Positions 1 to 48,695 of a stretch of 48,695 nucleotides of DNA are shown here, in pieces. The notes under the pieces were generated by a model. That model saw only the letters and a program-made list of their open reading frames with translations. It searched no databases and was not told the DNA's origin. Both the position numbers and the translations under genes were made by a program. The stretch is taken from sequence record SRR31156797_7961; one strand, written 5' to 3'. The stretch's first letter is position 1, and every line of letters begins with the position of its first letter.

Positions 1-237
<237 letters not shown>

Positions 238-269
238 CTAGCTCCTACTTTAATTTTTTATTTTTTACC

Positions 270-302
270 GATTCTTCGTTCAGCTTACGCTTCATCAGAA
301 TC
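270..302. repeat. Degenerate/half palindromic repeat in groES-groEL spacer
   Basis: GATTCT...AGAATC inverted ends; GATTCTTCG is shared with the element at 759-840. Confidence 0.4.
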
Positions 303-347
303 TATTTTATTAAATCTTATGTCAGCTTTAATCTGCCGACTCAATTC

Positions 348-416
348 TGTCATTGCGAGGAGTGAAGTGACGAAGCAATCTTAGCCTAAGACTGCCACGC
401 TTCGCTCGCAGTGACA
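348..416. repeat. TGTCA-tagged REP-like palindromic element
   Basis: TGTCATTGCGAG ... CTCGCAGTGACA terminal inverted repeat (1 mismatch) with internal GAAGCAATCT; related to 2901-2991. Confidence 0.8.
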
Positions 417-427
417 TATTTTGTTTA

Positions 428-721
428 TTACGCCTCAATTATGCAGAGAACATCGTCCTCACGCATGATAAGGAACTCTTCATCCTCGAATTTTACTTCT
501 GTACCTGCGTACTTAGCGAAAAGAACTTTATCGCCAACTTTTACAGTAGGCTCTACTCTTGTACCGTTATCGAATACTTTCCCCTCGCCAACAGCGATGA
601 TCTCGCCCTCAAATGGTTTCTCTTTAGCACTGTCAGGAATGATGATACCTGATGCTGTCTTCTCTTCTGATGCGAAACGCTTAACAATGATTCTGTCCTG
701 TAAAGGTTTAATAGATGCCAT
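428..721 (-). CDS. groES: Co-chaperonin GroES
   Basis: [15 protein letters not shown]...[15 protein letters not shown]...[19 protein letters not shown] at 721 has a GGAGG SD, so it is preferred over the ORF-track start at 763, which lies in a repeat. Confidence 0.97.
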
Positions 722-758
722 TGTTGTCCTCCTAGAATTTATTATTTTATATTTAATT

Positions 759-840
759 GTCATCCTGAGCTTTTTAGCGAAGGATCTTAACCCTTGGTCA
801 CGCTTTGCAGTATCAGATTCTTCGCTGCGTTCAGAATGAC
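759..840. repeat. GTCA-tagged REP-like palindromic element in groES leader
   Basis: GTCATCCTGAGC...GCGAAGGATCT ... AGATTCTTCGC...TTCAGAATGAC nested inverted repeats. Confidence 0.8.
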
Positions 841-861
841 TTAAAAAAGGTTTTTACTTTT

Positions 862-888
862 TTAGCACTCAAAGGCAACGAGTGCTAA
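862..888. promoter_or_regulatory. CIRCE element (HrcA operator) for groESL
   Basis: Exact consensus TTAGCACTC-N9(aaaggcaac)-GAGTGCTAA upstream of groES. Confidence 0.97.
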
Positions 889-1069
889 CAGTGTTAATAT
901 ATATATAGTACGCTTAAAAAAATCAAGATTTTTTTTGTCTTCTAGTGGGATATACATGGTGAACTATACTTATTCTCACTAGTTTATATAAATATATGAT
1001 AAACGCCGCTGGACTAGAGAGCGGATAATATGATAAAAATGTTAGAATGATTATGGAGTTTGAACACTT

Positions 1070-1585
1070 ATGGAAGAGAGCGGAGTAAAGAGACTTTGGG
1101 CGCCATGGCGCATGTCATACATAACAGACACAACAAAAGATATCGATTGCGTATTCTGTCATAACCCTAAACAGGACAAATCAGAAGATAAAGAACACCT
1201 CATATTATACAGGGGTAAGCATAACTTTATCATCATGAATCTCTACCCTTACAACAACGGACATCTTATGGTTGTCCCTTATAAACACACTGGCGACCTT
1301 TGTGAACTCAACGACGACGAACTCCTTGAGATGATGCAGCTCGCTCAGATGTCTATCAGAATATTCAAAAAGCTATTCAACCCGGAAGGGTTCAACACAG
1401 GCTTTAACATCGGCAAGGCTGCCGGTGCAGGGATAAGACAACACGTGCACTTTCACGTTCTCCCCAGATGGACAGGCGATACGAACTTTATGCCGGTTTT
1501 AGGGGAGACAAGAGTGATGTCAGAGCATATATTCGATACATATGATAAACTAAGACCACTATTCGATGCGGAGGCAGGGGAATGA
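1070..1585 (+). CDS. HIT family hydrolase (Ap4A phosphorylase/hydrolase-like)
   Basis: LWAPWRMSYI N-terminus, CVFC, NLYPYNNGHLMVVPY, histidine triad HVHFHVLPRW. Confidence 0.93.
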   Translation: MEESGVKRLWAPWRMSYITDTTKDIDCVFCHNPKQDKSEDKEHLILYRGKHNFIIMNLYPYNNGHLMVVPYKHTGDLCELNDDELLEMMQLAQMSIRIFKKLFNPEGFNTGFNIGKAAGAGIRQHVHFHVLPRWTGDTNFMPVLGETRVMSEHIFDTYDKLRPLFDAEAGE

Positions 1586-1905
1586 GATTCATCAGCGGAC
1601 TAATTAAAATTGCGGCTACAATTGTGATAGTCGTACTTGCGATATTAAATACTGCTCCTATGCAGGTGAGCTACTTCTTTAACAAACCACCTCTTGAGCT
1701 TCCGGCATTCATTGTTATACTTTCTGCGCTTCTTTTTGGTGTTCTGCTCACAGGGCTTCTTTATTCCATTGACAGATTCAGGTTAAAGAGACAGATGAGC
1801 GCTATGAAAAAACAGATCAAAAAGCAGGATGACGAACTTATCCGCCTGAGAAATATCCCTTTTGAGGAGCCATCAAAAGATATCGCTAAAAAGGAAGAGC
1901 TTTGA
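1582..1905 (+). CDS. lapA: LapA-family (lipopolysaccharide assembly A-like) membrane protein
   Basis: Two TM helices around N..P..V.Y, followed by a basic coiled coil; sits directly before a lapB-like gene. Confidence 0.75.
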   Translation: MRFISGLIKIAATIVIVVLAILNTAPMQVSYFFNKPPLELPAFIVILSALLFGVLLTGLLYSIDRFRLKRQMSAMKKQIKKQDDELIRLRNIPFEEPSKDIAKKEEL

Positions 1906-2891
1906 AATACAGCATAGATTTTATCAAAGGACTTTCTGCACTCATTGAGGGGAATTACGACAAAGCCTCTCAGCACCTTAAAACTGCCGCTCTTGAAAGG
2001 AGTGACAGCATAGAGGCGTACTTTGCGGCTGGTCTTGTCTTTCGTAAAAATAAGCAATACGACCGTGCTACTTATGTTCTCGAGAGTATCCTACGCAGTG
2101 CTGATATCGATGCATCTACTAAGCGGGCTCTGACTGTTGAGCTTGGGCGAGTTATGTTTGAGGCTGGAAACTATACAATAGCCCACTCGCTCCTTGAAAT
2201 GACAACCGACCTCGAAGGAACAATCCTACGTGCCCGTACTCTGCGTAAATTAAAAAAGTTCGAAGAAGCTGCGAATACCTATAAGATGATCGCCAAGAAT
2301 GAAAAGATAAACCTCGATAACGCAACCGGCTACTGCTACTATCGGCTTGCGATTGAAGCGACTGGCTCAAGGCAAAATAAATTCATCAAATCGGCTCTGA
2401 AATATATCCCAAATTCAAGATGCGTAAGCATGATGCAGATAGATAATATGATCAGCATAGGCAAAAATGCTAAAGCTATGCTTGAAATAGAGAAATTCCT
2501 CTCAGCAGACCTTCCGGCATCTGATGATGATATGACTAAATTTCAGGCTGTGTTCTTCGACATGGGGCGAACAGAGGAGCTTATGCGTTTTGTTATCAAG
2601 CGCATTCAGGCAAAAACGACTAACCCTTTCTTCTACACATACGCTATCTCACGTTTCATACATAGCAACACTCCGGAAAAAGCTCAGGAAATAGTGGATA
2701 TGTATCTAGGCTTAAACGGCTTCAGCAATAATATTGCAAGAGCATCTATCACTATTGAGCCGAACGTTATGCTTGAAAAATACCTTGAAAATGCGGATTT
2801 CTATAAATGCTCCAAGTGTGCGACACCTGCAAAAGAGTATAGCGACGTCTGTCCACAGTGTCAGAGCTTCGAGACGTTAAAACCGATATAA
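1902..2891 (+). CDS. LapB/YciM-like TPR protein with C-terminal rubredoxin-like Cys motif
   Basis: FIKGLSALIEGNYDKA start, TPR-like helices, C-terminal YKCSKC...CPQCQSFETLKP; TTG start overlapping lapA stop. Confidence 0.75.
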   Translation: MKYSIDFIKGLSALIEGNYDKASQHLKTAALERSDSIEAYFAAGLVFRKNKQYDRATYVLESILRSADIDASTKRALTVELGRVMFEAGNYTIAHSLLEMTTDLEGTILRARTLRKLKKFEEAANTYKMIAKNEKINLDNATGYCYYRLAIEATGSRQNKFIKSALKYIPNSRCVSMMQIDNMISIGKNAKAMLEIEKFLSADLPASDDDMTKFQAVFFDMGRTEELMRFVIKRIQAKTTNPFFYTYAISRFIHSNTPEKAQEIVDMYLGLNGFSNNIARASITIEPNVMLEKYLENADFYKCSKCATPAKEYSDVCPQCQSFETLKPI

Positions 2892-2900
2892 TGAATACAA

Positions 2901-2991
2901 TGTCATTACGAACGAAGTGAAGCAATCTTCCGACTTCTTTCGTTTAGCTAAATTAGAAGATTACTTCGTCACAATGTTCCTCGTAATGACA
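2901..2991. repeat. TGTCA-tagged REP-like palindromic element
   Basis: Perfect 11-bp terminal IR TGTCATTACGA...TCGTAATGACA, inner GAAGCAATCTTC / GAAGATTACTTC. Confidence 0.8.
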
Positions 2992-3004
2992 CATAAGGGA
3001 TACC

Positions 3005-5569
3005 ATGAGCAAACCTGAAAAAATCACTCCTATGATGCGGCAATTTTATGAGGTGAAAGAGAAATACCCTGACACCATCGTGTTTTTCCGTATGGGTGAC
3101 TTTTACGAAATGTTTGGCGATGACGCTGTAGAATCAGCGAAAATACTCGGCATTGCGCTCACCAGCAGAGATAAAAAGAAAGACGACGGCATGCCTATGT
3201 GCGGTATCCCCCACCACAGCTATCAGAATTACCTCGTTAAAATGCTCAAAGCAGGGAAAAACGTAGCAATCTGCGATCAATTAGAAGACCCATCACAGGC
3301 GAAAGGGATCGTTAAGCGTGGAGTAACAAAAGTACATACCCCCGGCACAGTTATAGATGATGCCGCTCTCCCCGCCACCGACAACAACTATCTGGCTACA
3401 GTGTATAAATCTGACAACACTTACATAGCATTCACAGACCTTTCCACTGGCGAGGTCTATCTTGAAAAATGTTCCAGTGACGAAATAACCGACATCATAG
3501 GCAGGTATGCTCCGAAAGAGGTTATCACAAGCTATCATTCGGAAATTGCGAATGCGTTTGAGTTCGGCGGAAACTTCTCTGAAACACTAGCCTCCCGTGA
3601 GGTTATGGAGCACTACTCAGTCGGTGCTATGAAGTCTATCGGGCTGGACGAAATGTCCTACGCTTCCCCTATATACATGGCTCTGAAATACATGCAGAGG
3701 GTTATGCTCGATGTAAAACTCCTAAAACCAAAACTTGTCACGGATGACGACCGTGTATATATCGACTCGGTTGCGGCATCAACATTAGAGCTCACAAAGA
3801 ACTCCCGTGACGGCTCAGAAAAAGACACACTTTACTCTGTGCTAAACCACACAAGCACCACAATGGGCGCACGCACACTTAAAAAGTGGCTCACAAGCCC
3901 ACTCAGAAACGTCAACTCCATCCTGCGCAGGCAGGAGATAATCGAATATTTCATAAATAACCAGACAACTGCTGAGGCTCTCTCTGACCAGCTCGCAAAC
4001 GTTTACGACATAGAGAGAATCACGACAAGGCTATCTGCTAACCGCTGTAACGGGCGTGACCTCGTCTGGCTGAAAAGCTCCACAGAAACCTTCCCGACAA
4101 TTAAATACATGCTCTCGTCCTGCGAAAATCCGCACATTGAAGAACTTACAGAAGTTTTTGACGACCTGAAAGACGTCACTGACCTCATAGAAAACGCTAT
4201 AGAAGATGAACCTCCTGTGACCATAACCGAGGGCGGGCTGATCAAAATCGGCTATAACGATGAGGTTGACGAGCTTAAAAATATCAAAGAGAACTCACGC
4301 CAGATACTCCTTAAAATCGAGGCGGAGCAGAAAACTAAAACCGGCATCAGCAACCTTAAAGTTAAATTTAACAAGGTTTTCGGCTACTACATAGAGATAT
4401 CTAAAGGGCAGCTAGACCGTGTGCCGGAAGATTATATCCGCAAACAGACACTTGTTAATGCGGAACGCTTCATCATCCCTGAGCTAAAAGAACTAGAGGA
4501 GAAAATCCTCCACGCCGACTCGAGACTTGTTAATCTTGAGCATGAAATTTTCAGCGAAATCCGCCAAAAGGTGGCTGAGAGCGCAAGCAGATTAAGAGAG
4601 TCAGCGGCGATGGTTTCTGAGCTTGACTGCCTACTCTCACTTTCAAAGGCGGCAATTGATAACGACTACCGAAAACCGCTTGTGGGTGCATTTGACGACA
4701 TTAAGATAACTGACGGCAGGCATCCCGTTGTGGAGAAAAATATCTCTACTGCTTATGTGCCTAACGACATCGAAATGGACATAGATAAGAGCAGACTAAC
4801 CATCATCACCGGCCCGAACATGGCTGGTAAGTCGACTTACTTACGCATGTGCGCACTTATAACACTCATGGCGCATATCGGCTCATTTGTCCCTGCATCA
4901 GAGGCGGAGATAGGCATTGTCGACCGCATTTTCACCAGAGTGGGTGCAAGTGACAACCTCGCAGGGGGCGAATCAACATTCATGGTAGAGATGGTGGAAG
5001 CGGCGAATATCCTTAACAATGCTACAGATAAATCTTTAATCATTTTAGATGAGCTTGGGCGTGGAACATCGACATTTGACGGTGTATCCATCGCATGGTC
5101 CGTTGCTGAATATATCGCAGACCATATAAATGCAAAAACACTCTTTGCCACTCACTATCACGAACTCACCGATATCAGCCTCTCCACCGAAGGGGTGAAG
5201 AACTGCGCCACAGAGGTTGCCGAGCATGATGGCGAGCTTATATTCATGCGTAAAGTACGCACAGGCACAGCAGACAAAAGCTACGGTATCCATGTTGCCG
5301 AGTTAGCCGGCTTACCAAAGGAAGTTATCTCCCGTGCAAACGACATACTGCGCAACCTTGAAAAGAATGAACTATCCCCTCAGGGAATTGCAAATACACC
5401 AAAAAAAGAGATGCGTCAGGCTAAGCATGAAGCGAGCGTAGTTCAGACTATGCTGGTTTTTGATGACCACCCTGTGGTTGACGAGCTCAAGACTATGGAT
5501 CTTGATGCTGTCACACCTCTTCAGGCGTTAAACATCCTCTCTGAACTTAAAGAGAAGGCGAAAAAATAA
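3005..5569 (+). CDS. mutS: DNA mismatch repair protein MutS
   Basis: TPMMRQF, FFRMGDFYEMF, Walker A ITGPNMAGKSTY, STFMVEM, DELGRGTST, ATHYHEL, SYGIHVA. Confidence 0.98.
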   Translation: MSKPEKITPMMRQFYEVKEKYPDTIVFFRMGDFYEMFGDDAVESAKILGIALTSRDKKKDDGMPMCGIPHHSYQNYLVKMLKAGKNVAICDQLEDPSQAKGIVKRGVTKVHTPGTVIDDAALPATDNNYLATVYKSDNTYIAFTDLSTGEVYLEKCSSDEITDIIGRYAPKEVITSYHSEIANAFEFGGNFSETLASREVMEHYSVGAMKSIGLDEMSYASPIYMALKYMQRVMLDVKLLKPKLVTDDDRVYIDSVAASTLELTKNSRDGSEKDTLYSVLNHTSTTMGARTLKKWLTSPLRNVNSILRRQEIIEYFINNQTTAEALSDQLANVYDIERITTRLSANRCNGRDLVWLKSSTETFPTIKYMLSSCENPHIEELTEVFDDLKDVTDLIENAIEDEPPVTITEGGLIKIGYNDEVDELKNIKENSRQILLKIEAEQKTKTGISNLKVKFNKVFGYYIEISKGQLDRVPEDYIRKQTLVNAERFIIPELKELEEKILHADSRLVNLEHEIFSEIRQKVAESASRLRESAAMVSELDCLLSLSKAAIDNDYRKPLVGAFDDIKITDGRHPVVEKNISTAYVPNDIEMDIDKSRLTIITGPNMAGKSTYLRMCALITLMAHIGSFVPASEAEIGIVDRIFTRVGASDNLAGGESTFMVEMVEAANILNNATDKSLIILDELGRGTSTFDGVSIAWSVAEYIADHINAKTLFATHYHELTDISLSTEGVKNCATEVAEHDGELIFMRKVRTGTADKSYGIHVAELAGLPKEVISRANDILRNLEKNELSPQGIANTPKKEMRQAKHEASVVQTMLVFDDHPVVDELKTMDLDAVTPLQALNILSELKEKAKK

Positions 5570-6132
5570 TGGCGTTTGCAAACTATTTATTCAATAACCC
5601 TATATTCGCAAGTTGCTTCATATTTTACATCATTCCTTTCTGGGTTCCGATCATCGGCTTTATGTACGGATTTGACCCTGTTTTGATGGGTTTGATGCTT
5701 CTGATGACAGCTATGTCAAAAGCTTATGTTGATTCTGAAATTACATTTAAAAGCCACATAAAGACCATGCTCAGATATATGCTGACAATTCCGGCTTATG
5801 CAATTCTGAAGTTTTTAACTGTAGCTATGATAACCGTAATACTCCTAATTTACGGCATTAACGGTAACCCGGTGGACAGGTGGATAGCTGCTATATCAAT
5901 AGTATTCATATTTAAAGTTTTCTATATGAGACAAGCGGTCTCAGGTCATTGGCATATAAAAGGGCTTAGGGTTAATAAAATGATCACCATCTCCTGCAAT
6001 GTCCTGACTACTTTCTTATGGTTATCCTTTTTCATTTTAGACGTGTCCAGCATTGAGAAAATAGCTATCGCACTCTCTGCTATGGTTGTTTCTGCTTTCA
6101 CATTTCTTAAGTCTAACGAGGGTCTGATTTGA
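5569..6132 (+). CDS. Hypothetical multi-pass membrane protein
   Basis: About 6 hydrophobic segments; TAATG coupling to mutS and TTGA overlap with next gene. Confidence 0.7.
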   Translation: MAFANYLFNNPIFASCFIFYIIPFWVPIIGFMYGFDPVLMGLMLLMTAMSKAYVDSEITFKSHIKTMLRYMLTIPAYAILKFLTVAMITVILLIYGINGNPVDRWIAAISIVFIFKVFYMRQAVSGHWHIKGLRVNKMITISCNVLTTFLWLSFFILDVSSIEKIAIALSAMVVSAFTFLKSNEGLI

Positions 6133-6896
6133 GCCTTAAATTCAGCTGTGTATCATCCGGAAGCTCCGGCAACTGCTACTTTATTGAAAATAGTGAAAAT
6201 GTTATCTTTGTCGATGTCGGCATACCACTTAAAGGGATAAAAGCACACGTCGATCTCGACAGCTTTGAAGGGAAACAGGTTCATCTATTCATAACCCACG
6301 AGCACCACGACCACATAGCCGGACTAAAACCTTTCATAAATAAGCTCGACCCGAAAGTTTACGCAAGTGAAGGGACTGCCAACGCAATAGCTGCAAAAGG
6401 TATTGATGTATCACACTTTTTAATACTTAACGGCAGTATCGAATACGAGCTTGACGGTTTCACCGCTATCCCTTTTGCTATAAGCCATGACAGTGCAGAG
6501 CCTTTCGGTTACAGGTTCAGCTTCGGCGAAAAGATAGTCACTTTCGCTACCGACCTAGGCACTACAACCAAAGATACGGAGTATTTTCTATGCTGCTCTG
6601 ATCTCCTTGTGCTCGAGTCGAATTACGAACCGGAGATGCTTGAAAAAGGACCTTACCCTAAGTATTTACAGGCAAGGATTTCATCCCACAAAGGGCACCT
6701 CTCTAACCCTGATGCGCTAAAAGTTATCGGTTCAATATGTGACACTGGGGTTCGTAAAATATTCCTTGCACACGTAAGTGACGAGAACAACTGCTACGAC
6801 CTGCTCGCTAAATACGCTGATTTCTGTACTAAAAACTATAAGGTTCCAACCGAGGTTCTCCATCGTGCAACACCCGTTTTAGGAATCGAAATCTAA
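6129..6896 (+). CDS. Metallo-beta-lactamase fold hydrolase (YycJ/WalJ-like)
   Basis: SGSSGNC, THEHHDH motif, SHD, TDLG, LESNY, GHLSN, LAHVS. Confidence 0.9.
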   Translation: MSLKFSCVSSGSSGNCYFIENSENVIFVDVGIPLKGIKAHVDLDSFEGKQVHLFITHEHHDHIAGLKPFINKLDPKVYASEGTANAIAAKGIDVSHFLILNGSIEYELDGFTAIPFAISHDSAEPFGYRFSFGEKIVTFATDLGTTTKDTEYFLCCSDLLVLESNYEPEMLEKGPYPKYLQARISSHKGHLSNPDALKVIGSICDTGVRKIFLAHVSDENNCYDLLAKYADFCTKNYKVPTEVLHRATPVLGIEI

Positions 6897-6961
6897 TTAC
6901 ACCGATTTAGTCTTGTTTAATTTCGTTCACCTCTTAAATTAATCTTTATAGGGGTGCTATC

Positions 6962-7432
6962 ATGCGTAAATTTATACTTATAATATTAGTGCTGGTTATG
7001 GCTATTCCGGCTTTTGCTAGACCTGCCTCGCTCAAAGGTGTCGATGTAGCGAAATTCGTAGTAGACCTTAATCAGGGAAATGCGAAAAAGCTTAAGCTCA
7101 GGCTCTCTTTAATCCTTGAAACTATGGATAATATTGAGGAACACGGTGTAAAGACTGATGTTGTCGTTGCTGTTCGGGGCGGTGCATCAAAATTCATGCT
7201 CTTAACTGATGCGATGGTAAATTATGAGGATTCCAGAATAAAGGCTGAGATTTTCAACTTAACCAGTGAGCTGGCGAAGCGTGGTGTAAAGCTTGAACAG
7301 TGCGGTGTAGCCCTTCGGATATTAAAGATCGACCCGAATGAGGTTCATCCTAAATTTGAGGTAGTCAAAAATGGCTATGTTTCGCTAATAGGCTATCAGA
7401 ACAGAGGCTATGCAATGCTCCCTATGGAGTAA
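6962..7432 (+). CDS. Secreted DsrE-family protein
   Basis: Signal peptide (AFA), VVVAVRGGA, GVKLEQCGVAL, VKNGYVSLIGYQNRGYA. Confidence 0.75.
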   Translation: MRKFILIILVLVMAIPAFARPASLKGVDVAKFVVDLNQGNAKKLKLRLSLILETMDNIEEHGVKTDVVVAVRGGASKFMLLTDAMVNYEDSRIKAEIFNLTSELAKRGVKLEQCGVALRILKIDPNEVHPKFEVVKNGYVSLIGYQNRGYAMLPME

Positions 7433-7454
7433 ATTTTAAATTAATCACTGTTTG

Positions 7455-8810
7455 CTATTTCTTCTGTTTAGATTTCCATTTGCTAACCCAGCCGGCTAGG
7501 TTTTTCTGGTTTGCACGGGTGATGCCGAGTGCATCTTCCGGAACATCTTTTGTGATGGTCGAGCCGGCGGCTATGAGTGCGCCCTTGCCAACTGTGACAG
7601 GAGCCACAAGCTGAACGTCACTCCCCACAAAAACGCCGTTTCCTATGATTGTCTTATATTTATTGATACCGTCGTAATTACATGTGATTGTTCCACAGCC
7701 GATGTTTACGTCATCGCCTATCTCTGCGTCACCGAGGTATGTCAGGTGGCTGGATTTTGATCCGATACCAAGTGTAGCCTTTTTAGTCTCTACGAAGTTC
7801 CCTATCTTATTCTCACCCTTCAGCACTGAACCAGGGCGAAGCTGTGCCATAGGCCCGACAGCTGATTTTGCACCTACAAAGCTGTCAGTGATAAGACAAT
7901 TATCTTTTATCTCACACTCTTCGCTAATCTCGCTATTCTTAATTCTACAGCCGGAATAAACCACAGCACCCTTGCGAATAACTGTACCAGCTTGCAGAAA
8001 AACATTCGGATAGACTATCGCATCCGCTTCGATAACAACATCGCCGTCGCAGTAAAGCGTAGCAGGGTCGAGAACAGAAACGCCGTTCATCATATGCTCT
8101 TCCGCACGCTCCGCCCAAAGCTTTTTAGAAGCCTGAGCGAGGTGTGAGCGGTTATTGACACCGATAAACTCGTCCTCATTTTTCGCAAGATAAGCTGATG
8201 CTCCGTCCGCAACGATATCAGTGAGGTAATACTCTCCCTGTGCGTTGTTGTCGTCTATATTCTTAAGCCTTTCAAGCAGAACTTTGCTGTCGCAAAGGTA
8301 GATGCCTGTATTAACTTCATTAATTTTCTTCTCAGAATCTGATGCGTCCTTCTCTTCGACAATCTTGAGAACTGTATCATCAAGCCCGCGAACAATACGC
8401 CCGTAACCTTTTGGGTTTCTTACTTTAACACTAATAAAAGATACGTCTTTATCGCCGCACTCTTCAATAAATGCTGTAAGTGTCTCAGGCTTGATCAGAG
8501 GCATATCACCGCAGAGGATAAGAACTTTTCCGTCAAATTTTTCTATGTCTGATGACGCCGCCATTACAGCATCGCCTGTCCCACGCTGGGTGGACTGAAG
8601 GCTGTAAGATACATCTTCACCAAGATGTTCACGCACAAGCTCTGCGCCGTTACCTATCACAACATTTATATCTCTGCAGTCAGCAGCTTTCGCCGCATCC
8701 ACAACATAGTCAACCATAGGTCTGCCAGCAGATTCGAAAAGAACCTTCGGAAGCTCTGATTTCATCCTTGTACCCTTGCCAGCAGCGAGGATTAACGCCA
8801 TGATGTTCAT
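7455..8810 (-). CDS. glmU: Bifunctional UDP-GlcNAc pyrophosphorylase/glucosamine-1-phosphate acetyltransferase
   Basis: LAAGKGTRMKS, EYYLTD, GNFVETK, HLTYLGDA, ITCNYDG, hexapeptide repeats. Confidence 0.97.
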   Translation of the reverse strand: MNIMALILAAGKGTRMKSELPKVLFESAGRPMVDYVVDAAKAADCRDINVVIGNGAELVREHLGEDVSYSLQSTQRGTGDAVMAASSDIEKFDGKVLILCGDMPLIKPETLTAFIEECGDKDVSFISVKVRNPKGYGRIVRGLDDTVLKIVEEKDASDSEKKINEVNTGIYLCDSKVLLERLKNIDDNNAQGEYYLTDIVADGASAYLAKNEDEFIGVNNRSHLAQASKKLWAERAEEHMMNGVSVLDPATLYCDGDVVIEADAIVYPNVFLQAGTVIRKGAVVYSGCRIKNSEISEECEIKDNCLITDSFVGAKSAVGPMAQLRPGSVLKGENKIGNFVETKKATLGIGSKSSHLTYLGDAEIGDDVNIGCGTITCNYDGINKYKTIIGNGVFVGSDVQLVAPVTVGKGALIAAGSTITKDVPEDALGITRANQKNLAGWVSKWKSKQKK

Positions 8811-8822
8811 ATATCCCTCAAA

Positions 8823-10655
8823 TCAACCGTTGAATATCTTCAAATAGGACTTAAGCCCATTATAGACACCAGCGGCTATCTTCTTTCTGTATTTTTTTGT
8901 TTTTAAAACTTTCGCTTCATTTCGGTTAGACACAAAACCCGCCTCTACAAGCACCGCAGGCATTTTCGCACCTACTAGAACGTAAAACGGAGCCTGCTTC
9001 ACTCCGAGGTTGTACTTCCTCGACTTATAAAGATTCTTATGAAGAGCCTTCTGAACAAATGATGCAAGCTGTAGTGATTCCTCAAGCTTAGAGTTCAGCA
9101 TAATATCTTTCAGAATACCCTGAAGGTCAGACATAGATTTCTCTGTTGTCTGGTTCTCAAAAGCGGCAACCTCGAGCGCCTTCTTATCGTTAGTAACGTT
9201 AAGAACATATGTCTCGACACCACGAGCTCTCTTATTTGGTGCGGCATTCACATGGATAGAGATGAACATATCCGCCTTCTTCCTGTTAGCAAAAGCTGTA
9301 CGTGCCTCAAGAGGGATGAAGACATCTCTGTTACGTGTTAGGTAAACATTCATATCCTTGTGATTCTTTTTAATTAGCCTGTAAAGCTCTTTACCTATAT
9401 CAAGAACAACATCTTTCTCTTTCAGTTTATAATATGTAGCCCCTGGGTCTTTACCGCCGTGACCAGGATCGATAACGATTGTATTAATCTTAAGCCCGAA
9501 AACGCTGGCGAGCGTTCCGCCGTTATTACCCGGCTGTTTAACCTTTGTTCCGGTCGGAACCTTTCTGGTTGTTGATTTATAAGGTGTGCCCTTGCTGGTT
9601 GACGAAGCAACGGTAAGCTTTTTATTTTTAATAGGAGTACCGCTGACGTCCACAACAATCCTGTGAGGGTTTGTCATAGCAAATACGGTAAAGTCTTTAA
9701 CACTGTCACTATCGAGGACAACTCTAGCCACGCCCGGCCTGTTATATGCCCAGCGGAGTGAGCTGAGGAGTCCGTCTTTAATGTTTATATCCTTCGGGAT
9801 TTCTGAGGACATAACGGCATCTTCGATATCGAGGAAAAGCCTAGGCGGCTTATTATATTCCGGATTAGCTTTCAGCCAGTGCTTTTCAAAATTCGCCTTA
9901 CCAGTGAGGTCGAGAACCACACGGGTGTAATCATCAGTGGAGAAATACCTAACTCTCTTAACAGCCACCCTGCCGGATGGAACAGGTATCTTTTTATTGA
10001 TGTTACCGTAGGCTACTTCCTTTGAGCCATTGGTTGAAGCATCTTCTGTATCTTCAGCCGTATCAGCAGGTTCCTCTTTTGGTATATCCTTTGTCATTGC
10101 AGGCGCAAAAGGTTTCTTCTCAGGTTTTTTCGTCTCCGCAGTTTCAGTAGGCTTGCTGTCAGCATAAAGTGACTTTTCAAATCTCTTCTCTATCTCTGCG
10201 AGGCGTTTCTGCGCTGTCTTTGCATCCTCAGTGTTAGGGAACCTGATCATCAGCTTTTTCAGCATATATCTTGCAGATGGGAAGTCCTTCTGTTCAGCAT
10301 ATAGCTTTGCCGATTGCAAATAGGCTAGCGATGCCAGCCTTGTCTGATAGTTAGATGCCAGCAGTTTCAGATTTTTCATCGCCGAGAGAAGGTCAGCTCT
10401 CTGCTTATATCTTACATATCCACGATAATAAGTCTGGGCTGTGTAATGAAGTGAATCATCAGCCAGCTTACCATTTGGATCTCTCTGGTAAATTTTGTAG
10501 AATTTTTTCGCAACGATATGGTACGACTTTCTCGACACCTTGTCGGAATGCTCAATATATTTAAAATCTTTTTTCGCAGACTGGTACTCCTCAATATTTG
10601 CAAAAGCAAAAGAGGCTATTAGAACCAGCGCCAAACAGAGAATCAATTTTCTCAT
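8823..10655 (-). CDS. N-acetylmuramoyl-L-alanine amidase (TPR-like + AMIN + Amidase_3)
   Basis: Signal peptide, TPR-like N-terminus, AMIN-like TRVVLDL/RIVVDV, catalytic IDPGHGGKDPGA, SIHVNA, LVEAGFVSN. Confidence 0.93.
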   Translation of the reverse strand: MRKLILCLALVLIASFAFANIEEYQSAKKDFKYIEHSDKVSRKSYHIVAKKFYKIYQRDPNGKLADDSLHYTAQTYYRGYVRYKQRADLLSAMKNLKLLASNYQTRLASLAYLQSAKLYAEQKDFPSARYMLKKLMIRFPNTEDAKTAQKRLAEIEKRFEKSLYADSKPTETAETKKPEKKPFAPAMTKDIPKEEPADTAEDTEDASTNGSKEVAYGNINKKIPVPSGRVAVKRVRYFSTDDYTRVVLDLTGKANFEKHWLKANPEYNKPPRLFLDIEDAVMSSEIPKDINIKDGLLSSLRWAYNRPGVARVVLDSDSVKDFTVFAMTNPHRIVVDVSGTPIKNKKLTVASSTSKGTPYKSTTRKVPTGTKVKQPGNNGGTLASVFGLKINTIVIDPGHGGKDPGATYYKLKEKDVVLDIGKELYRLIKKNHKDMNVYLTRNRDVFIPLEARTAFANRKKADMFISIHVNAAPNKRARGVETYVLNVTNDKKALEVAAFENQTTEKSMSDLQGILKDIMLNSKLEESLQLASFVQKALHKNLYKSRKYNLGVKQAPFYVLVGAKMPAVLVEAGFVSNRNEAKVLKTKKYRKKIAAGVYNGLKSYLKIFNG

Positions 10656-13468
10656 TTAATAAGTTTACCCTTCAAGTATTTACCGGTATAGGAGTCTTTG
10701 CACTCTGCACACCCCTCCGGTGTACCCTCAAATATGATCTCGCCGCCGCCTTCGCCACCCTCCGGTCCGAGGTCGACAATATGGTCAGCGCACTTGATCA
10801 CATCAAGGTTATGTTCGATGATAATTACTGTATTTCCGCTGTCTGTGAGACGGCTGAAAATCTTCACCAATTTGTTTATATCATCAAAATGCAGTCCTGT
10901 CGTCGGTTCATCAAAGATATATAAAGTTTTTCCAGTAGGCTTTTTCATAAGCTCTTTCGCAAGCTTAACTCTTTGCGCCTCTCCACCTGAGAGAGTCGTT
11001 GCCGGCTGACCAAGTTTTATATACCCAAGCCCCACATCTTTTAAGACAGAGAGCTTATTCTTTAATTTCGGAATATTTTCGAAAAACTCAAATGATTGAT
11101 TTACAGTCATGTCCAAAACATCTGCGATATTCTGTCCTTTATACTTGATATCAAGGGTATCACGGTTATATCTTTTCCCTTGGCAAGCGTCACATTTTAC
11201 ATACATATCAGGCAGAAAGTGCATCTCAATCTTAATATACCCCTCTCCGGAGCATGTTTCACATCGACCGCCCTTCGCACCTTTCACGTTAAAGCTGAAA
11301 CGGCTCATCTTATAGCCACGAACTTTCGCATCCTGTGTCATGGTGAAAATCTCACGGATATCAGTAAAGATTCCTGTATAGGTTGACGGGTTCGAACGTG
11401 GAGTTCTCCCTATTGGTGACTGGTCAATATCTATAACCTTATCAAGCTGCTCAACACCGTCAAGAGTTTCAAAAGCCCCGCTACGCACATTGTTCCTGAG
11501 TAGCCTCTTCTTAAGCGCTGCCTGAAGTGTATCCATAATGAGTGTTGATTTACCCGAACCTGAAACGCCTGTTACGCATATGTTAAGTCCGAGTGGAATT
11601 TTCAGGTCAACATTTTTAAGATTGTTCTCTGTGGCTCCTTTCAGCTCTATGTAGCGACCGTCGTGCTCTTTACGCTTTTCAGGAATTTCTATCTTTTTAA
11701 TATCAGAAAGATACTGACCTGTAAGTGATTCTTCGCAGTGCTTAAGCTCTTCAGGATGCCCTGCAAAAACAGCCTCGCCACCCTTACGCCCGGCGCCTGG
11801 TCCCATATCAATAATATAGTCTGATGCTGCGATAGTATCCTCGTCATGTTCAACAACAATAAGCGAGTTTCCTATATCACGGAGATTTTTCAGCGTAGCG
11901 ATCAGCATATCATTATCACGCTGGTGCAGACCGATACTAGGCTCATCAAGAACGTATAAGACATCTGTCAGGCCAGAGCCTATCTGTGTCGCAAGCCTGA
12001 TACGCTGAGCCTCCCCACCGGAGAGTGTCGATGCCTTGCGCTCAAGAGTAATATAGCTGAGTCCAACATCATTAAGGAATTTCAGCCTGCGTTTTATCTC
12101 ATTTATAATCTTTTCAGCTACATCTATAATATAGCCGTCAAATGTCACACCTTCGAAAAAATCGAGAGTTTCACGTACATTCATAGACGAAACTTCCGAA
12201 ATATTCTTATCCCCGATGAAGACTGATAAGCTTGTCCGCTTGAGCCTCGCACCGTTACATGAAGGGCAGTTCTGAGAGGACATATACTTTTTCACAAAGT
12301 CCCTGTCAGCCTGTGTTCCCGTATACATCTTCTCTTTAAGGTAGCCGTAGATACCGGTAAATCTCTTCTCGTAGAAAACCTTCTTTTCGCCCTTAAAGGT
12401 GAACATCTTTATAGGTTTTTCAAGTCCTTCGAACATAACCTTTTTATTCTCGTCAGAAAGTTCTTTGAAGGGGACATTCATATCTATGCCAAACTGCTCA
12501 GAGAGAGCTATGAGTGTATTATAAAAATGGAAATTATCAAAATCAGCCCAAGGCTCCATAGCTCCCTCACGGATACTGATAGAGTCATCAGGCACAATGG
12601 ATTCCTGATCGAAAACCTGCATCTCACCAAGCCCTTCGCACTCAGGGCAAGCACCAAAAGGGTTGTTAAATGAAAAACTTCTCGGTTCTATCTCTTCTAT
12701 GCTTATATCACAATCGGGGCATGTAAACTTCTGTGAGTAAAGGTCGCTCTTCTCATCTTTCATCACTTCGACTAGACCGTCACCAAGATCGAGAGCAGCC
12801 TCAATAGAATCAGTTAGCCTTCTGCTGATCCCGTCTCTGATCTTAACCCTGTCGATCACAACTGATATGCTGTGCTTAACCTGCTTATCAAGCTCAATAG
12901 GCTCTTCTAGGCGCTTAACCTCACCATCAACCACCGCACGGACATATCCATCTTTAAGCAGTTTCTCAATAAGTTTTTTATGCTCGCCCTTCTTACCTCT
13001 GATAACAGGTGAGAGGATCTCAACCTTTGTATCTTCATCAAGTGACAGCACTCTATCGACTATCGCCTGTACGGAGAATGACTGCACCTTTTTGCCACAA
13101 ACAGGGCAGTGGACTGCACCGGCACGTGCGTATAAAAGCCGCATATAGTCATATATCTCAGTGATAGTTCCGACTGTTGACCTGGGGTTTCTGCTGATTG
13201 ATTTCTGTTCGATACTTATGGCTGGTGAAAGATATTCAATAGAATCCACATCAGGCTTTTCCATCATCTCCAGGAACTGTCTGGCGTAAGCAGATAGTGA
13301 CTCCACATAACGCCTCTGCCCCTCTGCATAAAGGGTATCAAACGCTAGCGTAGACTTCCCTGAGCCGGATACACCTGTAATAACCACGAGTTTATTTTTA
13401 GGGATTTTTAGATCTATATTCTTAAGGTTGTGCTGTCTCGCACCCTTAATAATTATATGGTCGTTCAT
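10652..13468 (-). CDS. uvrA: Excinuclease ABC subunit A
   Basis: GARQHNLKN, two GVSGSGKS Walker A motifs, LSGGEAQR x2, Zn fingers. Confidence 0.98.
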
Positions 13469-15007
13469 TTACTGCCAGTCTTGGTCTTCCAGTGAAACGC
13501 CTTTTATCTCCTGATATTTATCCTCGAAATAATAGACAACGTTTAACTGGTTTTCTCGCACGCTTATCTTCTCTCTATACATCTGTATGTCGAGCCCGCC
13601 GTGCAGCTCACCTTTAACCTTAAGCTTAGGCTTCGGGTGGTTTGCTTCTTTTATGAGTTTTTTCATCTTATCTTCCACATCTTTAATCTTAGCGTCAATC
13701 TGCTTACGCATGGTGATAAGCTGCCTTACTTTAGGGTTTGCAAGTACCTCTTTACTTTTAAGATTAACACTTCCGAGGAATTCATCAATCTTCGCCTTGT
13801 TCTCTTCAAACTTGACGATGGTCAGCTTAAGAGCTTCAAGATCAGCAGCGAAGTAATACTTCGTACCTATTGTCATGAGGAATCTCGAATTACCTGTTGT
13901 TCCAGCCTGATTGATACGCACCTCTTCGAATGCGACTACCTCGCCGCCGGCAATAACGCCAGGATCTTTCAGCGCCTCAAGGTATCCACCTGTTCTCAGT
14001 TTCGAGTGATAAGCGTACTTCAGCACTTCAATATTACCCTTCGCCTCTATGACTGCACCGTCAGCATAGCCGACAGTAACGTCACCTTTAGCTTTCACAT
14101 AACCTTTCTGCTCACCTTTGATTCCAAGCTTTATTACGATATTGCCCCCCGCCTCTAAAAAGGCGTCCTGAACAATACCTTCTACGAATATATCCTTCTC
14201 AGCTTTAATTCTAAAACCTGAAAGAACGTCATTTTTTATATGAACACTTCCGTTGAAGACTATATTACCCGAACCGTAGTCAACATTACCTTTAACAACG
14301 TAGACAGGATTAACTTCAAGTGTGTTTTTAGCGAAAGTAACACAACCATCCGTTTCAGCATAAAACTCTGAACCGTCTTTATCTTCACGAACTCCCTCAC
14401 CTATGCTGATACTGGTATCAACACCCGGCTCAGGCGGTATCTCCTGATTCCTTACGCTAAGCCCGCGAACACCAATCGTCGCAGGTTTTCTGGTAAGGAG
14501 CAGGTCGCCCTCGTTAACTATTCTGATATTATCAACATTTTTATAGTCAACACGTCCGTTCGCAAGAATTTTCGGTGTGTTTTTTATCGGATCGAAATTC
14601 AGTATAACCTGTGAATTTTTTCCATGAATAGGCTCTACACCTTCGGCTACAACAACGCCTTCGGAGATACCGCCCTCGTTACAAAGCTTAACGACACTTT
14701 CAACAGATTCTCTATGTATATTTACAGTTACATGCTCTTCCTGAAGAAGCTCAAATATCCTATCAGAGTTGAGATCAGCACCTTTATTAATTGGAGGATA
14801 AACGTTAACTACTGCTTTCAGCCCATCGTCAGGAATTTCAAGTTCAGCAGACGCATCAACACTTTTATCTGAAGTAATCTTAACAACTATCTTGCCAGAG
14901 TCATCTCTGGACATGATGAAATCACTGACATCCAGCCCGTAAACCTGTTCAACTAATTTGGCAACCCCGCCTTCAGCTTTACTTGTGTAATTCTTTAAAA
15001 GATTCAT
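13469..15007 (-). CDS. FapA/DUF342 family flagellar assembly protein
   Basis: [34 protein letters not shown] beta-solenoid repeats, C-terminal coiled coil. Confidence 0.85.
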
Positions 15008-16133
15008 AGTTATTTGGTATCCTTACTGTAAATTCAGTGTAAGCGCCCTCTTCTGAATTTACATTTATTGTGCCGTTATGTGCTTCAACTATCATCTTAA
15101 CAATGGCGAGCCCGAGCCCGGTTCCCTTCGCCTTGCCTGAGGTAAAAAACGGCTGAAAGAGCTTGGCAATATGATCCTCAGGGATACCTCTGCCAGTGTC
15201 TCTAACTTTAAATAAGCAATACTCACCATCTTTTTCAGACGTGAGGCTAACACTCCCTTTATTCCCCAGTGCATCGATCGCATTCGACACGAGATTAAAA
15301 ATAACTCTAAACAGCTTGCCCCTGTCAACATTCATTAACAGATCATCTTTTGGGCATACCTCGACATCAATCTCAGTATCATTTGTCATTATTCTAGCAT
15401 GTTTAGCAATTTCTGCAAACATTTCGGAAATTTTAAACTTCTCAAGATTGATGGATACTCTCTGCCTTGAAAAGTCAAGTAAATCAAGGGTTAACCCGTG
15501 AATACGCTTCACTTCCGAGTGTATTGCATCGATGTATTCCTGCATCTCAGGATCAAGGTTTTCCTGAAGATCTATAAGCTCTAAATAGGATTGAACAATA
15601 TTAAGAAGGTTCTTAATATCGTGGGCTATTGAGGAATTAAGCATACCTATCACACGCAGATTTTCACTCTTACGCATATCGTGATAAATATTGAACCTGT
15701 CAACGCCGAGAGCGCACTGCGAAGCTATGTATCTCGCAACTTTAACGTCAGTATCGTTAAAGAAATCGCCCTCTTTATCTGTAAGGTTTAAAACGCCCAA
15801 GATTTTATCTTCTTTCTTAAGGGGTACAGACATGAACGAAGACGCATGATATCCCAGCTCTTCACGGCTTTCGTCAGTATGGTTAACCATAACCTCAAAG
15901 CCAGTCTTAGCAACTTTTCCGGCGATACCCTCCCCAAGCTTGATCTTAACCGTATCATAGTCAACATCAAAGCCGGCGTGTGCATACATCTTAAGGACAT
16001 CATCCTCAATAAGCATGAGCGATATACGCTTCACATCCAGATATTCCTTAGCAATGTTAATAATCGCAGGGAGCAGGTTGTGTATCTCAAAAACACTGTT
16101 CATCTTTTCGGAGATCTCTACGAGAACCTCCAT
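14979..16133 (-). CDS. Cytoplasmic GAF-domain sensor histidine kinase
   Basis: GAF (GEGIAGKVA, SFMSVPL, LGVLNL), H-box IAHDIKNLL, N-box NLVSNAIDA, DTGRGI, GTGLGL; no TM segment. Confidence 0.92.
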   Translation of the reverse strand: MEVLVEISEKMNSVFEIHNLLPAIINIAKEYLDVKRISLMLIEDDVLKMYAHAGFDVDYDTVKIKLGEGIAGKVAKTGFEVMVNHTDESREELGYHASSFMSVPLKKEDKILGVLNLTDKEGDFFNDTDVKVARYIASQCALGVDRFNIYHDMRKSENLRVIGMLNSSIAHDIKNLLNIVQSYLELIDLQENLDPEMQEYIDAIHSEVKRIHGLTLDLLDFSRQRVSINLEKFKISEMFAEIAKHARIMTNDTEIDVEVCPKDDLLMNVDRGKLFRVIFNLVSNAIDALGNKGSVSLTSEKDGEYCLFKVRDTGRGIPEDHIAKLFQPFFTSGKAKGTGLGLAIVKMIVEAHNGTINVNSEEGAYTEFTVRIPNNYESFKELHK

Positions 16134-16144
16134 AAAATCTCTTT

Positions 16145-17173
16145 TCAGTCTAAATACCTCAAAATGTTATATTCCATATCCCTCTGAGCAGGTCTGAAAC
16201 CGGCACGGGAGATGGTGTTCTTTATCTCATCGACACTCATGCGGAACGATGCCCCACAAGCTGCGACGACATTCTCTTCTATCATAAGTGAGCCAAAATC
16301 GTTACCACCAAAAAAGAGGGCTGTCTGCCCTGTCTTAGGTCCCTGTGTAACCCATGATACCTGAATATTAGGTATGTTATCAAGGTAAAGACGACTTATG
16401 GCGAGCACCCTGAGGTATTCCACAGCAGAAACATGCCCGCCTCCTAGCTCGGTATTATCCGGCTGAAAAGGCCAGGGAATAAAAGCGGTAAAACCACCGG
16501 TCTTATCCTGCTGAACACGTATTCTGTCGAGATGCTCAATTATCTGCTCTTCAGAATCTTCCCTTTTAAACATCATAGTAGCTGTTGTTTTCATACCCAG
16601 ATTATGGGCATCTTCCATAACTGAGAGCCACTTAGCTGTTGAAATCTTATTCGGGCTAATCTTCTTTCGCTCCTCATCAATGAGAAGCTCCGCCCCTGCT
16701 CCGGGGATGCTGTCCAGCCCGGCAGCATGTAAACGCTTAATAGTATTTTCGACACTTAAATCAGAAAGCTTAGCTATATGTGCTATCTCGGGTGCAGAAA
16801 ATCCGTGAATCCAGACGCCCAAGTCTTTCATAAATTTAAGCATATCTTCATAAAATTTAATAGGTAAATCAGGATGCAGTCCACCCTGCAAAAGAACCTG
16901 AGTTCCGCCTAATGATTTTGTCTCTTCTATCTTCTGCCTGAGCGTCTCTCTGTCCATAACATAAGCATCTTTATCTTCAGCATCACGGTAAAATGCACAA
17001 AACGAGCATTTACAAGTACAGATATTAGTATAATTGATGTTTCTATCTATGACAAAAGTCACACAGCCTTCAGGGTGGAGCTCCTTGCGGGCATCGTCAG
17101 CCAACTTCGCAAGCTCCATAAGGTCAGCACTCTTGAGCAGTTCAACAGCTTTATCAAAGGTCAATCTTTCCAA
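16145..17173 (-). CDS. mqnC: Cyclic dehypoxanthinyl futalosine synthase (radical SAM)
   Basis: DRNINYTNICTCKCSFCAFYR, LLQGG, SWVTQG, GNDFGSLMIEENVV. Confidence 0.9.
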   Translation of the reverse strand: MERLTFDKAVELLKSADLMELAKLADDARKELHPEGCVTFVIDRNINYTNICTCKCSFCAFYRDAEDKDAYVMDRETLRQKIEETKSLGGTQVLLQGGLHPDLPIKFYEDMLKFMKDLGVWIHGFSAPEIAHIAKLSDLSVENTIKRLHAAGLDSIPGAGAELLIDEERKKISPNKISTAKWLSVMEDAHNLGMKTTATMMFKREDSEEQIIEHLDRIRVQQDKTGGFTAFIPWPFQPDNTELGGGHVSAVEYLRVLAISRLYLDNIPNIQVSWVTQGPKTGQTALFFGGNDFGSLMIEENVVAACGASFRMSVDEIKNTISRAGFRPAQRDMEYNILRYLD

Positions 17174-17288
17174 AAGTCAGCTCCAGTAACAAATTAGTGA
17201 GTAAATATTCTACATATCACAACTGATAAATGAAAGTTTTTTCTGTTTATGTCGTTGTAATTATCCTCTCCAGACAATAATATGTAAT

Positions 17289-18062
17289 ATGTTTGAATTC
17301 CTGTTTTACCCAGACACACTTGTTAGCTATTTAATGGTCGCCACCAGAGTCGCTGCGATACTTTTTGCAGTCCCCTTTTTCGGCAGTACCGTCATTAAGC
17401 CGCACATACGGTTTGTGCTTGCCATGCTGATAGCTTTCCTTATATTCCCGGGTATAGAAGCCATGCCTTACGGTAACCTTCCGACAGGTATACTTATCAC
17501 CCTTATGCTTAAAGAGATTTTAGTGGGGGTATGCATAGGGATCATGTCCCACTTCCTCTTTGTTGGGGCGCAGATGGGCGGTCAGATAGCGGGTATCCAG
17601 ATGGGGTTCGGTATGGTTAATATTATGGACCCGCAAACACATACAAACCTGTCCATCATCGCATCTTTCCTCAATATCTGCATGTTACTTATTTTTATAA
17701 CCGTCGGAGGGCACTTCCTTGTCATAGGTGCTATATCCGAATCTTTCAGGTTTATCCCGCTTGGCGGAGGCGACATCTCTCCCCTCGCATTCGAATACAT
17801 TGTTAAGCTTTTTACTTTCGTTTTTCTCACAGCTTTTAAAATTATGGCTCCGGTACTTGTCACTCTGCTCTGGTTCTCAACTGTGATGGCTATAATGGGT
17901 AAGCTCGCACCGCAGATAAATCTCATGATGGTGGGATTTCCTGCTAAAATAACAGTAGGACTCTTTGTATTAGCTTTAAGTATGGACTATTTCCTCATAG
18001 TATTTGAAAAGATCATGCTCAGATACTTCGAAGAGATAGCAAATATAATCAGGATGTTTTAA
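17289..18062 (+). CDS. fliR: Flagellar export apparatus protein FliR
   Basis: Multi-TM protein, QMGFG...DP, APQINLMMVGFP; precedes flhB. Confidence 0.95.
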   Translation: MFEFLFYPDTLVSYLMVATRVAAILFAVPFFGSTVIKPHIRFVLAMLIAFLIFPGIEAMPYGNLPTGILITLMLKEILVGVCIGIMSHFLFVGAQMGGQIAGIQMGFGMVNIMDPQTHTNLSIIASFLNICMLLIFITVGGHFLVIGAISESFRFIPLGGGDISPLAFEYIVKLFTFVFLTAFKIMAPVLVTLLWFSTVMAIMGKLAPQINLMMVGFPAKITVGLFVLALSMDYFLIVFEKIMLRYFEEIANIIRMF

Positions 18063-19120
18063 TGGCCGGAAGCGACGAAGAAAAAACCGAAGACCCCACG
18101 GGGAAAAAACTTAATGATGCCAAAAACGAAGGGAACGTCGGTCAGAGCCGAGAAGTACCTTCCGCTTTTATGCTGCTTGGGGTGACTGGTTTTCTATACT
18201 TCTACGCACCTTACCTTATGAGAGGGCTTGGAAATATTCTCCGTGAAATATTCATGCTGACCAACTATGAGGTAAACACTCAGTCTGTTCATATACTTAT
18301 GGTCAACAGCGGTATGGCAGCAGCAAAGCTTCTCGCCCCATTCCTCCTTGTTGTGCTCGTTATCGGTGTTTTCTCAAACGTAATACAGGTCGGGTTCATC
18401 TTCACACCAAAGGCTATCGCCTTTAAGCTTGAAAAACTCGACCCTATAAAGGGTATGGGCAAATTCTTCTCTAAGAAGAGCCTTGTTGAGCTTATTAAGT
18501 CTCTGTTCAAGGTTTTTGTTGTAGGCTATGTCGCCTATCTTATTGTCAGGTCAAAGATGGGAACTGTTATCACACTTGCGGATATGGACATATACGCCAT
18601 TGTAAAATTCCTTGCTATGGTAGTCTTCGAAATACTGTGGAAGATAAGCCTGCTCGCTTTTCTGATGGCTGTCATAGATTACTTTTATCAGAAGTGGCAA
18701 TACAAACAGGACCTGAAGATGAGTAAGCACGAAGTTAAAGAAGAGAGGAAACAGGCAGAGGGTGACCCGCACATCAAAGGTAAGATCAGAACCATGCAGA
18801 GAGAGATGGCTAGAAAGCGGATGATGGATGACGTTCCTCAGTCTGACGTAGTCGTCACCAACCCGACACACTTTGCAGTAGCTTTAAGATATACCCCGGG
18901 CAGTGACAGAGCGCCTATCGTTCTGGCAAAAGGGCAAAGACTTATAGCACTAAGGATAAGAGAGATAGCGAAAGAATCAGGGGTATTAGTTCACGAAGAT
19001 CCGCCTATCGCCAGATCGCTTTTCAAAACGGTTGACATAGGTGACGAAATACCTGAAAATCTCTATAAGGCAGTGGCGGAAATTCTTGCACTTGTAGACA
19101 AATTCAAAAAGCCGGCCTGA
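18062..19120 (+). CDS. flhB: Flagellar biosynthesis protein FlhB
   Basis: EKTEDPT N-terminus, KMSKHEVKEE..EGDP, autocleavage site NPTH. Confidence 0.97.
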   Translation: MAGSDEEKTEDPTGKKLNDAKNEGNVGQSREVPSAFMLLGVTGFLYFYAPYLMRGLGNILREIFMLTNYEVNTQSVHILMVNSGMAAAKLLAPFLLVVLVIGVFSNVIQVGFIFTPKAIAFKLEKLDPIKGMGKFFSKKSLVELIKSLFKVFVVGYVAYLIVRSKMGTVITLADMDIYAIVKFLAMVVFEILWKISLLAFLMAVIDYFYQKWQYKQDLKMSKHEVKEERKQAEGDPHIKGKIRTMQREMARKRMMDDVPQSDVVVTNPTHFAVALRYTPGSDRAPIVLAKGQRLIALRIREIAKESGVLVHEDPPIARSLFKTVDIGDEIPENLYKAVAEILALVDKFKKPA

Positions 19121-19154
19121 TAGTTTTATATTCACTCCTTGAGGTTTTATATAG

Positions 19155-21242
19155 ATGGCAGAAGAGAGCACAGGATTAGTTAAAATATTTAAGCAGACTG
19201 ACGTACTGTTCTCTGTCTTTTTTATGGGAATCCTTGTCGTAATGATTCTGCCGCTACCATCTATCCTTCTTGATATACTGCTTACGCTCAGTATTGCACT
19301 TGCGATAGTTATCCTAATGGTGTCCATACACTCAGAGGATCCGTTAAGTTTTTCAACTTTTCCTACAGTTCTGCTTATCGTTACCCTGTTCAGACTCTCT
19401 CTGAACGTAGCAACAACCAGAACAATCCTTCTTCACGGTGCAGAGGGCGAGGGTGCAGCCGGTCAGGTTATCCGGTCATTCGGGCAGTTTGTTGTTGGTG
19501 GTAACTATGTAGTAGGTATCATCATATTCCTCATACTTGTACTTATTAACTTTATGGTTATCACAAAAGGTTCCGGACGTATCGCAGAGGTTGCAGCGAG
19601 ATTCACACTCGATGCTATGCCTGGTAAGCAGATGGCTATCGATGCCGACCTTAACTCCGGTCTCATATCTGAAGACGAGGCTAAAACTAAGCGTGAAAAA
19701 ATTCAGAAGGAAGCAGACTACTTCGGAGCGATGGACGGTGCTAGTAAATTTGTCCGTGGTGATGCCATCGCCGGTATCATCATCACCGCTATTAATATTT
19801 TAGGTGGTATCATCATCGGTGTTTTCCAGCAAGATATGCTCGCAGGGGAAGCTGCTACACGTTTTACTATACTTACTATCGGTGACGGTCTTGTCTCACA
19901 GATTCCATCACTTATTATATCAACATCAGCAGGTCTTATAGTTTCACGTGCTGGTGGTGCATCCGACCTCTCAGGTCAGCTTTCAGCACAGCTTTTTTCA
20001 AGCAGTAAAGTGCTTGGTATTGCCGGAGGCATACTGCTTTTCTTCTCTCTTATACCGGGGCTGCCGAAATTCTCTTTTATCTCTATCTCTGGTCTGCTCT
20101 TTTACCTCATGTACATCACGAAGTCGAAAACCCCTGATGAGGAAGAAAAAGAGAAGGCGGCTAAAGAAGAGAAGGAGAAAGAGGACGTACCGGAAGAGGA
20201 CGAGGTTAAATCCTTGCTTGAAATGGATCTTATGGAGCTTGAGATCGGATTCGGTCTTATCCCGCTGGTTGATACTAATCAGGGTGGAACCCTCCTTAAC
20301 CGTATAAAAGCTATCCGCCGTCAGCTCGCACTTGAGATGGGATTCATAGTTCCGCCAGTGCGTATAAGGGATAATCTACAGCTTGAGGCGAACGGATATA
20401 ACGTAATGCTTAAAAGTGTACCTATCGCAGACGGTACAATATTTCCTGATAAATTCCTTATAATGAACCCAGAGGGAGAGATATCCACACTAGAGGGTAT
20501 CCCAACGAAGGAACCAGCTTTCGGGCTTGATGCTAAATGGTGTGATGAGCCTGTTAAGGATATCGCTGAGATGGAGGGGTACACAATAGTTGACCCTTCA
20601 ACAGTTATCGCTACTCACCTTACAGAAGTGATTAAGCGTAACGCTCACGAGCTTCTAGGAAGGCAGGAGACACAGGAGCTTCTCGATAAGCTGAAAGAGA
20701 AGTATCCAAAACTTGTGGACGATGTTGTACCTGGCATACTCGACCTCGGTACTGTTAACCGTGTACTTCAGTCGCTACTCAAAGAGCGTGTCTCTGTGAG
20801 AAACCTCCAGACTATTATGGAAGTTCTCGCAACATTCGGTATGGCGAACAAGCACCCTGACTACCTTATTGAGAAGGTCAGGCTAACACTTAAAAGACAA
20901 ATTACAGAATCTATGGTGGCAGCGGATAAGAACCTTTACGTTTTCACACTACCGTCTAATATAGAACAGACACTGGCTAGCTCACTGCAAAATACTGACG
21001 ACGGTCAGGAAATTGTCATAGACCCTGCTTTGGCACAGAAGATTCTTTCTGCTATAATGAAGAAATGCGATGAGTGTGTAGCTCGTGGACTGCCGCCGCT
21101 CATGATTATTTCACCGCCAATTCGACTTCCGATGAGGCGTTTTGTTGAAAAGTTTGTTCCAAATGTTAATATTATGTCACATAATGAGATAAGTGAAAAT
21201 GTAAGGATCGAGTCTCTCGGTATGCTGGAGATGGATGAATGA
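19155..21242 (+). CDS. flhA: Flagellar biosynthesis protein FlhA
   Basis: AEVAARFTLDAMPGKQMAIDADL, GAMDGASKFVRGDA. Confidence 0.98.
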   Translation: MAEESTGLVKIFKQTDVLFSVFFMGILVVMILPLPSILLDILLTLSIALAIVILMVSIHSEDPLSFSTFPTVLLIVTLFRLSLNVATTRTILLHGAEGEGAAGQVIRSFGQFVVGGNYVVGIIIFLILVLINFMVITKGSGRIAEVAARFTLDAMPGKQMAIDADLNSGLISEDEAKTKREKIQKEADYFGAMDGASKFVRGDAIAGIIITAINILGGIIIGVFQQDMLAGEAATRFTILTIGDGLVSQIPSLIISTSAGLIVSRAGGASDLSGQLSAQLFSSSKVLGIAGGILLFFSLIPGLPKFSFISISGLLFYLMYITKSKTPDEEEKEKAAKEEKEKEDVPEEDEVKSLLEMDLMELEIGFGLIPLVDTNQGGTLLNRIKAIRRQLALEMGFIVPPVRIRDNLQLEANGYNVMLKSVPIADGTIFPDKFLIMNPEGEISTLEGIPTKEPAFGLDAKWCDEPVKDIAEMEGYTIVDPSTVIATHLTEVIKRNAHELLGRQETQELLDKLKEKYPKLVDDVVPGILDLGTVNRVLQSLLKERVSVRNLQTIMEVLATFGMANKHPDYLIEKVRLTLKRQITESMVAADKNLYVFTLPSNIEQTLASSLQNTDDGQEIVIDPALAQKILSAIMKKCDECVARGLPPLMIISPPIRLPMRRFVEKFVPNVNIMSHNEISENVRIESLGMLEMDE

Positions 21243-22432
21243 GAATCAAAAAGTACGAAGTTTTTGATATGAAAGAGGCGATGAAGCTCATCAAAGAAGA
21301 GCTTGGCCCTGATGCCATGATCCTCTCTTCCCGCAAGGTTGTTAAAAACAACAGCCTCGGGCTTTTCTCACGTCCTATCATCGAAGTGACAGCAGCCATA
21401 GAGGATGACGACCGGATCAAAGGTAAAAAGACCGTAGGGGTGAATGTAGACCCTCTGAAAGAGCTGCAGGGGCAGGCTGGTAACGCACCCGTGGGTGACC
21501 TCGATAAAATGGCTGAGCTTATTAACAGCCTCGGACTTAACAAGTTCGAGGGGCTTATGACAGACATCTCTGACATAAAAAGACAGATGATGGAGATGAA
21601 GACCAGCCTCAAAGAGAACATTATGGTCGACCTTACCGGACATATCAGAGAGTTTTATAACCTTATGGTAAAGAACGGTGTGGACGAAATCATCGCTTAT
21701 AAATTCTTAAAAAAGATAGAGAAGAGAGCGGAGCACGGACTCACGCTCAACCAGATAAAAAACCTCGTCACATCACTCATGTCTGAGCTGGTGCCTATAG
21801 AGAAGGACTACTTTTCATCTCTGAATAATAAAGTCCTCGCTCTTGTAGGGCCGACAGGTGTTGGTAAAACTACGACAATTGCAAAGATCGCCGCTAACCT
21901 CAGCCTGAAACTAGGCAAGAAGGTTGCACTTATCACCGTAGATAACTTCCGTATAGGAGCTGTTGAGCAGCTTCGTACCTATGCTGAGATTGTAGATATT
22001 CCACTTCGTGTGGCGTCTACACCTGCGGAGCTTGAAAAGGTGATAAACGATTGCAGAGATTACGATTATGTCTTCGTTGACTCTATGGGGCGCAGTCAGT
22101 TTGATGATTCGCAGATATCAGACCTGATGAAGTTTATGGAGGTTAGTCCGCTTATCAAAGTGGCGCTTGTCCTATCCATGAGCAGTAACCACATGGAGAT
22201 GGTGGATTCATACGATAGATACGCTAAATTAATGCCGGAATACCTCATTTTTACTAAACTTGATGAGACTAGATATTTCGGACCGCTGGTCAATCTTCCT
22301 ATCAAGAAGAAGACTCCTCTGATGCTTTTGGCTGGCGGACAAAATGTGCCGGATGACATGGAGATACCTGATGGCAAGAAGATTGCTTGTAAGATACTCA
22401 ATGAGATACCGGCCTTATGGAGCGATAAATGA
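21239..22432 (+). CDS. flhF: Flagellar SRP-type GTPase FlhF
   Basis: ELGPDAMILS, GPTGVGKTTTIAK, FRIGAVEQL, TKLDE, GQNVPDD. Confidence 0.95.
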   Translation: MRIKKYEVFDMKEAMKLIKEELGPDAMILSSRKVVKNNSLGLFSRPIIEVTAAIEDDDRIKGKKTVGVNVDPLKELQGQAGNAPVGDLDKMAELINSLGLNKFEGLMTDISDIKRQMMEMKTSLKENIMVDLTGHIREFYNLMVKNGVDEIIAYKFLKKIEKRAEHGLTLNQIKNLVTSLMSELVPIEKDYFSSLNNKVLALVGPTGVGKTTTIAKIAANLSLKLGKKVALITVDNFRIGAVEQLRTYAEIVDIPLRVASTPAELEKVINDCRDYDYVFVDSMGRSQFDDSQISDLMKFMEVSPLIKVALVLSMSSNHMEMVDSYDRYAKLMPEYLIFTKLDETRYFGPLVNLPIKKKTPLMLLAGGQNVPDDMEIPDGKKIACKILNEIPALWSDK

Positions 22433-23280
22433 CAGATCAGGCTCATAGCCTGCGCAGAAAGGCCTGGGACCAGCACAGGAAGGCGACTTACATCTCCGTT
22501 TCCTCAGGGAAGGGGGGGGTCGGCAAAACTAATTTTGCGGTAAACCTTGCCTGTCTGCTCTCTCAGCTTGGGAAAAAAGTTCTTGTTTTCGACGCAGACC
22601 TCGGGTTGTCAAATGTTGACATCCTGCTGAATGTCTCTGTATCCGCGTCCATCAGAAAATATCTGACTGGCGAGGTGACACTAGACGAGATTCTGAAGAA
22701 GGATAATTATGGTGTAGACATCATCCCTGCGTCCTCGGGCTTTCTTGAGCTTGCCAACCTGCCGGACGAAGAGCATGAAAAACTTGTAGACATATTTGTG
22801 CAGCTCGACTCGCAATATGACTACATAATTTTTGACACTGGTGCGGGTATCTCTGAAAACGTGATACGGTTCACTTCCATTGCTGATGTTGTAGTGGTTT
22901 TGACAGTACCGGAGCCCACAGCGATAACTGATGCCTATGCCTTTATGAAAGTTGTACATTTTCAGTACGGCATAGAAAACATCCAGTTTGTGCTGAACAG
23001 GGTGGACGATGTTCAGGGTGTTAAGGGGATTTTCGAAAGTATGAAGAATGTCGCCAGAAAGTTCCTGAACGTAGAGCTTAGCTTCCTCGGATATCTCCGT
23101 GAGGATAAAGCTCTTATCAAGTCTGTCAAATCACAGAAACCGGCGTGCATAGTCAGCCCGAACAGCCCTTATGTTAAGGATCTGCTCGGTATAGCCAAAA
23201 AGCTGACAGGACAGCCGGATGAAAGCAATGCAGACACCAAAAGCGGTTTTGTCACAAGACTGAAGGGTGTTTTCAAGTGA
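22429..23280 (+). CDS. flhG: MinD-like flagellar ATPase FlhG/FleN
   Basis: SGKGGVGKT, DADLGLSN, DTGAGIS, PEPTAITDAYA. Confidence 0.93.
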   Translation: MTDQAHSLRRKAWDQHRKATYISVSSGKGGVGKTNFAVNLACLLSQLGKKVLVFDADLGLSNVDILLNVSVSASIRKYLTGEVTLDEILKKDNYGVDIIPASSGFLELANLPDEEHEKLVDIFVQLDSQYDYIIFDTGAGISENVIRFTSIADVVVVLTVPEPTAITDAYAFMKVVHFQYGIENIQFVLNRVDDVQGVKGIFESMKNVARKFLNVELSFLGYLREDKALIKSVKSQKPACIVSPNSPYVKDLLGIAKKLTGQPDESNADTKSGFVTRLKGVFK

Positions 23281-23299
23281 GCCAGAATAGGAGGAGATT

Positions 23300-23503
23300 A
23301 TGCATCTTTCTTACAGAGAGCTCTCGCTTTTACTTGCTCTGACTACCTTTTTGGCGTCATTTATAATGAAATTCCTTATTTATGATGTAAAATTGACTTA
23401 TATAGCTAGAGATATTATACTGTTCTTTGCTATATATTTTATAGCTAAAAATGTTTTGCTCCGAGTAGACAAGCTGATTATTAATTACAGGAAGATAATG
23501 TGA
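23300..23503 (+). CDS. Small two-TM hypothetical protein between flhG and fliA
   Basis: Strong SD AGGAGGAG, two hydrophobic helices, GTGA overlap with fliA. Confidence 0.75.
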   Translation: MHLSYRELSLLLALTTFLASFIMKFLIYDVKLTYIARDIILFFAIYFIAKNVLLRVDKLIINYRKIM

Positions 23504-24234
23504 CAGGATACGGCGCAACCGCCGGCAACAGATTCAGCCGGGAAGAAAAAGACAAAATCATTATTGAATTTATGCCGAAGATAAAGTCTTGGGTACTGCG
23601 CATCAGTACCACTTTGCCCGACACCGTAGACGTTGACGACCTGTATTCATCCGCATGCCTCGGTCTTATCGAATCCCTTGAAAGGTTCGACAAAGACAGG
23701 AATGTGAATTTTTATACATTTGGAGAACGCAGAATCAAAGGGGCAATCCTCGACACACTGCGTAACCTCGACTATCTGCCTAGAAACGTCCGTACAAGGC
23801 TTAAGCAGCTTGAAAGACACATAGCAGAACACTACAGAAACAAAGGTGAAAAGCCTAAAGTAGAAGAAATTATAGCAAATAGTGACTTCTCCGAACAGGA
23901 GGTCTACAGACTTCTTGAGCTTATGGAGAATGATAAAATACTTTCGCTTGATGAGACCGTCGGACCTGAGGGGGACACCAACCTTGTCGATTTTATCAAA
24001 AGCACTTGCCTCACTCCTGAGGACGAGACTGTTAAAATCAGACTTATTAAAAGGCTTGGTGACGAGATTGACGACCTGAGCGAAAAAGAGAAATATGTTG
24101 TCTCACTTTACTACTACGAAGAACTTACCATGAAAGAGATCGCTCTTGTTCTTGGTATCACAGAATCAAGGGTTTCTCAGATCCACTCCGCTGCAACAGC
24201 GAAGCTTAAGAAGAAGCTCAAAGAATTTTACTAA
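23500..24234 (+). CDS. fliA: RNA polymerase sigma-28 factor
   Basis: GLIESLERFD, RIKGAILD.LR, LYYYEELTMKEI..VLGITESRVSQIH. Confidence 0.96.
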   Translation: MTGYGATAGNRFSREEKDKIIIEFMPKIKSWVLRISTTLPDTVDVDDLYSSACLGLIESLERFDKDRNVNFYTFGERRIKGAILDTLRNLDYLPRNVRTRLKQLERHIAEHYRNKGEKPKVEEIIANSDFSEQEVYRLLELMENDKILSLDETVGPEGDTNLVDFIKSTCLTPEDETVKIRLIKRLGDEIDDLSEKEKYVVSLYYYEELTMKEIALVLGITESRVSQIHSAATAKLKKKLKEFY

Positions 24235-24259
24235 TTATTTTTTGCAGGAGACAGTATAG

Positions 24260-25333
24260 ATGCCAAAAGTAAAACTGCTTATAATCGATGATTCAGCTTT
24301 CATGAGGAAAGCTATTGAGAATATGGTCAAGAAAGATCCTGATATTCAAATTGTTGGTTCCGGTAAAAACGGACTTGAAGCTATAGATTTGGTCAAAAGA
24401 TTAAAACCTGACGTAATGACTCTCGACATAGAGATGCCCCGCATGGACGGGCTCACCGCCCTTCAGAAAATTATGGCGGAAAATCCTTTACCTGTCATCA
24501 TGGTCAGCTCACTCACTACAGAAGGCGCTGACTCCACACTTAAAGCACTCGACCTAGGTGCTGTTGACTTTATACCAAAAGATAAATCGTTTGCCAGTTT
24601 TGGCATTATGAAGATAGAAGACCAGCTTATCGCCAAAGTAAAAGGTTTCGCTAAGAAGAAGATGTTCATGCGAAGAACACCTATCTCAAGACCTTCTGCT
24701 ATGGGTAAACCTGCTACAGCTGCTAGACCGGAGATGAGAAAACCTGCTCCGAAAATTACCTCTAAAAAGAAGCTGGTCGTAATCGGAACATCCACAGGCG
24801 GACCTCAGTCACTACAGAAGGTGATACCTCTGCTTCCGGCTGACCTCGGTGTTCCCGTGCTCATTGTTCAGCACATGCCGCCTAACTTTACCAAATCACT
24901 AGCTCAGAGACTTAATTCCCTCAGCAAGCTTACAGTTATCGAGGCGCAGGGGAAAGAGCAGCTTGAACCTAACCACGTATACATCGCTAAAGGTGGAGCA
25001 CATCTCAAACTGAAAAGAATGGGCGCTCATTACTATACAGACGTGACCACTGAACCATCGAACACACTCCACATACCAAGTGTTGACGTAACTGCGGCGT
25101 CAGTTGCAGAAACAATCGGACGTGACGCACTCGGCGTCATCATGACAGGTATGGGCAGTGACGGAATGAAAGGGCTTAACCTCCTTAAACTTAAGGGTGG
25201 TAGCATCGTTGCACAAGATGAAGAGACATGTATTGTTTACGGCATGCCTAGAGCTGTCATAGACGCTGGATATCATGACGAGGTTGTCCCTCTCACTGAG
25301 ATTGCTCAGCGTATAGTCGCTTACTGCAAGTAA
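24260..25333 (+). CDS. cheB: Chemotaxis methylesterase CheB (REC + methylesterase)
   Basis: IDDSAFMR, TLDIEMP, GTSTGGP, VQHMP, MTGMGSDG. Confidence 0.97.
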   Translation: MPKVKLLIIDDSAFMRKAIENMVKKDPDIQIVGSGKNGLEAIDLVKRLKPDVMTLDIEMPRMDGLTALQKIMAENPLPVIMVSSLTTEGADSTLKALDLGAVDFIPKDKSFASFGIMKIEDQLIAKVKGFAKKKMFMRRTPISRPSAMGKPATAARPEMRKPAPKITSKKKLVVIGTSTGGPQSLQKVIPLLPADLGVPVLIVQHMPPNFTKSLAQRLNSLSKLTVIEAQGKEQLEPNHVYIAKGGAHLKLKRMGAHYYTDVTTEPSNTLHIPSVDVTAASVAETIGRDALGVIMTGMGSDGMKGLNLLKLKGGSIVAQDEETCIVYGMPRAVIDAGYHDEVVPLTEIAQRIVAYCK

Positions 25334-25361
25334 ACACTTAATTCATACAGGAAGTTAAAAT

Positions 25362-26372
25362 ATGGCAGACATTTTAAGCCAAGAGGAAATTGATGCCCTG
25401 TTGTCAACTGTTTCTACCGACGAGGAGATCGCGGAAGAGAAAGTTGAACAGTTGGATTTCGTCCCGAAGAAGATTTCCGTATATGACTTCCGCAGACCTG
25501 ACCGTGTAAGTAAGGAGCAGCTTCGCTCCATAAGGAACCTTCACGATAAATTTGCCAGAAACTTTTCATCAACTCTGTCTAATTATCTGCGTACTATCAC
25601 AGATATAACACTGACATCCGTTGACCAGATGACATACGGCGAATTTCTCATGTCTCTACCTGATCCGACCAGTTTCAACATCATCTCCATGATACCTATG
25701 GAGGGGAATACCGTACTTGAGATTAACCCGTCTCTCGTTTTCCCTATCGTAGATAAGCTCCTCGGCGGAACAGGTAAGCCGCTCTTTCAGACAAGAGAGC
25801 TCACTACCCTTGAGCAGCACATCATGGACGGGATACTGGGACTGATCCTTAAAGACCTCGAAGAGGTTTGGAGACAGATTATTCCTAATATCAGACTCAA
25901 GAAAGAGCTTAGTGAAAACTCACCGCACATTATTCAGATCGTTTCTCAGAACGAAGTTGTTATACTTGTTGTGTGCGAAGTGAAATTTGGCGAAGTTCTC
26001 GGTATGATGAATCTCTGTATACCTGCAATCGTCCTTGAACCAGTTCTCGGCAAGATCAGCTCAAGTGACTGGCTCATCGGTGCTAAGAAAGGTCTTCAGG
26101 GTGAAAAGGAAAAGGAAATCATGTATATGCTTAATGATACTGAGGTTCCTACGAATATATATCTTGGTCATAATAAGCTTTCCATAGAGGATGTCCTGGA
26201 TCTTACAGAGGGCGACCTTGTAATGTTTAACGTGAAACAGGATAAGCCTGTTGAAATTCAATTTAATAATAAGCTGAAATTCCTCGGAGAAGTTGGTACT
26301 CTCGGAGTTAAGAAGGCTGTTAAGATAACACAATTTATATCGGAGACAGAAGATGAAAACCCCGCTGAGTGA
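25362..26372 (+). CDS. fliM: Flagellar motor switch protein FliM
   Basis: ILSQEEIDALL CheY-binding peptide, YDFRRP, C-terminal SPOA. Confidence 0.96.
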   Translation: MADILSQEEIDALLSTVSTDEEIAEEKVEQLDFVPKKISVYDFRRPDRVSKEQLRSIRNLHDKFARNFSSTLSNYLRTITDITLTSVDQMTYGEFLMSLPDPTSFNIISMIPMEGNTVLEINPSLVFPIVDKLLGGTGKPLFQTRELTTLEQHIMDGILGLILKDLEEVWRQIIPNIRLKKELSENSPHIIQIVSQNEVVILVVCEVKFGEVLGMMNLCIPAIVLEPVLGKISSSDWLIGAKKGLQGEKEKEIMYMLNDTEVPTNIYLGHNKLSIEDVLDLTEGDLVMFNVKQDKPVEIQFNNKLKFLGEVGTLGVKKAVKITQFISETEDENPAE

Positions 26373-27258
26373 AGCTAGCCACGGAACATTTACCGGTGTC
26401 ACACAGGAAGTGTTCCAAAATACATTAGACAGTATGTTTGACAAGGATATCAAAGTCTCCTTTTCTGAAGTATCCAGCGGTGGACCTGACGACCTCGCGG
26501 AAGGCTACGAAGGGCAGGTGCTTATACTTGTAACAGAAGAGAAGTCAGGTATGGAAGCAGGTCTTATGTTTAAGACAACTGACATCACATATCTTACTAA
26601 TCTTATGATGATGGACGATTCTCCAGGTAAAGATTCTATAGAAGATGACGATAAGGATGCAATAAAAGAGCTTGCCTCGCAGGTTCTTGCTTCTATACAG
26701 GTTCCTCTTGAGGAGAAAACAGAGGTTAAGGTTAACTTTCAGATTGATGATGCCATGGTTAACGATGCCCCTGCACTCTTTCAGGCGGAAGAGTATATGA
26801 TAGCTGATGCCGATATAAACATAGGCGACACAGCTACAACATTCAGGTTTTACACTGATTTAAGCCTTATGAACCTTTTTGGCGGGGGAGATGAAGAGCC
26901 TGATTTCGGGTCAGCCTTTACCTTTCCTGATGACGATGACGACCCTGCTGGAGGCGACTCTGGCGGTGGTGGTGGCGGTATGGGAGGCTCTGTTCCTTCA
27001 AACCTTGAACTCCTTTTAGACATTGACGTTCCAGTAAGTGTCAAAATGGGGTCTACAAAAATGTTTTTAAAGGATATACTTACTATGGGTTCTGGTAATA
27101 TCATCGAGCTGGACGAATCAGCAGATGAGCCAGTTGAGCTGGTTATCAATAATCAAGTAATAGCCAGAGGTGAAGTAGTAATAGTTGATGGTTATTTCGG
27201 CTTCAGAATCAAAGAAATAGTAAGCCGTGCTGAACGAATTAAAAAATTAAAAGATTGA
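26353..27258 (+). CDS. fliY: FliY/FliN motor switch protein (CheC-like N-domain + FliN domain)
   Basis: C-terminal NLELLLDIDV...ARGEVVIVDGYFGFRI; about 180 aa N-terminal CheC-like region. Confidence 0.85.
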   Translation: MKTPLSEASHGTFTGVTQEVFQNTLDSMFDKDIKVSFSEVSSGGPDDLAEGYEGQVLILVTEEKSGMEAGLMFKTTDITYLTNLMMMDDSPGKDSIEDDDKDAIKELASQVLASIQVPLEEKTEVKVNFQIDDAMVNDAPALFQAEEYMIADADINIGDTATTFRFYTDLSLMNLFGGGDEEPDFGSAFTFPDDDDDPAGGDSGGGGGGMGGSVPSNLELLLDIDVPVSVKMGSTKMFLKDILTMGSGNIIELDESADEPVELVINNQVIARGEVVIVDGYFGFRIKEIVSRAERIKKLKD

Positions 27259-27283
27259 CACAGCGTAGTATTTTAGAAATAAT
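27255..27283 (+). promoter_or_regulatory. Possible internal sigma70 promoter for cheY-cheZ-cheA
   Basis: TTGACA-17 nt-AATAAT about 30 nt upstream of cheY. Confidence 0.45.
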
Positions 27284-27315
27284 ATAAATAAGAGAAACAA
27301 GGTGGAGGACCAGAA

Positions 27316-27693
27316 ATGGCTCACGATCATATTATAATAACAGTGGATGACTCTTCTACAATGAGAAGGATCATCAAGAATACCCTCACTAAGCTAGGGT
27401 TTAGCAATATACTTGAGGCGGCTAATGGCGTTGAAGGTCTTGATGTGCTTGCTAAAAATGAAGTTGATATGATAATCACGGACTGGAATATGCCTGAGAT
27501 GGACGGGCTCACCTTCGTAAAGACTCTCCGTGCCAAAGATGAGTATAAAGAAACTCCAATTCTGATGGTTACGACGGAAGCGGCGAAAGAGGACATTTTG
27601 ATTGCACTTAAAAGCGGTGTGAACAACTATGTAGTAAAGCCTTTCACGCCGGACACTCTTCAGGAAAAGGTGAATAAACTTCTCGGTATTTGA
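27316..27693 (+). CDS. cheY: Chemotaxis response regulator CheY
   Basis: VDDSSTMRRII, TDWNMPEMDGL, VTTE, YVVKPF; SD GGAGG. Confidence 0.96.
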   Translation: MAHDHIIITVDDSSTMRRIIKNTLTKLGFSNILEAANGVEGLDVLAKNEVDMIITDWNMPEMDGLTFVKTLRAKDEYKETPILMVTTEAAKEDILIALKSGVNNYVVKPFTPDTLQEKVNKLLGI

Positions 27694-28328
27694 TTATGTC
27701 CGAATATAAAGACATAAACGAACTTTTGGATATCGCCCGAAACATCAATGAGGGCAATTACGATGTTGCTAGTGTTGAGGTCAACACCGACAACGAGCTT
27801 TTTCACATTGCACAGTATTTTAGCGATTCAATCGAAAAACTTCAGACGATCACAGATACAGTTGAAGACAGTTATGAAGACCTCCCTGGATTTGAAGAGA
27901 CTCTTCAGGCTATTATAAAAGATGCAAAGACCGCTTCTGAGAATGTTCTCGGTTGCGTTGATAATATTAATTTTGCTACAGATGAGATAAGAGAAAACCT
28001 TAAAACTTTAAAAACTCAGATTGAAGCGAACAATTTCGGACAGACAAGCGGTATAGTCGACAGGCTACGTGATAAAGCACTTGCCGGTCAGGATACTTCT
28101 TTCGATATTATAGCTTCACTAGAATTTCAAGATATTACCAAGCAAAAAATCGACAAGCTTGTTAAAATAATATACGACCTTCAGGAAAGACTCTCTCACC
28201 TTATCGTTATGTACGGCGTCAAAGAAGATAAGGTTGACGTTGAGATACTTGATAAGCTCAAAGAGAAAGAGAATATCCTTGAAGATCAGAATCTAGTAGA
28301 CGAACTCATGAAAGAGTTCGGACAATAA
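27690..28328 (+). CDS. cheZ: CheZ-like phosphatase
   Basis: LEFQDITKQKI (DxxxQ motif) and C-terminal DQNLVDELMKEFG CheY-binding helix; start may be ATG at 27696. Confidence 0.8.
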   Translation: MIMSEYKDINELLDIARNINEGNYDVASVEVNTDNELFHIAQYFSDSIEKLQTITDTVEDSYEDLPGFEETLQAIIKDAKTASENVLGCVDNINFATDEIRENLKTLKTQIEANNFGQTSGIVDRLRDKALAGQDTSFDIIASLEFQDITKQKIDKLVKIIYDLQERLSHLIVMYGVKEDKVDVEILDKLKEKENILEDQNLVDELMKEFGQ

Positions 28329-28343
28329 GCTCTGGAGGGTACC

Positions 28344-30425
28344 ATGAGCAACAACGATATGCAGGACCTTGTACAGGATTTTATTTTAGAAACTGAAGAA
28401 ATCATCGAAGCTCTTGATCACGACCTAGTTGAACTTGAAACTAGTAAAAATGATCTTGACCTCCTTAATAAAATATTCAGAGGCGCCCACACTATGAAGG
28501 GTGCATCATCTTTCCTCGGTTTCGACAAGATGAGCAACGTAACTCACCACGCTGAGGAAATCCTCAATAAACTGAGAAAAAATGAGATCACAGTAACACC
28601 TGAGATCATGGATATCCTTCTTGAGTTCGTAGATGCTACAAAAGGAATTGTCGTAGACATTAAAGAAGGGTCAGACTCCGCTGATGTTACGGACCTCATA
28701 AACAGGCTTAAGCTTGCTAACGAAGGGAAGCTTACAGGCTCAGCAAAAGCACCATCCGGTGATGCTCCCGCTGCTGCACCTAAGAATGTTGAACAGGTTA
28801 AAAAAGCTGCCATGTCTATCGAGCAGACTATCCGTGTTGACGTTACAAGGCTAGACTCCCTGATGGAACTTGTCGGAGAACTTGTACTTTCTCGTAACCG
28901 TATCGGTCAGATATCTGGTGACCTTGAAAAGAAATTCGAAGGCGAATTCCTCATAGAACAGCTGATGGAAACCACTTCTCAAATTGGACTTATAACGACT
29001 GAGCTCCAGCTTGCAGTTATGAAAACAAGAATGGTTCCTATCGGAAAAGTGTTTAATAAATTTCCACGTATGGTCAGAGACCTCTCACGTGATATGGTGA
29101 AAGATGTAGACCTTATCATATCCGGTGAAGAGACTGAGCTTGATAAATCTGTTGTGGAAGAGATAGGCGATCCACTTATCCACATGATTAGAAACTCTGT
29201 CGATCACGGTGTCGAAACACCTGAAATCAGAAGATCAAAAGGTAAGCCAGATAAGGGAACTGTTAACCTTTCCGCTTACCATGAAGGTAACCATATAGTT
29301 GTCGAGATCAAAGACGACGGTGCCGGAATGGACGCTGATGCTCTTAAAGTTAAAGCTATAGAGAAAGGCGTTATCACTGCTGATGAAGCGAAGAATATGG
29401 ATAATGAGGCCGCATTTGGTCTTGTGTTTAAACCAGGATTTTCGACTGCAGCTGTCATTACTGACGTTTCCGGTCGTGGTGTTGGTATGGACGTTGTTAG
29501 AACAAACATTGAAAAACTTAACGGTATTATCAATATAGAATCTGAACTCGGTCAGGGAACAAGATTCCGCCTGAAGCTGCCACTAACACTTGCAATTATT
29601 CAGGCTCTGCTTGTTGACATCTCTGGCGAAATTTTTGCAATACCTCTCGTTTCAGTTATTGAGACAGTACGCATCAAAGAGACTGAGATCCATAGCTTCG
29701 AAGGACGTGAGGTTCTTAAGCTTAGAGATTCTGTTCTCAGCCTTATCAGGCTCAACGAAATATATGAACTACAGGAATCACTTGATGACGACTTATACGT
29801 CGTTGTTGTTGGTCTGGCTGAAAAGCAGCTTGGCTTTGTAGTAAGCAAGCTTGTAGGTCAGGAAGAGGTTGTTATTAAATCTCTCGGTGAATACCTCAGC
29901 GGTAACGAAGGTATCGCTGGTGCGACAATAATGGGTGACGGTCGAGTCAGACTTATCATTGATGTTGCAGGTGTTATGGAGATTGCTCAGAAGATGCCTC
30001 GCAGATTCAGAAAGAAGAAAGCTGCTGCTACTACACAAAGAATGTCAGATAAAATCACTATACTTGTAGTTGACGATTCTGCTACTGATAGAAAGATAAT
30101 TAACAGACTCCTCTCATCCACAGGATGGATAGACAGCAAAGAGGTCACAAGCGGTAAAGATCTGCTTAAGGTTTTTGAAAAAGTTGAACCTGATATAATT
30201 ATCACAGATATCATGATGCCTGATATGGATGGTTACGAGGTAGCCAGAGCTCTCAGAGAGAAAGGTTTTGAAAAGCCTATCATCGCTATCTCAGGAAGAT
30301 CAGAAATCTCTGAAAGGAAGAAGATTTCTGCTGCAGGCATAGATGCATTTATGCTCAAACCTCTCAATTTACAGACCCTGCTGGATAAGATAGATGAACT
30401 TATGGCGAACACTAGCGATAGCTAG
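28344..30425 (+). CDS. cheA: Hybrid chemotaxis kinase CheA (Hpt-dimer-HATPase-CheW-REC)
   Basis: IFRGAHTMKG, HMIRNSVDHG, SGRGVGMDVV, CheW domain, C-terminal VVDDS...TDIMMP...KP. Confidence 0.97.
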   Translation: MSNNDMQDLVQDFILETEEIIEALDHDLVELETSKNDLDLLNKIFRGAHTMKGASSFLGFDKMSNVTHHAEEILNKLRKNEITVTPEIMDILLEFVDATKGIVVDIKEGSDSADVTDLINRLKLANEGKLTGSAKAPSGDAPAAAPKNVEQVKKAAMSIEQTIRVDVTRLDSLMELVGELVLSRNRIGQISGDLEKKFEGEFLIEQLMETTSQIGLITTELQLAVMKTRMVPIGKVFNKFPRMVRDLSRDMVKDVDLIISGEETELDKSVVEEIGDPLIHMIRNSVDHGVETPEIRRSKGKPDKGTVNLSAYHEGNHIVVEIKDDGAGMDADALKVKAIEKGVITADEAKNMDNEAAFGLVFKPGFSTAAVITDVSGRGVGMDVVRTNIEKLNGIINIESELGQGTRFRLKLPLTLAIIQALLVDISGEIFAIPLVSVIETVRIKETEIHSFEGREVLKLRDSVLSLIRLNEIYELQESLDDDLYVVVVGLAEKQLGFVVSKLVGQEEVVIKSLGEYLSGNEGIAGATIMGDGRVRLIIDVAGVMEIAQKMPRRFRKKKAAATTQRMSDKITILVVDDSATDRKIINRLLSSTGWIDSKEVTSGKDLLKVFEKVEPDIIITDIMMPDMDGYEVARALREKGFEKPIIAISGRSEISERKKISAAGIDAFMLKPLNLQTLLDKIDELMANTSDS

Positions 30426-30717
30426 TGCTCTATTATTTTTATCTTCAACAGCATTTGCCACAGTATATGTTTATGAGGTGGTCACGAAGACCAAGCGTTT
30501 TCAGACCGCCTCAAAAATGATCCCCAGAGCTTTTCTTAGGTATCACGGCGGCGTCGATGTTGTTTACGAACTGATTATCATTGATCAATTTAAAGGTGAT
30601 AAACTTGATACAGCTATCGAAAGATACAAACTTGGAGACAAGAACTACAGGGCGCTCTCTCCTAAAGCTTCTAAGCCTAACTATTCTGATTTTTACCGTT
30701 ATCGCTGGTGGAGATAG
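30394..30717 (+). CDS. Small secreted hypothetical protein
   Basis: Signal peptide MNLWRTLAIASALLFLSSTAFA; overlaps cheA end and next gene. Confidence 0.6.
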   Translation: MNLWRTLAIASALLFLSSTAFATVYVYEVVTKTKRFQTASKMIPRAFLRYHGGVDVVYELIIIDQFKGDKLDTAIERYKLGDKNYRALSPKASKPNYSDFYRYRWWR

Positions 30718-31540
30718 CTACGCTTACTCGAAAAAGATATATAAGCTCATAGTCGCCCGTCCGGGCAGTAATGTTACCACTATTCTACGTGTTTACGCTG
30801 AAAATAGAGAAGAGGCTGTTGAAAACACTGCACTTAACAACTGGCAGATTATCAATGTAATTGAGCCTGGATCTATGGAATCTGCAGAGACAGACATGCG
30901 CGGCGCAGAATCCGGTGAAACGAGAGGAGCGGGTGACACATATAACATCATTATCGCTAAAGTCGGCGAGGGTATGGTCGAACCAGAAGGCACTGTAAAT
31001 ATTACCGAGGGTGACAGCCTAATGCTAAAGCTAACCCCGGGACCTTGTGAAAAGATTGGCGATGTCATATACAACGGTATTAAACAGGAAATCTCAGGCG
31101 ATATGCACCTCATTAATGATGTTGTGGCTAACGGCTCAGTGGTTGCTGTTTTCACTAAAAACGGAAGCCAATGTGCGGACAACGGGATACTGAGTTCAGA
31201 CCTTAAGGAGCTCAGTTCGGTATATTTCAACCTTGGCAAATACGACACTAAGCTCACAGATGAGGTGAGTAAAGTGCTTGCTGGAACTTCTGCTGAAAAA
31301 GATTACGTGGTCATTGGTCATACTGATGATGTAAAAGTCGTTCCGAATAAAGAATTTGCTGATAATTTTCAACTATCTGAAAAGAGAGCGAGATTCCTTC
31401 TGGATCACTTAATCGGCTCAGAAGTAAAAGCTGAAAATGTAAAGGTAATAGGGCTTGGTCCTGCCTTTCCAGCAGCTCCTAACAAAAAAGAGGGTCAACC
31501 TCTAAACAGGCGTGCGGTACTATATGAGCGACTCAGATAA
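30632..31540 (+). CDS. OmpA/MotB-like peptidoglycan-binding protein with InlB B-repeat-like middle domain
   Basis: GHTDD, NFQLSEKRA, NRRA; hydrophobic signal segment; start uncertain (TTG 30581 or TTG 30632). Confidence 0.85.
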   Translation: METRTTGRSLLKLLSLTILIFTVIAGGDSYAYSKKIYKLIVARPGSNVTTILRVYAENREEAVENTALNNWQIINVIEPGSMESAETDMRGAESGETRGAGDTYNIIIAKVGEGMVEPEGTVNITEGDSLMLKLTPGPCEKIGDVIYNGIKQEISGDMHLINDVVANGSVVAVFTKNGSQCADNGILSSDLKELSSVYFNLGKYDTKLTDEVSKVLAGTSAEKDYVVIGHTDDVKVVPNKEFADNFQLSEKRARFLLDHLIGSEVKAENVKVIGLGPAFPAAPNKKEGQPLNRRAVLYERLR

Positions 31541-32498
31541 AATGACCTTTCAGGACTTCTATAACATTACTGTTAAGAAGTTCTACGAACATGTCACAGA
31601 CGTAATGCACGACTTCTCCTATGCTATCCATAGGAGTCTGAAAGAGGAAGATAACAGGCGAAGAGTCGAGATCTGGCGTTCTTCTAAAAATGAAAATATC
31701 AGTGCTTTAGTTTGGATAGATGTCGTAAAAGGTGGCAGCGAGATAGATCACTATATAGCTACTGATGTCCTTCGAACCATGAACGAAGAGGGGATTACAC
31801 GTCTTTTCTTCTTCACAAATACCGACATAGACCCTGAAACAAAAGATGTCCTCGATGGTAAGGACCATTATGTTTTCACCCCTAGCGATATAATCCAAAC
31901 CATAGAAGCTCTTGAAGTAAAAAAGCTATCAAAATCTGTAAAGAAGAGGAAACACGTAAAAGTCCCTTCCGGAAGAGTAGCGATAAGAAACTATCTGAAA
32001 AATAACCCGCCAAAAGGGAAAAGAGTTTTTGTTAATACAAGTACACTATCCGATATGGCTGAAAATTATATACACCTCGCCAGAGAAACTTTTAACGAAG
32101 TTGACAGGGTCGATGATATTAACGATATGTCTCAGGATGTGAAGGATCGCTTTAAAAGACTTCAGACTAAACTTCTTCCTGAGCTTAGAAAAACATTATA
32201 TTTTAAATTTACTGAAAGATTTGATTACCTTTCTCAAACAATTTACAATATCGTCCAAAACCTTGTCATGTATCTAGGTTCACTTATTGAAATGGAATCA
32301 GAAGAGCAACTCAACACAGCTAGGGATAATGTTGAGAATGAGCTTGATATCCTTCGTAGTATTGACGAAAAGCTTGAAGAATTCTATACAGAGCAGATAA
32401 AAAAGACTCACCGAATGAGCTATAATCTTCTTTATATCTCAATTGGAATTATCTCTTTTATGACTGTTTTGTATATTATTTTGGTCAGATCCAAGTAA
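31524..32498 (+). CDS. Hypothetical protein: Mrr-like N-domain, helical stalk, C-terminal TM anchor
   Basis: Long ORF in operon; C-terminal LLYISIGIISFMTVLYIILV; ATG 31524 preferred over GTG 31512. Confidence 0.75.
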   Translation: MSDSDKMTFQDFYNITVKKFYEHVTDVMHDFSYAIHRSLKEEDNRRRVEIWRSSKNENISALVWIDVVKGGSEIDHYIATDVLRTMNEEGITRLFFFTNTDIDPETKDVLDGKDHYVFTPSDIIQTIEALEVKKLSKSVKKRKHVKVPSGRVAIRNYLKNNPPKGKRVFVNTSTLSDMAENYIHLARETFNEVDRVDDINDMSQDVKDRFKRLQTKLLPELRKTLYFKFTERFDYLSQTIYNIVQNLVMYLGSLIEMESEEQLNTARDNVENELDILRSIDEKLEEFYTEQIKKTHRMSYNLLYISIGIISFMTVLYIILVRSK

Positions 32499-32536
32499 CA
32501 TTTTCCTATATATAAATTTTTATTCTTTCAAACTGT

Positions 32537-32565
32537 TTGATTTTTACCCTGCAATGGATTAAAAT
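32537..32565 (+). promoter_or_regulatory. Probable sigma70 promoter of the PP2C-STAS-HEAT-cheR unit
   Basis: TTGATT-17 nt-TAAAAT in an AT-rich 133-nt intergenic gap. Confidence 0.55.
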
Positions 32566-32631
32566 TATTGTAGTTAATAGTCTTTAGGATTTATTAACCC
32601 ATTTTAATTAAATTTTTACACTGGATTGTGA

Positions 32632-34212
32632 GTGCTCATGGAATATAGTAGCGAAATACTTAACTTTATCAGCGAGATCGTTTTAGTTGTAAATGATAAA
32701 TATCAGATACAATATTGCAGTCCGCAGGTAAAGAACATTACTGGCAAAGGGACCGAAAAAGTTAAGGGCAAGAAATGCCATCTGGTTCTTTTTAACAAAA
32801 TGACACCTTGTGAGGACTGTCAACTTTCCAAGTTAAAAGATAATAAAATCCCAATCGATATCGAACACGACGCCATCACTCACAGAGGGTTCAGAAAACT
32901 CTTCTCTGCTAAGTTTGTAGAGCTTGAAGAGAATGTCTATGGCGAGATTCTAAGTGATATCACAAGTACCAAAAAGCTTATTGATAAGCTGACCAGACAT
33001 TCTAAAGAGCTTAAAGCATCCAACGTAATACTTAACCTGAAACGTAAAGAGACTGAGCGTGAGCACAGATTCATCCTCAGAACTATCAATTCTCTTAACG
33101 ATGGAGTAATGGTTGTAAACCCTGACCTCTCAATTAACGTCTCAAACTCCAGCCTGATAGACATTTGCAGTATCGAAGGTATGAAAACCTCTGAGATGAA
33201 GTGCTATGAGGTTTACGGATATACTGAGCAGTGTAAAGACTGCCCTCTCCTTGATCCTAAGAATACACGTGCTTTCCGTGAAGCAAACGGTAAAAAGCTT
33301 ACTGTCACTATGAATCACTTCGATAAATACATAGTTGAAAGCCTTAGAGATACTACTAAAGAACTTAAGCTTATAGATGAAATAAAAAACCAGCAGGACG
33401 TTCTCCATGAGAAACAGCGCCAGATGACACTTCTTAACGAAGACCTTCTGCGTATGAATGATAAGCTGAAGGTTGCACATAAAATTATTGATGAAGAGCT
33501 CACGCAAGTTGGTGAGATACAGTCCAGCCTCCTTCCGGAAACACTCCCTCAGATAGAGGGGTATGATTTTGGTGCTTTCTATACACCTGCAGAACATGCC
33601 GGCGGAGACTACTACGACTGTATCGAAATGAGCAACGGCTACTGGGGGCTTGGCGTGGCGGACGTATCCGGTCACGGTATCCCGGCATCTGTAATCATGG
33701 CTATAACCAGAGCTATTATGCGTTCCTACACCTATGACGTTATATCCTCATCTGAGGCTGTTGCTATGGTTAATGAAATACTTTGTGACAATATCCATAC
33801 TAACGACTTCGTTACTATGTTTTATACAGTTTTCGACTCGAAGAAAAATAAACTTAACTACGCTAGTGCCGGTCACAACCCGCTTCTCTTCTATGATAAG
33901 TCTGAAATGCTTGTCAAAAAGATATCCTGTCACGGAATGTTCCTCGGGGCATTTGACATGGTGGACTATGAAGAGGGTGAGCTTGAGATAGACACTGGCG
34001 ATATTGTTTTCCTATACACTGATGGTCTTAACGAGGCCATGAACAGAAATAGAGATCAGTACGGTTATGACCAGCTTATATCCAAGATAATGATGTTCTC
34101 TAGCCTTCCGGTTAGCGAAATGGTTGATAATATTATGGAGGATGTCCGCACATTTACACAAGGACACCCTTTTGAGGATGATATTACAATTTTAGCTTTT
34201 AAAAAACTCTAA
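32632..34212 (+). CDS. PAS-PAS-coiled coil-SpoIIE/RsbU-type PP2C phosphatase
   Basis: GGDYYD, ADVSGHGIPAS, YASAGHNP, YTDGLNE, DDIT; two PAS-like domains with Cys motifs. Confidence 0.93.
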   Translation: MLMEYSSEILNFISEIVLVVNDKYQIQYCSPQVKNITGKGTEKVKGKKCHLVLFNKMTPCEDCQLSKLKDNKIPIDIEHDAITHRGFRKLFSAKFVELEENVYGEILSDITSTKKLIDKLTRHSKELKASNVILNLKRKETEREHRFILRTINSLNDGVMVVNPDLSINVSNSSLIDICSIEGMKTSEMKCYEVYGYTEQCKDCPLLDPKNTRAFREANGKKLTVTMNHFDKYIVESLRDTTKELKLIDEIKNQQDVLHEKQRQMTLLNEDLLRMNDKLKVAHKIIDEELTQVGEIQSSLLPETLPQIEGYDFGAFYTPAEHAGGDYYDCIEMSNGYWGLGVADVSGHGIPASVIMAITRAIMRSYTYDVISSSEAVAMVNEILCDNIHTNDFVTMFYTVFDSKKNKLNYASAGHNPLLFYDKSEMLVKKISCHGMFLGAFDMVDYEEGELEIDTGDIVFLYTDGLNEAMNRNRDQYGYDQLISKIMMFSSLPVSEMVDNIMEDVRTFTQGHPFEDDITILAFKKL

Positions 34213-34225
34213 GGAGGATCTGATT

Positions 34226-34546
34226 ATGTTTGAAGTTCAAGACAAGAGTGGGAAGAAAGTAGTTTATGTTAAAGGGGAGATCAACGCTCAAACTGGTAGC
34301 GAACTTAAGAAAAATATCCTTGACCTTTTCGGCTCAGCAGACGCAGCTGTGCTGTCTTTTAAAGGTGTAGTATACATGAATAGTTCTGGTCTCAGAGAGA
34401 TCATCGACCTCCTCAAAAGCTCTAACAAGCTTAAAAAATCACTCGCGCTCTGTGATATGTCCGCAGACATCAGAGAGATGTTCACATTCACAGGTCTCGA
34501 TAAGGTATTCAAAATTTTTGATACTGAAGCACAAGCTCTGGGGTAA
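34226..34546 (+). CDS. STAS-domain anti-sigma factor antagonist (RsbV/SpoIIAA-like)
   Basis: VKGEI, V.YMNSSGL phosphorylation motif, FTFTGLDKVF; SD AAGGAGG. Confidence 0.92.
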   Translation: MFEVQDKSGKKVVYVKGEINAQTGSELKKNILDLFGSADAAVLSFKGVVYMNSSGLREIIDLLKSSNKLKKSLALCDMSADIREMFTFTGLDKVFKIFDTEAQALG

Positions 34547-34549
34547 ATT

Positions 34550-35968
34550 ATGTCATTAGAATTCGCCCAAAAAGGTGATGTTCTTAAAATAATTGTAGAT
34601 GAGGAAGTTAACGGCAAAGACCTTGAGAATGCGGCAAAGAAGCTTCTCGAGCAGAAGGATATTGCTGTGGTCAGCCTTGACCTTAAAAACTGCTTCTTCA
34701 TTCAGAGCAAGGCTCTTGCAGGACTTATCGCTTTCAAAAAGAACTCAGTGAAAATTAATGCTGAGTTCATCATAACAAACGTTTGTGAAAGCATTCTCCA
34801 AGTTCTCGAGATGGCCAACCTCTCAATGTACTTTACAATTACTGAGGATTTCAGCTCATACTTTCCGGATGAACTTGTTGAAAAGTTCTTCGAAGCAGAC
34901 TATGCGGACAGAGTCTCTGACCACATAGCTGAAAATATGGACGACACTTACCGTCAGAAACTCCTTGAGCTCATGGCGACTGACGAACCAACACTAAAAT
35001 ATTACGCTATCCTCACACTCGGTAAAGCTCACGACTACGACTCTGAGGATATGATTAAAGAGGCTCTGAACTCTGACATTCCACAAGTTGCAAAAGCTGC
35101 AATACTTGTTCTTGGCTGGTTCGGAGATACTGAAAGTAAAGAGAAGATATACTCTTTCCTCGATTTCGACCTGGAAGACATTCGTGAAGCAGCAGCAGCA
35201 TCTATCTCACTGCTATCCGATGAATCTGATGCCGAAAGACTTGGTCAGCTTCTTGTTCATAAGGACCCTTCTGTAAGAAAGGTTACTATACAAGCGCTTA
35301 CACTTATTAACGATGGAAATGCTTTTAATCTCCTCGTTAACAGGTTTAAAGAGGAAAAAGACGAAACACTTAACGCTGCTCTTGTCAGAGCGGTCTCATC
35401 TTTCAACAAAGAAGGTGTTTCAGATATCCTTATCGAAGCTCTCGGCTCTGACTTTATCAAAACGAGAGAAGCCGCTGCTAGCGGACTTGCTAAGATTAAA
35501 GCTAAAGATAAGCTCGAAGAGATTCTTAAAAGAGTTACTGACTCTGACGCATGGGTTGGATACTTCGCTGTTAAAGCTTGCGGAGAGATCTGCACTGCTG
35601 ATGAGGCGCAAAACCTCAAAGACAGCTACCCTAAGGTTGAAGAGAACGTGAAGCTAGCTATTATCGAAGCACTTGGTAAGATCGATTCAGATTTTAGTGA
35701 GTTTTACATGTCTATCCTTGATGACGAAAATGAGGACATCAGAAAAGAGGTTCTCGCCGCTCTGTTAAATGATAATAAGGAGCTCGCTATTGAAGCTGCT
35801 CAAAACCTTTTATCAGGAGACAGAAGCTGGCTTGTTCGTTACAAGGCACTCGAAATACTCGCAAGCCTTAAGCCTACCGGGTATGTCGACCTTCTCAAAG
35901 AGAGGCTGGAATCTGACGATAACAGATATGTTAAAGAAAAAATTCAAACAATTTTGGATGAGCTATGA
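34550..35968 (+). CDS. STAS-HEAT repeat fusion protein
   Basis: N-terminal LDLKNCFFIQSKALAGL...VLEMANL (STAS); repeated VR..A..AL HEAT/PBS-lyase-like units. Confidence 0.85.
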   Translation: MSLEFAQKGDVLKIIVDEEVNGKDLENAAKKLLEQKDIAVVSLDLKNCFFIQSKALAGLIAFKKNSVKINAEFIITNVCESILQVLEMANLSMYFTITEDFSSYFPDELVEKFFEADYADRVSDHIAENMDDTYRQKLLELMATDEPTLKYYAILTLGKAHDYDSEDMIKEALNSDIPQVAKAAILVLGWFGDTESKEKIYSFLDFDLEDIREAAAASISLLSDESDAERLGQLLVHKDPSVRKVTIQALTLINDGNAFNLLVNRFKEEKDETLNAALVRAVSSFNKEGVSDILIEALGSDFIKTREAAASGLAKIKAKDKLEEILKRVTDSDAWVGYFAVKACGEICTADEAQNLKDSYPKVEENVKLAIIEALGKIDSDFSEFYMSILDDENEDIRKEVLAALLNDNKELAIEAAQNLLSGDRSWLVRYKALEILASLKPTGYVDLLKERLESDDNRYVKEKIQTILDEL

Positions 35969-36795
35969 TAAACGCCGGTACAATTAAAATTAAAGATGAC
36001 GAATTTGTAGAGCTTAAAGATATCATCTACAAAAATGCCGCCATCGCCTTTGCTGACAGCAAAAAGTACCTGATAGAGAATAGACTCTCCAAAAGGCTTC
36101 AGGAGCTTAACTTCTCCAGCTTTAAGGATTATATTTACTACCTGAAATATGACCCGAAAAAGCGTGAGGAGATGGAGGTACTCCTTAACCAGGTAACAAT
36201 TAATGAGACATACTTTCTTCGTGAAAGAGCTCAGATGGATCACATGATTAAAACCGTGATCCCTGGTCTCATTGCTAAAGGTAAACGCTCAATCAGAATA
36301 TGGTCTGCAGCCTGCTCATCAGGTGAGGAACCATACTCTATTGCTATGCTTTTAAACGAAGCTGGGCTTTTCGATAAAGCTAATATCGAAATCCTCGCTA
36401 CAGATATCAATACAGAAGTTCTCGGAATAGCTCAGAATGGTGTATACAGAACCATCTCTTTCCGTGGAGTTCCACCTGCTATCCAGCAGAAATACTTCAC
36501 AAAAGACGGATTCACGTTCAAGATCGACCCTAAGATCATGAGCAGAATCAAGTTTTTCCAGGGGAACCTCTTAAGCCCTATGATTAGTGCAAAAGTAGGC
36601 AAACTTGACGCAGTATTTTGCAGAAATGTACTTATATACTTCGACATACCTGCCAAACAGAAGGTTATTGAGACTTTTCACAAGTCACTTAACACTCCTG
36701 GTGCACTTTATCTCGGTCACTCAGAGACACTTAATAAAATCTCTGATAAATTTACTATGGAGAATTTCGGAGGCGGAATAATCTATAAGAAATAG
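35965..36795 (+). CDS. cheR: Chemotaxis methyltransferase CheR
   Basis: TINETYFLRE, IWSAACSSGEEPYS, FCRNVLIYFD, LGHSE. Confidence 0.96.
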   Translation: MINAGTIKIKDDEFVELKDIIYKNAAIAFADSKKYLIENRLSKRLQELNFSSFKDYIYYLKYDPKKREEMEVLLNQVTINETYFLRERAQMDHMIKTVIPGLIAKGKRSIRIWSAACSSGEEPYSIAMLLNEAGLFDKANIEILATDINTEVLGIAQNGVYRTISFRGVPPAIQQKYFTKDGFTFKIDPKIMSRIKFFQGNLLSPMISAKVGKLDAVFCRNVLIYFDIPAKQKVIETFHKSLNTPGALYLGHSETLNKISDKFTMENFGGGIIYKK

Positions 36796-36815
36796 GCGGA
36801 TAACAACATGGGATA

Positions 36816-37109
36816 ATGCCGAGGGACATTCAGCACACACTAGGTAAGTCCTACGTAGCTGAAAAGATGCAGGATACTCAAAACAGAGCTGGCGAAAACC
36901 GACAGTTCATCGCTAATGAGTTAATGAAAGATGAGGCCGAGAAACGTGAAAAAACTGTGGCTGAATCTGAAGAGTCCGAAGGTAAAACCGTAAACGCCGA
37001 TGACCGAAACAAACAGGAACAGGAACGCAAAAAAAAGCGTGAACGAAGTAAAGAAATTGCCCGGCATCTCGAAAGGGATACCGGGCATAATATAGACTTG
37101 GAAGCATAA
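36816..37109 (+). CDS. Small charged hypothetical protein (C-terminal G.NID motif)
   Basis: Fits operon, abuts next start; ends GHNIDLEA. Confidence 0.7.
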   Translation: MPRDIQHTLGKSYVAEKMQDTQNRAGENRQFIANELMKDEAEKREKTVAESEESEGKTVNADDRNKQEQERKKKRERSKEIARHLERDTGHNIDLEA

Positions 37110-37868
37110 ATGACGAGCTGCAAGCTGCTGGTTTATTACCAAAACGATTTTCAAATTTTTTCCGGATCAATTACTCAGGAATCTCCTCTTACAGTCCAGA
37201 TAAGCGATTTCAGCGCAGAGGATTACATCTGCACCAAGCTGAAATGGTATGATGATCTTGTTACTAATTACGCAGAAGTTGAAATAACTAATATTGACGG
37301 TGATTTACTTACAATGAGTATCTCATCTGATGTATCTAAATCTGAAGACAGCACACACTTTATTGAGTTTGTTGATTATTTCGAAGCGACTAAAATCACT
37401 CCAGAAAACTCAGGCGAACTGAAATATCGTGTTGATAAGATAAATACCCGGTTCAGAAGCTCTCTGACTAATCAGATAAAGAAGATGCTTACCGACGAAA
37501 CACTTACTAACCAGTATATGTTTAAGATGCTTATACAGCTTGATGAAAAGCTCGGCGAGCTACTAGACAACCTGAAAGAAGATGAACCCATTGCTGGAAT
37601 TCAAGATAGTAAAATGCTCAGCCTTGGCGGTTCAGGGCTATCTTTTGTGTATGAGGGTGATGTCTCTGTTGGTGATGAGATATACATCCAGTCGATGCCG
37701 AAAACCGGCTCAGGGCTTAACTTTGCCGCAATATGTAATGTAACTGATATAATTAAAGATAGAATAATTGAAGCAAGCTTCTCTTACATAGACGAAAGCA
37801 CCAAAGAGAGTGTCATACACCACATCTTTCAAAAGGAGAGGGAGCAGCTTAAAAGGAGCCGTGGCTAA
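37110..37868 (+). CDS. Degenerate PilZ-like domain protein
   Basis: LDEKLGELL helix, SLGGSGLSF, C-terminal ESVIHHIFQKEREQLK helix. Confidence 0.6.
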   Translation: MTSCKLLVYYQNDFQIFSGSITQESPLTVQISDFSAEDYICTKLKWYDDLVTNYAEVEITNIDGDLLTMSISSDVSKSEDSTHFIEFVDYFEATKITPENSGELKYRVDKINTRFRSSLTNQIKKMLTDETLTNQYMFKMLIQLDEKLGELLDNLKEDEPIAGIQDSKMLSLGGSGLSFVYEGDVSVGDEIYIQSMPKTGSGLNFAAICNVTDIIKDRIIEASFSYIDESTKESVIHHIFQKEREQLKRSRG

Positions 37869-38458
37869 TGGATCCTATGACTCTTATCGGTATAGCATTT
37901 TTGCTCATATGCGTACTTTTTATCTTTCTGCTTGTTGTGGTTTCCAAAATTAATAAATTCCACAGAAAAGTCGCAGACGTTAACCCGCAGGATCTTTATC
38001 CTTTTATGGAGGAGATGCGCGAACTTGTCATGGAGAGTGAACGTGTGGCTGATAAGCTCGAAGATGCTGTCAGACAGAAAGAGGAGATGCTCGAGGATCT
38101 CTCAGCGCTCGTTGATGAAAAACTTAAAAGATTCGAAATGATCGACGATATCCCTGATACTGAGATAGGGTATACCCCACCGGTAAAGGATGAGGAAGAT
38201 ATCTACGAATCACAGCATACATATAACCCTATTCCTCAAACACCAAAAGAGGCTGAACCTAGCGTTGAGCCTAAGATAGAGATTGATGATCTTGAGCTAG
38301 ACGATACACACTCCCCTCAAACTTTCGAAGAGCAGGGTATAAGTATTCGTGAACAGATAGCCGATATGATAGAGATAGGAATGGAAGACAGCGAGATTGC
38401 TAAGCAGCTCGGTGTATCCGTTACAGAAGTACAGATAGTAAAGAGAATGGATATCTGA
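37868..38458 (+). CDS. Membrane-anchored coiled-coil protein with C-terminal HTH-like motif (DUF2802/SwrB-like architecture)
   Basis: N-terminal TM, coiled coil, acidic linker, GMEDSEIAKQLGVSVTEVQIV. Confidence 0.7.
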   Translation: MDPMTLIGIAFLLICVLFIFLLVVVSKINKFHRKVADVNPQDLYPFMEEMRELVMESERVADKLEDAVRQKEEMLEDLSALVDEKLKRFEMIDDIPDTEIGYTPPVKDEEDIYESQHTYNPIPQTPKEAEPSVEPKIEIDDLELDDTHSPQTFEEQGISIREQIADMIEIGMEDSEIAKQLGVSVTEVQIVKRMDI

Positions 38459-38459
38459 T

Positions 38460-39584
38460 ATGAACATCTTCTGGCCGGAAGGCCTGAAACAGCTTGCAGA
38501 TAAGGGTGAAATTAGCTTTAAAGACGGCGAACGCCTTAATCTGAATGTTGTGCGCAAGATGAACAACGGCATGTATCTTATCAACTTGAAAGGTAAATCA
38601 TTCACAGCTCAACTTGAAACAGAGCCGCAGGGGAAAACTGTCCGTGCAGAAGTTATCAAAACTGAAAACGGAACCCTTCAGCTAAAAATTATTCCAAAAG
38701 CTGAAAACAGCTCCAACCCTATCCAGGTCACTACTACAACTACTCAGTCCGGTAAGCAACAGCTAAATTTTCAGCTCCCGCAGGGAACCATTGAAGCTAA
38801 ACCTGGTGAAAAGGTCGAAATTCAGATCCTTAAAACATTAGAGAACGGTAAAACCCTTATAGCTGTTAAAAATAACCTATTTGAAGTAAAAATGGAGCCT
38901 AGCCTCCTTAAGAATATATCAGCAGAAGTTATTAAAGCTGAAAACGGGTCTATAGAGCTTGTAGCTGATAAGATCCCACTTCAAAATGTAAACAGTAACT
39001 TTGTTAAGCAGGAAGTCGGAACTTTTGACCTCGCTAAACTTATGAAAGCTTTTGGAAAATTCCAACAGCTAGATATGAAGTCCCTCACACCGGAATCGCT
39101 TAAGACGGCCATCAAAAACTCCGGACTGTTTATGGAAAATAAGCTTCTGAACAATGAGAGCATGGCTGGTGATGAGAAAGCCCGTGCATATATGGGCTCT
39201 GATAACACCGCAAGGGAGGGGATAACAAGGATGCAGGTTGCAAACATGCTTCTCGCTGGCGGACTTCTCACTTTCCTTAAAACCGAAGATGAAGCTATAG
39301 ACGACACATACATGCGTATGAAAAAAGATGACAAAGGTAATAATACTCTGTATGTCTCCACAAGTTTCTCACAGCTTGGTGATACATTTATGATAATCAG
39401 ACGCCATAACAACTTTAATGATGTGATGGTCAAAACGGAAGCTGACATCTCTGAGAATCTAAAAAAAATAGAGATTGAAAACACACGCATACACTGGGTA
39501 AAATATAACCCGAAAGACCTTGAGACAATGGACGTTAAAAAAGATATCGTATTCAATATGGGAAATTTTGAGGTAATAATCTGA
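38460..39584 (+). CDS. FliK-like flagellar accessory protein with duplicated N-terminal beta domain
   Basis: SGLFMENKL motif, C-terminal FSQLGDTFMII resembling FliK_C; internal repeat. Confidence 0.55.
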   Translation: MNIFWPEGLKQLADKGEISFKDGERLNLNVVRKMNNGMYLINLKGKSFTAQLETEPQGKTVRAEVIKTENGTLQLKIIPKAENSSNPIQVTTTTTQSGKQQLNFQLPQGTIEAKPGEKVEIQILKTLENGKTLIAVKNNLFEVKMEPSLLKNISAEVIKAENGSIELVADKIPLQNVNSNFVKQEVGTFDLAKLMKAFGKFQQLDMKSLTPESLKTAIKNSGLFMENKLLNNESMAGDEKARAYMGSDNTAREGITRMQVANMLLAGGLLTFLKTEDEAIDDTYMRMKKDDKGNNTLYVSTSFSQLGDTFMIIRRHNNFNDVMVKTEADISENLKKIEIENTRIHWVKYNPKDLETMDVKKDIVFNMGNFEVII

Positions 39585-40768
39585 TGCAGTTAGACATAGC
39601 CACTATAAAGCAGTTTTTAATAGATACATCTGAGTTTTCTCTCACTTTCGCTGCTGCGATACTGAGTTATTTCCTTGTCAAAAAAGTCCTTATAAGAGTT
39701 ATCAACACTTTCCTCAAAAAGACTAAAAACAAGCTCGACGATATACTGATTGAGTCAAAAATATTCAATCTACTCGCTTTTATAGCTCCGGCACTCGTTA
39801 TCATCTACTCAAAAGATATTATTAACATGCCTACAGAGCTGACTCAGGTACTCTCTGCCTATATAGGTCTTAATATAACATTCGTAATTATCAGATTATG
39901 CACAGTTGTTAACTCTGTTTATAATACTTTTCAAATAGCATCAACCAGACCTATCAAAGGCTATATTCAGCTCTTTCAGGTGATTATCGGATTCCTCGGT
40001 GTTGTGGCATCTGTTTATGTCGCTATGGGTAAATCTCCGCTCGGTTTCATAAGCGGTCTGGGGGCTATGACAGCCATACTTATGCTTATTTTCCGTGAGA
40101 CTATCCTTTCATTTATCGCCGGTATGCAGATAATGTTTAACGACCTTATCCATAAAGGCGACTGGATAGAGGTTCCTAGATTTGGTGCAGATGGTGACGT
40201 TATAGACATCGCCCTTTACACTGTAACTGTGCAGAACTTTGACAAAACTGTTGTATCGATACCCACCAGCAGACTCCTTGACGGCTCATTTAAAAACTGG
40301 CGTGGAATGAAGGAAGCTGGCGGAAGGCGTATAAAACGGTCTATAAATATTGACCAGACTTCTGTAAAATTCCTTAATAACGAAGAGATAAGCAGGTTTA
40401 AAAAAATTAAACTTATTAGCAGCTATATTGATAGTAAGCTGCATGAAGACATAGACCCAAACGGAGCTGATATTAATAAGAGGAAGCTCACTAATCTAGG
40501 TACTTTCAGAGCTTATATTGTAAATTATCTTAAAAACCATAAAGATACACGCAATGATATGACGTTGCTTGTGAGACAGCTCCCGCCTAGCCCTGACGGT
40601 CTTCCGATAGAGATTTATGTCTTTACAGAGACAACAGACTGGGAGCTTTACGAAGGTATTCAGGCGGATATATTCGATCACCTTCTCGCTGCTGTTAATG
40701 ATTTTGACCTTAAGGTTTTTCAGCATCCGGCAGGAAGTGATTTAAATAAACTAGTATCAAGTTCCTGA
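39584..40768 (+). CDS. MscS-family mechanosensitive channel (YbdG-like)
   Basis: GLGAMTAILMLIF, GDWIEVPRFGADGDV, VQNFDKT, NWRGM..GGRRIKRS. Confidence 0.93.
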   Translation: MQLDIATIKQFLIDTSEFSLTFAAAILSYFLVKKVLIRVINTFLKKTKNKLDDILIESKIFNLLAFIAPALVIIYSKDIINMPTELTQVLSAYIGLNITFVIIRLCTVVNSVYNTFQIASTRPIKGYIQLFQVIIGFLGVVASVYVAMGKSPLGFISGLGAMTAILMLIFRETILSFIAGMQIMFNDLIHKGDWIEVPRFGADGDVIDIALYTVTVQNFDKTVVSIPTSRLLDGSFKNWRGMKEAGGRRIKRSINIDQTSVKFLNNEEISRFKKIKLISSYIDSKLHEDIDPNGADINKRKLTNLGTFRAYIVNYLKNHKDTRNDMTLLVRQLPPSPDGLPIEIYVFTETTDWELYEGIQADIFDHLLAAVNDFDLKVFQHPAGSDLNKLVSSS

Positions 40769-40783
40769 TGTTTTTACCGATTA
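40757..40783 (+). promoter_or_regulatory. Putative sigma28 (FliA) promoter
   Basis: TCAAGTTC-N11-ACCGATTA versus consensus TAAAGTTT-N11-GCCGATAA, 32 nt upstream of the ATG at 40816. Confidence 0.55.
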
Positions 40784-40815
40784 GTACATTTGAATATTTC
40801 TGGAGTGTATAATTT

Positions 40816-42510
40816 ATGTTTGGCAGTAGAAAACATACCGTTACCGTTACAAACAGCGGGCAGGTACTTGAAGTAAAAAATGGAACAAATCTCTATCAGC
40901 TCTTGAGAGAGAATGAACTTATAGAAAAAAAACTTTGTGACGGAAGTGGACAGTGCGGAAAATGCAAGGTTCAAGTTAAAGGTAACTCTGTCAACAAACC
41001 TAATAAAAAAGAGCGTTTGGTTCTTGCTGACCAATCACTCGATGCTGGTATGCGCCTAGCTTGCCAGTATGCTATTAAATCCAGCATTACTGTGGACACA
41101 CAGCAGGCTGCTAAATTCGAAAATATAAACCCCGGCATAGTTAGCCTTACTATTAAAAATAGCGACGGCGAAGTCGAAGAGAATGAATTCAAAAGTTTCC
41201 TCACCACAGACATGTTCATCAAAGAGGCGGAAGAGAGAGAGGAGACTAAGCTTGAAGAGATATTAGCTGACGATAATGAGCCTAAAGTAATAGAAGATTT
41301 CAGTGACGAAGTTATCGTGGACGACCTTGTTTACGATGAGCGTCCTATCGAAGAGATAACAGGCGGGCATCAGGAAACTATTGAGATTGTTAAGTATAAC
41401 AGCTCTGAGCAAGAGAGCGAATCATCCTCATTTAGTAATGACGGACTGCTTTTTATCCAGCAGCCTGATTCCATCCGTTATTACCACTTCAGCGCAGGGA
41501 TAGGCAATGTCGTTGATGACGGTGCTATCAAAACTGAGGAAAAACTAGAAAACATACTTGAGAGTCAACTGATTTCAGATTTTATACATAATAACCTTCA
41601 GGTTCAGGATATCGAAAGGGTGATAGTCATCCTTGATAAGCCATACTTTGAGGGTGATGTTATGTTCGACCTTGTTAAATATACATCTATGGAGCTTGGC
41701 GATCTGTTAGTTGAAGTTCTCCAGCCGAAGGAGAACCATAGAGACCTTGTACGCTTCATGCGCTTTGTGAACCAAACACCTGGCAAGAAGCTCCTTATAC
41801 CGCTTGATAACCTTGAGAAGGCACACTTTATGGATGATGGCGATCTGCACGATATGTCTGCCGGATTCATAGATTGCGACTCACTCTTTGGCATGAGCGA
41901 GTTTCAGGGTAAAAACCCTATCGTCTCAATAAGTAAAAACCTGCTGGAGACAACTGTTAAGGATGATTTTCATCAGCCGGACTCTATCTCTTTCACAGTA
42001 TTTTTCAGAACAGCATCGCTCCTTGTTAAAAATGGGATAGCTAATAAACATTTACAAATGTATGATAGGGCAGATGTTATGGACGATGTTCCGCTTGAGC
42101 TGACTGTTAAGCTGAGCACTAAGGATGGAGTTAAGAGGTTCAATATATACCGCAAGCAGGGAGTTGACCTTTTCATAGATCAGAATGCTCTCAACAGCCT
42201 GCATCAGTTAAGATCTTTCATACACTCGGTTATTACCTATACTGAGAAAAAGTTCGGGCATATTGATGATGTTGTTTTCTATACACTGACAGACAGTAAC
42301 ACCCTTGCTGATGATCTCATATCGCTTTCGGCTATACCTAAAAAGTATGAAAAGAAGGTTAAAACATTTTTCGGTGATCCGACAATGTTTGCTGTGCAGT
42401 TCTTTCAGGAGAAAAATATCGGGACTTATTTTGAAAAACGTTTCGGTGAGCAGAATATAATCGATCTGATGAAAGATGAGTTATTCATAGAAGCCCAACG
42501 CCAAAGCTAG
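40816..42510 (+). CDS. 2Fe-2S ferredoxin-domain protein with degenerate RACo/ASKHA-like body
   Basis: CDGSGQCGKC...RLACQ 2Fe-2S motif; C-terminal pattern resembling RACo. Confidence 0.75.
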   Translation: MFGSRKHTVTVTNSGQVLEVKNGTNLYQLLRENELIEKKLCDGSGQCGKCKVQVKGNSVNKPNKKERLVLADQSLDAGMRLACQYAIKSSITVDTQQAAKFENINPGIVSLTIKNSDGEVEENEFKSFLTTDMFIKEAEEREETKLEEILADDNEPKVIEDFSDEVIVDDLVYDERPIEEITGGHQETIEIVKYNSSEQESESSSFSNDGLLFIQQPDSIRYYHFSAGIGNVVDDGAIKTEEKLENILESQLISDFIHNNLQVQDIERVIVILDKPYFEGDVMFDLVKYTSMELGDLLVEVLQPKENHRDLVRFMRFVNQTPGKKLLIPLDNLEKAHFMDDGDLHDMSAGFIDCDSLFGMSEFQGKNPIVSISKNLLETTVKDDFHQPDSISFTVFFRTASLLVKNGIANKHLQMYDRADVMDDVPLELTVKLSTKDGVKRFNIYRKQGVDLFIDQNALNSLHQLRSFIHSVITYTEKKFGHIDDVVFYTLTDSNTLADDLISLSAIPKKYEKKVKTFFGDPTMFAVQFFQEKNIGTYFEKRFGEQNIIDLMKDELFIEAQRQS

Positions 42511-42520
42511 GGCTTCGAGC

Positions 42521-42655
42521 CATATCACTAGGTCAAGGAATTAACTTTAGATATCTAACTTTCCGCTTCCCGATGGTCAGCTTTTAACACTATCAGACGA
42601 ACAGCGTGAGGCGAAAAGAAAGGATATTTAGATCATCAACCCACTTAGTGATATG
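42521..42655. ncRNA. Candidate structured RNA (long interrupted rod), family unknown
   Basis: Four nested helices fill the convergent intergenic gap; closing stem CATATCACTA/TAGTGATATG. Confidence 0.45.
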
Positions 42656-42658
42656 CCA

Positions 42659-43024
42659 CTAGTCGCCGACTAGTTGGTTGAGGGCATTTTCAAGATCAGC
42701 CGCACGAACAGGCTTATTAAGGTACTGGATAGCACCGTGATCAGATGTTTGCTTGTAGGATTTGTAAGATCCGAAAGCTGTAATGACTATCTTATTTGAA
42801 GTGTTACCTTCTTCATCTAGCTTTTCAATAAACTCTACACCGTTCATTTTAGGCATGTGCAAATCAGTAATGATTATGTCGTAATCGATAGCAGTCGCTT
42901 TTGCCAGCCCTTCAACACCATCAGCGGCCATATCAACTTCGTGCCCGCCCATTTTAAGTATTTCAGCGTAGCCTACTCTTGTATGTTCTTCGTCATCAAC
43001 GACTAATATCTTATATTCCTGCAT
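42659..43024 (-). CDS. Single-domain response regulator (REC only)
   Basis: LVVDDE, ITDLHMPKMNG, ITAFG, YLNKPV; starts 2 nt after hfq-like stop. Confidence 0.92.
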   Translation of the reverse strand: MQEYKILVVDDEEHTRVGYAEILKMGGHEVDMAADGVEGLAKATAIDYDIIITDLHMPKMNGVEFIEKLDEEGNTSNKIVITAFGSYKSYKQTSDHGAIQYLNKPVRAADLENALNQLVGD

Positions 43025-43026
43025 CT

Positions 43027-43542
43027 CTATCTCTCATTTTCGTATTTAATAATCTCGCCGTGCTGATAAATAGGGAATACCGTAGAAACAGTATTTTTAT
43101 ATACCAACTGCTGTCTCCCTTCGAACGCTGTAAGGAGGGTGTAGTTATCAAAACCTATAAGGCTTCCTCTGATCTTTACGCCATTAATTAGGAAGCTAAT
43201 TATCGGCGACCTAGACTTACGCACTTCGTTTAGAAATATATCCTGCATAGGCGGACGTGAGTGTCTCGGCTGTCTTCCCTGATGGGCGTTATAGTATATC
43301 TTTGAAATAAAGTCTATATCTACCACAGTTTTAGCTGCTGCTACAGTAGCGATATCATTTTTATTAAGCAGTATCTTCATCTCTGCATCATCAATTATTA
43401 TATGATACTGATCAAAATCTTCCACGCGACCTCTGAACCTCTCCTTATTTTTCATAATGAACATAAGGGGGATCTTTTTTGTACGTGCATTATGCATAAA
43501 AACAAATTCTATCTGCGCATGAAATGTTGATGTGTTATCCAT
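43027..43542 (-). CDS. hfq: Tandem (double Sm-domain) Hfq-like RNA chaperone
   Basis: C-domain QDIFLNEVRK...FLINGVKIRG..GFDNY...QQLVYKNTVSTVFP; N-domain a degenerate copy; ATG 43542 with AGGA SD preferred over TTG 43548. Confidence 0.88.
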   Translation of the reverse strand: MDNTSTFHAQIEFVFMHNARTKKIPLMFIMKNKERFRGRVEDFDQYHIIIDDAEMKILLNKNDIATVAAAKTVVDIDFISKIYYNAHQGRQPRHSRPPMQDIFLNEVRKSRSPIISFLINGVKIRGSLIGFDNYTLLTAFEGRQQLVYKNTVSTVFPIYQHGEIIKYENER

Positions 43543-43934
43543 AATCAAGTTTCCTAATAATAGTGCTACTATGTAGCTGTTTAATTGATTATAAAGTGTT
43601 TAATGCTGTTGACAAGTTTTAATTTTGTCCACGGATGTTTAGTGCCAATTTAACCTGTTAGTATTATTTGTTTAAAATGTTAATTCTTCAGTGTTAAATT
43701 TCAACATTTTAATATTCTTTTAATTGCTTAATAAATTTATAAAAAAATCGTTCTCAACAATTTCAAGATACCCTATTACTACTACAACTAACTTTATAAT
43801 ATAATACTAATATTTACACTCATCAAATAGAGTAAATATCATTGACATAACTGATCAAAATTGCTTGTAAACAATAAATAAATAGCCTATTATTAATAAA
43901 GCTATATTTATAATATTATTTATAAGAGGTCACT
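43535..43934. other. Probable chromosomal replication origin (oriC)
   Basis: Very AT-rich; DnaA-box-like 9-mers TTATCCATA 43535, TGTTGACAA 43607, TTGTCCACG 43625, TTCTCAACA 43751; DnaA-trio run CTATTACTACTACAACTA 43773-43790; directly upstream of dnaN. Confidence 0.8.
43865..43893 (+). promoter_or_regulatory. Possible sigma70 promoter of dnaN operon
   Basis: TTGTAA-17 nt-TATTAT; chance matches are likely in such AT-rich DNA. Confidence 0.35.
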
Positions 43935-45040
43935 ATGCGTTTTAAGGCCGTAAAAGATGAGATATATCCATTCATACAATTTGCTAACAGTTTCACAAGC
44001 CCTAAGAATCTGAATACTGTTTTGCAAAATATTCTTATTGATGCAGAGAGCGATGGTATCACACTTAGGTCCACTGACATGCAGGTTGGTTTTTCAGGTA
44101 AGGTTGAAGTCAATGTCGAAGAGACAGGAACTGCAACTGTATCAGGAAAGAAACTATTAGATATTATAAAAGAAATACCTGACGGATCTGTTATAGATTT
44201 CTCTTTCGACGGCTCTAAGATCAATATAGATTCAGGAAAATCAAATTTTAAGCTCTCTACTATCAGCCATGAAATATTTCCTACTATGGCTGAGATTACT
44301 CCTGAATACTACCTTAAGATCAAATCTAATCTCGTTTATGATCTCCTTAAGAAGACCAGCTTCTGTATCTCAACTGATGCATCTAAGATAGAATATACTG
44401 GCTCTCATATGGCTGTTTACGGCGATAAGCTCGAGATATCTGCTGCTGACTTTCAGAGAATAGCTACTAGCAGCATCTCTTTTGACGAAGAATACTCTAA
44501 TGAATTTATGATCAATATCCCTCGTAAGACTGTTATGGAACTTATGAAAATACTTGATCAGGCTGAATATATAGAAATAGAGACTGACAGAAAGCAGATT
44601 GTTTTTACAATCGGTAATGTAAAAATATTCAGTAAGCTTATAGAAAAATATATTAAGAGCATAACTAAACTGTTCACCAATGAAATGCCTCTGCAAGCTA
44701 AGCTTAACAGGGCAGAATTCCTTGATGTTATTAAGAGAGTATCTGCTATCACAAGTGAAGTCACTCACGGCGTTGTTCTCTCATTTAAGCCAGGAACACT
44801 TACAGTTTACTCACTCGAAACAGAATATGGTACTGGTAATGAATCTATTGATGATTTCGAATATAACGGCGAACCGCTTGATATTATCTTTAATGCTAAG
44901 CATGTCGCTGAAATGATTTCAAATATAGACTCTGATTACTTCCACCTCAACATGGTCGGTGAAAGAAACCCTGCAGTAATTTTACCTGAAAGTGGTGAGT
45001 ATAAATATCTTGTAGTTCCTATCTCCATTAACAGGTACTA

Positions 45041-45041
<1 letters not shown>
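43935..45041 (+). CDS. dnaN: DNA polymerase III beta sliding clamp
   Basis: 368 aa, VLQNILI, STDMQ, IPRKTVMEL, IIFNAKH, C-terminal YLVVP; precedes recF-gyrB. Confidence 0.93.
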
Positions 45042-48431
<3,390 letters not shown>

Positions 48432-48440
48432 GTGGAATAA

Positions 48441-48695
48441 ATGTCTGATAAAAGTAAAATAATTGATATTAGTATAGAGGACTCGGTAGAGAATAGTTAT
48501 CTCGATTATGCCATGTCCGTTATCGTTGGCCGTGCGCTCCCTGATGTTCGTGACGGTCTTAAGCCGGTGCATAGACGTGCCCTCTTCTCTATGAACGAGA
48601 TGGGCGTACACTATAACAAGGCTTATAAGAAATCAGCCCGTATTGTCGGTGACGTAATTGGTAAGTATCACCCGCACGGTGACTCTGCTGTTTAC
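48441..48695 (+). CDS. gyrA: DNA gyrase subunit A, 5' part (runs off window edge)
   Basis: Manual translation: [46 protein letters not shown]...[22 protein letters not shown]. Confidence 0.97.

Follow-up and report, generated by a model that had tools for sequence, protein, structure and literature searches.

A tandem Hfq protein with one near-canonical and one derived Sm domain, encoded beside a response regulator gene in Deferribacterales

The mechanism of Hfq, the model RNA chaperone of bacteria, has been worked out for an assembly of six identical subunits. Hfq binds U-rich and A-rich RNA and promotes the pairing of sRNAs with mRNAs. The gene order miaA-hfq-hflX is the typical, though not the defining, context of hfq. 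The phylogeny of Hfq has reportedly been studied by Sun et al. (2002). The available part of PMC5379935 assigns roles to Gln8, Phe42, Lys56 and His57 at the proximal site, to Tyr25 at the distal site and to Asn13, Arg16, Arg17, Ser38 and Phe39 at the rim, and describes His57 as well conserved and important in recognition of 3' ends.

Chains that carry two Hfq domains are already in print. Tandem Hfqs occur in Zymomonas and other Sphingomonadales according to the available text of PMC2877685, in line with the first-pass annotation of the DNA described here, which had placed them in some alphaproteobacteria such as Zymomonas, and that text also raises the question of a three-chain ring for the Z. 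mobilis protein. The Sphingomonadales proteins (Z. mobilis ZMO0347; NF010691/PRK14091) resemble the one described here in having two Hfq domains in a chain of about 145-200 residues. A literature search for tandem, double, duplicated or trimeric Hfq returned only the Zymomonas paper and a comparative paper on Burkholderia. Burkholderia Hfq2, which the available part of PMC7074383 treats along with the two Hfq-like proteins of Deferribacteraceae, is comparable in that it is a longer Hfq-like protein present in addition to canonical Hfq, but it consists of one Sm domain followed by a long glycine-rich disordered C-terminus (175-216 aa) and is without a second Sm domain. A further parallel is provided by the eukaryotic Sm/Lsm hetero-heptamers and the archaeal Sm paralogues, in which diverged paralogous Sm domains fill a ring and create non-equivalent RNA sites. 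Sm/Lsm rings have seven members that are separate gene products, whereas in the tandem Hfq described here the domains are fused, and six positions with three-fold symmetry are proposed. A model of Sm duplication and subfunctionalization is presented in PMC3710371, the available part of which describes no tandem Hfq.

Two Sm/Hfq domains in one conserved chain

The window, which is the whole stretch of 48,695 nt that was analyzed (sequence record SRR31156797_7961), carries the tandem hfq gene at 43027..43542 (minus strand; the coordinates include the stop codon). The 171 codons and stop encode a 171-aa protein, and the assignment is based on the open reading frame, profile matches and orthologues. 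The longest open reading frame starts with a TTG at 43548, but the ATG at 43542 is preferred as the start codon, since a Shine-Dalgarno-like AGGAA, read off the sequence, sits 8 nt upstream (43551..43555, minus strand). A candidate promoter for hfq and the regulator gene that follows it (TTGTCA, 16 nt, TATAAT; 43588..43615, minus strand) matches 11 of 12 consensus positions in a consensus scan, by which promoter-type sites are not enriched in the region (8 seen versus 7.7 in shuffles). Rfam at gathering thresholds gave no RNA family matches anywhere in the window. An origin of replication beside dnaN was also considered and was rejected, as the window contains no excess of DnaA-box-like 9-mers (15 versus 11.9 expected); just one lies at the start of the hfq gene.

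The first-pass annotation had read the protein as two Hfq-like units, and each half taken alone does score above the gathering cut-off (27) of PF17209, the Pfam Hfq profile. The whole protein reaches 115.3 bits. Taken separately, residues 1-79 reach 38.3 bits (E 1.1e-9) over profile positions 5-63 of 64, and residues 99-171 reach 83.2 bits (E 9.6e-24). TIGR02383, the NCBIfam RNA chaperone Hfq equivalog (cut-off 61.7), is exceeded by the whole protein (90.6 bits) and by the C half (67.2), with the N half under the cut-off (27.8). The whole protein falls slightly under the cut-off of 95 for NF001602 with 93.1 bits, and the N half alone is also under it with 28.0. The two halves align with each other gaplessly over 54 residues at 26% identity (E 1e-7).

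A pattern of one helix and five strands occurs twice in the full-length AlphaFold2 model (29-row alignment; pLDDT 83, pTM 0.78), with an offset of exactly 88 residues. The derived N-terminal domain, delimited from PF17209, AlphaFold2 and Foldseek (residues 9-69; 43336..43518, minus strand), is predicted to contain a helix at residues 10-21 and five strands within residues 25-69, with a pLDDT of 91-96 over residues 11-60; when modeled alone it has a pLDDT of 84. Its best Foldseek matches are Hfq chains, and its model resembles solved Hfq chains with TM scores of 0.81-0.92 (normalized to target) and rmsd of 0.7-1.3 Å, including 6gwk_M (TM 0.90, rmsd 1.1 Å) and E. coli 1hk9_B (TM 0.91). The full-length model matches solved Hfq chains through the near-canonical C-terminal domain, which was assigned from PF17209, TIGR02383 and identity to 6gwk (residues 98-158; 43069..43251, minus strand). 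This domain shares the Sm fold with canonical single-domain Hfqs from E. coli, Caulobacter crescentus (6gwk) and Bacillus subtilis (3hsb), and it is 35-50% identical to solved Hfq chains (41-50% for 6gwk). A sequence search of solved structures matched 35 distinct chains of 63-114 residues, all to the C domain only, and no two-domain Hfq was among them. Both halves of the tandem protein are Sm/Hfq domains as judged by profiles and predicted structure, which agree that the N half has the fold.

Residues were mapped onto E. coli Hfq from NC_000913.3, and every residue point listed in the first-pass annotation holds, as does its observation as a whole. The C domain retains Q8 and D9 (Q100 and D101), N13, R16, N28-G29-K31, F39-D40, Y55 and K56; F117 stands in place of Y25 and Y148-K149-N150 in place of Y55-K56-H57, so that its substitutions are Y25 to F, F42 to Y and H57 to N. 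The N domain has E12-F13 for QD, N32-K33 for NG and N60-K61-N62 for YKH; it is without Q8, D9, Y25, G29, Y55 and H57 and retains R16, F39-D40, an aromatic residue at position 42 and K56. In the proximal pocket (Gln8, Phe/Tyr42, Lys56, His57), the C domain thus keeps three of four residues (Q, Y, K, N) and the N domain two of four (E, Y, K, N). His57 is missing family-wide from both domains: the C domain has N, S, T or Q at this position, and the N domain has N, R, K, Q or S. Canonical sRNA binding therefore cannot be assumed. The residue changes suggest that RNA or DNA specificity may be altered, as the first-pass annotation had proposed. The N domain also carries a conserved non-canonical surface motif, N-K-E-R-F-R-G.

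The linker and the tail set the protein further apart from canonical Hfq, in which the C-terminus is variable and disordered; in the tandem protein both segments are conserved and structured-looking. The linker (residues 70-97; 43252..43335, minus strand) was delimited by residue conservation and consists of a D-I-D-F-I-S-K-I-Y-Y motif followed by a basic H-Q-G-R-Q-P-R-H-S-R-P stretch. The basic linker pointed out previously, HQGRQPRHSRPP, corresponds to residues 87-98 and does lie between the two units. A helix is predicted at residues 76-86 with low confidence (pLDDT 55-63). Mean pairwise identity in the linker is 72%; D75, I79, S80, K81, Y83, Y84, G89, H94 and R96 are at least 90% conserved, and P97 is invariant. 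The C-terminal tail, recognized by its conservation (residues 159-171, Y-Q-x-G-E-I-I-K-Y-x-x-E-R; 43030..43068, minus strand), is the best-conserved stretch of the protein, with 86% mean pairwise identity and invariant Q160, I164 and I165, and is modeled with low confidence. Since linker and tail are strongly conserved yet of low confidence in the model, part of the mechanism is left unexplained.

The two-domain arrangement is general in the order. A scan of genome contigs with family-specific peptide patterns, which would miss a divergent paralogue, found 20 Deferribacterales genomes, and the orthologues in them (42-95% identity) are encoded in all 20 loci by an uninterrupted two-domain open reading frame, so the orthologues are not single-domain proteins and the gene is not an assembly artefact. 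A set of 27 near-length homologues is 59-95% identical. Mean pairwise identity is 71% for the N domain and 80% for the C domain. Values of dN are 0.01-0.17. Saturation of dS in the majority of pairs leaves only a few with a computable omega, which is 0.007-0.07 for the N domain and 0.003-0.04 for the C domain. In the N half, 15 positions are invariant among 18 sequences. By these measures strong purifying selection acts on the N domain, which is degenerate only relative to the Hfq consensus and is conserved inside the family.

Origin and comparison with other tandem Hfqs

The protein differs in several respects from other tandem Hfqs, of which 23 further examples were found among the 181 proteins compared; the ESM Atlas also contains clusters of Hfq proteins of 150-165 aa, most often from Nitrospirota and Pseudomonadota. 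Each domain of the other tandem proteins is close to canonical, with a score of 47-135 bits, and in most of these proteins QD and YKH (or YKQ/FKH) can be recognized in either half, whereas the N domain of the Deferribacterales protein is strongly derived. The more canonical domain often comes first in the other tandems and is second in the Deferribacterales protein. NF010691 (PRK14091) gives the Deferribacterales protein 80 bits against a cut-off of 270 and matches the C domain only, the best stretch aligning residues 96-159 to profile positions 20-83 of 176. The same profile aligns across its length with 11 other tandems at 118-241 bits, none of which reaches 270, and spans both domains of P0036 (240.6 bits) and P0030 (213.4 bits).

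An internal duplication in an ancestral member of the Deferribacterales family may have given rise to the two Sm domains. In a tree of 88 domains and 67 columns, the N domains of the family group in a single clade (98/98), whose stem measures 1.78 changes per column. The family N and C domains lie together on one side of a branch, apart from all 66 other Hfq domains; this branch (91/85) is not strongly supported, as the bootstrap had not settled and long branches are joined. The other tandem Hfqs arise at several separate places in the tree, and none groups with the Deferribacterales family. Tandem Hfq is thus an architecture that is already known and has arisen several times, and the Deferribacterales protein is a new asymmetric variant of it rather than a new kind of protein.

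Gene context and the linked response regulator

The tandem gene differs from canonical hfq in that it adjoins neither miaA nor hflX. No miaA lies within 6 kb in any of the 20 Deferribacterales loci or anywhere in the window, whereas miaA is directly upstream of hfq in two of three Bacillota control loci and in E. coli. The upstream neighbors of tandem hfq vary among loci, and the downstream neighbor is constant. It encodes a single-domain response regulator of 121 aa consisting of a receiver only (42659..43024, minus strand; PF00072, 86.4 bits versus a cut-off of 30.2), and starts 2 nt after the hfq stop. An orthologue of the regulator directly follows tandem hfq in 20 of 20 Deferribacterales loci and hfq in none of the three Bacillota loci. 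Receiver domains have a conserved Asp-Asp pair, a phospho-acceptor Asp, a Thr and a Lys, and D10, D11, D54, T82 and K104 of the regulator are invariant in 14 aligned sequences. Against NCBIfam, the regulator matched 88 families weakly and came near the cut-off of none, so it is not assigned to a specific family. The invariable linkage of tandem hfq to a regulator that appears phosphorylatable from its residues is new here.

The tandem protein is named simply 'RNA chaperone Hfq' by NCBI. The first-pass annotation, for its part, had not remarked on purifying selection in the N domain, on the loss of His57 from both domains, on the conservation of linker and tail or on the neighboring regulator.

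The tandem hfq gene would be co-transcribed with the regulator, and the proposed co-transcription implies that the action of the protein is probably tied to a two-component signal. It is conceivable, if rather unlikely, that the two proteins constitute a phosphorylation-gated RNA chaperone in which the phosphorylated regulator docks on the N domains and opens or blocks the RNA faces. The three-fold docking surface would then be formed by the N-K-E-R-F-R-G loop together with the conserved linker and tail. A literature search found no published link between two-component signaling at the protein level and Hfq.

A proposed three-chain ring and its alternatives

The preferred explanation, to which we assign a probability of about 0.6, joins these elements: a two-domain RNA-binding Hfq, derived by internal duplication, would form a trimeric ring of alternating domains and would be co-transcribed with the regulator. 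Canonical Hfq has one Sm domain per chain; with two per chain, a ring would be complete with three chains instead of six. Three chains would join head to tail in a closed six-domain ring with three-fold symmetry, strand 5 of the C domain pairing with strand 4 of the N domain in the next chain; within one chain, strand 5 of the N domain should pair with strand 4 of the C domain. The three C domains would supply the canonical Hfq surfaces, namely a proximal uridine pocket through Q8 and K56, a rim patch of N13, R16 and K17, and a distal face with G29 and K31 and F at position 25. The three N domains would contribute the ring-building residues that they retain (F39-D40, the aromatic at position 42 and K56), with Q8 replaced by a near-invariant Glu, Y25 by Ile and the distal N-G-I-K loop by N-K-E-R-F-R-G. 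Each face of the ring would thus present three canonical and three derived sites, and a ring without any His57 should recognize sRNA 3' ends differently from model Hfqs. Of this explanation, the two domains, their predicted folds, their conservation, the residue pattern and the gene linkage are shown by the analysis; the trimeric ring, the binding of RNA, co-transcription and a functional tie to the regulator are proposed.

The first-pass interpretation is supported in part: profiles and predicted folds bear out the Sm/Hfq nature of both halves, and the pseudo-hexamer of three chains is supported by a model only. A three-copy model (ESMFold2, own alignment) scored 0.67, 0.69 and 0.55 (median 0.67), and the best of three controls scored 0.00. 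Among proteins solved as one-chain pairs, 20 of 30 attained a score of 0.67, as did 1 of 23 solved as single chains; this calibration was done on two copies and with other alignments. The runs agreed in at least 96% of contacts, with a partner pLDDT of at least 76. Contacts of the scored copy run from C-domain residues 98-103, 117-121 and 149-157 to residues 30-36, 42-49 and 54-64 in the N domain of the next chain, with 98-106 confident contacts and an expected error of 1.2-2.2 Å for the best pairs; tail residues 160 and 164 also contact the adjacent chain. The interface corresponds to the strand 4/strand 5 pairing by which canonical Hfq rings are built, and the scored copy uses it on both of its sides. 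Hfq hexamers have been solved many times, so the three-copy result may reflect memory of the known interface. From the repeated interface and the pTM of 0.78 we infer ring closure and packing of the N and C domains within a chain, and the tandem protein is likely to assemble as a ring of three chains in imitation of the usual ring of six.

Six chains might instead build two homotypic rings, of six N domains and of six C domains, that stack and are connected through the 28-residue linkers, or the chains might form open fibers. Stacking of Hfq rings is known from crystals (the 6gwk entry contains 24 chains), the linker is long and of low model confidence, and the placement of the N and C domains next to each other within a chain is inferred rather than seen. 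Such an assembly is nevertheless quite improbable. In the three-copy model the interface is heterotypic, from C to N', and its expected error is low; the monomer pTM is 0.78 despite about 40 poorly modeled residues, which argues for a fixed N-C arrangement; and residues N32, E34, F36, D44, Y46, K56 and D63 of the modeled interface are at least 90% conserved. Barely credible is the notion that the N half is a decaying relic, or an artefact of annotation or assembly, and that the C domain alone works as an ordinary hexamer. The N half scores 14-30 bits versus 77-95 for the C half on Hfq profiles (Deferribacterales-type members P0001-P0028) and is not picked up by Pfam as a separate stretch in P0029 and P0047, the most distant relatives, but this reading is already contradicted by the intact two-domain frames, the low dN against saturated dS at 71% mean identity, the invariant N-half positions and the confidently predicted N-domain fold.

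A reading that is possible, though on balance doubtful, makes the tandem protein a specialized paralogue, a status for which the first-pass annotation had also allowed. A separate single-domain Hfq would do the general sRNA work, and the tandem ring and its regulator would make up a module of their own under signal control, in which the phosphorylated regulator would dock on the remodeled N-domain surface and switch RNA binding or release. Four Deferribacteraceae species are stated to encode two distinct Hfq-like proteins each in the available part of PMC7074383, whose supplement, as available, has no Deferribacteraceae entry; the tandem protein may accordingly not be the general chaperone. 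The position of the gene outside the miaA-hfq-hflX context, the linkage to a regulator with an intact phospho-acceptor site in all 20 loci and the conserved N-K-E-R-F-R-G motif point the same way. Against it, a six-frame scan of the window and 23 loci (about 12 kb per genome) revealed no further Hfq domain, NCBI has given the protein merely the general Hfq name, and gene adjacency alone is weak evidence of physical interaction. Three unnamed proteins of 74-78 aa, returned by both the shorter-homologue and the C-domain-alone searches, were considered as the single-domain paralogue and rejected, being closest to two of the Bacillota loci (L021-L022) among the loci compared.

The finding is of interest for reasons that are mainly structural and evolutionary, and its practical value is modest; the organisms are environmental anaerobes. 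A structure of the tandem protein would be the first of its architecture among the solved chains in the sequence search. A natural ring in which two differently evolved subunit types alternate would have three canonical proximal, rim and distal sites, three altered sites and no His57. It would reveal which six-fold repeated sites are really required, and would be a bacterial parallel to the diversification of eukaryotic Sm rings. That all 20 genomes pair the gene with a phosphorylatable receiver protein suggests a so far undescribed regulatory input to Hfq, and a phosphorylation-gated chaperone, if true, would be a direct protein-level link from two-component signaling to Hfq-based riboregulation.

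Two Hfq domains in one polypeptide

The tandem Hfq is the exact translation of a minus-strand open reading frame at 43027..43542 (stop included) and consists of 171 residues. The longest version of this frame starts at a TTG two codons upstream of an ATG, but the ATG at 43542 is the likelier start because an AGGAA sequence, read directly from the minus strand (43551-43555), lies 8 nt ahead of it. The first-pass annotation had described two Hfq-like units in this protein, an observation that is real and fully confirmed, as each half alone exceeds the gathering score of Pfam PF17209 (27), with residues 1-79 scoring 38.3 bits (E 1.1e-9) and residues 99-171 scoring 83.2 bits. The NCBIfam model TIGR02383 has a cut-off of 61.7, which is exceeded by the whole protein (90.6) and the C half (67.2) and is not reached by the N half alone (27.8). 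The two halves align with each other over 54 residues without gaps at 26% identity (E 1e-7). The protein is a member of the Hfq family, and its two-domain architecture was already known.

An AlphaFold2 model of the full-length protein, computed from a 29-row family alignment (mean pLDDT 83, pTM 0.78), contains a helix and five strands that occur twice, offset by exactly 88 residues. These elements are the helix at 10-21 and strands at 25-30, 35-43, 47-52, 55-60 and 64-69 in the N domain, and the helix at 99-110 and strands at 113-118, 123-131, 135-140, 143-148 and 152-157 in the C domain. With Foldseek, the full model aligned with Hfq chains via the C domain (31-50% identity). When the N domain was modelled alone (18 sequences, pLDDT 84) its matches included Caulobacter Hfq (6gwk_M; TM 0.90, rmsd 1.1 Å, 25% identity), and Hfqs from Listeria, Aquifex, Neisseria and E. 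coli (1hk9_B, TM 0.91) were also among its best PDB matches. The Sm fold proposed for the N half is thus borne out, in that the predicted model of this domain best matches solved Hfq chains.

Both halves were aligned to E. coli Hfq from the annotated K-12 record, and all of the residue statements in the annotation proved correct. In the C unit Q100-D101 corresponds to Q8-D9, N-G-V-K to N28-K31 and F131-D132 to F39-D40, with F117 in place of Y25 and Y-K-N in place of Y55-K56-H57. The N unit has E12-F13 for QD, N32-K33 for NG and N60-K61-N62 for YKH, and the basic linker HQGRQPRHSRPP comprises residues 87-98. The proximal uridine pocket of Hfq is described as Gln8, Phe42, Lys56 and His57, the lateral rim pocket as Asn13, Arg16, Arg17, Ser38 and Phe39, and Tyr25 is placed in the second distal adenine site (PMC5379935). 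Across the family the C domain retains Q8, N13, R16 (with K at 17), G29, K31, F39, Y55 and K56; in this domain F42 is replaced by Y, position 25 is F or Y, and position 57 is N, S, T or Q. The N domain retains F39-D40, Tyr at 42, Lys at 56 (invariant) and, in most members, R16. Its position 8 is a near-invariant Glu, position 13 is His or Gln and position 25 is Ile, and a conserved N-K-E-R-F-R-G replaces the N-G-I-K-L-Q-G of Hfq. His57 is found in neither domain throughout the family. The Hfq fold tolerates change at this position, since structures of the engineered Pseudomonas Hfqs H57T and H57A (3inz, 3m4g) are among the PDB matches.

Conservation and origin of the tandem form

The window is chromosomal DNA from a Deferribacterales bacterium. 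Its closest genome loci come from Denitrovibrio sp. and Deferribacterales MAGs, in which the tandem Hfq is 93-95% identical, followed by Seleniivibrio (86%), Deferribacter (66-67%), Calditerrivibrio (61%) and the Deferribacterales MAG UBA4806 (42%). A word-indexed protein search returned 27 homologues of 142-174 residues and 59-95% identity; those with a name come from Deferribacter, Flexistipes and Deferribacteres and are annotated as 'RNA chaperone Hfq' or 'host factor-I protein'. The annotation had raised the possibility that the orthologues are single-domain and the fusion was made during assembly. A six-frame scan found an uninterrupted frame with two Hfq-domain matches in all 20 Deferribacterales loci, which rules out an assembly-made fusion; the two-domain form is therefore native in this order.

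In pairwise comparisons of 16 orthologues the mean identity rises from 71% in the N domain and 72% in the linker to 80% in the C domain and 86% over the final 13 residues, and 15 positions of the N half are invariant in 18 sequences. The linker (43252-43335, minus strand) carries the motif D-I-D-F-I-S-K-I-Y-Y and the tail (43030-43068, minus strand) the motif G-E-I-I-K-Y; both are conserved equally to, or above, the Sm domains, and both are of low confidence in the model. Values of dN are 0.01-0.17, and dN/dS is 0.007-0.07 for the N domain and 0.003-0.04 for the C domain, although few ratios were computable since dS is saturated in most pairs. The general Hfq profile gives 14-30 bits for the N domain versus 77-95 for the C domain in the Deferribacterales-type members P0001-P0028. 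The N domain is derived rather than decaying.

An exhaustive search of 1.84 billion representatives (E up to 0.001) gave 2049 matches, and among the best 150 only two were collinear with both domains. The most distant collinear relatives from this search, P0029 and P0047, are 43% and 33% identical to the tandem Hfq, and their N domain has diverged too far for Pfam to report it as a separate stretch. They share the C-domain start P-P-M/I-Q-D-I-F-L-N-E and an I-I-K-Y/F tail, and P0029 is similar to the protein of the UBA4806 locus. Two Hfq-domain matches occur in 53 of the 181 collected proteins; 30 belong to the Deferribacterales-type family, and of the other 23 tandem Hfqs eight are truncated or frameshifted. 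Both domains are near-canonical in these other tandems, whereas the N domain is derived in the Deferribacterales type. NF010691, a 176-position NCBIfam 'RNA chaperone Hfq' model with a cut-off of 270, spans both domains of the other tandems with up to 240.6 bits but matches only the C domain of the tandem Hfq in the window (80 bits).

A tree of 88 domains and 67 columns covers 11 of the 30 members of the family, the 15 other tandems that are complete and, of 61 single-domain proteins that qualified, the first 36. The family N domains group as a single clade (98/98) whose stem is long, at 1.78 changes per column, and a branch (91/85) splits the family N and C domains together from all 66 other domains. 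In the other tandems N pairs with C inside single proteins at several places (P0040, 92/97; P0050, 98/89; P0059, SH-aLRT 94 in a quick tree). This topology, which has few columns, unsettled bootstrap values and long branches that meet, is consistent with an internal duplication in the Deferribacterales-type ancestor and independent duplications elsewhere. The tandem Hfqs that the annotation mentioned for Zymomonas are indeed in print, as Z. mobilis ZMO0347 and proteins of six other Sphingomonadales are reported to have two Sm-like domains (PMC2877685). Clusters of 150-165-residue Hfq proteins in the ESM Atlas are commonest in Nitrospirota and Pseudomonadota. The PDB sequence search matched no two-domain Hfq chain, all 35 chains having 63-114 residues and one matching stretch each.

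The hfq-regulator pair and its surroundings

A response regulator of 121 residues consisting only of a receiver domain (42659..43024, minus strand; PF00072, 86.4 bits) starts 2 nt past the hfq stop. It reached no specific NCBIfam family, and an alignment of 14 sequences shows no variation at its residues D10, D11, D54, T82 and K104. An orthologue lies directly downstream of hfq in 20 of 20 Deferribacterales loci versus none of three Bacillota hfq loci. Upstream, divergent dnaN-recF-gyrB genes (43935-48431 in the window) are present in 11 of the 20 loci, and six other loci that were inspected have an M17 peptidase, YceD, MoeA, an ArsR-type regulator, a hydrogenase subunit or a cytochrome c peroxidase. 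Since the upstream neighbours vary and the downstream regulator is constant, the conserved unit is the hfq-regulator pair. Neither the window nor any of the 20 Deferribacterales loci contains MiaA, and miaA is directly upstream of hfq in two of the three Bacillota loci and in E. coli. Only one of the 20 loci, from a Deferribacteraceae MAG, shows any trace of the classical neighbourhood: a homologue of HflX, 44% identical to the E. coli protein (locus L013, 791-1723, minus strand), is encoded on the strand opposite to the tandem hfq and about 2.7 kb upstream of it.

An AT-rich spacer of 386 bp (43549-43934) separates hfq from dnaN-recF-gyrB. A good promoter-like site precedes hfq (TTGTCA and TATAAT spaced by 16 nt; 43615-43588, minus strand), although the region shows no enrichment of such sites. 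No dnaA precedes dnaN-recF-gyrB in the window, a layout shared by the same 11 loci; DnaA-box-like 9-mers are not enriched in the window (15 versus 11.9 expected), and only one is near the spacer. Convergent with the regulator is a gene for a 564-aa protein with an N-terminal 2Fe-2S ferredoxin domain (40816-42510, plus strand), which adjoins the pair in 15 of 20 loci, in one as a distant partial match only. Its long C-terminal part matches no Pfam family, and the protein has a weak similarity to the N-terminal end of AcsV, a corrinoid activation protein (51.5 bits, cut-off 800).

A large flagellar export and chemotaxis cluster occupies 13469-36795. Its genes encode FapA, a GAF histidine kinase, FliR, FlhB, FlhA, FlhF, a MinD-like ATPase, a FliA-type sigma factor, CheB, FliM, FliN, CheY, a CheZ-like protein, a CheA-CheW-receiver fusion and CheR, as well as a SpoIIE-type phosphatase with a STAS-domain partner and a HEAT-repeat protein. 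Between this cluster and a gene for an MscS-type channel are three consecutive plus-strand ORFs of 252, 196 and 374 aa (37110-39584) that match no Pfam family at E 1e-5, and the 374-aa ORF has no NCBIfam match either.

Proposed ring assembly and possible role

The annotation had proposed that three chains form a pseudo-hexamer, and PMC2877685 raises the question of whether three two-domain proteins make a ring. Three copies folded with the family alignment scored 0.67, 0.69 and 0.55, the best of three controls scoring 0.00, on a scale calibrated with two copies; among proteins of solved structure, 20 of 30 that are pairs of one chain attain the three-copy mark, as does one of 23 that are single chains. 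Contact agreement between the runs was at least 96% and partner pLDDT at least 76. In the model, whose listed contacts are those of the scored copy, strand 5 of the C domain (152-157) contacts strand 4 of the next chain's N domain (55-60), residues 98-103 and 117-121 contact the next chain's 30-36 and 42-49, and the scored copy has the same interface at both its sides. These modelled contacts are those of an Sm ring and fit a closed three-chain ring with N and C domains alternating. The N-domain positions N32, E34, F36, D44, Y46, K56 and D63 at the modelled interface are each at least 90% conserved, which is what ring-building would require. Alternatively, the three-copy result could reflect mere likeness, Hfq hexamers having been solved many times.

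The annotation also suggested a specialised paralogue, and four Deferribacteraceae species are stated to encode two distinct Hfq-like proteins (PMC7074383). The supplement of that paper holds nothing on a second Hfq, short-protein searches gave only three sequences, all Bacillota-like, and the genome scan used patterns specific to the Deferribacterales-type tandem family. The Deferribacterales-type tandem Hfq is a distinct, strongly asymmetric lineage, distinguished by features not found described in the searched literature, namely a derived domain placed ahead of the near-canonical one, the loss of His57 from both, the conservation of linker and tail, and the constant pairing with a phosphorylatable receiver protein. 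The tandem Hfq may be either the general Hfq or a specialised paralogue, with the non-canonical gene context and the adjoining regulator gene pointing rather to the latter.
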